The position numbers were made by a program, and so were the translations under genes. A stretch of 64,000 nucleotides of DNA from Octopus vulgaris (Eukaryota): assembly GCA_951406725.2 (NCBI GenBank), contig OX597818.1, positions 141,980,001 to 142,044,000 on the forward strand. Direction: 5' to 3'. Positions 1 through 64,000 of this stretch are shown piece after piece; the stretch's first letter is position 1; each line of letters starts with the position of its first letter. The notes under the pieces are model-generated. The model searched no databases, was not told the DNA's origin, and saw only the letters and a list, made by a program, of their open reading frames with translations.

Positions 1-3000
1 GGGTTGGAAATTGTGGAAGGAATATTGAACATTCCTGAGAGGGGGATTAGAAGGTGAATGTGAGGAAGCGGCGGAAGGAATATTGAACATTCCAGAGAGG
101 GGGATTTGAAGGTGAAGGGGAGGAAGGGGATGAAGGAATATTGAACATTCCTGAGAGGGGGATTTGAAGGTGAATGGGAGGAAGGGGCGGAAGGAATATT
201 GAACATTCCAGAGAGGGGGATTTGAAGGTGAAGGGGAGGAAGCGGATGAAGGAATATTGAACATTCCTGAGAGGGGGATTTCAAGGTGAAGAGGAGGAAG
301 GGGATGAAGGAATATTGAACATTCCAGAGAGGGGGATTTGAAGGTGAAGGGGAGGAAGGGGATGAAGGAATATAGAACATTCCAGAGAGGGGGATTTGAA
401 GGTGAAGGGGAAGAAGGGGATGACGGAATATTAAACATTCCAGAGAGGGGGGTTTATGGTGAAGGGGAGGAAGGGGCGGAAGGAATATTGAACATTCCAG
501 TGAGGGGGATTTGAAGGTGAAGGGGAGGAAGGGGCGGGAGGAATATTGAACATTCCAGAGAGGGGGATTTGAAGGTGAAGGGGAGGAAGGGGATGACGGA
601 ATATTGAACATTCCAGAGAGGGGGGTTTTAAGGTGAAGGGGAGGAAGGGGCGGAAGGAATATTGAACATTCCAGAGAGGGGGATTTGAAGGTGAAGGGGA
701 GGAAGGGGCGGAAGGAATATTGAACATTCCAGAGAGGGGGATTTGAAGGTGAAGGGGAGGAAGGGAATGAAGGAATATTGAACATTCCAGAGGGGGAGAT
801 TTGAAGGTGAAGGGGAGGATGGGGATGACGGAATATTGAACATTCCAGGGAGGGGGATTTTAAGGTGAAGGGGAGGAAGGGGCGGAAGGAGTATTGAACA
901 TTCCAGAGAGGGGGATTTGAAGGTGAAGGGTTGGAAATTGAGGAAGGAATATTGAACATTCCTGAGAGGGGGATTTGAAGGTGAATGTGAGGAAGGGGCG
1001 GAAGGAATATTGAACATTCCAGAGAGGGGGATTTGAAGGTGAAGGGGAGGAAGGGGATGAAGGAATATTGAACATTCCTGAGAGGGGGATTTGAAGGTGA
1101 ATGGGAGGAAGGGGCGGAAGGAATATTGAACATTCCAGAGAGGGGGATTTGAAGGAGAAGGGGAGGAAGGGGATGAAGGAATATTGAACATTCCAGAGAG
1201 GGGGATTTGAAGGTGAAGGGGAGGAAGGGGATGAAGGAATATTGAAAATTCCTGAGAGGGGGATTTGAAGGCGAAGGGGAGGAAGGGGATGACGGAATAT
1301 TGAACATTCCAGAGAGGGGGATTTGAAAGTTAAGGGTAGGAAGGGGATGAAGGAATATTAAACATTCCAGAGAGGGGGATTTGAAGGTGAAGGGGAGGAA
1401 GGGGATGACGGAATATTGAACATTCCAGAGAGGGGGATTTTAAGGTGAAGGGGAGGAAGGGGCGGAAGGAGTATTGAACATTCCAGAGAGGGGGATTTGA
1501 AGGTGAAGTGGAGGAAGGGGATGAATGAATATTGAACATTCCAGAGAGGGGGATTTGAAGGAGAAGTGGAGGAAGGGGATGAAGGAATATTGGTCATTCC
1601 AGAGAGGGGGATTTGAAGGTGAAGGAGAGGAAGGGGATGAAGGAATATTGAACATTCCAGAGAGGGGGATTTGAAGGTGAAGGGGAGGAAGGGGATGACG
1701 GAATATTGAACATTCCAGAGAGGGGGATTTGAAGGTGAAGGGGAGGAAGGGGATGAAGGAATATTAAACATTCCAGAGAGGGGGATTTGAAGGTGAAGGG
1801 GAGAAAGGGGATGAAGGAATATTGAACATTCCAGAGAGGGGGGATTTGAAGGTGAAGGGGAGGAAGGGGATGAAGGAATATTAAACATTCCAGAGAGGGG
1901 GATTTGAAGGTGAAGGGGAGGAAGGGGATGAAGGAATATTGAACATTCCAGAGAGGGGGGTTTTAAGGTGAAGGGGAGGAAGGGGCGGAAGGAATATTGA
2001 ACATTCCAGAAAGGGGGATTTGAAGGTGAAGGGGAGGAAGGGGCGGGAGGAATATTGAACATTCCAGAGAGGGGGATTTGAAGGTGAAGGGGAGGAAGGG
2101 GATGAAGGAATATTGAACATTCCAGAGAGGGGGATTTGAAGGTGAAGGGGAGGAAGGGGATGAAGGAATATTGAACATTCCAGAGGGGGATTTGAAGGTG
2201 AAGGGGAGGAAGGGGATGAAGGAATATTGAACATTCCAGAGAGGGGGATTTGAAGGTGAAGGGGAGGAAGGGGATGAAGGAATATTGAACATTCCAGAGA
2301 GGGGGATTTGAAGGTGAAGGGGAGGAAGGGGAGGAAGGAATATTGAACATTCCAGAGTGGGGGATTTGAAGGTGAAGGGGAGGAAGGGGATGAAGGAATA
2401 TTAAACATTCCAGAGAGGGGGATTTGAAGGTGAAGGGGAGGAAGGGGATGACGGAATATTGAACATTCCAGGGAGGGGGATTTTAAGGTGAAGGGGAGGA
2501 AGGGGCGGAAGGAGTATTGAACATTCCAGAGAGAGGGGGATTTGAAGGTGAAGGGGAGGAAGGGGCTGGAGGAATATTGAACATTCCAGAGAGGGGGATT
2601 TGAAGGTGAAGGGGAGGAAGGGGATGAAGGAATATTGAACATTCCAGAGAGGGGATTTTAAGGTGAAGGGGAGGAAGGGGCGGAAGGAGTATTGAAGATT
2701 CCAGAGAGGGGGATTTGAAGGTGAAGGGGAGGAAGGGGATGAATGAATATTGAACATTCCAGAGAGGGGGATTTGAAGGTGAAGGGTTGGAAATTGAGGA
2801 AGGAATATTGAACATTCCTGAGAGGGGGATTTGAAGGTGAATGTGAGGAAGGGGCGGAAGGAATATTGAACATTCCAGAGAGGGGGATTTGAAGGTGAAG
2901 GGGAGGAAGGGGATGAAGGAATATTGAACATTCCTGAGAGGGGGATTTGAAGGTGAATGGGAGGAAGGGGCGGAAGGAATATTGAACATTCCAGAGAGGG

Positions 3001-3698
3001 GGATTTGAAGGAGACGTGGAGGAAGGGGATGAAGGAATATTGAACATTCCAGAGAGGGGGATTTGAAGGTGAAGGAGAGGAAGGGGATGAAGGAATATTG
3101 AACATTCCAGAGAGGGGGATTTGAAGGTGAAGGGGAGGAAGGGATGAAGGAATATTAAAAATTCCTGAGAGGGGGATTTGAAGGTGAAGGGGAGGAAGGG
3201 GATGACGGAATATTGAACATTCCAGGGAGGGGGATTTTAAGGTGAAGGGGAGGAAGGGGCGGAAGGAATATTGAACATTCCAGAGAGGGGATTTGAAGGT
3301 GAAGGGGAGGAAGGGGCGGAAGGAATATTGAACATTCCAGAGAGGGGGATTTGAAGGTGAAGGGGAGGAAGGGGATGACGGAATATTGAACATTCCAGAG
3401 AGGGGGGTTTTAAGGTGAAGGGGAGGAAGGGGCGGAAGGAGTATTGAAGATTCCAGAGAGGGGGATTTGAAGGTGAATGGGAGGAAGGGGATGAATGAAT
3501 ATTGAACATTCCAGAGAGGGGGATTTGAAGGTGAAGGGGAGGAAGGGGATGAAGGAATATTGAACATTCCAGAGAGGGGGATTTTAAGGTGAAGGGGAGG
3601 AAGGGGCGGAAGGAATATTGAACATTCCAGAGAGGGGGATTTGAAGGTGAAGGGGTGGAAAGGAGGAAGGAATATTGAACATTCCAGAGAGGGGGATT
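1..3698. repeat. 58-bp tandem satellite, ~64 copies, purine-rich + strand; continues off the left edge
   Basis: Unit GAACATTCCAGAGAGGGGGATTTGAAGGTGAAGGGGAGGAAGGGGATGAAGGAATATT recurs every 58 nt (GAAC at 27, 85...). It accounts for all MFNIPSSPSSPSPSNPPLWNV ORFs. Confidence 0.97.
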
Positions 3699-3700
3699 CC

Positions 3701-6700
3701 AAAGAGGAACGCCAACAGAGATGAAAGGGGAGTACCGACAGAGATCAAAGAGAAGTACCGACAGAGATCAAAGAGGAATGCCGACAGAGATCAAAGGAGA
3801 GTTCTGACAGAGATCAAAGAGGAATGCCGACAGAAATCAAAGGGGAGTACAGACAGAGATCAAAGAGGAATGCCGACAGAGTTCAGAGGGGACTACCGAC
3901 AGAGATCAAAGAGGAATGCCGTCAGAGATCAAAGAGGAGTACCGAAAGATATCAAAGACAAATGCCGTCAAAAATCAAAGTGGAATGCCGACAGAGATCA
4001 AAGAGGAGTACCGACAGAGATCAAAGGGGAGTACCGTCAAAGATCAAAGAGTAATGCCGACAGAGACCAAAGAGGAATGCCGACAGAGATCAAAGGAGAG
4101 TTCCGACAGAGATCAAAGAGGATTCCGACAGAGATCAAAGGGGAGTACCGACAGAGATCAAAGAGGAGTGTCGACAGAGATCAAAGACAAATGCCCTCAA
4201 AGATCAAAGAGGAATACCGAGAGAGATCAAAGAGGAATGCCGACAGAGATCAAAGGGGAGTACCGACAGAGATCAAAGACGAATGCCAACAGAGATCAAA
4301 TGGGGGTACCGGCAAAGATCAAAGAGTAATGCCGACAGAGATCAAAGAGGAGTACCGAGAGAGATCAAAGCGGAATCCCGACAGAGATCAAAGGGGAGTA
4401 CCGACAGAGATCAAAGAGGAATGCCGTCAGAGATCAAAGAGGAGTACCGAGAGAGATCAAATAGAATGCCGACAGAGATCAAATAGGAGTACCGACAGAG
4501 ATCAAAGAGGAATGCCGTCAGAGATCAGAGAGGAATGCCGACAGAGATCAAAGGGATTACCGACAGAGATCAAAGAGGAATGCCAACAGAGATCAAAGGG
4601 GAGTACCGACAGAGATCAAAGTACCGAGAGAGATCAAAGGTGGGTACCGACAGAGATCAAAGGGGAGTACCGACAGATAACAAAGACAAATGCCGTCAAA
4701 GATCAAAGAGTAATGCCGACAGAGACCAAATAGGAATGCCGACAGTGATCAAAGAGGAATGCCGACAGAGATCAAAGGGGAGTGTCGACAGAGATCAAGG
4801 CGGTGCACCGACAGAGATCAAAGAGGAGTACCGACAGAGATCAAAGAGGAGTGTCGACAGAGATCAAATAGGAGCACCGACAGAGATCAAAGAGGATTAC
4901 CGAGAGAGATCAAAGGGGAGTACTGACAGAGATCAAATAGGAGTACCGACAGAGATCAAAGAGGAATGCCGACAGAGATCAAAGAGGAGTACCCACAGAT
5001 ATCAAAGACAAATGCCGTCAAAGATCAAAGAGGAATGCCGACAGAGATCAAAGGGGAGTACTGACAGAGATCAAAGAGGAGTGTCGTCAGAGATCAAAGA
5101 GGAATACCGATAGAGATCAAAGCGGAGTACCGACAGAGATCAAATAGGAATGCCGACAGAGATCAAAGAGGAATGCCGACATAGACCAAAGAGGAGTAGC
5201 GACAGATATCAAAGACAAATGCCGTCAAAGATCAAAGAGGAGTACCGACAGAGATCAAAGAGGAATGCCGACAGAGATCAAAGGGGAGTACCGACAGAGA
5301 TCAAAGACAAATGCCGTCAGAGATCAAGGAAGAGTACCGAGAGAGATCAAAGGGGAGTACCGACAGAGATCAAAGAGGAGTACCGAGAGAGATCAGAGGG
5401 GAGTACCGACATAGATCTATTAGGAGTACCGACAGAGATCATAGATGAATGACGACAGAGATCAAAGGGGAGTGCCGACAGATATCAAACACAAATGCCG
5501 TCAAAGATCAAAGATCTGTCGGCACTCCCCTTTGATCTCTGACGGCATTCCTCTTTGATCTCTGTCGGTACTCCTATTTGATCTCTGTCGGTACTCCCCT
5601 TTGATCTCTCTCGATACTCCTCTTTGATCTCTGTCGGTACTCCCCTTTGATCTCTCTCGGTTCTCCCCTTTGATCTCTGTTGGCATTCCTCTTTGATCTC
5701 TGTCGGTACTCCTCTTTGATCTCTGTCGGTACTCCTCTTTGATCTCTGTCGGTATTCCCCTTTGATCAAAGAGGAATGCCGTCAGAGATCAAAGGGGAGT
5801 GCCGACAGATATGAAAGACAAATGCCGTCAAAGATCAAAGAGTAATGCCGACAGAGACCAAAGAGGAATGCCGACAGAGATCAAATGGGAATACCGACAG
5901 TGATCAAAGAGGAATGCCGGCAGAGATCAAAGGGGGTACCGACAGAGATCAAAGAGTAATGCCGACAGTGATCAAAGAGGAGTACCGACAGAGATCAAAG
6001 AGGAATGCCGACAGAGATCAAAGGGGAGTAACCGACAGAGATCAAAGAGGAATCCCGTCAGAGATCAAAGAAGGGTACCGACAGAGATCAAAGAGGAATG
6101 CCGACAGATATCAAAGGGGAGTACCGACAGAGATCAAAAGGACTACCGAGAGATATCAGAGGGGATACCGACAGAGATCTAATAGGAGTACCGACAGAGA
6201 TCATAGAGGAATGCCGACAGAGATCAAAGGGGAGTGCCGACAGATATCAATGACAAATGCCGTCAAAGATCAAAGAGGAATGCCGACAGAGATCAAAGAG
6301 GAATGCCGACAGAGATCAAAGGGGAGTACCGACAGAGATCAAATAGGAATGCCGACAGAGATCAAAGAGGAATGCCGACATAGATCAAAGAGGAGTACCG
6401 ACAGATATCAAAGAGGAATGCCGACAGAGATCAAAGGGGGGTACCGACAGAGATCAAAGAGGAATGCCGGCATTCTCTTTGATCTCTGTCGGTTCTCCTC
6501 TTTGATTTCTGTCGGAATTCTTCCTTGTTCTCTTTCGGTGCTCCACTTTGATCTCTGTCGGTACTCCTCTTTGATCTCTGTCGGAACTCCCCCTTTGATC
6601 TGTCGGTATTCCTCTTTGATCTGTGACGACATTCCTCTTTGATCTCTGTTGGTACTCCTATTTGATCTCTGTCAGCATTCTCTATGATCTTTGTAGGTAC

Positions 6701-6866
6701 TCCTCTTTGATCACTGTCGACATTCCACTTTGATCTCTGTCGGTACTCATCTTTGATCTCTGTCGGTATTCCTCTTCGATCTCTGTCGGCATCCCTCTTT
6801 GGTCACTGTCGGCATTTCTCTTTGATCTCTGTCGGAACTCCCCTTTGATCTGTCGGCCTTCCGACA
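3701..6866. repeat. 23-bp tandem satellite with internal inversions
   Basis: Unit GAGATCAAAGAGGAATGCCGACA and variants. Forward 3701-5513, reverse 5514-5765, forward 5766-6468, reverse 6469-6860. Confidence 0.95.
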
Positions 6867-7599
6867 TGTATGTATGTATGTATGTGTGTATGCATGCATT
6901 TATGTAATGCATGTATGTATGTATGTATGTATGTGTGTATATATGTATGTAAGTATGCATGCATGTTTGCATGTATGTATGTATGTATGTATGTAATGTA
7001 TGTATGTATGTAATGCATGTATGTATGTGTGTATGCATGCATGTATGTACGTGTGTATGCATGCATGTATGTATGTATGTATGTAATGCATGTATGTATG
7101 TATGTATGTATGTATGTATGTATGTATGTGTGTATGTATGTATGTATGTATGTATGTATGTATGTATGTATGTATGAAATGTATGTACGTATGTATGTAT
7201 GTATGTATGCATGCATGCATGCAATGCATGTATATATGTATGTATGTATGCAAGCATGTATGTATATATGTATGTAAGTATGTATGTTTGCATGCATCTA
7301 TGTATGTATGTATGTATGTATGTATGTATGTGTGTATGTAATGCATGTATGTATGTGTGTATGCATGCATGTATGTATGTGTGTATGCATGCATGTATGT
7401 ATGTATGTATGTATGTAATGCATGTATGTATGTAGGTATGTATGTATGTATGTATGTATGTATGTGTGTATGCATGTATATATGTATGTAAGTATGTATG
7501 TATGTATGTATGAAATGTATGTACGTATGTATGTATGTATGTATGTATGTATGTATGTATGCATGCATCTATGTATGTATGTATGTATGCATGTATGTG

Positions 7600-7631
<32 letters not shown>

Positions 7632-7817
7632 TGCATGTATGTATGTATATATGTATGTATGCATGCATGTATGTATGTATGTATGCATGTATGTATGCAC
7701 GCATGTATGTATGCATGTATGTACGTATTTATGTATGTATCTATGTATGTATGTATGCATACATGCATGTGTATATGTGCGTATGTATGTATGTATGTAA
7801 TTATGCATTCATGTATT

Positions 7818-7849
<32 letters not shown>

Positions 7850-8185
7850 CATGCATGCATGTATGTATGTATGCATTTATGAATGTATGTATGTATGTAT
7901 GTATGTATATATGTATGTATGTATGCATGTATTTATGTATGTATGTATGTATGTATGTATATATGTATGAATGTATGTATGTATTTATGTATGTATGCAT
8001 GTATGTATGTATTTATGTATGTATGTATGTATATTTGTATGTATGCGTGTATGTATGTATCTATGTATGTATGTATGTATGTATGTATGCATGTATGTAT
8101 TTATGTATGTATGCATGTATGTATGAATGCATGTATGTATTTATGTATGTATGTATGTATGTATGTATGCATGCATGTATGTATG

Positions 8186-8219
<34 letters not shown>

Positions 8220-8652
8220 TGTATTTATGTATGTATGTATGTATATTTGTATGTATGTATGTATTTATGTATGTATGCATGCATGCATGCATGTATGTAT
8301 GTATGTATGTATGTATGTATGTATGTATGCATGCATGCTTGTATGTTTGTATGTATGTATTCATTTTTGCATGCATGCATGTATGTATGTATGTATTCAT
8401 GCATGTATGTATGTATGTATGTATGCATGTATGAATGTATGTATGTATGTATGTATGTGTGTATGTGTGTATGTATGTATGTATGTATGTATGTATGTAT
8501 GTATTTTGTATGTATGTATGTATATTTGTATGTATGTATGTATTTATGTATGTATGTATGTATGTATGTACGTATGAATGTATGTATGTATTTATGTATG
8601 TATGTATGTATGTATATTTGTATGTATGTATGTGTGTATGTATGTATGTATG

Positions 8653-8684
<32 letters not shown>

Positions 8685-8686
8685 TG
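6867..8686. repeat. Degenerate (TATG)n microsatellite, ~1.8 kb
   Basis: TATG with CATG/TATA/TGTG interruptions; source of the MYVC/HTYI ORFs. Confidence 0.98.
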
Positions 8687-9378
8687 TTAGTTAGTTAGTT
8701 AGTTAGTTAGTTTATTTGGCTCAAAAGCAAATAGCAAGGCCTTGTAAGGGGACATGAAGTTAAGTACAGGGTGGTGTTCATGTAAAGAGTTCGGGCCACT
8801 TGAGGTCAAAGGAGGCTTTGAACAAAGTGGTCGTCGGCATCTTCATCTCGTCTGGCAGCTTGTTCCATGGATCCGCAACCCGGACGGAGAAAGCTCCTCT
8901 CCTTCGATTGAGAGGAAATCGTCGCAGGTAGAGCTTTTCGGAATGACCCCGCATCCGACGCTCTGGAGCAGGAGTGAAGAACAGCTCTTTCAAGAGGTTA
9001 CTGTTTCCGATTATGATGCTGTGGGCGAGAAAGATATCACCACGGCGGCGGCATTTTTTCTAGAGAATAAAGGTCGAGCGTCCTCAGCTTTTCTTCAGAG
9101 GACAAATTTTTGAGACCATGAACCATGTGGGTAGCCAGCTTCTGGACTCTTTCGAGATGCTGTATGTGTTTGAGGAGATAAGGCGAAGAAGCTTGAATCC
9201 CGTATTCCAATATGGGTCTCACCAGCGTGACATAGATTGGTAGGAATATCGCTGCTGTGAGCATTCCGAATGACCGTCGAATCAAGAACAGAATTCCGCG
9301 TGCTTTGTTGGCAGCATGGACGCACTGGGCCGAAGGCGAAAAGGAGGAATCCACCAAGATACCCAGGTCCTTTACCTG
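8687..9378 (-). mobile_element. 5'-truncated CR1-clade LINE (ORF2 C-terminus, 3' UTR, (CTAA)n tail)
   Basis: Minus frames read QVKDLGILVDSS..ANKARGILFLIRRSF..TLVRPILEY..LERVQKLAT..LYSLEK, then RGHSEKL..FSVRVADPWNKLP..FKASFD, typical of the CR1 RT C-terminus. Frameshifted; TTAG repeats at 8687-8712. Confidence 0.88.
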
Positions 9379-9760
9379 ATGTATGTATGTATGTATGTAT
9401 GTATGTATGTATGTATGTATGTATGTATGTATGTATGTATGTATGTATGTATGTATGTATGTATGTATGTATGTATGTATGTATGTATGTATGTATGTAT
9501 GTATGTATGTATGTATGTATGTATGTATGTATGTATGTATGCATGTATGTATGTATCTATGTATGTGTGTATGTCATTGTTCAGTTTTATTTCAAGATTT
9601 CTTGTCAATGGAGAAAGAACCGGTTTCTGACCTAAATCCAAGCTCCTTCATTGGAATTTCAACAACAACAGGGTATGTATGTATGTATGTATGTATGTAT
9701 TTATGAATGTATGTATGTATGTATTTATGAATGTATGTATGTATTTATGTCTGTATGTAT
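9379..9760. repeat. (TATG)n microsatellite interrupted by a ~100-bp non-repetitive insert (9574-9673)
   Basis: Nearly pure TATG 9379-9573, resuming after 9673. The insert is probably a short retroelement 3' end (inference). Confidence 0.85.
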
Positions 9761-10206
9761 ACGAAATGATGGAGTAGTTATTCAATACCCCCGACCCACA
9801 TTTCATGGATATTGTCATCTTAGTTGATCTCTAAGTGAGATTGGCGACACTGATAGTCACCTCATTACAAAGTTTGCCTCCTAAAACGTCTAGACAAATC
9901 CTATCCTGAGTACATTAACTGAACCTTCAGTCCTATTATAAACATTAGCTAGAATTAACTTCTTATTCTGGCACTAACTTGCGAGTACAACGACTACTCC
10001 TAGTTAATGCATCAATTTATTACTACCCTGGGCAGACCACTGTTACCTGGAGATCTTGACATTTTTAAAACAACGCTGACACAATATCATGTAAATTCCA
10101 ATGAACCAATGAAGAGCCAAAGCTTGCATTCTTAAATGCCAGTTTGCTTGTTTGTTTGTTTTTTGCTTTTTTGCTTTGCTTTGTTTTGTTTTATTTTGTT
10201 TTAGTT

Positions 10207-10210
<4 letters not shown>

Positions 10211-10298
<88 letters not shown>

Positions 10299-10305
10299 GT
10301 GTGTA
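10211..10305. repeat. (GT)n microsatellite
   Basis: Direct reading. Confidence 0.97.
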
Positions 10306-10917
10306 GTAATTCGAGAGTGAATCATGTTTCCAGAACTCCATATCCAGCATCTGATTATGCCGCAGTGACAAGAGAGTGATGAAAGACTGGAACTCACGTA
10401 GAGGTTGGATTATCAGAAACCCCAAAGTTGCCTTACGCAATCAAGGTCCTTTCCGCCTCAAGGAGGAGAATCCTCTTATATTTATGGTAACCATTTAAAA
10501 TAGACATTTACTGTTACATTCACTAACCGGTGAGGTGACTTGTGAAGAGTTCAAGAGTTTAGGTGTGAATGAATTTACCCCCTAGTTACCACTAGGTTCA
10601 CTGTGGCCCAGAGTTGTAGTACTTGTCAAGGGCTCTAGTTTATGAGATCCAATACCATATGTTCCTGTGGCTAAGTCATGCAGGATTAGGAAGAGAACTG
10701 CATCCTAGATATGTCATAGACCCCCGTCACTGATGAGTGGACATGTGAACAATTCCACTTGCCTGGGGGTTAAACGGGTCCAGTGTTTGAGGTGTCAACT
10801 TTGGTGGACAGGAGACTATCAGAGTAAAGTCTAAACAAATCAACAGAATGCAACCTGAAACCACTGCTGTATCTTTCCCTAAAACAAAATCATAAGGGAT
10901 CCATAATTCGCCAACGC

Positions 10918-11168
10918 GAGCTGGCAGAAACGTTAAAGGCGGCGAGCTGGCAGAAACGTTAGCACGCCGGGCGACCTGCGTAGCCGTATTTCGTCTGTCG
11001 TTACGTTCCGAGTTCAAATTCCGCCGAGGTCGACTTTGCCTTTCATCCTTTCGGGATCGATAAATTAAGTACCAGTTACGCACTGGGGTCGATGTAATCG
11101 ACTTAATCCCTTTGTCTGTTCTTGTTTGTCCCCTCTGTGTTTAGCCCCTTGTGGGTAGTAAAGAAATA
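10918..11168 (+). mobile_element. tRNA-derived SINE family 2 (core CTTTGCCTTTCATCCTTTCGGGGTCGATAAATTAAGTACCAG), young copy
   Basis: Perfect 16-bp TSD CATAATTCGCCAACGC (10902-10917 / 11169-11184); A/B-box-like head; many paralogues in the window. Confidence 0.92.
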
Positions 11169-11235
11169 CATAATTCGCCAACGCCTATAGGTAAAGTTCC
11201 TGAAAAAAGATTATCCCTTATAAGGTGTTAAAATA

Positions 11236-11440
11236 TTGGTTTCAAATTTTGGCACAAGACCAACATGTTCGAGGAAAAGGCTAAGTCGATTACATCGGCC
11301 CCAGTGATCAACTGGTACTTATTTTATCGACCTCGAAAGGGGTGAAAGACCAAGTCGACCTCTGAAGAATTTGAACTCTGAACGGCGAACGAAATGCTGC
11401 TAAACCCGGCGTGCTAACGATTCTGCTAGCACGTCGCCTA
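11236..11440 (-). mobile_element. SINE family 2, older copy
   Basis: Reverse-complement match to the family core; degenerate TAAAATATT flanks. Confidence 0.8.
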
Positions 11441-12002
11441 ATTAAATGCTAAAATATTACATCGGAGACCTACAATCACATCACTGCCTCTGTTGGAAGT
11501 ACTCGGTCTATATATAGAGTGTTTTCAAGCTTCTACCCTTTCACCCTAGAAGTCTCAGATACAGTGAAACTGATGCAGGACAAACATTTTGATACATTTA
11601 TAGCATCATCGTGAAAATACTAACCTACGGGAAAAGTTTCGTTTACACTTGTATTTGAAGTCCCTGAAAACCTACACGAAAAAATAATAGTTTAAGACTT
11701 AAAACAGTAATTTAATATAAGTGACATATCTGTTATTGTTCTTAGTGAATATGGCTTCCACAAGTTCTTATATACTTGTAATTCACCTCTGGTAATGAGA
11801 AGTTTCCCTACCCATTCTTCGTAGTAAACAATACTTTTAAAAAATTAATCAAAGTGAATATAATGATAAATGTTGAGTGTCGTAAATAATTATTATAGTA
11901 TTTCTACATTGTAGTTGTATCACTTTCGGCCCAAGATCGCAAGTCAATTCATTTGCCAATCAAGTATATCTTCGATATAAAAATGTAATCTAAAATATTC
12001 TA

Positions 12003-12140
12003 CAAAACTGCCTGCGTCAGTTGTTGACTGCCATGACACTGCATCCTTTAAGGCCCTCATGCTTTCCGAAATCCGCCGAAACTACACCTGATTATATATA
12101 CACCTTAGATGAGTTGTAGTGCACCTGAGCACTGTACACA

Positions 12141-12209
<69 letters not shown>
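12003..12209 (+). mobile_element. CR1/L2-like LINE extreme 3' end with (ATT)n tail
   Basis: Reads KLPASVVDCHDTASFKALML (like WNxLPxxVVxAxSxxxFKxxL), then a short UTR and ATT repeats at 12140-12209. Confidence 0.6.
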
Positions 12210-12975
12210 AAACGTAATGAAATGTTTGGAAAAAGAACCACGGAAAAACAATTGATTGATTGCTCTAACAATTAATAAAGACATCTGTTAGTTCATCGGT
12301 TAATCGGTTTACTAGTAGATTAATGATAATAAAAATCAAAAATAATAACAAAAAAATTAAATACAATCAATGCGTATGCTATTATCGGTAAAGACCCACC
12401 AGAAATACATTAAGAAACTAATCGCTTTGAAAGAAAGTAAGGGATATAACTCTGATCCTTTGATGCAGAAGTTAGTTCCCTCCAATACTACGTATAGCCA
12501 ACTATTTTGAATTGTTATAAAGTAAATTATATTACTTCTCTGGACGTCCCTTGTAAAATATTACCTGTTCAAGGTACAGAATTGTGAGCAGAGGATGTCG
12601 CAATCAACAGAATACCGACACCAGGCATACTCACTCTATAGTATAATTATGGCGAACTCACTTGTGATTCAGAAGGGCACCGTTATGTTGGAAACTACCA
12701 AAATAATCTTATCATCTAGGCAGACCTGGTGAGAATGGTCAAGAATGCGTCACTACTTCACCAACCACAAGATCGACGCAAACACACTTAACACTTTATA
12801 TTCTGATTGCAGGTGTTTGGCTATACATAAAATGATAGAATCAGGGAGTATGGAAGAGCAAAGAAGATGTTTGAGAATATCCTAAAAATGATGTGAATTA
12901 AGTATGCTCTCTATACCACAATAAGTTCTGGAACAGAATAAGTAGAGACATTCATAAGGTAACCCAAATACCTAG

Positions 12976-13292
12976 GTGGAGGTGCAATGGCCCAGTGGTT
13001 AGGGCAGCGCACTCCCGGTCGGAGGATCGCGGTTTCGATTCCCAGACCGGGCGTTGTGCGTGTTTATTGAGCGAAAACACCTAAAGCTCCATGAGGCTCC
13101 GGCAGGGGGTGGTGGCGATCCCTGTTGTACTCTTTCGCCCTAACTTTCTCTCACTCTTTCTTCCTGTTTCTTGAGTAACGCTGCGATGGACTGGCGTCCC
13201 GTCCAGCTGGGGGGGGGGGACACATACGCCATAGAAACCGGGAAACCGGGCCCATGAGCCTGGCTGGGCTTGAAAAGGAGCGAAGAAAAGAA
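12976..13292 (+). mobile_element. tRNA-derived SINE family 1 head with alternative 3' tail B
   Basis: Head GGAGGTGCAATGGCCCAGTGGTTAGGGC..GGTTTCGATTCCC (A/B boxes). Diverges from other family-1 copies after ~13170 into GCTGCGATGGACTGGCGTCCCGTCCAG..AGAAACCGGG. Confidence 0.85.
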
Positions 13293-13559
13293 CCCAGATA
13301 TAAATGTGGTATGACAGCAAGAAATTTAATGGTGTTCTGTTCGTAGATAGAGAATTGGGTGGTACATTTCGAGACTTCCGAGCAATTAACCTTAACACCA
13401 AGTTCATCAATAAATAAGGTAGATCCGTTAAATCTGTTCTCTCTAATCTTATTCCTTTGACAATGACACCTGTCAAGGTAACTGTATATGCTACAAACCC
13501 GCATATCAACAGCAATGTTAGAAATAGCGTGGCTTTTCTAATGCCAATACAAAGGTTTC

Positions 13560-13775
13560 TGTCCGTTTGACTTGTCTCATATACTTCCTCGGGGACACTT
13601 TCGTCTCTCTCCCTCTTCTACCACACATGTTGTGTCCAAACTCAGACGCGACATTCACCACTACTATTCCAAGTCCTTCCCCCCCAAGAACTTCTTTCCT
13701 CAAGAATTTCCATCTTGCTCTCGTCTTCCCTGCAATCGTCGACAAACGGGAATGTAATTTGGAACGTTTATGATA
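13560..13775 (+). mobile_element. Decayed L2/CR1-group LINE 3' end
   Basis: HHYYSKSF joined by frameshift to PRTSFLKNFHLALVFPAIVD resembles the SFFPRTSxLWNxLPxxVFP LINE terminus. Confidence 0.4.
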
Positions 13776-13832
13776 TTATTGTTACGAGACTCGGCTATTA
13801 AAACTTATATGTATGAATATATAAGTATATAT

Positions 13833-14064
13833 ATTTCTTTACTGCCCACAAGGGGCTAAACGTAGAGGGGACAAACAAGGACAGACAAACGGATTAAGTC
13901 GATTACATCGACCCCAGTGCATAACTGGTACTTAATTTATCGACCCCGAAAGGATGAAAGGCAAAGTCGACCTCGGCGGTATTTGAACTCAGAACGTAAC
14001 GCCAGACGAAATACGGCTACGCATTTCGCCCGGCGTGCTAACGTTTCTGCCAGCCCGCTGCCTT
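13833..14064 (-). mobile_element. SINE family 2, full length
   Basis: 16-bp TSD ATATATAAGTATATAT (13817-13832 / 14065-14080). Confidence 0.9.
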
Positions 14065-14149
14065 ATATATAAGTATATATGTTATATATCGTATGTATGT
14101 ATGCTAAATACATTCATTTATGCATACACATATAAATGCATGCTTACAT

Positions 14150-14534
14150 TGGAAGCACTCCGTCGGTTACGACGACGAGGGTTCCGGTTGATCCGAATCA
14201 ACGGAACAGCCTGCTCGTGAAATTAACGTGTAAGTGGCTGAGCACTCCACAGACACGTGCACCCTTAACGTAGTTCTCGGGGATATTCAGCGTGACACAG
14301 AGAGTGACAAGGCCGGCTCTTTGAAATACAGGTACAACAGAAATAGGAAGTAAGAGTGAGAGAAAGTTGTGGTGAAAGAGTACAGCAGGGATCACCACCA
14401 TCCCCTGCCGGAGCCTCGTGGAGCTTTTAGGTGTTTTCGCTCAATAAACACTCACAACGCCCGGTCTGGGAATCGAAACCGCGATCCTACGACCGCGAGT
14501 CCGCTGCCCTAACCAATGGGCCATTGCGCCTCCA
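14150..14534 (-). mobile_element. SINE family 1, tail A, full length
   Basis: Near-identical to the copies at 16629, 18319 and 55606; source of the recurring MVVIPAVLFHHNFL ORF. Confidence 0.92.
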
Positions 14535-14549
14535 AAAAAAAAAAAAAGC

Positions 14550-14554
14550 ATACA

Positions 14555-14588
<34 letters not shown>

Positions 14589-16193
14589 CATACATACATA
14601 CATACATGCATGCACATATATATGCATATATGTATTTACATGCAGTTATACATGTATGTGCATATATCTATCTATATATATAGGTATGCGTGTGCAGAGA
14701 GAAAGAAAGAGATGCATACTAACAGAGATACAAACATGTATGTATGTATGTATGTATGTATGTATGTATGTATGTATGCATGCATGTATGTATGTATGTA
14801 TGTATGTATGTATTTATGTCTGTATGTATGTATGTATGTATTATGTATGTGTGTATGTATGTATGTATGTATGTATGTATGTGTGTATGTATGTATGTAT
14901 ATATGTATTATGTATGTATGTATGTATGTATGTATGTATTATGTATGTATGTATGTATGTATGCATTATGTATGTATGTATGTATGTATGTATGTATGCA
15001 TGCATGTATGTATGTATGTATGTATGTATGCATTATGTATGTATGTATGTATGTATGTATTTATGTCCGTATGTATGTATGTATGTATTATGTATGTGTG
15101 TATGTATGTATGTATGTATGTATGTATGTATGTATGTGTGTATGTATGTATGTATGCATGCATGTATGTATGTATGTATGTATGCATTATGTATGTATGT
15201 ATGTATGTATGCATGTATGTATGTATGTATGTATGTATGTATGTATGTATGTATGTATGTATGTATGTATGTATGTGTGTGTGTATGTATGTATGTATGT
15301 ATGTATGTATGTATGTATGTATGTATGTATGTATGTATGCATGCATGCATGTATGTATGTATGTATGTATGTATGTATGTATGTATGTATGTATGTATGT
15401 ATGTATGTATGTATGTATGTATGTATGTGTGTGTGTATGTATGTATGTATGTATGTATGTGTGTATGTATGCATGTATGTATGCATGCATGTATGTATGT
15501 ATGTATGTATGTATGTATTATGTATGTATGTATGTATGTATTATGTATGTGTGTATGTATGTATGTATATATGTATTATGTATGTATGTATGTATGTATG
15601 TATGTATTATGTATGTATGTATGTATGTATGTATTATGTATGTATGTATGTATGTATGTATGCATGCATGTATGTATGTATGTATGTATGTATGCATTAT
15701 GTATGTATGTATGTATGTATGTATTTATGTATGTATGTATGTATGTATGTATGTATGTGTGTATGTATGTATGTATGTATGTATGTGTGTATGTATGTAT
15801 GTATATATGTATTATGTATGTATGTATGTATGTATGTATGTATTATGTATGTATGTATGTATGTATGTATGTATGTATTATGTATGTATGTATGTATGTA
15901 TGTATGCATGCATGTATGTATGTATGTATGTATGTATGCATTATGTATGTATGTATGTATGTATGCATGTATGTATGTATGTATGTATGTATGTATGTAT
16001 GTATGTATGTATGTATGTATGTATGTATGTATGTATGTATGTGTGTGTATGCATGCATGTATGTATGTATGTATGTATGTATGTATGCATGCATGCATGT
16101 ATGTATGTATGTATGTATGTATGTATGTATGTATGTATGTATGTATGTATGTATGTATGTATGTATGTATGTATGTATGTATGTATGTATGTA

Positions 16194-16226
<33 letters not shown>

Positions 16227-16305
16227 ATGTGTGTATGTATGCATGTATGTATGCATGCATGTATGTATGTATGTATGTATGTATTATGTATGTATGTATG
16301 TATGT
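14550..16305. repeat. (CATA)n followed by long degenerate (TATG)n
   Basis: Direct reading; the interruption pattern GTGTGTATGTATGTATGTATATATGTATTATG recurs near 14881, 15548 and 15785. Confidence 0.97.
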
Positions 16306-16628
16306 ACACATATAGCGGTTCCTCCAGTCGGTCTCTATGTAAGAGGGTCTAACAGTTGGCTGTTAGAACATCCTCACAGATTAATTGTTTTCGGTTGTGT
16401 AAGCTTATGTAGGACCAGCCACACATTTTGAAAGCGCTAAGAGCAGAAATTTGGTGCAAATGTTTGGCACAAACGCAACGAACAACATGCCTCGGGCTTT
16501 TCCATTAAGCTATTCCATCTCCTGAGTTAGTTCCCTTCGCCTGTTGTGTTACCAAGTTAGGATAACTGCTCACCTAGGTACCAAGCCAGAAATTTCTAAA
16601 TCCTCGCTCATGCATATATATATCATGT

Positions 16629-17013
16629 GTGAAGGCGCAATGGCCCAGTGGTTAGGGCAGCGGACTCGCGGTCATAGGATCGCGGTTTCGATTCCCAGAC
16701 CGGGCGTTGTGAGTGTTTATTGAGCGAAAACACCTAAAAGCTCCACGAGGCTCCGGCAGGGGATGGTGGTGATCCCTGCTGTACTCTTTCACCACAACTT
16801 TCTCTCACTCTTACTTCCTGTTTCTGTTGTACCTGTATTTCAAGGGACCGGCCTTGTCACTCTCTGTGTCACGCTGAATATCCCCGAGAACTGCGTTAAG
16901 GGTACATGTGTCTGTGGAGTGCTCAGCCACTTACACGTTAATTTCACGAGCAGGCTGTTCCGTTGATCGGATCAACCGGAACCCTCGTCGTCGTAACCGA
17001 CGGAGTGCTTCCA
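16629..17013 (+). mobile_element. SINE family 1, tail A
   Basis: tRNA-like head; ends CGACGGAGTGCTTCCA; flanked by ATATATCATG on both sides. Confidence 0.92.
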
Positions 17014-17271
17014 TATATCATGCAATTGGATGGCCGATTACGCTTCTTAGTCCTCTACCCTTAGATGGGTCTTTTTTTTCATCATGCTGCTTGTCCAAAA
17101 ATCATCCAACTCTCCAAGCAGGCTTGGTACTGTTACTGGTTTAATCATCGATGGCTCGACCACGAAACAGATTGTTACTTGTTACCGTTGGAACCATTTT
17201 TATCATTGTATGTATATCATATAAATTTAATATATATATCCAATGTAAAAATTATTGTTAACCGTATATTG

Positions 17272-17488
17272 ATTTGAAATTTTTGGCACAAGGCCAGCAG
17301 TTTTGGGGGAAGGGGATAGGTCGATAAGATCGACCCCAGTGTTCAACTGGTACTTATTTTATAGACCCGAAAGGATGAAAGGTAAAATCGACCTCGGCGG
17401 AATTTGAACTCGGAACGTGAGAAGACAGACGAAATGTCGCTAAGTATTTTTCCCGGCATACTAACTATCCTGCCAGCTCGCCGCCTTA
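17272..17488 (-). mobile_element. SINE family 2, older copy
   Basis: Family core on the minus strand with CpGs retained. Confidence 0.82.
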
Positions 17489-17539
17489 CACTATACACCT
17501 TATATTATATGCAACATGAAGCTTCGCCATGTTGATTCG

Positions 17540-17735
17540 CTAGCTCCTGCACGCATTTTTTCCCCTCCTTCTTTCTCTCCTTGTTTCTTTTCTGTGTATC
17601 TTTCTGTTGAAGAGCGTAGGCTCGAAACGTAAAAGACTTGTTTTATTTATATTCCTGAGCGCCATACTAATACAATTGTTTGTTTGTATTCCACCTGCCT
17701 TCGTCTTTTGTTTATTTTCATAAAGCTTCCCGTTA
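17540..17735 (+). mobile_element. Short Penelope-like (pLTR-type) element, family H2
   Basis: Contains a hammerhead fold; downstream CCTGAGCG..CTAATAC motif shared with family H1; 3' end runs into (TA)n. Confidence 0.6.
17599..17636 (+). ncRNA. Minimal type I hammerhead ribozyme motif (core variant CUGUUGA)
   Basis: TCTTT-CTGTTGA-A-GAGC(GTAG)GCTC-GAAA-CG-T-A/AAAGA: stem I TCTTT/AAAGA, stem II GAGC/GCTC, palindromic stem III ACGT, GUA site. Confidence 0.7.
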
Positions 17736-18318
17736 TATATATACAACATGACTATCATATACATTAGAACTATTAAACAAAATATTCACAACTTTGCAAC
17801 AAATAAACAAAGTAGGAAGTTTCGTTTTTCGATATGGTTTGCAAGATTCTTTATATGAGTTCGTGTGTTGAAGCATATTCTGATGTGTCTGGGGAGAGTC
17901 ATTTGCAAGACGCAACGAAAATTTTAGTAAAATAAAAATAAGAAATAAGTGGAAATTTTACCGGTGAGTAAGGCGCAAACAGAAAATGACTCTCCCCAGA
18001 CACAACGAAGTAGGAAGTATTACACACAAATTCCGGGTTATTATTCACAGGTGTGAACAGACAAATGTTATACATAATATATAAATAGATATTATAAAAG
18101 CAGGCATGTGTGATATTTTTGTAGCCTTATATATTGTTATTTAAAGAGAATAGTGAATAAATATAGAAGAATAGAGACAAGATACAGACACGGTTATATA
18201 GTTAAATAGTTCACTTCACAACCAGTACAACGGGTGCAAGGTCACAACTGGTGACAAACACGCACACACAAAAAAAAACACGGGCGCGCACGCACACACA
18301 CACATACATACATACATA

Positions 18319-18698
18319 GTGGAGGCGCAATGGCCCAGTGGTTAGGGCAGCGGACTCGCGGTCATAGGATCGTGGTTTCGATTCCCAGACCGGGCATTGT
18401 GAGTGTTTATTGAGCGAAAACACCTAAAGCTCCTCGAGGCTCCTGCAGGGGTGGTGGCGATCCCTGCTGTACTCTTTCACCACAACTTTCTCTCACTCTT
18501 ACTTCCTATTTCTGTTGTACCTGTATTTCAAGGGGCCGGCCTTGTCACTCTCTGTGTCACGCTGAATATCCCCGAGAACTACGTTAAGGGTACACGTGTC
18601 TGTGGAGTGCTCAGCCACTTACACGTTAATTTCACGAGCAGGCTGTTCCGTTGATCGGATCAACCGGAACCCTCATCGTCGTTACCGACGGAGTGCTT
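18319..18698 (+). mobile_element. SINE family 1, tail A
   Basis: Matches the other copies; inserted in (CATA)n. Confidence 0.9.
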
Positions 18699-18799
18699 AC
18701 ATACATACATACATACATGCATACGGCGGGATTCCACGCAGTTTCCAGCAACCAAATTCATTCAAAAGACATCGGTCAGCCCGGGGCTATAAAAGATTC

Positions 18800-19040
18800 C
18801 TTCTTGAGTCTTACTGACTCACAAGAGCTTCCCGGCTTCAATGACGTATATATTCTCCACCTGGACGGGACGCCAGTCCATCGCAGCGTTTACTCATTTT
18901 TGCCAGCTGGGTGGACTGGAGCAACGTGAAATGAAGTGTTTTGCTCAAGAACACAATGCTATGCCCGGTCTAGGAATCGAAACCACAATCTTAACACTAT
19001 GAGTTCAATACCCTAACCAGTAAGTCACGCTGCTCCACGG
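18800..19040 (-). mobile_element. tRNA-SINE with TTGCTCCAGTCCACCCAGCTG core and tail B
   Basis: Minus-strand tRNA-like head; core shared with the 36040/39488/63128 copies; tail GCTGCGATGGACTGGCGTCCCGTCCAG shared with the 12976 copy. Confidence 0.7.
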
Positions 19041-19094
19041 CCCGGAGTTATGGTGGAAGACACTTTGACCAAGACGCCACGCAGAGACATAGTG

Positions 19095-19573
19095 AGGCGT
19101 GTGCGTGAGGCGTGTGCGTACGTGTGTGCGTGCGTGCGTGCGTGCGTGTGTGTGTATGTGTGTTTGCGTGTGTGTTTGCCTGTGTGTGCGTGCGTGTGTG
19201 TGTGCGTGCGTGTGTGCGCGTGTGTGCGCGTGTGTGTACGTGTGTGTGTGTTTGTGCGTGTGTGTGTGTGCGAGTGTGTGTTTGTGTGTGTTTATGTGAG
19301 TGTGTGTGTGTGTGGGTTTGTGCGTGTGCGTGTGTGTGTACGTGTGTGTGCGTGTGTGTGTATTTGTGTATGTGTTTGCGTGTGTGCGTGTGTACGTATG
19401 TATGTGTGTAGGTGTATGTATGCTTCTGTGTGGGCGTGTGTGTTTGCGTATGTGCGTGTGTGTGTATTTGTGTGTGTGTGTGTGTAGGTGTATGTATGCT
19501 TGTCTGTGTGCGTGTGTGTGCGCGTGTGTGTTTGCGTGTGCATGTGTGTGCGTGTGCGCGCGCGTGCACGTGT
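19095..19573. repeat. Degenerate (GT)/(GC) alternating purine-pyrimidine tract
   Basis: Direct reading; CpG-rich. Confidence 0.93.
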
Positions 19574-19704
19574 ATCATAAGTGTGTATCAACAAACGTTG
19601 AACCCGTAAACGCACCAGTGTACTGTGTATAATGAGACGATATAGTATCAAGTTTATAGTCATTTCGATACTTCAGTAATTAAGCTAATATTTCAGAAAC
19701 GCTG

Positions 19705-20357
19705 AGTGGCTGCATTGTAAAAGGCTAGATCCCCAACCGCAGGATTTCTGGTTCAGTCCCACTGAGTGACACCTTAGGCAAGTATCTTCTACTATATATC
19801 CTCGAGTGGATTTGGTAGACAGAAACTGAAAGAAGCCCGCATATGTTTACGTATATATGTGTGAGCGTCTTTGTGTCTGTGTTGGTCGCCCACCACAGCC
19901 TGACAACCTATTTCTTTATTACCCACAAGGGGCTAAACACAGAGGGGACAAACAAGGACAGACATAGGTATTAAGTCGATTACATCGACCCCTGTGCGTA
20001 ACTGGTACTTAATTTATCGACCCCGAAAGGATGAAAGGCAAAGTTGACCTCGTCGGAATTTGAACTCACAACGTAACGCCGACGAAATACTGCTAAGCAT
20101 TTCGCCCGGCGTGCTAACGATTCTGCCAGTTTGCCGCCTTATAGAACAACCAGGCCACACAGCCTGACAACCGGCGTAGGTGTGTTTACGCCCCCGTAAC
20201 TGAGAGGTTCGACAAAACAGACCGATAGAATAAGTACCAGGTTTAATACACACACAAAAAAAGAGTCGAATTATTCGACTAAAAATTCTTCAAGGTGGTG
20301 CCCCAGCATGACCGCAGACTAATTGCTGATCCAAGCAAAAGATAAACGATAAAAGAT
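19705..20357 (+). mobile_element. tRNA-SINE family 3 interrupted by a family-2 SINE (19909-20140, minus)
   Basis: GGTTCAGTCCCACTG..CACCTTAGGCAAGT..GATAGAATAAGTAC..CCAGCATG; the nested copy has a 15-bp TSD CACAGCCTGACAACC. Confidence 0.85.
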
Positions 20358-20624
20358 ATTTAAAAACAACATTGAGGTGTGGCCAGGTTGTTCTATTTGC
20401 CAGTTATATATGACAAATCAGACTTCCTGTTTAATCATTTCTTTGTTGTAAGTCAAGCTTACGGCATTGTTGTAAAGATTTGCACTGGAGAAAGTACAAA
20501 ACCTATAGAAGTATGTAGTTTTGTATTTTGAATACCTTGGATAGGAAAATCATCAGAGTGTGCAAAGGACAATACAAGGATTACATTAGGATACGTTTGG
20601 AATATTCAGAATATTATAGACATG

Positions 20625-20840
<216 letters not shown>

Positions 20841-20844
<4 letters not shown>

Positions 20845-21230
20845 TGAAACTATTAGAGTCAACAAGGAGTATGGCTGGACATTTATTTTCAATCACTACA
20901 ATTGTTTCTGCGCAACGTAGTTCTCTAGACATGCAGGTACTTGATTATGCAACCGTTTCTCTGCATTATGAGATCTAGCTGTGTTTCCTTAGGCGATATG
21001 TAAATATTGTCTCCGTAAGTTTAAAATCTCGGCTTCGGGAGCATCCACTCGGTCTGTCGTGGACTCAAGTTATTAGTAGCCACTATTGACACCAATCTTT
21101 TCAGTTATCTTTCCACACACGACAGAAGCCCAAACGCAATCTTGAAAACGCATATAATACTACTACTGGGTAGCTCAGGGGGAAATCTGAAGCTGGACGG
21201 GCTTTATACTGTACTCTACTACGTTCTTAA
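20841..21230 (-). mobile_element. Short Penelope-like element, family H4, with hammerhead-like fold at 20892-20997
   Basis: Minus: ATCGC-CTAAGGA-[~75-nt structured insert]-GAAAC-AATT-GT-A/GTGAT, then AATAAA; paralogue at 58335-58600; abuts (TA)n. Confidence 0.55.
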
Positions 21231-21256
21231 CAGAGTATACCATAACTACATATATA

Positions 21257-22510
21257 CAGGGTGGGGCAGAGAGGACCGACGTTTTTGAAAAATTCACAAA
21301 ATCATTAATTTTAGCTGCAAACAAATTTTATTGACAACAATGTGTTCGTATTGAATTAGCATTTGTCAAAATCAAGTGCGGAAAGCAGCATCCATCATAT
21401 GGTATCCGTTTTCAATGGTGCATTTCTGAAGACGTTCTTAGAAGTTAGCATCCACTCTCTCCAGCAATGCTCTGTCGATTTGGACGACTTCCACACGAAT
21501 AGCTTCCTTCAATGTACAGAGTTTATGCGCATATAGACGTACCTTGAGGTTTACCCACAAGAAATAATCACACATAGACAAATCAGGGAACCGAGGGGGC
21601 CAAGGAATATCAGAAAACCTGGAAATGAGGCAGTCACCGAAGAGAGAGCTGAGAACGTCTATTGATGCTCTGGCTGTGTGGGCCGTCACTCCATTTTGCT
21701 GAAACCACACACATCGAATAGGCATACGTTTTCGTCGTAATTCAGACACAAAGAAGTTCTTTATCATCTCGATGTAACGCTTGGAGTTCACAGTGACAGC
21801 ATTTCCATTACTGTCCTCAAAGGAGTAAGGACCAATGACTGCAACTTTCCCAACAGCACACCAGACCGTCACTTAGGCTGTGCAGTGGTCTTTCGTGCAG
21901 TTCTCTCGGATTTTCAAGAGCCCAGTAATGACAGTTCTGTCGATTCACCATGCCATTCAGATGAAAATGAGCTTCATCATTCATTAATAAAACGAAGTTG
22001 TCATTCGCCTAAAAAACTGCTTCCATCTGAAGTGCGAAGTCAAGCCGCTCTGTATAGTCCCATGGTTTCAACGGTTGCCCGGTGACCATTTTGTACAGAT
22101 GGAAATGCAGGTCTTCATGCAAAATACGCCTTGCAGTATCAAAGATTGTCTGACGCCTTCCACATTTCCGGGGTCCGTACCGTTCCTGGCGCCCCCACCG
22201 ATCTCCTATTCATTAGTGTACCTCGTGTACGAAGTGCATTCACCCAACGTAAGATTGTGTTACGGGTGGGAACAGCCTGGTTTCGGGGAATGTTGAAGTG
22301 ACGCCGAAACTCACGCTTAACTGCTGTGATAGACTCGTTATTCTTCGTGTAACTGTCATAGGCAAACATGCGATGCTCAATCGCCCATAGAGCCATAGGT
22401 TCACCTGAAAAGTAAAAAAAATGCTAAGACACCTCGGTTCGAACGGTACCTGACAGACATATGTCTCTAAGTAATAACCATTTCAAAAACGTCCGTCTTC
22501 TCTGCCCCAC
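21257..22510 (-). mobile_element. Tc1/mariner DD41D (rosa/Visitor-type) transposon with decayed transposase
   Basis: TA plus TIR CAGGGTGGGGCAGAGAGGACCGACGTTTTTGAAA, mirrored at 22481-22510. HTH ORF 22139-22396; DEAHFHLNGMVNRQN; WFQQ(N)G followed by 41 aa to the D of WPPRFPDLSMCD. Confidence 0.9.
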
Positions 22511-22555
22511 ATACATACATACATACATACATACATACATACATACATACATACA

Positions 22556-22586
<31 letters not shown>

Positions 22587-22632
22587 GCATACATACATAT
22601 GAATAAATGAAAGAATGGAGTTGAACGACACA

Positions 22633-22750
22633 TTAACAAATTTCCTTTATTTTCGACATATGTTTCGAAGGCTGCATATTCCTTATTGTGAAGGAATAAG
22701 GAGTACATTATGCCGCTTTCTCATCAGGAAAAACAAGGAATTTATGTCAA
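22633..22750 (-). ncRNA. Canonical-core type I hammerhead ribozyme (family H3 element ~22600-22955)
   Basis: Minus: TTTTC-CTGATGA(22727-22721)-GAAAGCGGCATA..TCCTTATT(loop)AATAAGGA..TATGCAGCCTTC-GAAAC-ATAT-GT-C/GAAAA. GUC site between 22655 and 22654; stem I extends further (TTCC/GGAA, TTGAC/GTTAA). Confidence 0.85.
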
Positions 22751-22955
22751 CATCAAGGTTCACAAAAACTTTTAGATGACTGCTCTCACGGAGCGCATAA
22801 ATTTTATAAAAATACACACAAATTTCCACACGAAAACACGTAGTCTCTGCCCTAGGCACGTAACTTCAACCGTGTTATTTCTGATGTAAATTTGCTACCC
22901 AGGTATCGGTTAAACGAATTATCCATAAAAAGATATTTCATTTTTCTGCTCAAAT

Positions 22956-23006
<51 letters not shown>

Positions 23007-23339
23007 CAACAATTGAGGGTAAAATTAATTAATCAATTTCACCAAGTGTTCAGTATGTAAAAGGACCATTTAAGGCGAATTCAAAATATTACATTATATA
23101 ATTAGGGCTTAGTAAAATAAATTACTTTGCCACATACTGAACTTAGTAGAAATAGCAGCCAAAAAAAATTTTTTTAGCCATTTCTACTACTTAAAGAAAA
23201 TTTCTCTCAGATAATGTTTACTCCAGACAGCTCACGAAGGTTTGGAGGTAAATACAGAAAAATATCACAAGTACATAGATCGTTTGAGTACGTCAACGTT
23301 TCAAGATTAGCGAAATAAAAAGAGGAGTGCAGAAATTTA

Positions 23340-23610
23340 CGCCTGCGCATTTTGAATTTGTTGGCACTGGCAGTTGGAGAAGAAAACAAAGGACCACTGA
23401 TGCGGTCACAGGAGTGTGACGAAAGAACTTTGGCCGAAATAAGATTAAGATTAATGTAAAAAATAAATATCACTGAAGCAAAATAGCACCAAATATATAG
23501 TGCGTGTGTTTTTATTGACTAAACTGGCAATATGACCATTCCGAAATATAACAATATATGTTTCAACACACGACTTCACATAAAAAATCTTGCACAACAA
23601 ATATTTAAAC

Positions 23611-23612
<2 letters not shown>
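23340..23612 (+). mobile_element. Short Penelope-like element, family H5, with hammerhead-like fold at 23391-23435
   Basis: GGACCA-CTGATGCG-GTCACA(GGAG)TGTGAC-GAAA-GAAC-T-T/TGGCC, then AATAAA and ATG stub MTIPKYNNICFNTRLHIKNLAQQI; ends in (TA)n; paralogue at 58760-59100. Confidence 0.62.
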
Positions 23613-23683
<71 letters not shown>

Positions 23684-24175
23684 TGTATGTATGTATGTAT
23701 ATGTATGTACACACACGAATACAAACACAAACACATACTACCTTTATCAAGTGTGTGAATTTCATAAATGTGAGAAGTAGTTCATCAAAGTTGCCCAAGT
23801 TTTTCAATAGAAAACTTTCAACTTGAATTTTAAAAATCTACGTAAAAAACCGCAAGCCAAACCACAATAATTTATATCCCAGGGTTGAGTTATTATGTTA
23901 ATGTAAACATATTTTATGCACTTGACTGAGGAGCACTTAGAAAAAGTGGAGATCCTTTAGTTTACATCACATTAAATTTTGATATTTATTTTGTAACAAG
24001 GCCTGATACCTATGGGGTGTTTTTCTCGGGGTGGATTTTTTCTTGTCAGACCATGTATTCACTTTCTATTTTGTCTATTTTTAAGAACCTTTATCATGAA
24101 GGAAAATAATGTAGTGAATTATTTCGTATTTTGTGCCATATCTGTTTGTTTCCTTAGTAAATATTTTCTCGATGA

Positions 24176-24612
24176 AAGGCGGTGAGCTGGCAGAATCGTT
24201 AGCACACCGGGCAAAATACTTAGCGGCATTTCACCCATGTTAATGTTTTGAATTCAAGTTCCGCCGAGGTCGACTTTACCTTTCATCCTTTCGGGGTCGA
24301 ACAAATAAGTGTCAGTTGAGCACTGTGGTTGATAGAATCGACTTACCTCCTTCCCTGAAACTTCTGGCCTTGTGCCACAATTTGAAGCCAATATTTTCTC
24401 AATGTAATGCGGCGAGTTGGCAAAACTGTTATCATGCCAGGCAAAATGCTTGGCTGTATTTTGTCCGTCGTTACGTTCTGAGTTCAAATTCCACCAAGGT
24501 CAACTTTACCTTTCATCCTTTCAGGATCGATAAAATAAATACCAGTTGAACACTGGGGTTGATGTTATCGACTTATTCCTTCCTTTTAAAATTGCTGGCC
24601 GTTTGCCAAAGT
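24176..24612 (+). mobile_element. Two tandem SINE family 2 copies
   Basis: Heads at ~24176 and ~24408, each with the family core. Confidence 0.82.
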
Positions 24613-25324
24613 TAATAGATATTTCGATACTTCAGTAATTAAGGGTTTTTTTTATATATATGCTTTCTTTTTCATGTTTAATTTAAAGCATTAACTATTC
24701 TAAATCCATTAGATCATTACTATATTTCAAGACCTTCTCAGTCATATCGTCAGAACGAAATAGTGGTCAAGTGGATTTGGTAAGCTGGGAAGCTGTATTA
24801 TTTGAAGTGACTGTGTGTTGTTCCCAAATAAAACCTATCACGATATCTAAATTTTAACATGTTTTTGTTGGGTTTTTTTTTTCCTGATTGATGTTACAAT
24901 TGCTGAATACCAGTTGCTAATGTGAAGATGTAAGATTGGCGAGAGATGAGAATATATAAGAGAACTTTTAACACGAGATCAGAGCAGCGAGGCAGCCGGT
25001 TAATCAAGAAAACCTCTGCAGTTTTTATATCTCAATTTATAAGCATGATTTGGTGCAGAAACTGCATGGAATTTTCATTTTGATTACGCCACCATACAAA
25101 TGCACCAGAACAACGACTGGCGGAAATGGGCCAAGATCACGTGATAAATCGTGGCTTTTGTCCGTTACTGGACTGACAAAGCAGAGCAACAAGTACACTC
25201 CTGCCAGTGAGTTTATTGAGAGACAAGCGAACGAAAACGATAAATAAAAAATTGTGTGAAGAATGCTTTCATGTTTGAAGCAAAAAAGTTCAGAAAAATT
25301 TGAATGCTCTTTAATGGAAATATC

Positions 25325-25533
25325 AATTTCAAATTTTGGCACAAATCCAGCAATTTCGAGGGAGGGTGTCGTTTACTTCGACCCCAGTGCTCAATTGTTA
25401 CTTAATGTATTGACCCCGAAAGGATGACAGGCAAAGTCAACCACGGAGGAATTTGAAATCAGAACATAAAGACAGATGAAAAGCCTCTAAGCATTTTGTT
25501 CGGCGTGATAACGATTCTGCCGGTTCGCCGCCG
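25325..25533 (-). mobile_element. SINE family 2
   Basis: Family core on the minus strand. Confidence 0.8.
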
Positions 25534-25909
25534 AATTGAATGGAAATATTCACGCCAAAAATTAATTTCGAAAACCATTAGAAGACAAAAGAACAATACG
25601 TGATATGCGCATAAGACATCATAGAAAGTATGTAAAGAAATCGTATGCAGAATTAGAATGAGGTGTCATACAGAAAGTTATCTGATGTGTGCATAATGGT
25701 AGGAAAAGACACCATAGAAAGTATGCAAAAAGAAATCGAACGCAGGGCGAGAGGTACTGCAAAACATTGCTCGTAGGTTTTAAAACGGGCTGCCATAATC
25801 GACAATGAAATTGCTGGGTGAAAATACTGTCAGCATGAATAAAGCATACAGGTAAATGTGTGCAGCTGACTTACACAGGATAGAAAAAGACTGTGGGTGT
25901 GTGAATAAG

Positions 25910-26066
25910 TTCAAATTCCGCCGAGGTCGACTTTGCCTTTCATCCTTTCGGGGTCGATAAATTAAGTACCAGTTACACACTGGGGTCGATGTAATCGACT
26001 TAATCACTTTGTCTGTCCTTGTTTGTCCCCTTCTGTGTTTAGCCCCTTGTGGGTAGTAAAGAAATA
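25910..26066 (+). mobile_element. 5'-truncated SINE family 2
   Basis: 14-bp TSD GGT(G/A)TGTGAATAAG (25896-25909 / 26067-26080). Confidence 0.85.
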
Positions 26067-26229
26067 GGTATGTGAATAAGGCCATAATTTTAAAACGCTG
26101 ACTGGCAATACAGCAACAAGGCACCGAATTAAAATACAAAACGAAAGTAAAAGTCATGCAACTGGAAATTCGAATAGAACATCTGTAGATATTAAAGGAA
26201 TTTTTGAAATAAAGACATTTTCTCCTTTG

Positions 26230-26703
26230 TGACTGTCTGATATAAATGTTGCCTTTAGGACATGGAGCGCATCTTGGAGAGGAACATAATTTTTAGCCCT
26301 AAACTGTTTTATTTTTATTGTTACGAATGTAGAGGAGACGCTCACTCTCAACTTTGGTATACATATGAACCAGGTATTGCTGAAATAGATCACGATACGT
26401 GTGTAATTGATTTGATTGTTCTGGTCTTAACATAGGTTGGTAAGAACAGAAGTCATTTGACGACATCTTTTTATTTGTCAGTGGCTCTCCTGTTGCAGGT
26501 TCAATCTGTGGAATATCGAAATGATGCCCATCGTGTCCATTCCACAAAATAAGAAGATACTAGAGAGCATCATAAGAGGGATGAGTCTGTGAAACACGTT
26601 TAAGATTGTTATCTTGAGCACAACTGAGAATATCACGATTTTCATGGGGATCACCTACCATAAAACGGCTATTTCATTAGATGTTGGCTCATTAAAACGG
26701 CGT
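26230..26703 (-). pseudogene. Helitron Rep (replication initiator) coding fragment
   Basis: RRFNEPTSNEIAV / VGDPHENRDIL..LKRVSQTHPSYDAL*YLL..GHDG..DLFQQYLVHMYTKVESERLLYIR / FRAKNYVPLQDAL match Helitron Rep motifs; one stop and frameshifts. Confidence 0.88.
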
Positions 26704-27396
26704 AAAATATCCTTTATTATAGAGTACTATAGCCGTAATGAACGCAGGAATACACACACATAAACACTCATACACATATGTATATATATGTGTTAATGTG
26801 TGTGTGTGTGTTTAATTGTCTAAGGCCTAACATAAAAATGATTACACATACACTCGCACTCACATACACCCTGACATACACTCACACACATATACTAGGA
26901 CGGACACATACAGATATACATTCATGCACACCTCAGGCCTATCTCTGTCCCTCTGTGTGTCTTTAGATGTGTGAATGTGTTTGTGAATGTGTATGTGTGT
27001 CTGTGTTGTGTGTCTGTATGTATGTGTCTGTGTCATTCGTCACAAAAATGTATGTATATTGACAAACAGATACACCCTCACATACACTCACACACATATA
27101 CTTATCAGTCATCTGCCTAGCGTACTTAACGAACGCGCAAACACACACACACACACACACATACACACTCATATAGAGAATGTGACGTGATTGGTAGTGG
27201 TGGTAGTGGTGGTATAAATTGTTGTTTACGATAGTTGACTTCTAGAAAGATTATGATGTTAAAGTTTTGTAATGCTAATATGTAAATGAAAAAAAGTTTA
27301 TTTGATATGCGAAAGATTACTGAATCTTTTGAATAGCCATATGTCAAAATCGGCAACTAAGTTTTCGAATGCATAAGAAACACACACACACACACA

Positions 27397-27602
27397 GACC
27401 GCGTGTGTACCGTTGGCGATTTTTTTTCCTCCGTCTTCCCTTCTTTGGATCTTTCCTTTTCCTATGTTTCTGACGAAGAGCTCCGCTCGAAACGTTAAAC
27501 CCTCCTTCTTTCCTTCTTTCCTGAGCGTCCAATAATACTATACTTGTTCCACGTCCTCGGGTTGTTGTGTTTTCTATTTGTGTTTTCATGTTTGGATTAA
27601 CT
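27397..27602 (+). mobile_element. Short Penelope-like element, family H1
   Basis: ~205 bp; end-to-end paralogue at 39205-39400 (minus); lies between (CA)n and (TA)n. Confidence 0.7.
27466..27500 (+). ncRNA. Minimal type I hammerhead ribozyme
   Basis: GTTT-CTGACGA-A-GAGC(TCC)GCTC-GAAA-CG-T-T/AAAC: full CUGANGA/GAAA core, stem I GTTT/AAAC, palindromic ACGT stem III, GUU site after 27496. Confidence 0.8.
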
Positions 27603-27695
27603 ATATATATATATATATACGTCCCTGTAACTTAGCGGTTTGACATAAGGAACGATAGAATAAGTACTTGGGGTCGATTTGGTTGAGTAAAATTC

Positions 27696-29311
27696 GGTAA
27701 ATTTATAGTTTCCCACCAGACTCGATTTTGGTACAAAATGTTTTTCCCGCGTTTTTTTTTTTTTTTTTTTTTGGTGGGGGTGCAATCGTCTTAGTTGACC
27801 TCGTAAGCTGTCGGAAATGCACTCTTTCTGCGGAAAATGGAGGGGGTGGGGTGGACCCTCGGAAATTCCCGTTCCCAACTTCGTCTCCTGCGTTTTTTTT
27901 TTTTTTCGTTGCAGTCGTCTTAATTGACCTCATACATACAATCAATTTACAGATTGCATATTCTAATTAAAATGTTTATATTTGGTTGTTCGCTGGAATG
28001 GAGCAGATTAGCAAACGTCGCTTTGTTGTTCCTCTGACTGGTCCGAAGTGTGACAAAGCGACATTGCTTCTACCTGGCTCAGTTATCAACTGTGATTCGT
28101 GGGCAACTTACAAAGATATACAAACATTGGGTTATCAGCATTACATGATAAATCACAAAGAAAATTTTGTTGACACTACACATGCACATATACACATAAA
28201 AAAGACATCGAACGTTTTTGGGCGAGATTTAAAAGAATGAGTGAAAAAGCCGGGTAGACTATCTACACTAGTACCTGGCCAGGTATTTATTTATCTCTGC
28301 TACAGAAAACGAAACAAATGCTGCACCAATGTTTTATTGAAGCAGCAAAAGGATCTTTTCCTTTTGAACGGCAGTTTTCAACACAATTTCTAGTTAACTA
28401 AACACTTTAAAACTTCGTATACTGGTAGAATGTGTCAAAATAAAACCTTTTTTTGTCTTGGCTTTCTTGAGAAAATTATAATTTGTTTGTTTAACGTAGT
28501 TTAATTTTTTCGAATTTTAACCAATGAATCGCCTCTATTGAGCTAAAAATCATTTGCTGCGTCTAAAACTGAGACAACATCCTGTCACTAACCCTAACCC
28601 AAACCCTAACCCTCACCCTAAATTTAACCTTTCGTTTTTTTTTTTTTCTTAATTGTTAAATTCATTTAAGGATAACAATTAAGAAAAAAAAACGAAAGGC
28701 TAAAACGAAAGCATTGACGGAGCAAATGATTTTAGCTCACTAGAGGCGATTCATTGGTTAAAATTCGAAAAATTAAACTACGTTAAACAAACAAATTACA
28801 ATTTTCTCAAGAAAGCCAAGAGAAAAAAATGTTTTATTTTGACACATTCTACCAGTATACGAAGTTTTAAAGTGTTTAGTTAACTAGAAATTGTGTTGAA
28901 AACTGCCGTTCAAAAGGAAAAGTTCCCAGCAAAATTATATACACCCCTCCCAGATCGCTAGAAAAAGATCGATTCCAAAACAAATCCGGAGACAGAAGAT
29001 ATACAGGACTGCCCTAGGTACCGCCCTACCCCATCCTTACGTTTTCCACGGATAAAGTGCATTTCCTACACGTTATGAGGTTAATTAAGACAACTGCAAA
29101 GAAAACAAAAAACGCATGAGACATGGTCGGAAAGGGGAATTTCCGAGGTTCCGCCACATCGCCACCCCTCCGTTTTTCCGTGGAAAGAATGCATTTCCGA
29201 CAGTTTGAGGCCAACTAAGACGATTGCACCCCACCCCCTCAAAAAAAAAAACCGCAGGAAAAATATTATTTAGTTCTGAAATCGAATCTGGTGTGAAACT
29301 ATAAATTTACC
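27696..29311 (+). mobile_element. Merlin (IS1595/ISXO2-like) DNA transposon, internally deleted
   Basis: Long imperfect TIRs starting GGTAAATTTATAGTTTC; 8-bp TSD TAAAATTC (27688-27695 / 29312-29319); ORF 27986-28240 WLFAGMEQ..LPGSVINCDSWATY..GYQHYMINHKENFVD resembles IS1595-family transposase. Confidence 0.9.
28351..28926. mobile_element. Merlin-type MITE with ~200-bp TIRs nested in the Merlin element
   Basis: TIR GGATCTTTTCCTTTTGAACGGCAG; 8-bp TSD CAGCAAAA; internal CCCTAA-like repeats. Confidence 0.9.
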
Positions 29312-29334
29312 TAAAATTCTTCGAAGCGGTGCTC

Positions 29335-29766
29335 GGATCTTTTCGGTTTGAACGGTAGTTTTTTCTAGCGGTGTCATATGAAATTATCACCCATAATTAT
29401 GACCTTAGTATCGATCTATTGCATTTCAATCTGTTTTAGGGTTAGTTAGGGTAGGGTTAGGGTTGGGGGTGGGGGGAAGGGTATCTTTTTTTCTTCACAA
29501 ATGTAAATAAACCCAATCTGTTTCTTAAACGAGGGACATATTCATACGACACAGAATGTTTTCACCTCAATAGACGTCATTGATTGGTTGAAATTGCAGA
29601 AATTGAAGAAAAAAACCCAACAAATATGTTACAAACTATAGAATTTTCTCAATAAAGCCAAGAGAAAAAGATGTTTTTAAACACATTCTACCAGTATACG
29701 AAGTTTAAAAGTGTTTAGTTACGTGGAAGTTATTTTAAAAAACTGCCGTTCAAACCGAAAAGATCC
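29335..29766. mobile_element. Related Merlin-type MITE
   Basis: TIR GGATCTTTTCGGTTTGAACGG; 8-bp TSD CGGTGCTC; internal TTAGGG-like repeats. Confidence 0.9.
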
Positions 29767-29899
29767 CGGTGCTCCAGTATGGCCGCAGTCAAATGACTGA
29801 AACAAATAGATAAATATATACCTAAATGATATGTCGTTGTAAGTCTGAGTATTTCCGACTTCTTATTTCGTTTTATCACCTGTATTTATTCAGTCCTTT

Positions 29900-30410
29900 A
29901 TTTTCTTTTTAACTTCCCCCTAACCGGTTGGTCGGTCAGCTAAAGTTTACCTGTATTAAAAGTCTCAAGAGACGATACAACAAAAGCCGTACAACAACAC
30001 GATTAACAGTAGTAGTAGTAGTAGTAGCAGCAGCAGTTGAAGTAGTCTTTATTTATTTTTTTTTTTTCTTGTGTAGTCGTCATATCCATACTTATCACCT
30101 GTCCCCATTTCGCTGCGAAATTTATTTTTAACCTGGAAACCTTGGCGACGAGCTTTTTAATCTATTGCTTGTTGAGTTTCATTTTTTATCCGCTCCCTCG
30201 TCCAAGGAGGGGTCTTTCTTACACGTAACATTATTTCTTGGTGTATTCAGTCGGTTTATATATTGTTTATTTATGCCACAGGTGAGTCATTTCAACTATT
30301 CCACTTAGTAAAATATTGCCGTTTGTTTACACGCGCGCGCGCACACACACATATACTAATTAACAAGGAATATTCTTTTTTTTTCCGATGTTGGTCACGT
30401 GGCGGGGCTT
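29900..30410 (+). promoter_or_regulatory. Putative promoter / non-coding first exon of a + strand gene
   Basis: TE-free and CpG-retaining; consensus donor CAG|GTGAGT at 30280/30281; E-box plus GC-box GGTCACGTGGCGGGGC near 30393-30408; CpG decay begins a few kb downstream. Confidence 0.35.
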
Positions 30411-32213
30411 TGGAATAGCTGTCAAACTGTCCTTCGAAGTCTCATACTCCATGGAAAAGGGAAAATGATGTGAAAGTGGTGGTGGTGACGATGGCGGATG
30501 TGAGAAAATAATAACTGGACTTTCGGAAGAAAAGAATTTTTTTTTTTTTCCAAAACGATGATTTTTTTTATTGTATGAAACACAGGGACATAGAAATACT
30601 TGGAACTGATGAGTGGCGAGATCCCTTTTTCCTTTCTCCATGAGGTTTGGAACTTCGAAGGACAGCTATCCCAAAACTGCTCCTAAATTCGTTATATTAA
30701 CTGACACAAAGGACGGCGGAGTTTTTTAAAAAAAAGTGGGTAGAGATTCTTACACTTTACCTCTAGCGGAAGGACTAATAAAGAATTATGAAAAATCCTT
30801 AATAAAATAAATATTATGCCCCAAACTAGGTATCACAAACACACACTTACATATCAAGGCGGATATTGTTACACCCCCGTCCATATCTACATACATACAT
30901 ACATACATACGCACATTTGTGTGTATGTACTTTTTAATTACTCTGCTTTTAACTTCCCCATAAGGTGTGTGTCACTGCGTGTATTCTCTCTTATTTACCT
31001 GTATTTCTGCTCCGAAGGATTATAAAAGAAAAGAACTAGGTATTTATTTCATCCTTTTTTATATTTCTTTCTCTTTTATATTACCTTTGTTCGTAGAAGA
31101 TTATTTATTATTGATGATATTGTTTTATCGGTTTAAATTTTTTTTTTACGTTATACTACTTCAGTGGCGTTACTCTTTCATTAAGGTTCACCGTCGTATT
31201 AGTTTCTCCTTCCCCACTTATTTCATCTTTAATTCTATAATGTATAGGTGTTGAAGTTTAAGAAACTAATACCATATATATATCGGTAATATAAACCGCC
31301 CGAGTAATGCTTTATACATTGAAAGGAAAAGAAAAGTAGATAATTGATACTTCGCTGACTATTGTTTGGTATAATATGTGGATATTGTGTCTTATACGTA
31401 CAAACTTCTCGATTCAACAGGTTTCTGAGTTAACTGTTAAATATTTTATCTCTAACGGTACTTGTTGTGTCGTTTCCACAATATTGTACCGAGCACACCT
31501 GTGGTGAAACGCTTTTTTTCTAAGATAATTATTGTTAATTTTCTTTTCATTTAATTAACTAAAAACCAGTTATACTGCGCCGCACTGGATAAAACTGACA
31601 GAAATCAGTTTTACTCTCTCGACGCTCCATGTTCGAAATTCTTTTAGAATGGAAAGTTTTAATTAATTTTTCTTTTCGCTTTTTGGTTTTTGACTTTTAT
31701 ATTTCCCAAGTTAAATTCTGAAATACCATATGGATGTGTGCGTGTGTAAACCATTTCTTAAAACCTGTCATTTGGGCTGTAAGAAACAGGAGTCAAACTC
31801 TCCCTCAAATCAGTAAATATTTTGAAAATGATCGACAATTTTGAAGGTTTAGTAAATTAACTCACTTTTCCGTTATTAAGTCAGCATTCGGAAAATATTT
31901 TCAATTATAATTTAAAACGAACATTCAGAAATGGGTCTTTTTTTTTTTTTTATATCTAACTTAGGTGAAGTAGTTAAGCTAATACCGAAAAAGAATATCT
32001 GATAACATTTGTTAAAACAAGATAATTTATTTCAACAAAACTTTTAAACAAATGGAAAGCTATTATCGAAATAATATCTGATAACAATTGTTAAAAATTT
32101 TTTAAAAAAGTTTTTAACAAAGGAAGTTTGTGAAGTTAACCTAAGTATTTATTAATTTCAAATCGACCATCTAGCTTACAAAAAAATTATCCCAAGGTAA
32201 ATACACTCACGCA

Positions 32214-32291
<78 letters not shown>

Positions 32292-33434
32292 ATGTAACCG
32301 CACACGCACACCCATTCTAAACTATGGTCGTATCGGAGTCGACAAAAGAGCGAGTGTTAAGCATTACTAATCGCTGCTGAAATATATTTAAATATTTTTC
32401 ATAGCTGAGATACTCCCAGTTTAACTTTTAAAACAAGAACTTATAAACTTCAGGCTCTATTTATGAACATTTTAGTTGCTTTTCTAACGGCCAATTTTCG
32501 ATCTTAGACAATAACTGAACACTCAGATAAAACTGTCCATTATGGAATTTTCACTCTAATTTATAATTTCTTTTCTATTTTACTGGTTTCAATCAGATGC
32601 CGATACTATGCTTCGGTACCGCCTTTAATTTAAGAAATTTTTTAGTATGTTCCACACTCTGATTTAGAAATGGAAAAGTTACGTTTCACTAAACTTTCCA
32701 AATTATTTTCTAAATAGTTGAAACGCGCAAGTAATGTATTTTATGAGAAATAATGGTGGCGAAAAGTTTAAAGAGGTAACTGGTTACCTTTTAGTTTGTG
32801 TAAACCAATCAACTTATGTAGCATTCATGTACCGGAGAAGATTAAGATTTAATATTGTTTAAAGGTCTAGAATGTAAATGTAATTAACATAGACTAAGAC
32901 CTAATATTCCAGCCCCGTCTGTAAAAAGATATTTGGAATTGTGCTCAGTCCAAATATTAGGAGGGCGGAAGAATGACAAATTTGTTATAACGTCTGACTA
33001 AATGGCTTATGATGAATAGTGGTGGTTCTTTACGTTCTGAGTTCAAATTTCGTCGAGGTCAACTACTGCCTTAAATCTTCCCGGGGTCAATCAAGTAACA
33101 AGGTCGATAAAATCAACCAAATCTTCTAAAATATTTCAGGTATGAAGCATGCTATACCTTACTCAAAAAAAAAAAAAAAAAAACTTAGCAGGGCTCATAT
33201 AGAGTACCCAGTGGTTCTTGTATACTACCGTTACTTTCTGAGTTCAAATCCCACCAAAGTCAATTTTGCATTTCATTTTGCACATAACTACTATAAAAAT
33301 GAGCGACTAATCAAGTAACCAACGTCGATATAATCGATTGTTCATCTTCTATCTCCGAAATATTTGGCCCTGTGCCAGTGCTAGAAATCTTTGTCTTCCA
33401 TTATTATTCCAGCAATATCAACTATACATAATAT

Positions 33435-33670
33435 CAGTGGTTCCCAAAGTGGGCGGTACATACCCCTTGGGTACAGTGGAAGGATCTGGGGTGGGGGTCG
33501 TTGAAGAAAATGTGAGACGATAATGGATTAATTAGGTCAAGTTTTATTTGTGAAATACAGTTGTCTTGAATTTGCTGCAGAAAGTGGTGTATGTTTGTGG
33601 TATGAAGGGTGCTAGGAATGTGGCCTGGGTATCAAGGGGGCGGCTGCCTGAAATAGTTTGTGAACGGCTG
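33435..33670. mobile_element. Decayed hAT-type MITE
   Basis: Ends CAGTGGTTCCCAAAGT ... AGTTTGTGAACGGCTG. Confidence 0.6.
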
Positions 33671-35067
33671 CACTGTATGAATGGAAGTCAGCCCTAGTAC
33701 TTTATTTTATCTATCTCGGTGGATTAAAGGAAAGTTGATTTCGATTGCGTTCGAACACAGTACGTGAAAGAGCCGTAACTAAATACCGTTAGTCGTTATT
33801 TTTCCGACCTAACAATTCGGCCAATCTCACACTGCGATGTATGTGAGAAATAGTCAAATGAGGTCAATATGCTAATGTCTATCGTCATTCTAATAAAACC
33901 TTTTATCTTTCAGCAATCTTTCGTTTTTAGCCCTTTCGGCAATCTTTAGTTTTGATTTAAAACGAATTGTCTTCTGATAAACTGTCATGCTGTTTCTTTG
34001 ATAATTACACATGACTGTGGAATGCTCAACCACTTCCACGTTAATTCAGGAGCAAGTAATTCTGTTAATCGACCTACTGAATCCTAATTATCGAGCGACG
34101 AAGATCCACAACTCTCCCTTGAAGGAAGAGCAAGGGCTCTAGACAGATTTTCCTCTTCTCATAGCAATCTAGCCTATAGGTTTTCTAGCTCTCCTAATTT
34201 GGGATACCCACGCAACAGATTACATGAGAATTTATTGTGAAATTTTTTTCGAAGGAGGGGCAAAGAGTTTTGAATAATTCAAATAAGTCGACTTTATTTC
34301 TAAATAACTTTCAGAAAAATGGATATTTTTTAATGATATTTTCTACGAACATCTTTCGGGTTGGTGTAGATTATCATTATATAGGGTTTTATAGGGATAG
34401 GTCGCCCACAAAATCGACCGAAATTGGTCTGTGAAGGTGTGGGTGGGAAAATTTTTAAAAAATCGTCTTTCGAAGATTTTTTTTTTTTTTAATAAAAAGA
34501 TAGCCCCCGTCATTTCTAAGGGCACCGGTAAAAACATATCTGAAACCTCACCGTCAAAACAGAGAAATTCCAACTTATGTGAGCAACCTATCTCTGACAT
34601 CTGCCAAAAAAATTATTGTGAAGTACAACTTGACACTATCACATATCTACGTAGTGAAAATTGAAATTTTGAAAAAAATTGTGATTTGTGTCAGTATATA
34701 CGTGTGCACCCCCTTTTCTTTTTTCTTGCATTAAATTCTGTTATGTAATCTACACTTTTTTTTTAAGTTATGAGGAATCAAAAGTTGACTCGTGTGAATT
34801 ATCCGAAACTTCTTCCCACCCACTTTAGAATATGTTTCACAACAAATTCTGGTATAATCGGAATGAACAGTCTCAAAAGTTTTTTGTAGAAAATTTCATT
34901 TAAAAAAAATTATCATTTTTCTGAAAGCTATAAGGAAACATTTGTGAGGGCACACATATGGAAAGTTGTTTGTAGGCTTGACAGTAGCAAGGTAAATCAT
35001 TCCTTTCTTTTACGGACCGAGTGATTTATTGTAAGGTTATCTCCCTAGATAGATTGCTTTCACTACG

Positions 35068-35459
35068 GCTAAGGGTATGGCCTGGTCAGCCTGTAATGAT
35101 ATGCATAAGATCTGGTCATCAAATCTAAGTAGAGACTTCAAACTTGAAATCTTCAAAGCCACAGTCGAACCAATTGCAAATATATGGGAAACTACCACCT
35201 GTGTCATCTCTCGTGAAAGGTAGGAGAGTCCAGTTTGCTGGACATTGTTGTAGAGCTGAAAAAGAAGTAATTCTTCTCTTCTCCTCTGGAAGCCATCTAC
35301 TCACAATACCAGAGGGGGCACACTCTCCTACCCTGATGTAATCTCCAGGGATACAGGCATCCAGCAACAGGACCTCCGTAATGCCATGATGGACCGTGAA
35401 GTCTGGCGTAGCATGGTAAATTCCATGATCTCGACCATGGTCGAACAATGATGATGGTG
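35068..35459 (+). mobile_element. RTE-clade LINE 3' end, internally deleted
   Basis: KGMAWSACNDMHKIWSS..IFKATVEP / RRVQFAGHCCR..MDREVWRSMV; (TGA)n tail. Confidence 0.8.
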
Positions 35460-36039
35460 ATTCCTTTCTTAGAGTAATATACAGCTTTTGTGCACACCTA
35501 GTATCCATTGGTGTTTCAATACTCTAGTTGTCAGGACTTTGTGATGAGGATCGTATCACTTTGTCTTAACTAAATACTGCCACTAGTCATTGTTCGTGAA
35601 ATTAAATGGCTGTCTATATTAGTTGTGAAGTTATATGTTGTCTCTTTGTTTACTTAAGAAGTTACATGTCTCTCTAGTTGTTTAATTCCATGAAGATTTT
35701 TTTTTAAATTTGTCTTCAAGAGTTAATTTTAAGCAGTAAAGCTAAAAATATTGAAATCCCAAGGAGTCTTTACTTTGCCATGCAGGTCATTACCAGAAGC
35801 TCAGTGGTCATGTGACATACCTGTCTTAACATTCTCAAATCACAAAAGAAAAAAAGAAAGCAAATGGGAACACTGTACCCCAATCCTTATTTTCCATAAT
35901 TTTTTCAATTCTGACTTTCTTTTGAAATCTTTGTTTTTTTTCTTCTTCCTGATTTATATTTTAAAACATCTGAAGATTTTTATCTGAAACATTTTTCAAA
36001 AGTGTCAAAATTTTAAAATGTTGGAATATACCTGTTAAG

Positions 36040-36360
36040 TGAAGGCACATAGCTCAGTGGTTAGAGCATCAAAGTCACAATCATGAGGTAGTGAGTTTCA
36101 TTCTTGGACCTTGCTGTTTGTTGTGTTCTTGAGCAAGACACTTCGTTTCATATTGCTCCAATTCACTGAGCTCTAGAAATGAGTTGTAACATCACTGTAC
36201 CAAGCTGTATTGGCCTTTGCTTTTCCCTTGGATAACATCAGTGGCATAGAGAAGGAAGGCTGGTATGCATGGGTGACTGGCCTTTCCCAAACTTGTGCCT
36301 TGGAGGGGAACTTTCTAGGTGTGATCCCATAGTCGTTCATGACCAAAGGAGGTCTTTACC
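36040..36360 (+). mobile_element. tRNA-SINE family 4, CpG-decayed
   Basis: Aligns with 39488-39822. Confidence 0.8.
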
Positions 36361-36751
36361 ATGTTTAATTTACCATCCCAGTTAAATTTTCAAAAAGATA
36401 AAATGTTACATTGGCAAGGAATCCTAACTCTGCCATTGTACAAAACATATAAACTACCAAACCTACTCAAACCATAATTCATTCCAAGATTAGCAATGGA
36501 TGCTTTTACTGGCAGTCCAGTGGCTGTGTAATGTACCTTACATTGTAACATTCTTAAATCACAAGTAAGCAAGTATTATAGTTTACACATTTTGCTTATC
36601 CCTGGATTACAGGATTAAAAAATCTAGTGAATTGGTTCACTAGATAATCTCTGACTATTAGGGACACCTATGATATCTATAATTTTAAAGTTGTCCTGGT
36701 TTGATATATTTTGAAGGTTATACTTTGAGCCTATAATATTATGGTAAGGAT

Positions 36752-37470
36752 ATCATCATCATTTAATGTCTGTTGTCCACGCTGGTATGGGTTGGATGGT
36801 TTGACCAGAGCTGGGGAGCTGGACCTGACTTTAGTCTGATTCGACATGGTTTCTATAGCCAGATGCCCTTTCTAACACCACCAAGCAGAAGCACAACTGA
36901 TGCTATATTCCTGGTTAGACAACTGCAGAAGAAATATCTAGCCAAAAAGGAGGCAATGACAAGTGACCAAGACCCACGACAATATGCCATGCTTGAGAAG
37001 ACCTGTCAAGCCAAGTGAAACTGTAGTTGTGGCCAACGTCAGTGTTGTGTAACTGGCACATAAAAAGCACCCTTTTGAGTGTTGGATGATATGCTGTGCT
37101 TGAGAAGATTCGTCAAGCCAAGTGGAATTGTAGTTGTGGCTGATACCAGTGTTACATAACTGCACCCATGCTGGTGGTATGTAAAAAAACTCCCTTCAAA
37201 CGTTGGGCCCCATGGAGACAGTGATGAGTGACCAAGACCTTTGGCAATATACCGTGCTTTGTCAAGCCAAGTGAGATCATAGTTGTGGCTGATAACGGTG
37301 TTTCATAAATGGCACATGAAAAGCACCCACTACACTCTTGGAGTGGTTGGCATTAGGAAGGGCATCCAGCTGTAAAAACCAAGCAGATTGAAACCTGGTG
37401 CAGCTCGCCAGCTTACTAGTTTTCAGTCAAAGTGTCCAGCCCATACCAGCATGGAAAATGGACATTAATT
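36752..37470. mobile_element. Composite non-autonomous RTE-tailed repeat (GGCACATAAAAAGCACC sub-repeats)
   Basis: Same modules as 47100-47815 and 61020-61385; CATCATCAT..CATGCTGG-type RTE tails. Confidence 0.65.
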
Positions 37471-37800
37471 GAAGATACACACACCACATGACTGTTAAAT
37501 TACCCTTCATCTCTTGAAAGGTTTTTTTTCTTTTAACATGAAACCTTTGGCTACATGAATTAACTGTTATGAAACTAAATTTATAATATTGTGTGTATGT
37601 GTGTGTGTATACATATATGTTTATAAGTAGAGGTATAGCTGTCTGGTAAAGAAGCTTGCTTCCCAACTATATAGTCTTGAGTTCAGTCCCATTGCACAAT
37701 GTCTTGGGCAAATGTCTTCTATTGTAGACATTTTTGCTGAACCACTAAATTGTGGAGATGTAAACACACCAACACTGGTTGTTGAACAGTGGTGGAGGCA

Positions 37801-37842
<42 letters not shown>

Positions 37843-39147
37843 CACAGGGTGGCCACAAAGTCATGCACCATGGGAGATATCAAGTATACTTTATTAGCAA
37901 TGAAGTAGGTAATGTTGCAGCTTATAAGGATGAAATAGTTCCAATTTGAGGATTTTCTGCATTGTTGCTCAAGGTGTCATGCAGTGGGACTGAACCTGGA
38001 GCCACGTGGCTGGGAAGCAAGCTTCTTACCACACAGCCACACTTGGTGTGTGTATGTGTGTGTATATATATCCAAAAATATACTCAAAAATACATGAAGA
38101 TGAAGTGAAAGAACAGCAAATAGTGTGTATTAGTTTAATACTCAGGGAAAATGGGACAAATCTTTGAATGTTCCGAGGCTTCTACAGAAGAGGAAAGATG
38201 AAAAGAGAAAACAAATGGAGAGAGAGAGAGAGACAGAGGAAAAAGAACTTGTCTGAATTAAGTTACTGCATATTGAACTGACCGGAGGAGGGAGGCATGG
38301 ATGGCAGGTGAAACAACAGTTGTCTGACAAAGATGTGTGTGTGTGTATGGGCAAGTACAGGTGTGAGTATGAAGCTTATCCTGTGTGATTGAACCTCTTC
38401 CTCTTTTGGACCCTCATCTCCTTTCCAACCTACGTCTTGGACCATTGCCATCTCTCAAGGAATGACTGACTATCTTATCATGGAATTCCACCAGGATTAC
38501 CACTGGAACTTTAGAATTCTTGGATTACCACTTTCATGGATGTTACTGTGTACTGTTGTTGACTGCAAGTGCCATGTAAAAAGCACTCAACCCATTCTGT
38601 GGATTGGTTGGTATTAGGAAGGGCATCCAGCCATAAAAATCATGCCAAAACAGACACAGAAGCATGGTGCAGGCTCCTGCCTGGCCAGTTCCTGACAAAC
38701 TATCCAATCCATGCCAGCATGGAAGGAGGACATTAAAACTCTTTACTCTTGAAAGGAGGATGTTATACTCTTTTACTCCTTTACATGTTTCAGTCATGCT
38801 GGAGCACTGAAAATTGACCCCAGAACTTAGTCTTCATAAGCCTTGTGTTTATTCTGACTCTTTTGCCAAACTGCTAAGTTACAGGGATGTAAACACCAAC
38901 TCAGTTGTCAAGCAATAGTGGAGGGACAAACACAGACACACAAATACATACATATATACACCATATATATATACACACACACACCAGACTTCTTTCAGTT
39001 TCCATCGACCAAATCCACTCACAAGGCTTTGATTATCCAGAGGTTATAGTAGAAGACACTTGCCCAAGGTGCCACACAGTAGGACTGAACCTGGAACCAT
39101 ATATATGTAATGTGCACACACTGTCTTATATATATATATGTGTGTGA

Positions 39148-39199
<52 letters not shown>

Positions 39200-39204
39200 A
39201 TATA

Positions 39205-39400
39205 AAGTTAATCCAAACATGAAAGCACAAAAAAAAACACAACAACGCGAGGACGTGGAACAAAGTATTATTGGACGCTCAGGAAAGAAGGAGCGTTTAA
39301 CATTTCGAGCGGAGCTCTTCATCAGAAACATAGGAGAAGGAAAGATCCAGAGAAGGGAAGACAGGGGGGAAAAAAATCGCCAATGGTACACACACGGTCA
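39205..39400 (-). mobile_element. Family H1 element with hammerhead at 39295-39329
   Basis: Minus: GTTT-CTGATGA-A-GAGC(TCC)GCTC-GAAA-TG-T-T/AAAC. Confidence 0.75.
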
Positions 39401-39451
39401 TATATATAACCCATGCTAGCATGGAGAACGGACGTTAAACGATGATGATGA

Positions 39452-39486
<35 letters not shown>

Positions 39487-39487
39487 C

Positions 39488-39822
39488 AGCGTGGCTCAGT
39501 GGTTTGAGCGTCGAGCTTACAATCGTGAGGTTGTGAGCTCGAATCCTGGACCGGGCTGCGTGTTGTGTTCTTGAGCAAGACACTTTATTTCACGTTGCTC
39601 CAGTTCACTCAGCTGTAGAAATGAGTTGCGACGTCACAGGTGCCAAGCTGTATCGGCCCTTGCCTTTCCCTTGGACAACATCGGTGACGTGGAGAGGGGA
39701 GGCCGGTATGCATGGGCGACTGCTGGTCTTTCATAAAACAACCTTGCCCAGACTTGTGCCTTAGAGGGTAACTCTCTAGGTGCAAACCCATGGTCAGTGT
39801 CTGACCGAAGGGGGTCACCACC
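39488..39822 (+). mobile_element. tRNA-SINE family 4, young copy
   Basis: A box TGGCTCAGTGG, B-box-like GCTCGAATCC; flanking AATTTCAGC repeat. Confidence 0.88.
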
Positions 39823-41229
39823 AATTTCAGCAAAACAATTTAGATTCAAATGAATATGGTACTTAACTTAGATGCATCAGAATTTTTTTATGGTATTACC
39901 CGTAAAATTATGTGGGGTGATTATTTTTGGGTTATATATATATATATGTGTGTATATATATATATATACACATACACACACATACATATGTATAATGTGC
40001 ACACACTGTCTCTTGGATTTTAAAGTAACTTTGTGGCAAATCAAATTTAATTTCTACTTTTAATATTTTTGTTGATATGAGATAAACTAGACATGGGTCA
40101 GGGAAAAAGAAAATTGAGATCTTGTCATCACATGTGAACATTGATTATTAATATGTCACTCTAGTTGGAGAAAGAACTTGTAATCCTCCTCTGTCGATTT
40201 GCTAAAAATAACTGCAAGGCTTTTGCATGAATACAGACATTAATCAATATGACGTGATATTAATAAGAAAGACTTAAGTGTTTTACAGAGACAATTTAAT
40301 GTTGTCTTAAACCTGTATGCGTGGAACATCCTGTACTTCAGCATCTGAAATAGGAAGTTTTTGAAATGCAAAATGTATCTGATTCATTTGTGTACTGACA
40401 TGAAAATATGTGTTTTACTAAATATTATTGTTCCAGTCATGTGATTGCGACCATGCTGGAGCACTGCTTTGAAGTGTTTAGTCAGTGAAATTGACTCCAG
40501 TATTTATTTTATATTGCGTATTTTTTGTCAGTCTCATTTTGCCCAGCCTCTAAGTTATGAGGATGTAAATAAACTTTCAAACAATGACACACACACACAT
40601 TCTCTCTCTCTCTCTCTCTCCCTCCCTTAATAATATAATGCACATATGTATCTGCACAGTTAACATCTATCAAATTTACTCGAAAGGCATTTGTCAGCTC
40701 AGGACTATAAATAGAAAACATCTACTCAAGGTGCCTTGCAATGAGACTGAAACCACAAAATTGAGAAGCCAACTTCTTAACCACACAGCCATTCTCCTCT
40801 TCTTCTTTTTTTTTTTTAACATTCCAACATGTCTGTCTCCTCTTCTTTTGAAAACATTTCATCTGGGACCATCCAGTCTTTGTTAGAGCATTTTGAATGT
40901 AACCATCCCACCTTCTTTTAAACCAAATGTCTGTCATGTTACCCTTCTGTCTGTTTTATAAATATACAAGAGTACCCAATCCATCAATAATGATAAGAGA
41001 TATTGTTGAAGAATTACCCAATGAAAATTAATAATTATAGGATGGGGAAATGAATAAAAATGCCAAAATAGCAGGAAAATAAGAAAATTTCATTTATCAC
41101 TCCCAAAATACTATACAGGTATTCACTGTATTTGTCTTGCTATTAATTAACATATCTTATGAGGCATGACGAGGCACAAACACACCCTGGCCTTCTGAAT
41201 TTCCGATCTGTAATATCTGTGTTCCTAGC

Positions 41230-41650
41230 CCTAATCCAGATCAGGGCATTTCAAAGTGTAGACTACAGATACCGCAGTAGACCACATGCTAAAATAGTAT
41301 CGAAATTTCTTATGACTGTTGTAATGCCAGGCAAATCATTTGAATTTATGAACATTTAAACATCTGTGAGACAATGAAGATAGCAGAATGGTCTTCGGAA
41401 TACAAAAAGATAAACGAAACAACTCCAGCAAGTAAGTGGAGACTTTAGAAAGAGAGGATTTTATTGGTCTACATGGAAAAAAATATCAATTCAAACTTAG
41501 GTGTCATTGACTATAGTATGGCAGCAGCTTACCTCAACAAAAGAACTATTTGGGCTACAATAATGATGAAGAAATCTCTTATAAATGCTAATTGTCAAGT
41601 TTTAGGAATATTAAAATATTAGTTAAGCATTATGAAAGCAGAATGAACTT
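41230..41650 (+). pseudogene. Possible highly decayed piggyBac transposase remnant
   Basis: RPHAKIVSKF (like KPHxKxGIKF) and NSNLGVIDYSMAAAYLNKRTIW (like YNxxMGGVDxxD..YxxxRxTxRW). Confidence 0.35.
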
Positions 41651-41775
41651 TCGTCTCTGAAAGACAAACAGAACAACTAAGTAGAGACGCTTTGCAGTAA
41701 GAAAAGTAGAAATGCTGTTGGTTGAGAAGCGAATTTCTTTAACTTCACAGCTGTGCCTTCACATAGATATATGTA

Positions 41776-42664
41776 TTGGGTCATTCCATAAATAATGCAG
41801 TTTTTTCAATTGCATGAACCAGAAGTCGGAGGGGGATGATATAAACTACCTGCATCAACTTGCTATATAAGCAGGTAGTACTTTTACCTTGTACTTATTC
41901 TTAGTCCAAATTTTGAAGAGTGCAGTTTGATTTTAACAGTTATTTTTTTCAAAGCTATAATGGAAGTGACAAAGGAGCATATTCAGCATATTTTACTTTA
42001 TGAGTTCAATAAAGGCAACAATGCAGTGGAAAGTGTGAGGAATATTAATGCAGTATATGGGGGTTGGACAATAATCATAAGCCAGTGTCAACAGTGGTTG
42101 TAGAAATTCCGAGCTGGAAACTACAGCCTAGAAGACAAGCCTCATCTTGGAAGATCTGTAGAGCTCAATGAGGACGTCCTGCCAACTCTGGTGGAACAAA
42201 ATCCTATTGTAACTGTTGAGGAACTAGTAGAGAAACTTGGATTTGGTCATTTGGCCAGTCATTCAAGTCAGCGCTACAAGAAAAACAACCATCTTTGGTT
42301 TCAAGACAAAAGGTGTTCTTCCATCAGGATAATGCTTAGCCACATACAGCAAGGATGACATTCCAAAGGCTGGAGCCATTTGAATGGGAACTGATGCCAC
42401 ACCCACCATAATTACTGGACATTGCCCCCATATGATCATCATTTGGATGGAAAATATATGAATTCTGTAGATGAGCTCAGAACAGTACTAAAGGAGTATT
42501 TTTTGTGACGGACAAGTGAATTTTGGGAGAGGGGTCTTGCAAGTCTACCAGGAGCATTGTAGAAGATGAAGGAGAGTATATTTTAGATTAAAAAAGGACT
42601 TTATCTTAATTCTGAAAAATAATAGAAGTATTAAAAAAACCACATTATTTATGGGATGGCCCAA
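41776..42664 (+). mobile_element. mariner element, internally deleted
   Basis: TA-flanked TIRs TTGGGTCATTCCATAAATAATG / CATTATTTATGGGATGGCCCAA; MEVTKEHIQHILLYEFNKG..KFRAGNYSLEDKPHLGR; HQDNA*PHTA; stops present. Confidence 0.9.
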
Positions 42665-42702
42665 TACATATATATACTCTTACATATACACTATTTTATA
42701 TA

Positions 42703-43968
42703 TAGGGTTTGGACAAAATAATGGAGACACCATAAAATTTCAAACTAATTTATTTTAATATGGGGTAGGACCACTTTTGGCAGTAATTACAGTTTGAAGT
42801 CTATGAGATACGGAATTGTACAAAGTTTGAATCTTTTCCAAAGGAATTTTTGTCCATTCTTCAGCTAAAACAGTCTCTAGTTCTTGTAGTGATGATGGTG
42901 GAGGATATCGACTCCTTACTTGTTTTTCTAAACTGCACCATAAATGTTCAATAATATTGAGATCTTGAGACTGTGGTGGCCTGATAAGATGTTCAACTTC
43001 ACTAGAATGTTCCTTGTGCCATTCAGTAACAACTTTAGCTGTGTGAATTGGTGCATTATCATCCTGAAAGATTGTGTTTCCCTACAGAAACAGTTCCGCA
43101 ACCATAGGATGAATTTGATCAGATTAAATGCTTAAATAGTCTTGACTATTAATTCTGCCATGAAGAGAAACCATTGGGCCGGTGGCTTTCCAAGATATAG
43201 ACCCCCCCCCCACCAGATCATCACAGATCCTCCTCCATGTTTAACAGTTGGAAGAAGGCAGTCTGGGTCAAATGCTTCTTTTGGCTGTCCCCACACGTAT
43301 ACTTAGCTGGTAGTCAGAAATAAGGTAAAGGATGACTCGTCTGAGAAAATAACGTTCTTCCACTGCTCTAGGGTCTAATTCTGTAGGTTTTTACTCCACT
43401 CTAAACATTTTGCAACGTTTATTTTTGAAAGTAGTGGTTTTCTGACTGCATCCCTCCTGTGAAATCCAGCTTTGTACAGCTCCCGGTAAACGGTTTTTGT
43501 GGAACTGGGTTCTTGAGGTGTCATTAAGCTCTGGAGTAATTTTGGGAGCTGTACTTTTGTGATCCTTTCTAACAACTCGTGTAAGAGTCCAGCTATCTGA
43601 AAGTTTTGGTTTTCTTCCGGAGTTTTGTTTGTACAAGAAGGTTTTTTCCTCTTTCTCAAAAGCTGTCATTACTTTTGAGACAGTACTTCTTGATACACCA
43701 AACATTTCGGCTGTTTTCATTATGCTAGCACCTGTCATATGAACACCAACAATTTGACCTCTTTGAAAGTCCGATAGGTCTGTCATTTTACTGAATTTTA
43801 ATTACTTTTTTTCTGATGATATCTGAAAAAAAACAGCAATTTTAGCAAAACATATTAAGCAACACAAATAATAAATCAAAACACATAAAAATAAACAAGC
43901 TTTTGATGGTTTTATAGATATTTAAAAATTGTGATGCTAGATGTTTCCATTATTTTGTCCAACCCCTG
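42703..43968 (-). mobile_element. Tc1-like DD36E (Incomer-type) transposon, full length but decayed
   Basis: TIR CAGGGGTTGGACAAAATAATGGAAACA with TA flanks; MTDLSDFQRGQIVG..GRKPKLS; FQDDNAP followed by 36 aa to the E of DLNIIEHLW. Confidence 0.9.
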
Positions 43969-44794
43969 TATATCATCATCCTTTAATGTCCGTTTTCCAT
44001 GCTGGAATTGGTTGGGCATACATGCACACCGCACACTTATATGTGCAAACATAGCTGTGTGGTTAAGAAGTTCGCTTCCCAAACATGTAATCTTGAGTTC
44101 AGTCTCACTGCACAGCACCTTGGCCAAGTGAGGTAGCTGACCAAAGTCTTGTGAGTAGATTTGGTAAATGGGAATGAAAGAAGGCATGTGTATGTGCATT
44201 TATGTCGTACACTTGTTGACCTCATGGCTGTAAATACACATCATCACCATACAAGTGAGGTTGCTTGTTTCAAATATTCTGTGAAAGTCATGTCTTGCAA
44301 TAGGAAAATATTATCTTGCTTGGAAACAGTTGAGAGTTGGTAACAGAAAGGACATCCAGCTATAGAAAATCTGCCTTAATGAATTCTCTCTGCTCCATGC
44401 ATGCGTAGGAAAGTGGACATTAAATTATTAAAATGTATGTTTGTTCATTTAACATACGTTTTCCCATGCTGGTATGGGTTGAATGCTAACTTATTTGAGG
44501 TTGCATTTTTATAGTGAAATGCTGTTCCTGTTGTCATCCCTAAAGTTGTGGAATTTAATTTCAACATCCATGCACATATGTTCAAAGATACACTTATATT
44601 ATCATCATTATCATCACCATTTAATATCCATCTTCCATGCTGGCAAGGTTTGAACTGCTTGGTAGGATCCACGAAGTTGGAGTACTGCTTCACACTCTAA
44701 TGTCTATTTTGGCATGGTTCCACAGCAGGATATCCTTCCTAACACCAACTACTTTATAGAATCTATACCCATGCATTATATTACATATTTATAC

Positions 44795-45180
44795 ATGGCT
44801 GTGTGGTAAGAAGTTTGCTTTCCAATCACATGCTTCCAGGTTCAGTTCTACTGCATGGCACCTTGGGCAAGAGTCTTCTATTATAGCCTTGGGCTGACCA
44901 AAACCCTGTGAGTGGATTTGGTAGACGAGAGCTGAAAGAAGCCTGTCGTATATATGTGTGTGTCTTTGTGTCTGTTTGTCCCCCATCATCGCTTGACAAC
45001 CAGTGTTGGTGTGTTTACATCCCTGTAACTTAGCAGTTCAGCAAGGAGACCAATAAAATGTGTTAGGACTTAAAAAATAAGTCCTGAGGTTGTATTGTTT
45101 GACAGAAACACTTCAAAGCAGTGTTCCAGCATGGCCACAGTCAATTGACTATAACAAATAAAAGAAAAAAAATAAAAGAA
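44795..45180 (+). mobile_element. tRNA-SINE family 3
   Basis: Full head to (AAAAG)-type tail; partly CpG-decayed. Confidence 0.85.
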
Positions 45181-46175
45181 TATACTGATTAGACTTGACA
45201 TACACAAATAGAAATACATAAACATACACAGCTATCAAGTGTGTATAATTTATTTTCGGTTTCCTGTTTTAGTTACTGACTTCGTTTTGGGTTGTTTTTT
45301 TTTTACTTGCTCTTCCATAAAATGTTTTGTGTTGACTTCTCATTCTTATCTGTGAATAGTAATTTATCAATATCCTATATATTCATACATAGCTAGACAA
45401 AACTATGCAGTATTATATCTAGTCACACTCCATATAAGCAGACACATACTATTGTATTCCTATTCAGACATATACACATGAATACATTTAATCTTTACAA
45501 GTTTATGAAGCTGTAAATAACATTGTCTGCTTTATTATGAGAATGTAATTCACACAGGTATATATTTCTGTTTTCTTTATCTTCTTCCTCTCCAGTTCTT
45601 ATACTAACACATGACTGATCTCTGTGTTCAACACTAGTTCAGGAGGTGGGGTGGAGGAATCTTCTTAAAGTTTTTTATATATATTTCACCCCTTCCTATC
45701 CAGATTTTTGTTATTATTTAAGTGAGCTCTATGATCAGTGGCATTCCAGTTGTAACTAGACTTAATAAATTTCCCAGTTTTACACCATCACCAGGCTTTT
45801 AAGTTGTTAGTGGAGTCCACTTTGATGCCAGTAGTCAGACCCAGTTCTTCATCAAAGGATAACTTTTCACCAGTTTTGGAGGCCCTGCAAAAGGGATATG
45901 AGGACTTCCCCTCCACCAGAGTTAAGCATTTATAAAAAAATTTGCCAAGTTGCTAAGAAATTTGTTTTGCAATCACAAGATCCCTGATTCAGTCTCACTG
46001 TGTGATGTCTTAGGAAAATGCCTTACCATAGCTCTGGGTTGAAGCAAGTCCTGTGAATGAATTTCCATAGATAAAAACTGTGTTGAAGCACATTGGATGA
46101 AGTGTACCTGCAAACTAAAAGTCCAACCTTGTCACACACAGCATCATACTGATTTTGCTTCAAAGCCACCATATT

Positions 46176-46575
46176 TGTTTACTCTTTTACTTGTTTCAGT
46201 CATTTGACTGCGGCCATGCTGGAGCACCGCCTTTAATCAAGCAACTCGACCCCGGGACTTATTCTTTTGTAAGCCCAGTACTTATTCTATCGGTCTCTTT
46301 TGCCGAACCGCTAAGTAACGGGGACATAAACACACCAGCATCGGTTGTCAAGCAATGCTAGGGGGACAAACATAGACGCACAAACACACACGCATATATA
46401 TATATATACATATATACGACGGGCTTCTTTCAGTTTCCGTCTACCAAATCCACTCACAAGGCTTTGGTCGGCCCGAGACTATAGTAGAAGACACTTGCCC
46501 AAGGTGCCACGCAGTGGGACTGAACCCGGAACCATGTGGTTGGTAAACAAGCTACTTACCACACAGCCACTCCTG
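46176..46575 (-). mobile_element. tRNA-SINE family 3, young copy
   Basis: Best-preserved copy, CpGs intact. Others near 38760, 40420, 49578, 52052 and 63608. Confidence 0.9.
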
Positions 46576-47099
46576 CTTGTGTATAAGTTGCTCTATTTTG
46601 TACTTGATGTTTAATGGACAAAACTGGGGTGTGACTTATACACAGAGCAAAGCTAAAGCTATGAAAAAAAAATATTGTACCAAGATTTAATATCAAATTG
46701 GGTGTTTGGTTTATACATGAGTAAATACTGTATGTTGTGTATATGTATATGAAATACTCAGATGCACATTCATTCAATGAGTAAGGTCGTTTGATCAACC
46801 ATTGAGACATTGTTCTTCATAGAAGACCTCACCACATGAGTCTTTAATCTGAGTTTGGTGTTGATAAATGTTGAAGAAAATAAGCAGCATGACAAAATGT
46901 AACTAAACACATTTGTAAATATATCAACAGATTGTCACACTGCTTTCGTTCAATCATTTGAATAATCAGCATTATGAAAGTCAGAGTAATAATTCAAGAA
47001 GCTTCAGGTTCAAAAGTAAAATACACACTTTACGTATTAAGCACTTTTCCTTTCATTTCTAAGCACATTGAATGTTGTATGTGTGTATATGTATTTGAT

Positions 47100-47815
47100 C
47101 ATGTTCAAAAGGTGCTTTTTATGGTTAGCACGTAAAAAACACCTTTTGAGCATGATCGTTACCAGCGTCGCCTTACTGGCATTTGTGTCAGTGGCACATG
47201 AACAAAACATTCGAGCGAGGTCGTTGCCAGTGCCACTGGACTGACTCCTGTGCAGGTGGCAAGTAAAGAAATACCATTTTGAGCGTTGCCATAGCCAGTA
47301 CCACCAGACTGGCCCTTGTGCAGGTGGCACGTAAAAGCACCCACTGCACTGTGGAAGCTCTGCCAGATATGAGTGGAGCCTGGTGCAGCCATCTGGTTTG
47401 CCAGTCCTCAGTCAAATCGTCCAACCCAAGCTAGCATGGAAAGCGGATGTTAAAGGATGATGATGTTGATGATATATATATATATATACACACACTGTGC
47501 TTGAGGAGACCTATTGAGTCAAGTACATCAACATCAAAAAATCAAGTGGAAATTGTAGTTGTGATACCTGTGCTGGTGGCATGTAAAAAGCACCATCCGA
47601 ACGTGGCTGATGCCAGCACTGCCATGACTGGCTTCTGTGCCGGTGGCATGTACAAAGCACCAACCGATTGTGGCCATTGCCAGCCTCGCCTGGCACATAA
47701 AAAGCATCCACTACACTCATGGAGTTGTTGGCATTAGGAAGGCCATCCAGCTGTAGAAACACTGCTAGATCAGACAGGAGCCTGGTGCAGCCTCCTGGCT
47801 TCCCAGACCCTGACA
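47100..47815 (+). mobile_element. Composite RTE-tailed repeats (two units)
   Basis: GGCACGTAAAAGCACC sub-repeats, GGAGCCTGGTGCAGCC, AGCATGGAAAGCGGATGTTAAA-(GAT)n tail. Confidence 0.7.
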
Positions 47816-48417
47816 AGATGTTGAGTGAGTTTGAATGTTATTATTCTTGGTGTAATGGTAATAGTAGTCAAAAAGTTAGCTGCTGGTTGTTGTGTTGCTG
47901 TCACTGATTTAGCTGCTGTGTGGCATCTCTTTTGGCTGTCTCCTTTGGTGACTTGTCAATGCTCTCTGTCAAATAGTTAAGAAGTCCTGAATATATACTG
48001 ATGGACAGGCCGAGAGAGAAAGGCATTAAAAAATTTGAGTTATTGTTGGATCCAGTTCTAGATGTAGTCATGATTGATTGGCCAGATTTTGTTGATCACG
48101 TGGATAATAGTGTAATGAGTTGCAACATCAAATATAGTGATCGGACTGCTGAATATTCCCACTACAGATATATATATATAAAATGTTAAATTTCAGCCAT
48201 CACCCCTTTGTTCATTTGTTTGTTTACATGCATTTTCTCCTTCCTAACATGTGTTAGACAAGTATATTATTGAGGTATTGTTATATATCCAGATACTTTT
48301 TCTGTCAGTAACCCTTAACTTTTTTCAAATAAGTGATTTCTTATCCTCCAATATGTAAAGCTAGTGCATGATGTGTTGACAAGGAAGTGAGAGTAATGCC
48401 ACTGCTTCTAGGCTACC

Positions 48418-48467
<50 letters not shown>

Positions 48468-48618
48468 TACATACATACATTGACACATGCATGTATATAC
48501 TAACACAAACACAGCAAGTTTCTCTGTTTCCATCTACCAAATTTATTTACGTGGTTTGATCAACCCTGGGCTAGTATAGAAGATACATGCCTAAACTACC
48601 ACACATGGGACTAAGTCC

Positions 48619-48756
48619 AAAGTCAGCTGCAATTATAGGCACAGACTTAGTTGTGTGGTTGAGAAATTCACTTTTCTATAAGTCCAAAGCTACATATAGA
48701 AAAGTGAATTTCTCAACCACACAACAAAGTCTGTGCCTGTAATTGCAGCTGACTTT
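48619..48756. repeat. 62-bp-arm inverted repeat with 14-nt spacer
   Basis: 48619-48680 is the reverse complement of 48695-48756 with 2 differences. Confidence 0.95.
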
Positions 48757-50310
48757 TGTTAATTTGTCAGCACGATACAGAATTTGCTGAACTAAACTGT
48801 TAGCTGTCTATTTACTAAACAGTAGTAATATCTGTTGTAAATTAAACCCTTTCACTTGTTCCTAATTAATACTTTGCTCCTTGTCACTGTTAAGGTTGAA
48901 ATGTCACCACCTCCACCTCATGTTAAATGTGGACAGGTAGCAATTAGTTAAGTAATACTTATAATATTTGATTATAGGAATTGTCTTTTAATGGCATTTA
49001 GTTGTGTGATTAAGAAATTTGCTTAAAAATGGTTTGGGGCTCAGTTCCGTTGAGTGATGATACCTAGAGTAAGTATCTTCTATAATAACTTGAGAATAAC
49101 TAAAGGTTTGCGAGTGAAAAGTGATTGATGGAAGCTACATTTGAGATGGACTGTTCTTGTTCTTGGCTAACAGACAATCTCTCACCCAGCTTAACACTCT
49201 TACCTGGTCCATTGGACATCATTAATGCCATCCACTCTTTTGCAAGCATTCAATTCAGGTCTGTGGTTTGAGGATAACTTCCACCTTTTCATTTGCTTGA
49301 GAGACACTGAAAAGGGTCATTGGTTTCTGCCCTTTTCTGACAAAGCAGTAAAAAAAAACATGGATAAAAATACCTGGTTATTCCTGACAGAGGGCACCTA
49401 TTATCAAAGGTATTTGCAGTTATGACCGGACCATCCCATTTTCTTTTTTCTTCTATGTACAGTATATCTAGGGCACGACATTATCAAACTATTCTCTTTT
49501 TTATAAACATTAGGAAGTGATTTGAGAGAAATTTGGTTGCTGTTTCTAGTAGGACAAGCAACCACATAGTGAACTATTTCTTTTACTTGTTTCAGTCATT
49601 AGACTGTATCCATGCTGGGGTATCGTGTTGAAGAATTTTTAGTCGAATGGACCAATTTCAGTATTTATTTTTAAGCCTGAAACTTATTCTATCGGTTTCT
49701 TTTGCTGAACTGCTTAGTTACAGGGTTGTCAAACAGTGGTGGAGTCAAGCACACTCATAAAGACATACACACATGCATGCATATATATTTATGATGGACT
49801 TCCTTCAGTTTCTGTCTACCAAATCCACTCGCAAGGCTTTGGTCTGCCCAAGGCTATAGTAGAGGACACTTGACCAAGGTACCATGAAGTAGGACTGAAC
49901 CCAGAACCATGTGGAAGGGAAGCAAGCTTCTACCACACAGTCACACCTGTTCCTATATCTCATTTTTTATAAAATTTTTGTGGTAGAAAATTGTGAATTG
50001 ACTGAAATATTTCAGTATTTAATGTTGGTCTCTTTTCATTCTGAATTAACATTGTGGTGGATGTTAAAGACCCAGACACTTAATTCTAGCTGACCTCTTT
50101 CTATCTAACTGTAGCTACAACTTGTCTCTGTACGTAAAAGGAAGTAGTTCTGTGCGGTTAATGTGTGTTTCACTGAATACAGTACTTTGTTCAAGTTTCC
50201 ACCTCAAACTAGAAACCTAGACATTGTAGTTTTAGACCATGAGCTTATTAGGAGGCCTCATGAGTAGCTTGGAAGAACATTTATTGAGCAATGGTAGCAG
50301 TATATGAACT

Positions 50311-50609
50311 TGGAGGCGCAATGGCCCAATGGTTAGGGCAGCGGACTCGCAGTCGTAGTATCGCTGTTTCGATTCCCAGACCTGGACGTTGTGAGTGTTT
50401 ATTGAGCGAAAACACCTAAAAGCTCCACGAGTCTCCGGCAGGGGTGGTGATCCCTGCCGTACTCTTTCACCACTCTTTCTCCCACTCTTTCTTCTGTTGG
50501 CCTGCTCGCTTAGCCAGCATCATTCGAAGGCTAAAACAATGCGAACGCATTGTGACCAGCGATGTGTAACTACATCTGATGGACTGGTCGGTCACGTGAT
50601 CACGTGATA
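50311..50609 (+). mobile_element. SINE family 1 head with third tail type C
   Basis: Same head, then GGCCTGCTCGCTTAGCCAGC..GGTCACGTGATCACGTG; flanked by ATATGAACTT on both sides. Confidence 0.85.
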
Positions 50610-52263
50610 TGAACTTATGAATTATCAGTGTTCTACAGCTTCACTCTACTCACTCAGTTTCCTGTACACACATTCATTCACTCTCTCTCTCTCTCTCCCC
50701 TGCACACTCACACACACTTAGTCTCCTGCCCGCACACTCAATCCATTTCCTTGTATGCACATACACTTGCTCAGTCTCCCATGCATGCTCACTCAATCGC
50801 AAACTCATTTCATGACCCTTACACACTTGCCTCATTCACCACCTTACCCTTTGCCTCACTCATTTCCACACCCCTATCTCATTCTCGCTCACCCTCCTCA
50901 CTTTAACTCCATTTACTCATCCCACTAACCCAGCCACTCACCTTAAACACATCTTCCTACCTCTCTCACTTTGTCCTTCCACTCCATTATTATTAGATAT
51001 TGATCAACCGGATTTCATACTGATTCCTTTGCTGGCTTTAACCTCCTCTAAGAGGAACTGCAGTAATTTAAATAAACCCAAACTACTGTGTGGAAAGACA
51101 GTGGTACAATTTTTACATTCTATTAAGGAAGAAGTGTGCAAGTTCAGATTGTTAAGATATTTTTTTAATGATTTTAGTCACACCACTCAGAACTCTATTT
51201 TCCTTTCTTTGATAAAGAGCTTCTGCTCAAAACATTATACAACTTCTTTTCTTCGCGCTAACTACATTTTATTTAAATTATGACACTTTATCATTATTTG
51301 TTGCTGACACACATTCTTGTTGCTTCTGTTGGATTTTGAATTTTTACCTTAAATTCCGTCTTGGAAAATAGGGGTAGAACCATCTTATAACAATTCTACT
51401 TGTTCCTCTGTTACTTAGCCCATCCATAATGCTTCTATGTGATTAGTTGAAAGGTGAGGGGGAAATAGGGGAGGGGGTGAGTGAAATGTGTAATTTCTTT
51501 TTTAACTAATTTATTTCTCCACTACTTAGCCCATCTTTAATGTTTTCACGTGATTAGTTGAAGGGAAAGGCAAAGAGCAAAAGAAAAAGGAGAGAGAAAA
51601 AGAGGACAAGGCAAAGAGTGAGGGAGAAAGAGGGGGAGTGCTGTGTATTAAGTCTATAAAATTGTCATAAAGTATATAAACTGCATTAAGTAATAATCGT
51701 ATTGCAATTTCCTTCCCTTTTCAATGGCTAGTAGGTGAATGACTATCTTTTGACACAGACACAACACAGGCTTTGCCTTCAGGTTTTCTGGATAAAATTT
51801 TCAGAAATAACCCAATAAGTTTACTGTTAATTCCATGAAATATTCACAGGTCCCACTAGTTAGAGCATTAATGCCTCATAGTATTTGTTCCCTCCTGAAT
51901 AAAACATGTAACAAAATCTAGTCACATATTTGGCTCTATTTCAGAGATAATTTTATCTGTACCCCAACTTTCTTGAGGATTCTCATTCCTGAAAAGTTTT
52001 ATATTAACTTTCCCCATTTCTCACATGAAATACATATGTATGGTATTCTTTTCTTTCATTCTTTCATTTGTTTCAGTCATTTTGACTGTGGCCATGCTGG
52101 AGCACCACCTTGAAGAGTTTTAGTCGAATAAATCAACTCCAGAACATTTTTTTTTAAGCCTAGTACTTATTCTATCAGCCTGTTTTGCCGAAATGCTAAG
52201 TTACGGAGACATTAACATACCAACACCAGGCGTGAAGCAGTGATAGGGAGACAAATACCCATC

Positions 52264-52300
<37 letters not shown>

Positions 52301-53061
52301 GTGGCAATCTTTCAGTTTCCATCTACCAAATCCACTGACAAGGCTTTGGTCAGCCCAAGGCTATAGTAGAAGACACTTGCCCAAAGTGTCATGCAGTGGG
52401 ACTGAACCTGGAACCATGTGGTTGGAAAGCACCACATGGGTGCTTCCTTCCAATACAAAGCCAGCAAAATAATTTGACACATCTGCACTCAATTATAAAT
52501 CCTTTGTCAGTTTCTGTCAATAAATTTTCCAGGTGTTTGATGAACTGAACTACCTGTGCATTGAATTGGAGCATAAGTAACTAAGTATTTCACAGACATG
52601 TGTTCCCTTAATATAATTATTTTTACTCTAGGCACAAGGCCTTGAACATTTTTTGGGGAAGGGGCTAATTAATTACATCGACCTCAGTGTGTAACTGGTA
52701 CTTATTTCATTGATCCCTGAAAGGCTAAGTCGACCTCAGTGCAATTTGAACTCTGAACGTAGCAGCAGACAAAATACCGCTAAGCATTTCACCCGGTGTG
52801 CTAACAACTCTGCCCGCTTGCCACCTTACTGTATCCATAATATAATATTTAGGCAGAATATTGTGTGTGTGTGTGACAAAGCTTGTTCTTAAAAATGTAG
52901 TTACAGTCCATCAAGGAGGCTTCCATACAGTTTCTCTTAACTGAATTCTATTTACAGGTCTTAGGTTAACCTGACACTGCCATTCAATGCAATTAGACAC
53001 ATGACCTGATGACTACAAAACAGGCTTTTTAACAATTTCAGATGCTATGCACACACACACT

Positions 53062-53093
<32 letters not shown>

Positions 53094-53259
53094 TCTAGAA
53101 TTGTACTACTAAAAACCATTTACATTGAAAGATTTATGTAATTTTGCATACAATTACAAATACATATTTAACCTGCATTTTTAATATACTATTTGTTCCT
53201 ACTCTTCTTTCTCTCCTTTTCTGATTCTCTCTCTCTCTCTCTCCTTCCCTCTATTTGTT

Positions 53260-53305
<46 letters not shown>

Positions 53306-54100
53306 TTTGACTTTCTACCTAACATCATTATTTGCTTGACCTTTTTATCTGAATGATATCCAACAGCTCCACCACTTGACTTCATGTCTCTTTTTTTATA
53401 TCACTTGAGATATTCCAAGATGGGGGTGGGGGTGGGGTGGGGTGGGGTGGGGGTGGGCGGGATAGTGCAGAACAATAGAGGAAGTAACCACCATAACCAC
53501 CTCTCCTATACCCTGACTAAAAGTTACTTATATAACTACCACTACTACCAGTTTGAAAAAAAAAAAACTATGCAGCGTGGTACTAATACCTTTAAAAATG
53601 ATTGTGCTACTCTCTTATCCAGTCTCCTCCTCCTTTTACTTTCTAGCCTACTTTTTCAGCAAGAAAACTGTTGTTTTCATATTTTCCTTGTCTTTTTAAT
53701 ATTTACAGGGTTCAAATCCTACTGAAGTTAGCTTTTTATTCTTTCAGAGTCAATAAAATTAACGTACCAGTTAAGTACTGGGGTCAGTATATTAGACTAT
53801 ACTCTTTTACCTCAAATCTGAGATTTATATTGTCTAAAAAACAAAATCATCATTTGTCAGGGTTTTGTTGCTGTTCAGCTCCAGATCAGCAATGGCTCTC
53901 AGCTAGTTGATCATTTTTTAATGAAAGTTGTCTGTTTTTTTCCTACTTGGTGATCTTTCACCAAGGCCTATGAGAAATGGCTGTTGAGGGGTATATTGTG
54001 CCCAGGGCTTTCAGTCTTGCTGTGATCTTCCTCTCCAAAATAAACTTTAAATCCTCTGATAAAATTCGTTTCAGAGTCTTTGACTTATATCATGTATTAA

Positions 54101-54310
54101 CCCTTTCGTTACCAAACTGGCTCTGGCTCTGAGTACAAATGTCTTGTTTTCATAAGTTCTGAATTGAAATCTTCCACCAAACCTTAGTCACAATTTATGT
54201 TCCTAACACTCACTGAATGATAACTAAGTTATTTTACTAAATTCTTTGTTATATTTTAAGTAATTGAAAGAAATACAGAGCATCTCAACAGAAATACAGT
54301 AACGAAAGGG
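54101..54310. mobile_element. piggyBac-type MITE
   Basis: TTAA on both sides; TIR CCCTTTCGTTAC / GTAACGAAAGGG. Confidence 0.9.
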
Positions 54311-55605
54311 TTAAACTTTTAGTAACCAACCAAGAATCCTTTCAATCTAGTTACTAATCTTGTCAGCTAGTTCTGCAGCTACCAATTTTATTCCCTTTAT
54401 TCTTAGAATATGTGTAAAAAAAACCCCAAAAAAACTAGCTTTAGAATACTGAACATTTTTAACAACTTTGTTAAATACTGAAATATGTCTTCCAGAAATA
54501 ATTACCCCTGAAATCAAATTTTTCAAACTCCTTTCTCAACTTCATTTTTAATCCAAAATATTTACCAAAAAAACCCCCAGTTTTTTAAATATAAAGGGTT
54601 TGAGTTCATTCTAATTTTGATCTCAAATTTTGGCACAAGACCAGCAATTTTGTGGGAGGGGATAAGTCAATTACATTGACCCCAGTGTTTAACTGGTACT
54701 TAATTTATCACCCTGCAAGGGATGAAAGCAAAGTTGACCTCAGTGAAATTTGAACTCAGAACATAAAGTTCATTCTAATATTAAAGTAGTAAACATCAAC
54801 TTCAATGAAACCATGAACTCCACTCTGGTGAAGTTATAATCCCAACTTTACACTGCAACATACATCTATCAGAATAAACCTCTGATCTTTAAAGATCACA
54901 TAAAAAGAAATAAATACTTAGGGCATCCTTCAAAGCTTTCTATATAACTGCATCAGAGGACAATGCTCGTTGTTCTGCAGCAATTAAATAAGAATCGGGT
55001 ACCTCTGTGCATCCACCTTTCCAGTAATTGCTCAATTTGTACAACTGAAACCAAGACAGTACTATTAAATTTTCCACACATGCATGTGCCCACACATACG
55101 GAACCAAGTATAACTAGCCATTTTTCTCAAAACTTGAAATCACATCACCCTTATATCTTGAGGTTTGTTATAAAACAAGTTTTCTTCTATAGTTTTCATA
55201 CTATACTATGTCTCAGGGGCCACAGTATAGAATGTAATTGGTTAAAATGGCTGATTGGCTGAGTTATGTGAGCATCAGGTAGATTGCATTGAGATGCTTG
55301 TTCCAGCTCCCTGTGCTCTGTGTTCAAACCATTCTGAGCTTAGCTGTACCCTTCATCTTTCTGAGGTCAAAAAAATACTGGTCCTGCACTGGGTCAATTC
55401 CTCTCTCTCTCAATCTGTTGTGGCCAAACCTTTAGAGAGATGGACTCCACTAGATCTAAAAATTTGCAAGCCATGCCAAGGCAAGGTGTGTTGCTGTTAC
55501 CAACATTCTAGATGCGAAAAAAAACAATTGAATAGCTAGAAAAACTTTACAAACAAACAAACCGTGTCAATATCCTATGAGATTTTAAAAGTCATATAAA
55601 GATCT

Positions 55606-55989
55606 GGAAGCACTCCGTCGGTTACGACGATGAGGGTTCCGGTTGATCCGAACAACGGAACAGCCTGCTCATGAAATTAACGTGTAAGTGGCTGAGCACT
55701 CCACAGACACGTGTACCCTCAACGTAGTTCTCGGGGATATTCAGCGTGACACAGAGAGTGACAAGGCCGGCTCTTTGAAATACAGGTACAACAGAAACAG
55801 GAAGAAAGAGTGAGAGAAAGTTGTGGTGAAAGAGTACAGCAGGGATCACCACCACCCCCTGCCGGAGCCTCGTGGAGCTTTAGGTGTTTTCGCTCAATAA
55901 ACACTCACAACGCCTGGTCTGGGAATCGAAACCGCGATCCTACGACCGCGAGTCCGCTGCCCTAACCTCTGGGCCATTGCGCCTCCATG
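55606..55989 (-). mobile_element. SINE family 1, tail A
   Basis: 12-bp TSD ATATAAAGATCT. Confidence 0.92.
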
Positions 55990-56668
55990 ATATAAAGATC
56001 TACAAGTCATATAAACAGAAGGTCCTAAGTGAGATGAGATATAAAAGTATATTACTAATTTCGTGGAGTCCATCATTCTATTAATGACATAATCCTTCAT
56101 CATTGTAAAGCTGTTCATAACCATCTCCATATTGGATGTTGCTGGATAAATCCTCTTAGCTATCAAACAGTGAACTGCCATCAGATATTCTTTTACAGGC
56201 TTCAGTCATTGAACTCTGGCTATGTTGAGGCGCTGCCTTCATAGTTTTTGCTTCAAAACCACATGGTTTTGAGTTCTATCTCACTGTGTGGCACCTTCAA
56301 CAAATGTCTTAGACTGACAAATGCCTTGTGAATGAAATTGGTAGATTAAAACTATGGAAGCTCACTGTGTGTGTATGAATGTTGATATTCTGCATCTCCT
56401 CACATGACACAACTTGAACAGAATGATGATGTCATACTTTTCTTTCTGTTTAAATAATGTCTTGTTGCTCTGTGTGCTTGTGAAGACCAGTGAAATAAAG
56501 AAAAATCCCTTACTTTAACAACCAGGTAAAGTTTGGTGGCAAGAATAAAATTCAGGTGTAAAACACTGTCCAAATGTCTTCATGTAACCTATTGAAAAGC
56601 ATAGATAAAAATGAATGAGTGAGTAAAAATATTAACAGGAGTTAAGAAACAGGCCCCTCAGACTTTAA

Positions 56669-56888
56669 CCCTTTAACGTTCAAATGACTCAGTCAAGTGT
56701 GATGTTTCTTTAATCACATGGTTTTGAATTAATCATGCATTGTCTCATAGCTTAAAGATTTTGATTATGTGATTGTTTATTCTCAGAGGGATATTGTTGG
56801 GTAAGTGTGAGAGGCTGGATCTGGTCAGTTTGAACCTAAAGCAGGTAGAATATTTGGAGCAGATATGGCCAGTTTAAATGCTAATGGG
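56669..56888. mobile_element. piggyBac-type MITE (second family)
   Basis: TTAA-CCCTTTAACGTTCAAA ... TTTAAATGCTAATGGG-TTAA. Confidence 0.75.
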
Positions 56889-56892
56889 TTAA

Positions 56893-57614
56893 CCCTTTTG
56901 TTACCATATTTCTGTTGAGATGCTCTGTGTTTCTTTCAATTATTATAAACTAGCAGTATCGCCTGGCGTTGCTCGGGTTTGTAAGGGAAATAACTATATA
57001 AGCATTTTTAGAGAGTTCCTTCCCTTATAGATGCCAATTCAGGCTTTCTTAGCCATTTCTGTTTTGGTGTCTTCAAGCCATGAAGTCGTTGTTCTAAAAG
57101 AATGCTGGTCTCCTTGACAACGCTTTACGACGTTGATTTCCTTACACTCCCTTCCCCACAGCTTCACGAGGGAGGGAAGAAGGGGAGAAGCAAACAGGTG
57201 CAGGTGTGACCATGGACGCCAACTCCGCCGCCATCGACACACGAAAAATTATGCATTAAAATGGAATAAAAAATGATGTTAAATTATTTTTAAAATCGTA
57301 GACTCATCGTAGACACGCGCTAATAGCCAGACGGGCTCGATATGAATCACGACTATAAGATACCCGGTTTTGGTTAAACTGCACTGCAAAATGTGGGAGT
57401 AGTTAGGAATCTAAATCGAAGGGGACAGACACTCACACAACTACAGTTTTATATATATAGATATAACAAAGAATTTTGTAAAATAACTTAGTTGTCATTA
57501 AGCTAATGTTAGGAACACAAATTGTGACTGAGGTTTGGTGGAAGATTTTAATTCAGAACTTACGAAAACAAGACATTTGTACTACAGAACCAGAGCCGGT
57601 TGGTATCAAAAGGG
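56893..57614. mobile_element. piggyBac-type MITE (same family as 54101, inverted) split by a Helitron
   Basis: TTAA flanks; the two halves rejoin to match the reverse complement of 54101-54310. Confidence 0.88.
56950..57461 (-). mobile_element. Complete non-autonomous Helitron (512 bp)
   Basis: Minus strand starts TC(TATATATATAAAAC) and ends with imperfect hairpin CCCGAGCAACGCCAGG, then CTAG; inserted between A and T with no TSD. Confidence 0.9.
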
Positions 57615-58334
57615 TTAAACAAAACATACTTCAACTATGCCATATTGGTGGGAAAATTCCATGTATGACAAGAAACACTAATTAACTGAGTGGAGTGGTG
57701 GTGGGAGTCATTCAATAAGTGTAGCTTCTTAAACAGTGACACATTTATAGAGAATTTCTTTGTAGGAATAATAAAAAGTAATAAGAAAATAATTATGCTG
57801 TTGGTGGCAGTGGCTGTTGCTGCTGTTGTTGTTGTTCAAATATTAAGTCTTTTATCATAATTAAACTCCATTAGTTCTCTAGATTCCCAGGCTAACTTAT
57901 TTGAATTCCTAAACTTCATAATGAATAATAAAAGCAAGTATATGAATGTAGGTGGGGTATGAAAATTCAAATGAACAGGTTTTTATTGTTCACTCTTGCT
58001 TTCATGATTTTTCTTTTTCTTTTTTTTTCTGTCTTTTTCTCAATTCCTTTCTGTCTTATTCTGAATCTTGTTTTCTAAGGTTATCTAGTGTCATTGAATC
58101 TCTTGTCCTGTGTACACATTAATATTTAGGGGGTGATATGTTCAGGTTTCTTGTTCCACCATTTAAGCTATTTATAACTGGGTGAAGTGAACCAGTGAGA
58201 ACTGTCTTGCTTTGCTTTTGAGTATCAGCACAGTACCAATGATAAAATAAATCTGAATCTATCACATGGCAAATTTGCTTACAAGTTTATCTTAAATTAA
58301 TTATATATATATATATATTCTCTCTCTCTATGTA

Positions 58335-58600
58335 TGTAACTGAAAAAAAATTTGGAGTCAACAAGTAGTACAGTTGGACATTTATTTTCAATCACTACAA
58401 TTGTTTCTATGCAACGTAGCTCTCCAGGCTTGTTGGTACTTGATTATGCAACTGTTTTCTTGCATTATGAGATGTAGTTGTTTCCACAGGCGATATGTAA
58501 ATATTGTCTCCATAAGTTCCAATTCTCTGCTTTAAGAACATGCTCTCTGTCTGTCATTAATAACCACTGAATTTGTTGTTGCTGAAGAACCATTGGCATG
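58335..58600 (-). mobile_element. Family H4 element, hammerhead-like fold at 58391-58494
   Basis: ATCGC-CTGTGGA..GAAAC-AATT-GT-A/GTGAT; aligns with the 20841 copy. Confidence 0.55.
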
Positions 58601-58602
58601 AC

Positions 58603-58664
<62 letters not shown>

Positions 58665-58721
58665 TGTATGTTCCATCCAACCCATGCTAGCATGGAAAAT
58701 GGATGTTAAACGATGATGATG

Positions 58722-58759
<38 letters not shown>

Positions 58760-58761
<2 letters not shown>

Positions 58762-59100
58762 GTTTATGTATTTGTTTTGTAAGAATTTTGATGTGAAATC
58801 GTGTGTTGAAACAGATATTGTTGTATTTAGGAATGGTCATTTTGCCAGTTTAGCCAATAAAAATGCATGCACTATATATTTGGTGTTACTTTGCTTCAGT
58901 GTTATTTATTTTTTACTTTAATCTTAATCTTATTTCAGCCAGAGTTCTTTCGTCACACTTCTGTGACCACATCAGTGGTCCTTTGCTTTCTTCTTTCTTA
59001 TTTGTGTGTCCCTCCTTACTAACGGTCAGCCATTTTGTATTCCTATTGTATGTGTCTTCATTTGCGCATGCGTATACCTCTATGTGTGTCTATGTTTAGT
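58760..59100 (-). mobile_element. Family H5 element, hammerhead-like fold at 58937-58981
   Basis: GGACCA-CTGATGTG-GTCACA(GAAG)TGTGAC-GAAA-GAAC-T-C/TGGCT. Confidence 0.62.
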
Positions 59101-59204
59101 TAGTGGGGGGGGGGGAGTGCCTGTAATATTTGTATCGCCTGTTTATATACGTTCGTGTAATTTGTTTTTGTTTATTTTTATTTTGTTCATGTGTTTACAC
59201 CTAC

Positions 59205-59263
<59 letters not shown>

Positions 59264-59472
59264 TTTAATGTATATAGTTATTTACTTCCATTTGTTTATT
59301 TATCTGTGTATTTTATTGTTTTTAGTTTTGTTTATATTGTTACCAGTTTATGGGGATCTTCTTCTGTCATATGCTGTGGTGTGTGCTAGTGTTCCATTCC
59401 AGTTTCCTATTCAGGCTAGGTTTATCTTCTATTATGCGTGTAGCTTCCGTAATTTGTCTGATTGTTGTGTCT

Positions 59473-61018
59473 GTGCTGTGTGTGAAGAGATGGAGAGACT
59501 TAGAGACACCATTATGAAAGGCTGCTAAATGAAGAGAATGAATGAGAGAAAGAAAGTCTGCCAAATGTTGACCCAACAGAGAGACCAGCTATCCAAATTG
59601 ACAGTACTTTTGTAGATTAAAGCAATTAAGGGTATGAAGACAGGGAAAGTCCCTGGTCCATCAGGAATCACTGCTGAGCTGCTTAAAATATCTGGCAGTG
59701 TCGGCTATAGCACAGTCAGCCGTATAGTTAACCAGGTAATACATGAAGGAGTCATAAACAATAACTGGTGTAGCAGCACCATAGTAAACTGCTACAAAGG
59801 TAAAGGTGATGCCTTAGATAGAAATAATTACAAAGGTATCAAATTATTGGATCAGGTGATGAAAGTCTCAGAGAGGGTCATAGCCCAACTAATTAGGGAG
59901 AGAGTTAGTTTAGATGTGATGTTGTTTGGGTGGGTTTGTGCCTGGAAAAAGCACCACTGATGCTATATTTCTGATAAAACTGCAGGAGAAATTTCTAACT
60001 AAAGATAAACCTCTGTACTTGGTTTTTGTTGACATGAAGAAAGCTTTTGATGGGGTCCTTCGAGCCCTTATCTGGTGGTCAATGCAGAAACTAATGATAA
60101 ATGAGTGGTTAGTGAGAGCTGTACAAGCCATGTACAGGGATGTTGACTGTAAGGTAAGGGTTGGCAACGAGTATAATAAAGAATTCAGGATACAAGTAGG
60201 GGATCAGCTAAGATCAGTCCTTAGCCTCCATTTAGTCCTCCAGAAAATAACAGAGGAATTCAAGACAGGCTGCCCCTGGGAGACCCACTATGCAGATGAC
60301 CTTACTCTAATAGCTGAGTCATTACCAGAACTAGAGAAGTTTCAGGTGTGGAAGCAAGGTCTAGAATTGAAGGGCCTTAGAATTAACCTAGCAAAAACCA
60401 AAGTCTTAGTAAGTAGAAAGGCAGACAAATCACAAATCCCTTCAGGTAGATAGCCCTGCTCAATCTATAGAAAAGGCATTGGTAGAAGCTCCATAAGATG
60501 TACCTGGTGTAAGCTATGGACACATATGAGGTGCAACAATATCAAAAGAAGGTTAACTGGGAAGATAGTCTTTTGTATGTGACAGATGCACAAGTGCAAT
60601 AAACACGGACGATGTACAGAAAATAGATTCCATCACATGCCAGGAGAAAAAACTAGTAGTTGATAACTTCTCTTATCTGGGGTGGATGCTCTGAGAGCAT
60701 AGCTGCTAGAATAATAGCCTGGGCAAAGGTCAGAGAGCTCCTAATTCTGCTGGTCACTGTAGACTGTATGATGCCTGTGTGTGAACACAGCAGTGAAACA
60801 TGAGCTGTGACTGCTGAGGACATGCATAGGCTTGAAAGAAATGAAATCAGTACGCTCCACTGGATGTCTAAAGTCAGTATGTGTACACAACAGAGTGTAA
60901 GCGCCCTGAGAGGAAAGTAGGACATAAGAAACGTCAGTTTTATTTTGCAAGAGAGACAACCGTGCTGGTATGGTCATGTGATGCACATGGATGAGGACAG
61001 TTGTGTGAAGAAGTGGAG
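59473..61018 (+). mobile_element. RTE-clade LINE reverse-transcriptase pseudogene fragment
   Basis: MKTGKVPGPSGITAELLK..YKGKGD..NYKGIKLL; FVPGKSTTDAIF..FVDMKKAFD..YADDL..GLRINLAKTK; WYGHVMHM; multiple frameshifts. Confidence 0.92.
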
Positions 61019-61859
61019 GGAACCTGTGGCCCGTTTAAAAGCACCCTTCAATTGCTGGGCAATATGCCGTCCTTGTGAAGACCTGTTGAACCGAGTGACA
61101 TTGTGGTTATGGTTGATGCCAGTACCACCTAACTGACACCTGTACTGGTGGCACATAAAAAGCACCATTCAAACTTGGCCTATGCCAGTGCTGCCTTACT
61201 GGTTCCTGTGCTGGTGGCACATACTACACTCTTGGAGTGATTGGCATTAAGAAGGGCATCAAGCTGTAGAAACCTTGCCAAATCAGATTGGGGCCTGGTG
61301 CAGCCTCCTGGCTTACCAGTTCTCTGTCAACCCTCCAACCCATGTCAGCATGGAAAGCAGATGTTAAACAGTGATGGTGATGATGCATGTATTGCAAGAA
61401 ACATTTTACATAGTAACATTCTACATAGTTCAACTTACACAAGTTAATATGTGAAATAAGTTTCTATAAAACTGTTTTTTAAACATCGAATGACTATGGA
61501 AGTCCACCAGGATAAAATAATAATCAAAGGGGTCTAAAGATAAAAAATGGTTGAGAACTCCTGAACTAGGCAAATACTGACCAAGAATAAATGTATTACA
61601 TGGAGTAGAAGTACAGCTCAGTAATTTTAATGCTTTTGACCTCATGACCTTGTCTTGCAAAGCTCAGTAAACACAATCATAACTTTTGAGATAAAATTAT
61701 GGTCCTGGATTATTTATCATGCAGTCTAGAGTTCATATTCTGCTAGAGCCATTGTTTTTTTAAAGATAAAGCTAATTTCTCTACTAAATACATTTCTTGC
61801 TTTCCTAGGGGTTTTTTTTTTCTCCTGCTTTAATTGTTGTTGGACTTGCAAATTTGTTC

Positions 61860-62740
61860 CAATTCTTTACATTCTGAGTTCAAATCTGCTGAGGTCAGCT
61901 TTGCATTCCATTCTTTCAGGATCAGAAATATAAAGTACCAGTCACTGTTGGGACCAATATAATTAACTATCCCCTTCTTGACCTTGTGCCTAAATTACTA
62001 GAAACCATTATTATCTTCATTATTATTATCATCATTATTATTATTATTATTTTTATGGTGGTGATCTGGCAGAATTATTAGTGTGCTGGGCAAAATGCTT
62101 AGTATTTTGCCTGTTGCTACGTTTTGAGTTGAAATTCTGCCGAGGTCGACATTGCTTTTCATCCTTTCGGGGTCAATAAAATAAGTACCAGTTGAATACT
62201 GGCGTTGATGTAATTGGCTGGTCCCCTTCCCCGAATTGCTGCCCTTGTGGCAAAATTTGAAGCCATTATTATTATTATCAATATTATAAAGAAGTTGGTG
62301 AGCTGGCAGAATCGTTGGCATGCTGGACGAAATGCTTAGCAGTATTTTCGCCGACCGCTATGTTTTGAGTTCAAATTTCACCGAGGTTGACTTTAGCTTT
62401 TATCCTTTTGGGGGTCAATAAATTAAGTACCAGTTGTGAACTGTGGTCGATGTGGTCAACTCACCCCTTGCCCCAAATTTCAGGCCTTGTGCCTTTAGTA
62501 GAAAGGATTATTATTATTATTAAGGCAACAAGTTGGCAGAATCATTAGCACACTGGTGAAGGTGCTTAGTGGTATTTTATCCATCTTTGTTCTGAGTTCA
62601 AATTCCACTGAAATCAACTTTGCCTTTCATCCTTTTAGGATCAATAAATTAAGTACCAGTTGTGTACTGGGGTTGATGTAATCCCTTCTCCTGAAATTTC
62701 AGGCCTTGTGCCATGTGTAGAAAGGATTATTATTATTATG
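61860..62740 (+). mobile_element. Cluster of four tandem SINE family 2 copies separated by (ATT)n
   Basis: Repeated family core with progressive CpG loss. Confidence 0.82.
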
Positions 62741-63607
62741 GAGTCAGCACAGTGAAGAAATAGAGCATAGGGGTCACTGTTGGTCAACATTGACTGACCC
62801 TCAGTGTAGAGGGCTGGACTAAGTACCACAAGGTAGTCTATCCAATATTCAAAGAACTCTGTCAGTTCCCTACCTTAATCCTTCTGTCTTCATAAATGAA
62901 AAATTTAGATAATGTAGTCCTACATATTCCTCAAAAGATGAGATGGTCTTACACTTTATTATAGATATACTAGATCAGAACTTACTTGAAGCTAACAAAC
63001 ATACAGCAAGACAGACCACTAACAGCAATTTTACACTGGTTCCCAATTAGTTCAGTGTAGAGGAGAAATCTCTGACGAGAAACGTTGGAAACTCTTGTGA
63101 GTGAAATTATTCTAAACTTTAGGACATGTGGAAGCATGTGGCTTACAGGTTAGGGTGTTTCACTCCTGATCATATGATTGTGGTTTCAATTCCTTGATTT
63201 GGGTGATCAATTGTTTTTTTTGAGTAAAACACTTTATTTCGTGTTGCTCCAGTCCACTCAGCTGGCAAAAGTGAGCAATCCTACAAACCAATTTTATGAG
63301 CCTATGGCTTGAGAAGGACCTTTATTTTTTGTGTCATTTTTTTTTTAAGGCTCTGCAGTTAAGACACGAGTGTAGGCATACCAGTGTGGTTAAGAAATTC
63401 ACTTTGCAACTATGTAATTTAAGTTTCAACCCCACTGGTTTCATCACTGAATTATTCTGTAGTTAAGGCATCTAAATCAAATGCATACTGCAAAGTGAGG
63501 GGAAAAAAAAGAAACTATTGTGATTTTGGTTGCAAGAGGTACTTAACAGCTGTTATTATAGGGCCTTTGTCAGTAAAGATTGCATTTGCACATATATGTG
63601 TAGGATT

Positions 63608-64000
63608 CTTTTACTCTTTTACTTGTTTCAGTCATTTGACTATGGCCATGCTGGGGCACCGCCTTTAGTTGAGCAAATTGATCCCAGAACTTATTCTTTG
63701 TAAGCCTAGTACTTATTCTATCAGTCTCTTTTGCTGAATCGCTAAGTTACGGGGATGTAAACACACTGGCATCAGTTGTCAAGCAATGTTGGGGGGACAA
63801 ATACAGACACACAAACATAAACACACACACACATACATGTATATATATATATATGTGTGTGTGTATATATATATATATATATCCACACACATACATATAT
63901 ATACGACAGGCTTCTTTCAGTTTCCATCTACCAAATCCACTCACAAGGCTTTGGTCGGCCCGAGGCTATTGTAGAAGACACTTGCCCAAGGTGTTACGCA
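63608..64000 (-). mobile_element. tRNA-SINE family 3, runs off the right edge
   Basis: Aligns with 46176-46575. Confidence 0.88.

What the first reader, a model, noticed from the sequence alone, without database searches (positions are those of the whole stretch)
22633..22750. Canonical-core GUC hammerhead with an unusually long stem II
The minus strand has a perfect CUGAUGA / GAAAC / GUC core, a palindromic stem III (ACAUAUGU), a 12-bp stem II with 2 mismatches capped by a second 8-bp hairpin, and a long interrupted stem I. It is the best candidate in the window for an active ribozyme, and differs from the usual minimal PLE hammerhead.
Basis: partly seen in the sequence, partly recalled or inferred. 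Interest (0 to 1): 0.72.

Follow-up and report, generated by a model that had tools for sequence, protein, structure and literature searches.

The report
Long-armed hammerhead of octopus Penelope retrotransposon
This is an intact hammerhead (self-cutting RNA) motif at the end of a 355-base stub of a Penelope-type jumping gene in what is likely an octopus genome; its 54-base second arm is conserved by paired mutations across thousands of related copies, and it is predicted to cut only when two copies pair up.

Summary
It is no lone ribozyme. It sits in a 355-bp head-to-head stub (22597-22950), flanked by (TA)n and (ATAC)n, of a Hydra-clade Penelope-like retrotransposon; longer copies lead into a GIY-YIG endonuclease and reverse transcriptase. 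Exact patterns find over 8,000 long-armed hammerheads genome-wide. Helix II is 53-59 nt in 13 subfamily representatives, with two-sided changes in 7 of 12 proximal pairs; published Hydra hammerheads have 12-26 nt, but a 54-nt arm is already listed for spike-moss PLE-X1_sMoe. The centre of loop III runs UA, UG, CG along a well-supported tree and avoids CA (182 vs 2,341-3,242 matches), as expected if it pairs between two copies. Monomer stem III probability is 0.03. This promoterless copy is probably silent; cleavage and transcription are unshown. The scan noted long-armed octopus Hydra hammerheads before on other DNA. Side result: this lineage lacks the CxCX5C linker yet still targets (TA)n. 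New variant of a known kind.

The parts
22597..22799 (-). 5'-truncated sense arm of the pseudo-LTR, carrying the hammerhead; ends 58 nt after the cut site
   Evidence: 98% identical to L073:5854-6056, which lies downstream of the endonuclease
22796..22950 (+). Inverted 5'-truncated arm: the ~150-nt extension that follows the hammerhead in full elements and leads to the ORF start; 4-bp overlap with the other arm
   Evidence: 96% to L073 from 6052; colinear with the hammerhead arm in L031, L072, L073; runs into the ORF start in L070 and L129
22721..22727 (-). Catalytic core CUGAUGA (C3-A9)
   Evidence: sequence
22667..22720 (-). 54-nt helix II: 12-bp proximal stem with 2 mismatches, 6x1 internal loop, 8-bp apical hairpin
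   Evidence: covariation
22655..22666 (-). GAAAC, palindromic stem III/loop (22663-22656) and GUC; predicted cut after 22655
   Evidence: loop-state counts
22728..22753 (-). Helix I, 5' strand (interrupted)
22630..22654 (-). Helix I, 3' strand (interrupted)
22954..23004 (.). (TA)n array at the end of the inverted arm (insertion target type)
   Evidence: most of the 30 best copies are flanked by (TA)n
22509..22599 (.). (ACAT)n array at the end of the hammerhead arm

Best explanation
This is the pseudo-LTR hammerhead of a Hydra-type Penelope-like retrotransposon, left as a 355-bp head-to-head stub in a TA repeat; its 54-nt second helix is a structure conserved across the lineage, and it likely cuts after C22655 only when two copies pair through the 8-nt palindrome, probably helped by the element's own protein. 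Shown: the parent element, the two-arm anatomy, the copy number, compensatory changes in helix II, and the restriction of the loop III centre to self-pairing states. Inferred: in tandem elements (3.6-kb unit in L129) one transcript carries two hammerheads, or two RNAs meet; loop III pairs across them into an 8-bp helix, completes the core and cuts the precursor 60-210 nt upstream of the two sites where reverse transcription appears to start. The long arm likely stabilises an AU-rich junction and offers a handle for the RT-endonuclease. This particular copy has no promoter and no tandem partner, so it is most likely a silent fossil that could cut only if read through on the minus strand and paired in trans.
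For: Parent: copies extend upstream into a GIY-YIG domain (PF01541, E=1.5e-4, 22.4 bits vs cut-off 22.6) and an RT with YRDD. Hydra motifs RW, DKT and YRDD in 12 of 12 long frames; CxxC..E in 10 and CxHW in 7 of them (definition). Copy number: 3,242 exact matches with 0 controls, 2,341, 2,643. Helix II is 53-59 nt in all 23 matches printed (14 loci). On 13 subfamily representatives the proximal 12 pairs are 88.5% paired, 7 with two-sided changes; whole structure 84% paired vs 34-47% when slid, 0 of 500 shuffles as high (similar on 32 copies). Dimer: monomer stem III p=0.03, palindrome duplex -7.0 kcal/mol; loop centre TA 3,242+, TG 2,643, CG 2,341, CA 182; order UA (L122), UG (L126, L130), CG (L127, L123, L129) on branches with support 97-100. 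Two 3' ends: 55 of 117 tails stop 40-69 nt and 37 stop 180-219 nt after the cut site, like the two RT start sites of the anole element (PMC11167929), whose hammerhead cleaves only with protein. The two arms share only a 10-bp palindrome, so this copy is not masked by an antisense arm.
Against: No cleavage or transcription was shown. The hammerhead fold is 2.9-10.8 kcal/mol above the free ensemble in all 32 copies tested, and RNAalifold prefers a swapped fold. The apical hairpin is weaker: 72.7% paired, 2 of 10 pairs two-sided. Pairs with two-sided change overall were matched by 30 of 500 shuffles, and shuffles ignore relatedness. The loop III path rests on 2-3 independent changes, and copy counts reflect amplification, not events; purine-first and YY centres were not counted. 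The protein-handle role has no direct evidence. In the anole element the cut is dispensable for insertion in vitro. The CxCX5C linker of Hydra elements is absent.
Confidence: 0.72

Rival explanations
1. The motif is kept as a structure but no longer cuts: core and long arm serve only as a recognition element for the RT-endonuclease near the reverse-transcription start sites.
For: In the anole PLE, catalytic mutants do not impair insertion and no RNA reads end at the cut site (PMC11167929). The hammerhead fold is never the predicted minimum here.
Against: The core letters, A15.1-U16.1, C15.2-G16.2 and a cleavable H17 (C or A) are kept in 13 of 13 representatives, and loop III stays self-complementary, which matters for catalysis.
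Confidence: 0.15
2. It works as a monomer: the long helices I and II dock through tertiary contacts and stabilise the 2-bp stem III enough for cutting.
For: Both helices are long and conserved; most copies inspected are solitary or inverted, not tandem. Fungal PLE hammerheads cleave as monomers (PMC4209133).
Against: Those monomeric motifs have a large helix III; here it is 2 bp with p=0.03. A monomer gives no reason for the loop centre to avoid CA.
Confidence: 0.08
3. The long arm is part of a switch: helix I and helix II strands swap partners into an off fold that sequesters the core until protein or a partner RNA flips it.
For: The swapped fold is the minimum-energy fold of the window copy and the RNAalifold consensus; its first helix is 90.8% paired in 13 representatives.
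Against: 106 of 500 shuffles are as well paired and a slid control reaches the same covariation score; both helices begin with similar U-rich and A-rich runs, which alone produces the alternative. Compatible with the best explanation as an add-on.
Confidence: 0.12
4. This copy has been co-opted by the host to cut a transcript at this locus.
For: Core intact and not masked by an antisense arm.
Against: 98% identical to other young copies, so no sign of locus-specific selection; no host exon was recognised among the window's open frames.
Confidence: 0.03

Closest known systems
Hydra clade of Penelope-like elements and their hammerheads (Craig et al. 2021, PMC8557442; includes Hydra-1_Obim from an octopus)
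   Same: Single ORF with RT and C-terminal GIY-YIG, RW and DKT motifs, CxxC and CxH around the conserved E and N, (TA)n targets, inverted 5'-truncated copies, 3' type I hammerhead with short palindromic stem III.
   Different: Helix II 53-59 nt vs 12-26 nt in the 26 Hydra rows of File S2 (hand count); ORF 775-900 aa with an Asn/Ser-rich linker and no CxCX5C; unit 3.6 kb vs under 3 kb; tail about 150 nt vs 30-40 bp described for PLEs. Hydra-1_Obim is a different family (23-nt helix II, has the linker motif).
PLE-X1_sMoe and PLE-X1_sTam hammerheads of spike mosses (same File S2, marked as deviating)
   Same: 54 and 48 nt between the core boxes (hand count): a direct precedent for a long helix II in a PLE hammerhead.
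   Different: Endonuclease-less, 28S rDNA-targeting plant elements outside the Hydra clade; single rows, no covariation in what I read.
Minimal and small-palindrome PLE hammerheads (Cervera and De la Pena 2014, PMC4209133)
   Same: Type I, in pLTRs, G10.1-C11.1, palindromic stem III, predicted dimers, mostly solitary truncated copies.
   Different: Helix II 7-8 bp at most in those motifs, helix I short, usually a bulged base before helix II; none of that here.
Poseidon PAc of the green anole (Frangieh et al. 2024, PMC11167929)
   Same: Hammerhead at the pLTR-ORF junction followed by two 3' end positions; AT-rich targets.
   Different: Different clade; its hammerhead overlaps the start codon and the two starts bound a short tail; here the hammerhead lies about 250 nt upstream of the start codon.
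Non-LTR retrozymes (PMC7229834 listing only; bioRxiv 10.64898/2026.07.22.740005 part 1)
   Same: Short non-coding type I hammerhead repeats derived from PLE pLTRs.
   Different: Retrozymes are head-to-tail tandem monomers; this is a head-to-head pair of truncated arms with coding parents.

Membership tests
Type I hammerhead ribozyme | Core CUGANGA, GAAA and NUH around a three-way junction, open at helix I | tested here: met
Type I hammerhead ribozyme | Match to an Rfam hammerhead model | tested here: not met
   no hammerhead hit at E<=10 in 22605-22950; likely because of the long helix II (inference)
Type I hammerhead ribozyme | Site-specific self-cleavage | not testable with these tools
   needs an in vitro assay or raw RNA reads
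Penelope-like element | Single ORF with RT and GIY-YIG endonuclease linked to this repeat | tested here: met
   the Pfam GIY-YIG score is just under its cut-off and full-length frames matched no relevant Pfam family
Penelope-like element | Pseudo-LTR, tandem and inverted 5'-truncated arrangements, optional tail | tested here: met
   tandem L129, inverted pairs L031-L037, two 3' ends
Hydra clade | RWK motif and DKT in place of DKG | tested here: met
   RW(L) and DKT in 12 of 12 frames; strict RWK is not met, but only 10 of 37 full-length relatives have it
Hydra clade | No CCHH in the endonuclease; CxxC and CxH flanking the conserved E and N | tested here: met
   CxxC..E in 10 and CxHW in 7 of 12 frames, the rest cut short or changed; absence of CCHH judged by eye against the alignment
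Hydra clade | CxCX5C linker before the endonuclease | tested here: not met
   0 of 12 frames from 10 loci; a CxCXnC motif in 33 of 37 full-length relatives
Hydra clade | Insertion into (TA)n | tested here: met
   flanks; 102 of 117 tails reach a TA-type repeat within 330 nt
Hydra clade | Phylogenetic placement with named Hydra proteins | not tested
   named references were seen only in a paper supplement and compared by eye; the tree uses unnamed relatives
Neptune clade | CX2-5CxxC linker and CCHH endonuclease | tested here: not met
   my first recalled label; neither motif is present and RT motifs 4-5 follow the Hydra rows
Non-LTR retrozyme | Head-to-tail tandem non-coding monomers each with a hammerhead | tested here: not met
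   single head-to-head stub; no tandem array over the motif

The most novel reading that the evidence does not exclude
An octopus lineage of Hydra-type retrotransposons has rebuilt its RNA-protein interface: it lost the zinc-finger linker thought to guide (TA)n targeting, kept the targeting, and carries a conserved 55-nt hammerhead arm and a 150-nt tail that act as a protein-gated switch licensing dimer cleavage. More than 8,000 such ribozymes, invisible to Rfam, could pair in trans and cut host transcripts that read through them.
Probability: 0.2. Interest if true: 0.72.

Novelty: new variant of a known kind. Interest (0 to 1): 0.42.

Why it matters
What PLE hammerheads do is still open. This lineage is young and partly intact (20 frames of 899 codons without stops among 140 scored matches), and offers a natural series of compensatory changes, including a UA-UG-CG walk in loop III that makes the dimer model directly testable with matched and mismatched partners. 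It shows that standard searches miss thousands of hammerheads when helix II is long. The loss of the CxCX5C linker with (TA)n targeting retained is a counter-example to the proposed link between that motif and microsatellite targeting. The window copy itself is an ordinary stub.

Tried and rejected
Rfam: the whole-window scan listed 150 of 239 matches, all microRNA models, mostly over simple repeats; the local scan gave no hammerhead. Neptune assignment: recalled, then rejected on motifs. Expression: no RNA holder listed; four runs guessed to be RNA hold contigs over the element, but contigs show neither ends, strand nor level, so no inference is drawn. Pfam and PDB sequence searches on the RT part gave nothing relevant. 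The swapped off fold was not supported beyond composition. Antisense masking, common in inverted copies, does not apply here. No intact ORF was seen for the window's own subfamily: L072 and L070 are broken and matches at 85-88% have frames of at most 555 codons (only 140 of 5,916 candidates scored). Lunse et al. 2016 (PMC5785218) is not held, so whether it lists long helix II variants is unchecked. A host gene around the insertion was not identified; neighbouring sequence was not examined. Look-ups of earlier findings by place and by sequence returned nothing.

Full report
Observation. The minus strand carries CUGAUGA at 22727-22721, GAAAC at 22666-22662 and GUC at 22657-22655. The 54 nt between the boxes fold as 12 bp with two mismatches, a 6x1 internal loop and an 8-bp hairpin; helix I is 5 + 6 + about 9 bp with interruptions. 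A descriptor needing the core, 5 bp of helix I and 3 bp of helix II hits once in the window and in 0 of 200 resamples. Rfam gives no hammerhead at E<=10. The perfect cap owes one pair to A22684, found in 2 of 90 distinct copies.

What it sits in. The genome is 2.8 Gb in 227 contigs; the only named protein relative is from Argonauta hians, so an octopus is inferred. The motif lies in a 355-bp repeat between (ACAT)n and (TA)n arrays; the search scored 40 of 3,692 candidates and gave 49 matches. The repeat is two 5'-truncated arms joined head to head with a 4-bp overlap: 22597-22799 on the minus strand (98% to L073) and 22796-22950 on the plus strand (96%). In longer copies the two arms are colinear, hammerhead first. 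Upstream they continue through about 520 nt of 3' UTR into a GIY-YIG domain and an RT; downstream the extension runs into the start of the next ORF. L129 holds two identical 899-codon frames 3.6 kb apart. This is the pseudo-LTR, tandem and inverted layout described for Penelope-like elements (PMC8557442, passages).

Clade. I first recalled Neptune; earlier notes of this scan said Hydra, and I tested that. Against section 11 of PMC8557442: RW and DKT in 12 of 12 frames, CxxC..E in 10, CxHW in 7, (TA)n targets, and RT motifs 4-5 like the Hydra rows of the supplement alignment (by eye). One defining feature fails: no CxCX5C linker in 12 of 12 frames from 10 loci, where an Asn/Ser-rich stretch of 55-167 residues stands in complete frames, while 33 of 37 full-length relatives keep a CxCXnC motif. 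I therefore call it Hydra-type, a derived lineage; no tree with named references was built.

The long arm is a lineage trait. Exact patterns give 3,242 matches with loop centre TA and GUC (control 0), 2,341 with CG, 2,643 with TG and 182 with CA; the last three patterns are looser and include other long-armed families. Helix II is 53-59 nt in all matches (L125, 47 nt, carries a deletion). On 13 hand-picked subfamily representatives the proximal 12 pairs are 88.5% paired, with two-sided changes in 7; the whole structure is 84% paired against 34-47% when slid, and no shuffle of 500 reaches it. A 32-copy alignment, chosen from the 90 copies, agrees (83%). The apical hairpin is weaker (72.7%, 2 of 10 two-sided). 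These counts do not correct for relatedness. Contigs from runs labelled as four organisms cover the hammerhead region with the same variant letters, so the lineage is shared among relatives. In File S2 of PMC8557442 the 26 Hydra rows have 12-26 nt between the boxes, but PLE-X1_sMoe has 54 and PLE-X1_sTam 48 (hand counts). A long arm is thus new for Hydra in what I read, not for PLE hammerheads.

Mechanism. Monomer stem III is 2 bp with probability 0.03, and the full fold is 3.5 kcal/mol above the free ensemble (2.9-10.8 in 32 copies). The palindrome forms an 8-bp duplex of -7.0 kcal/mol with a second copy. On the RT tree the loop centre goes UA (L122), UG (L126, L130), CG (L127, L123, L129) along branches with support 97-100: it passes through the wobble state and avoids CA, which is 13-18 times rarer. 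This fits pairing between two copies, though it rests on few events. Dimer action of such motifs is established (PMC4209133 parts 1-2; PMC6765202 and PMC3088659 passages), with low rates in vitro. Of 117 distinct tails, 55 end 40-69 nt and 37 end 180-219 nt after the cut site, 10 elsewhere and 15 reach no repeat within 330 nt. The window's two arms end at these two positions. In the anole element two internal RT start sites make the same signature, the hammerhead needs the protein to cut, and cutting is dispensable in vitro (PMC11167929 parts 1-2). A swapped off fold is predicted but not supported beyond composition.

This copy. It has no promoter region or tandem partner, is 2% from its closest long copy, and unlike many inverted copies is not masked by an antisense arm. 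Its subfamily showed no intact ORF among those scored, whereas a sister lineage has 20 stop-free 899-codon frames among 140 matches. It is most likely a silent recent stub with a chemically competent motif.

Literature limits. Five searches found no paper on long-armed cephalopod hammerheads; the phrase 'long stem II' occurred in none of the 15 papers listed. Lunse et al. 2016 was not available. The giant squid genome paper lists 235 Rfam hammerheads only (passages). Of bioRxiv 10.64898/2026.07.22.740005 I read part 1 of 5; its supplements are closed and could list such motifs. The scan itself has noted long-armed octopus Hydra hammerheads at other loci and genomes.

Verdict. Real, well-formed, explained as a PLE hammerhead; a new variant of a known kind. 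Interest 0.42.

Noticed in passing
window 21257-22510: A DNA transposon remnant with inverted ends and a transposase-like frame at 21441-21872 (-) abuts the (ACAT)n flank; its right end lacks the 4 terminal bases. The Tc1/mariner label is recalled from motifs; Pfam gave no match.
   Followed up: partly
window 27470-27496 (+) and 39299-39325 (-): Two minimal hammerhead motifs (bulged A, 4-bp helix II, no loop III) in a different repeat family.
   Followed up: partly
L122-L131 open frames: The lineage lacks the CxCX5C linker of Hydra elements (0 of 12 frames vs 33 of 37 relatives) yet still inserts in (TA)n.
   Followed up: yes
G000, rows: Several further long-armed hammerhead families with unrelated helix II sequences share the same palindromic stem III.
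   Followed up: no
L123, L129 and 899-codon rows: A very young sister lineage with many intact frames, a CUGAAGA core, GUA cut site and CG loop centre; L129 is a perfect tandem.
   Followed up: partly
window 16-6851: Minisatellite arrays (58-bp unit x64; 23-bp unit x120 followed by an inverted 23-bp array).
   Followed up: no
L037:8678-9901 (+): A stop-free frame of at least 408 codons resembling a thermolysin-type metallopeptidase (HEFAH motif; label recalled) in an animal genome.
   Followed up: no
L005, L018, L032, L100, L122, L125, L126: Some subfamilies carry a short A-rich insertion in the 3' strand of helix I just after the cut site.
   Followed up: no
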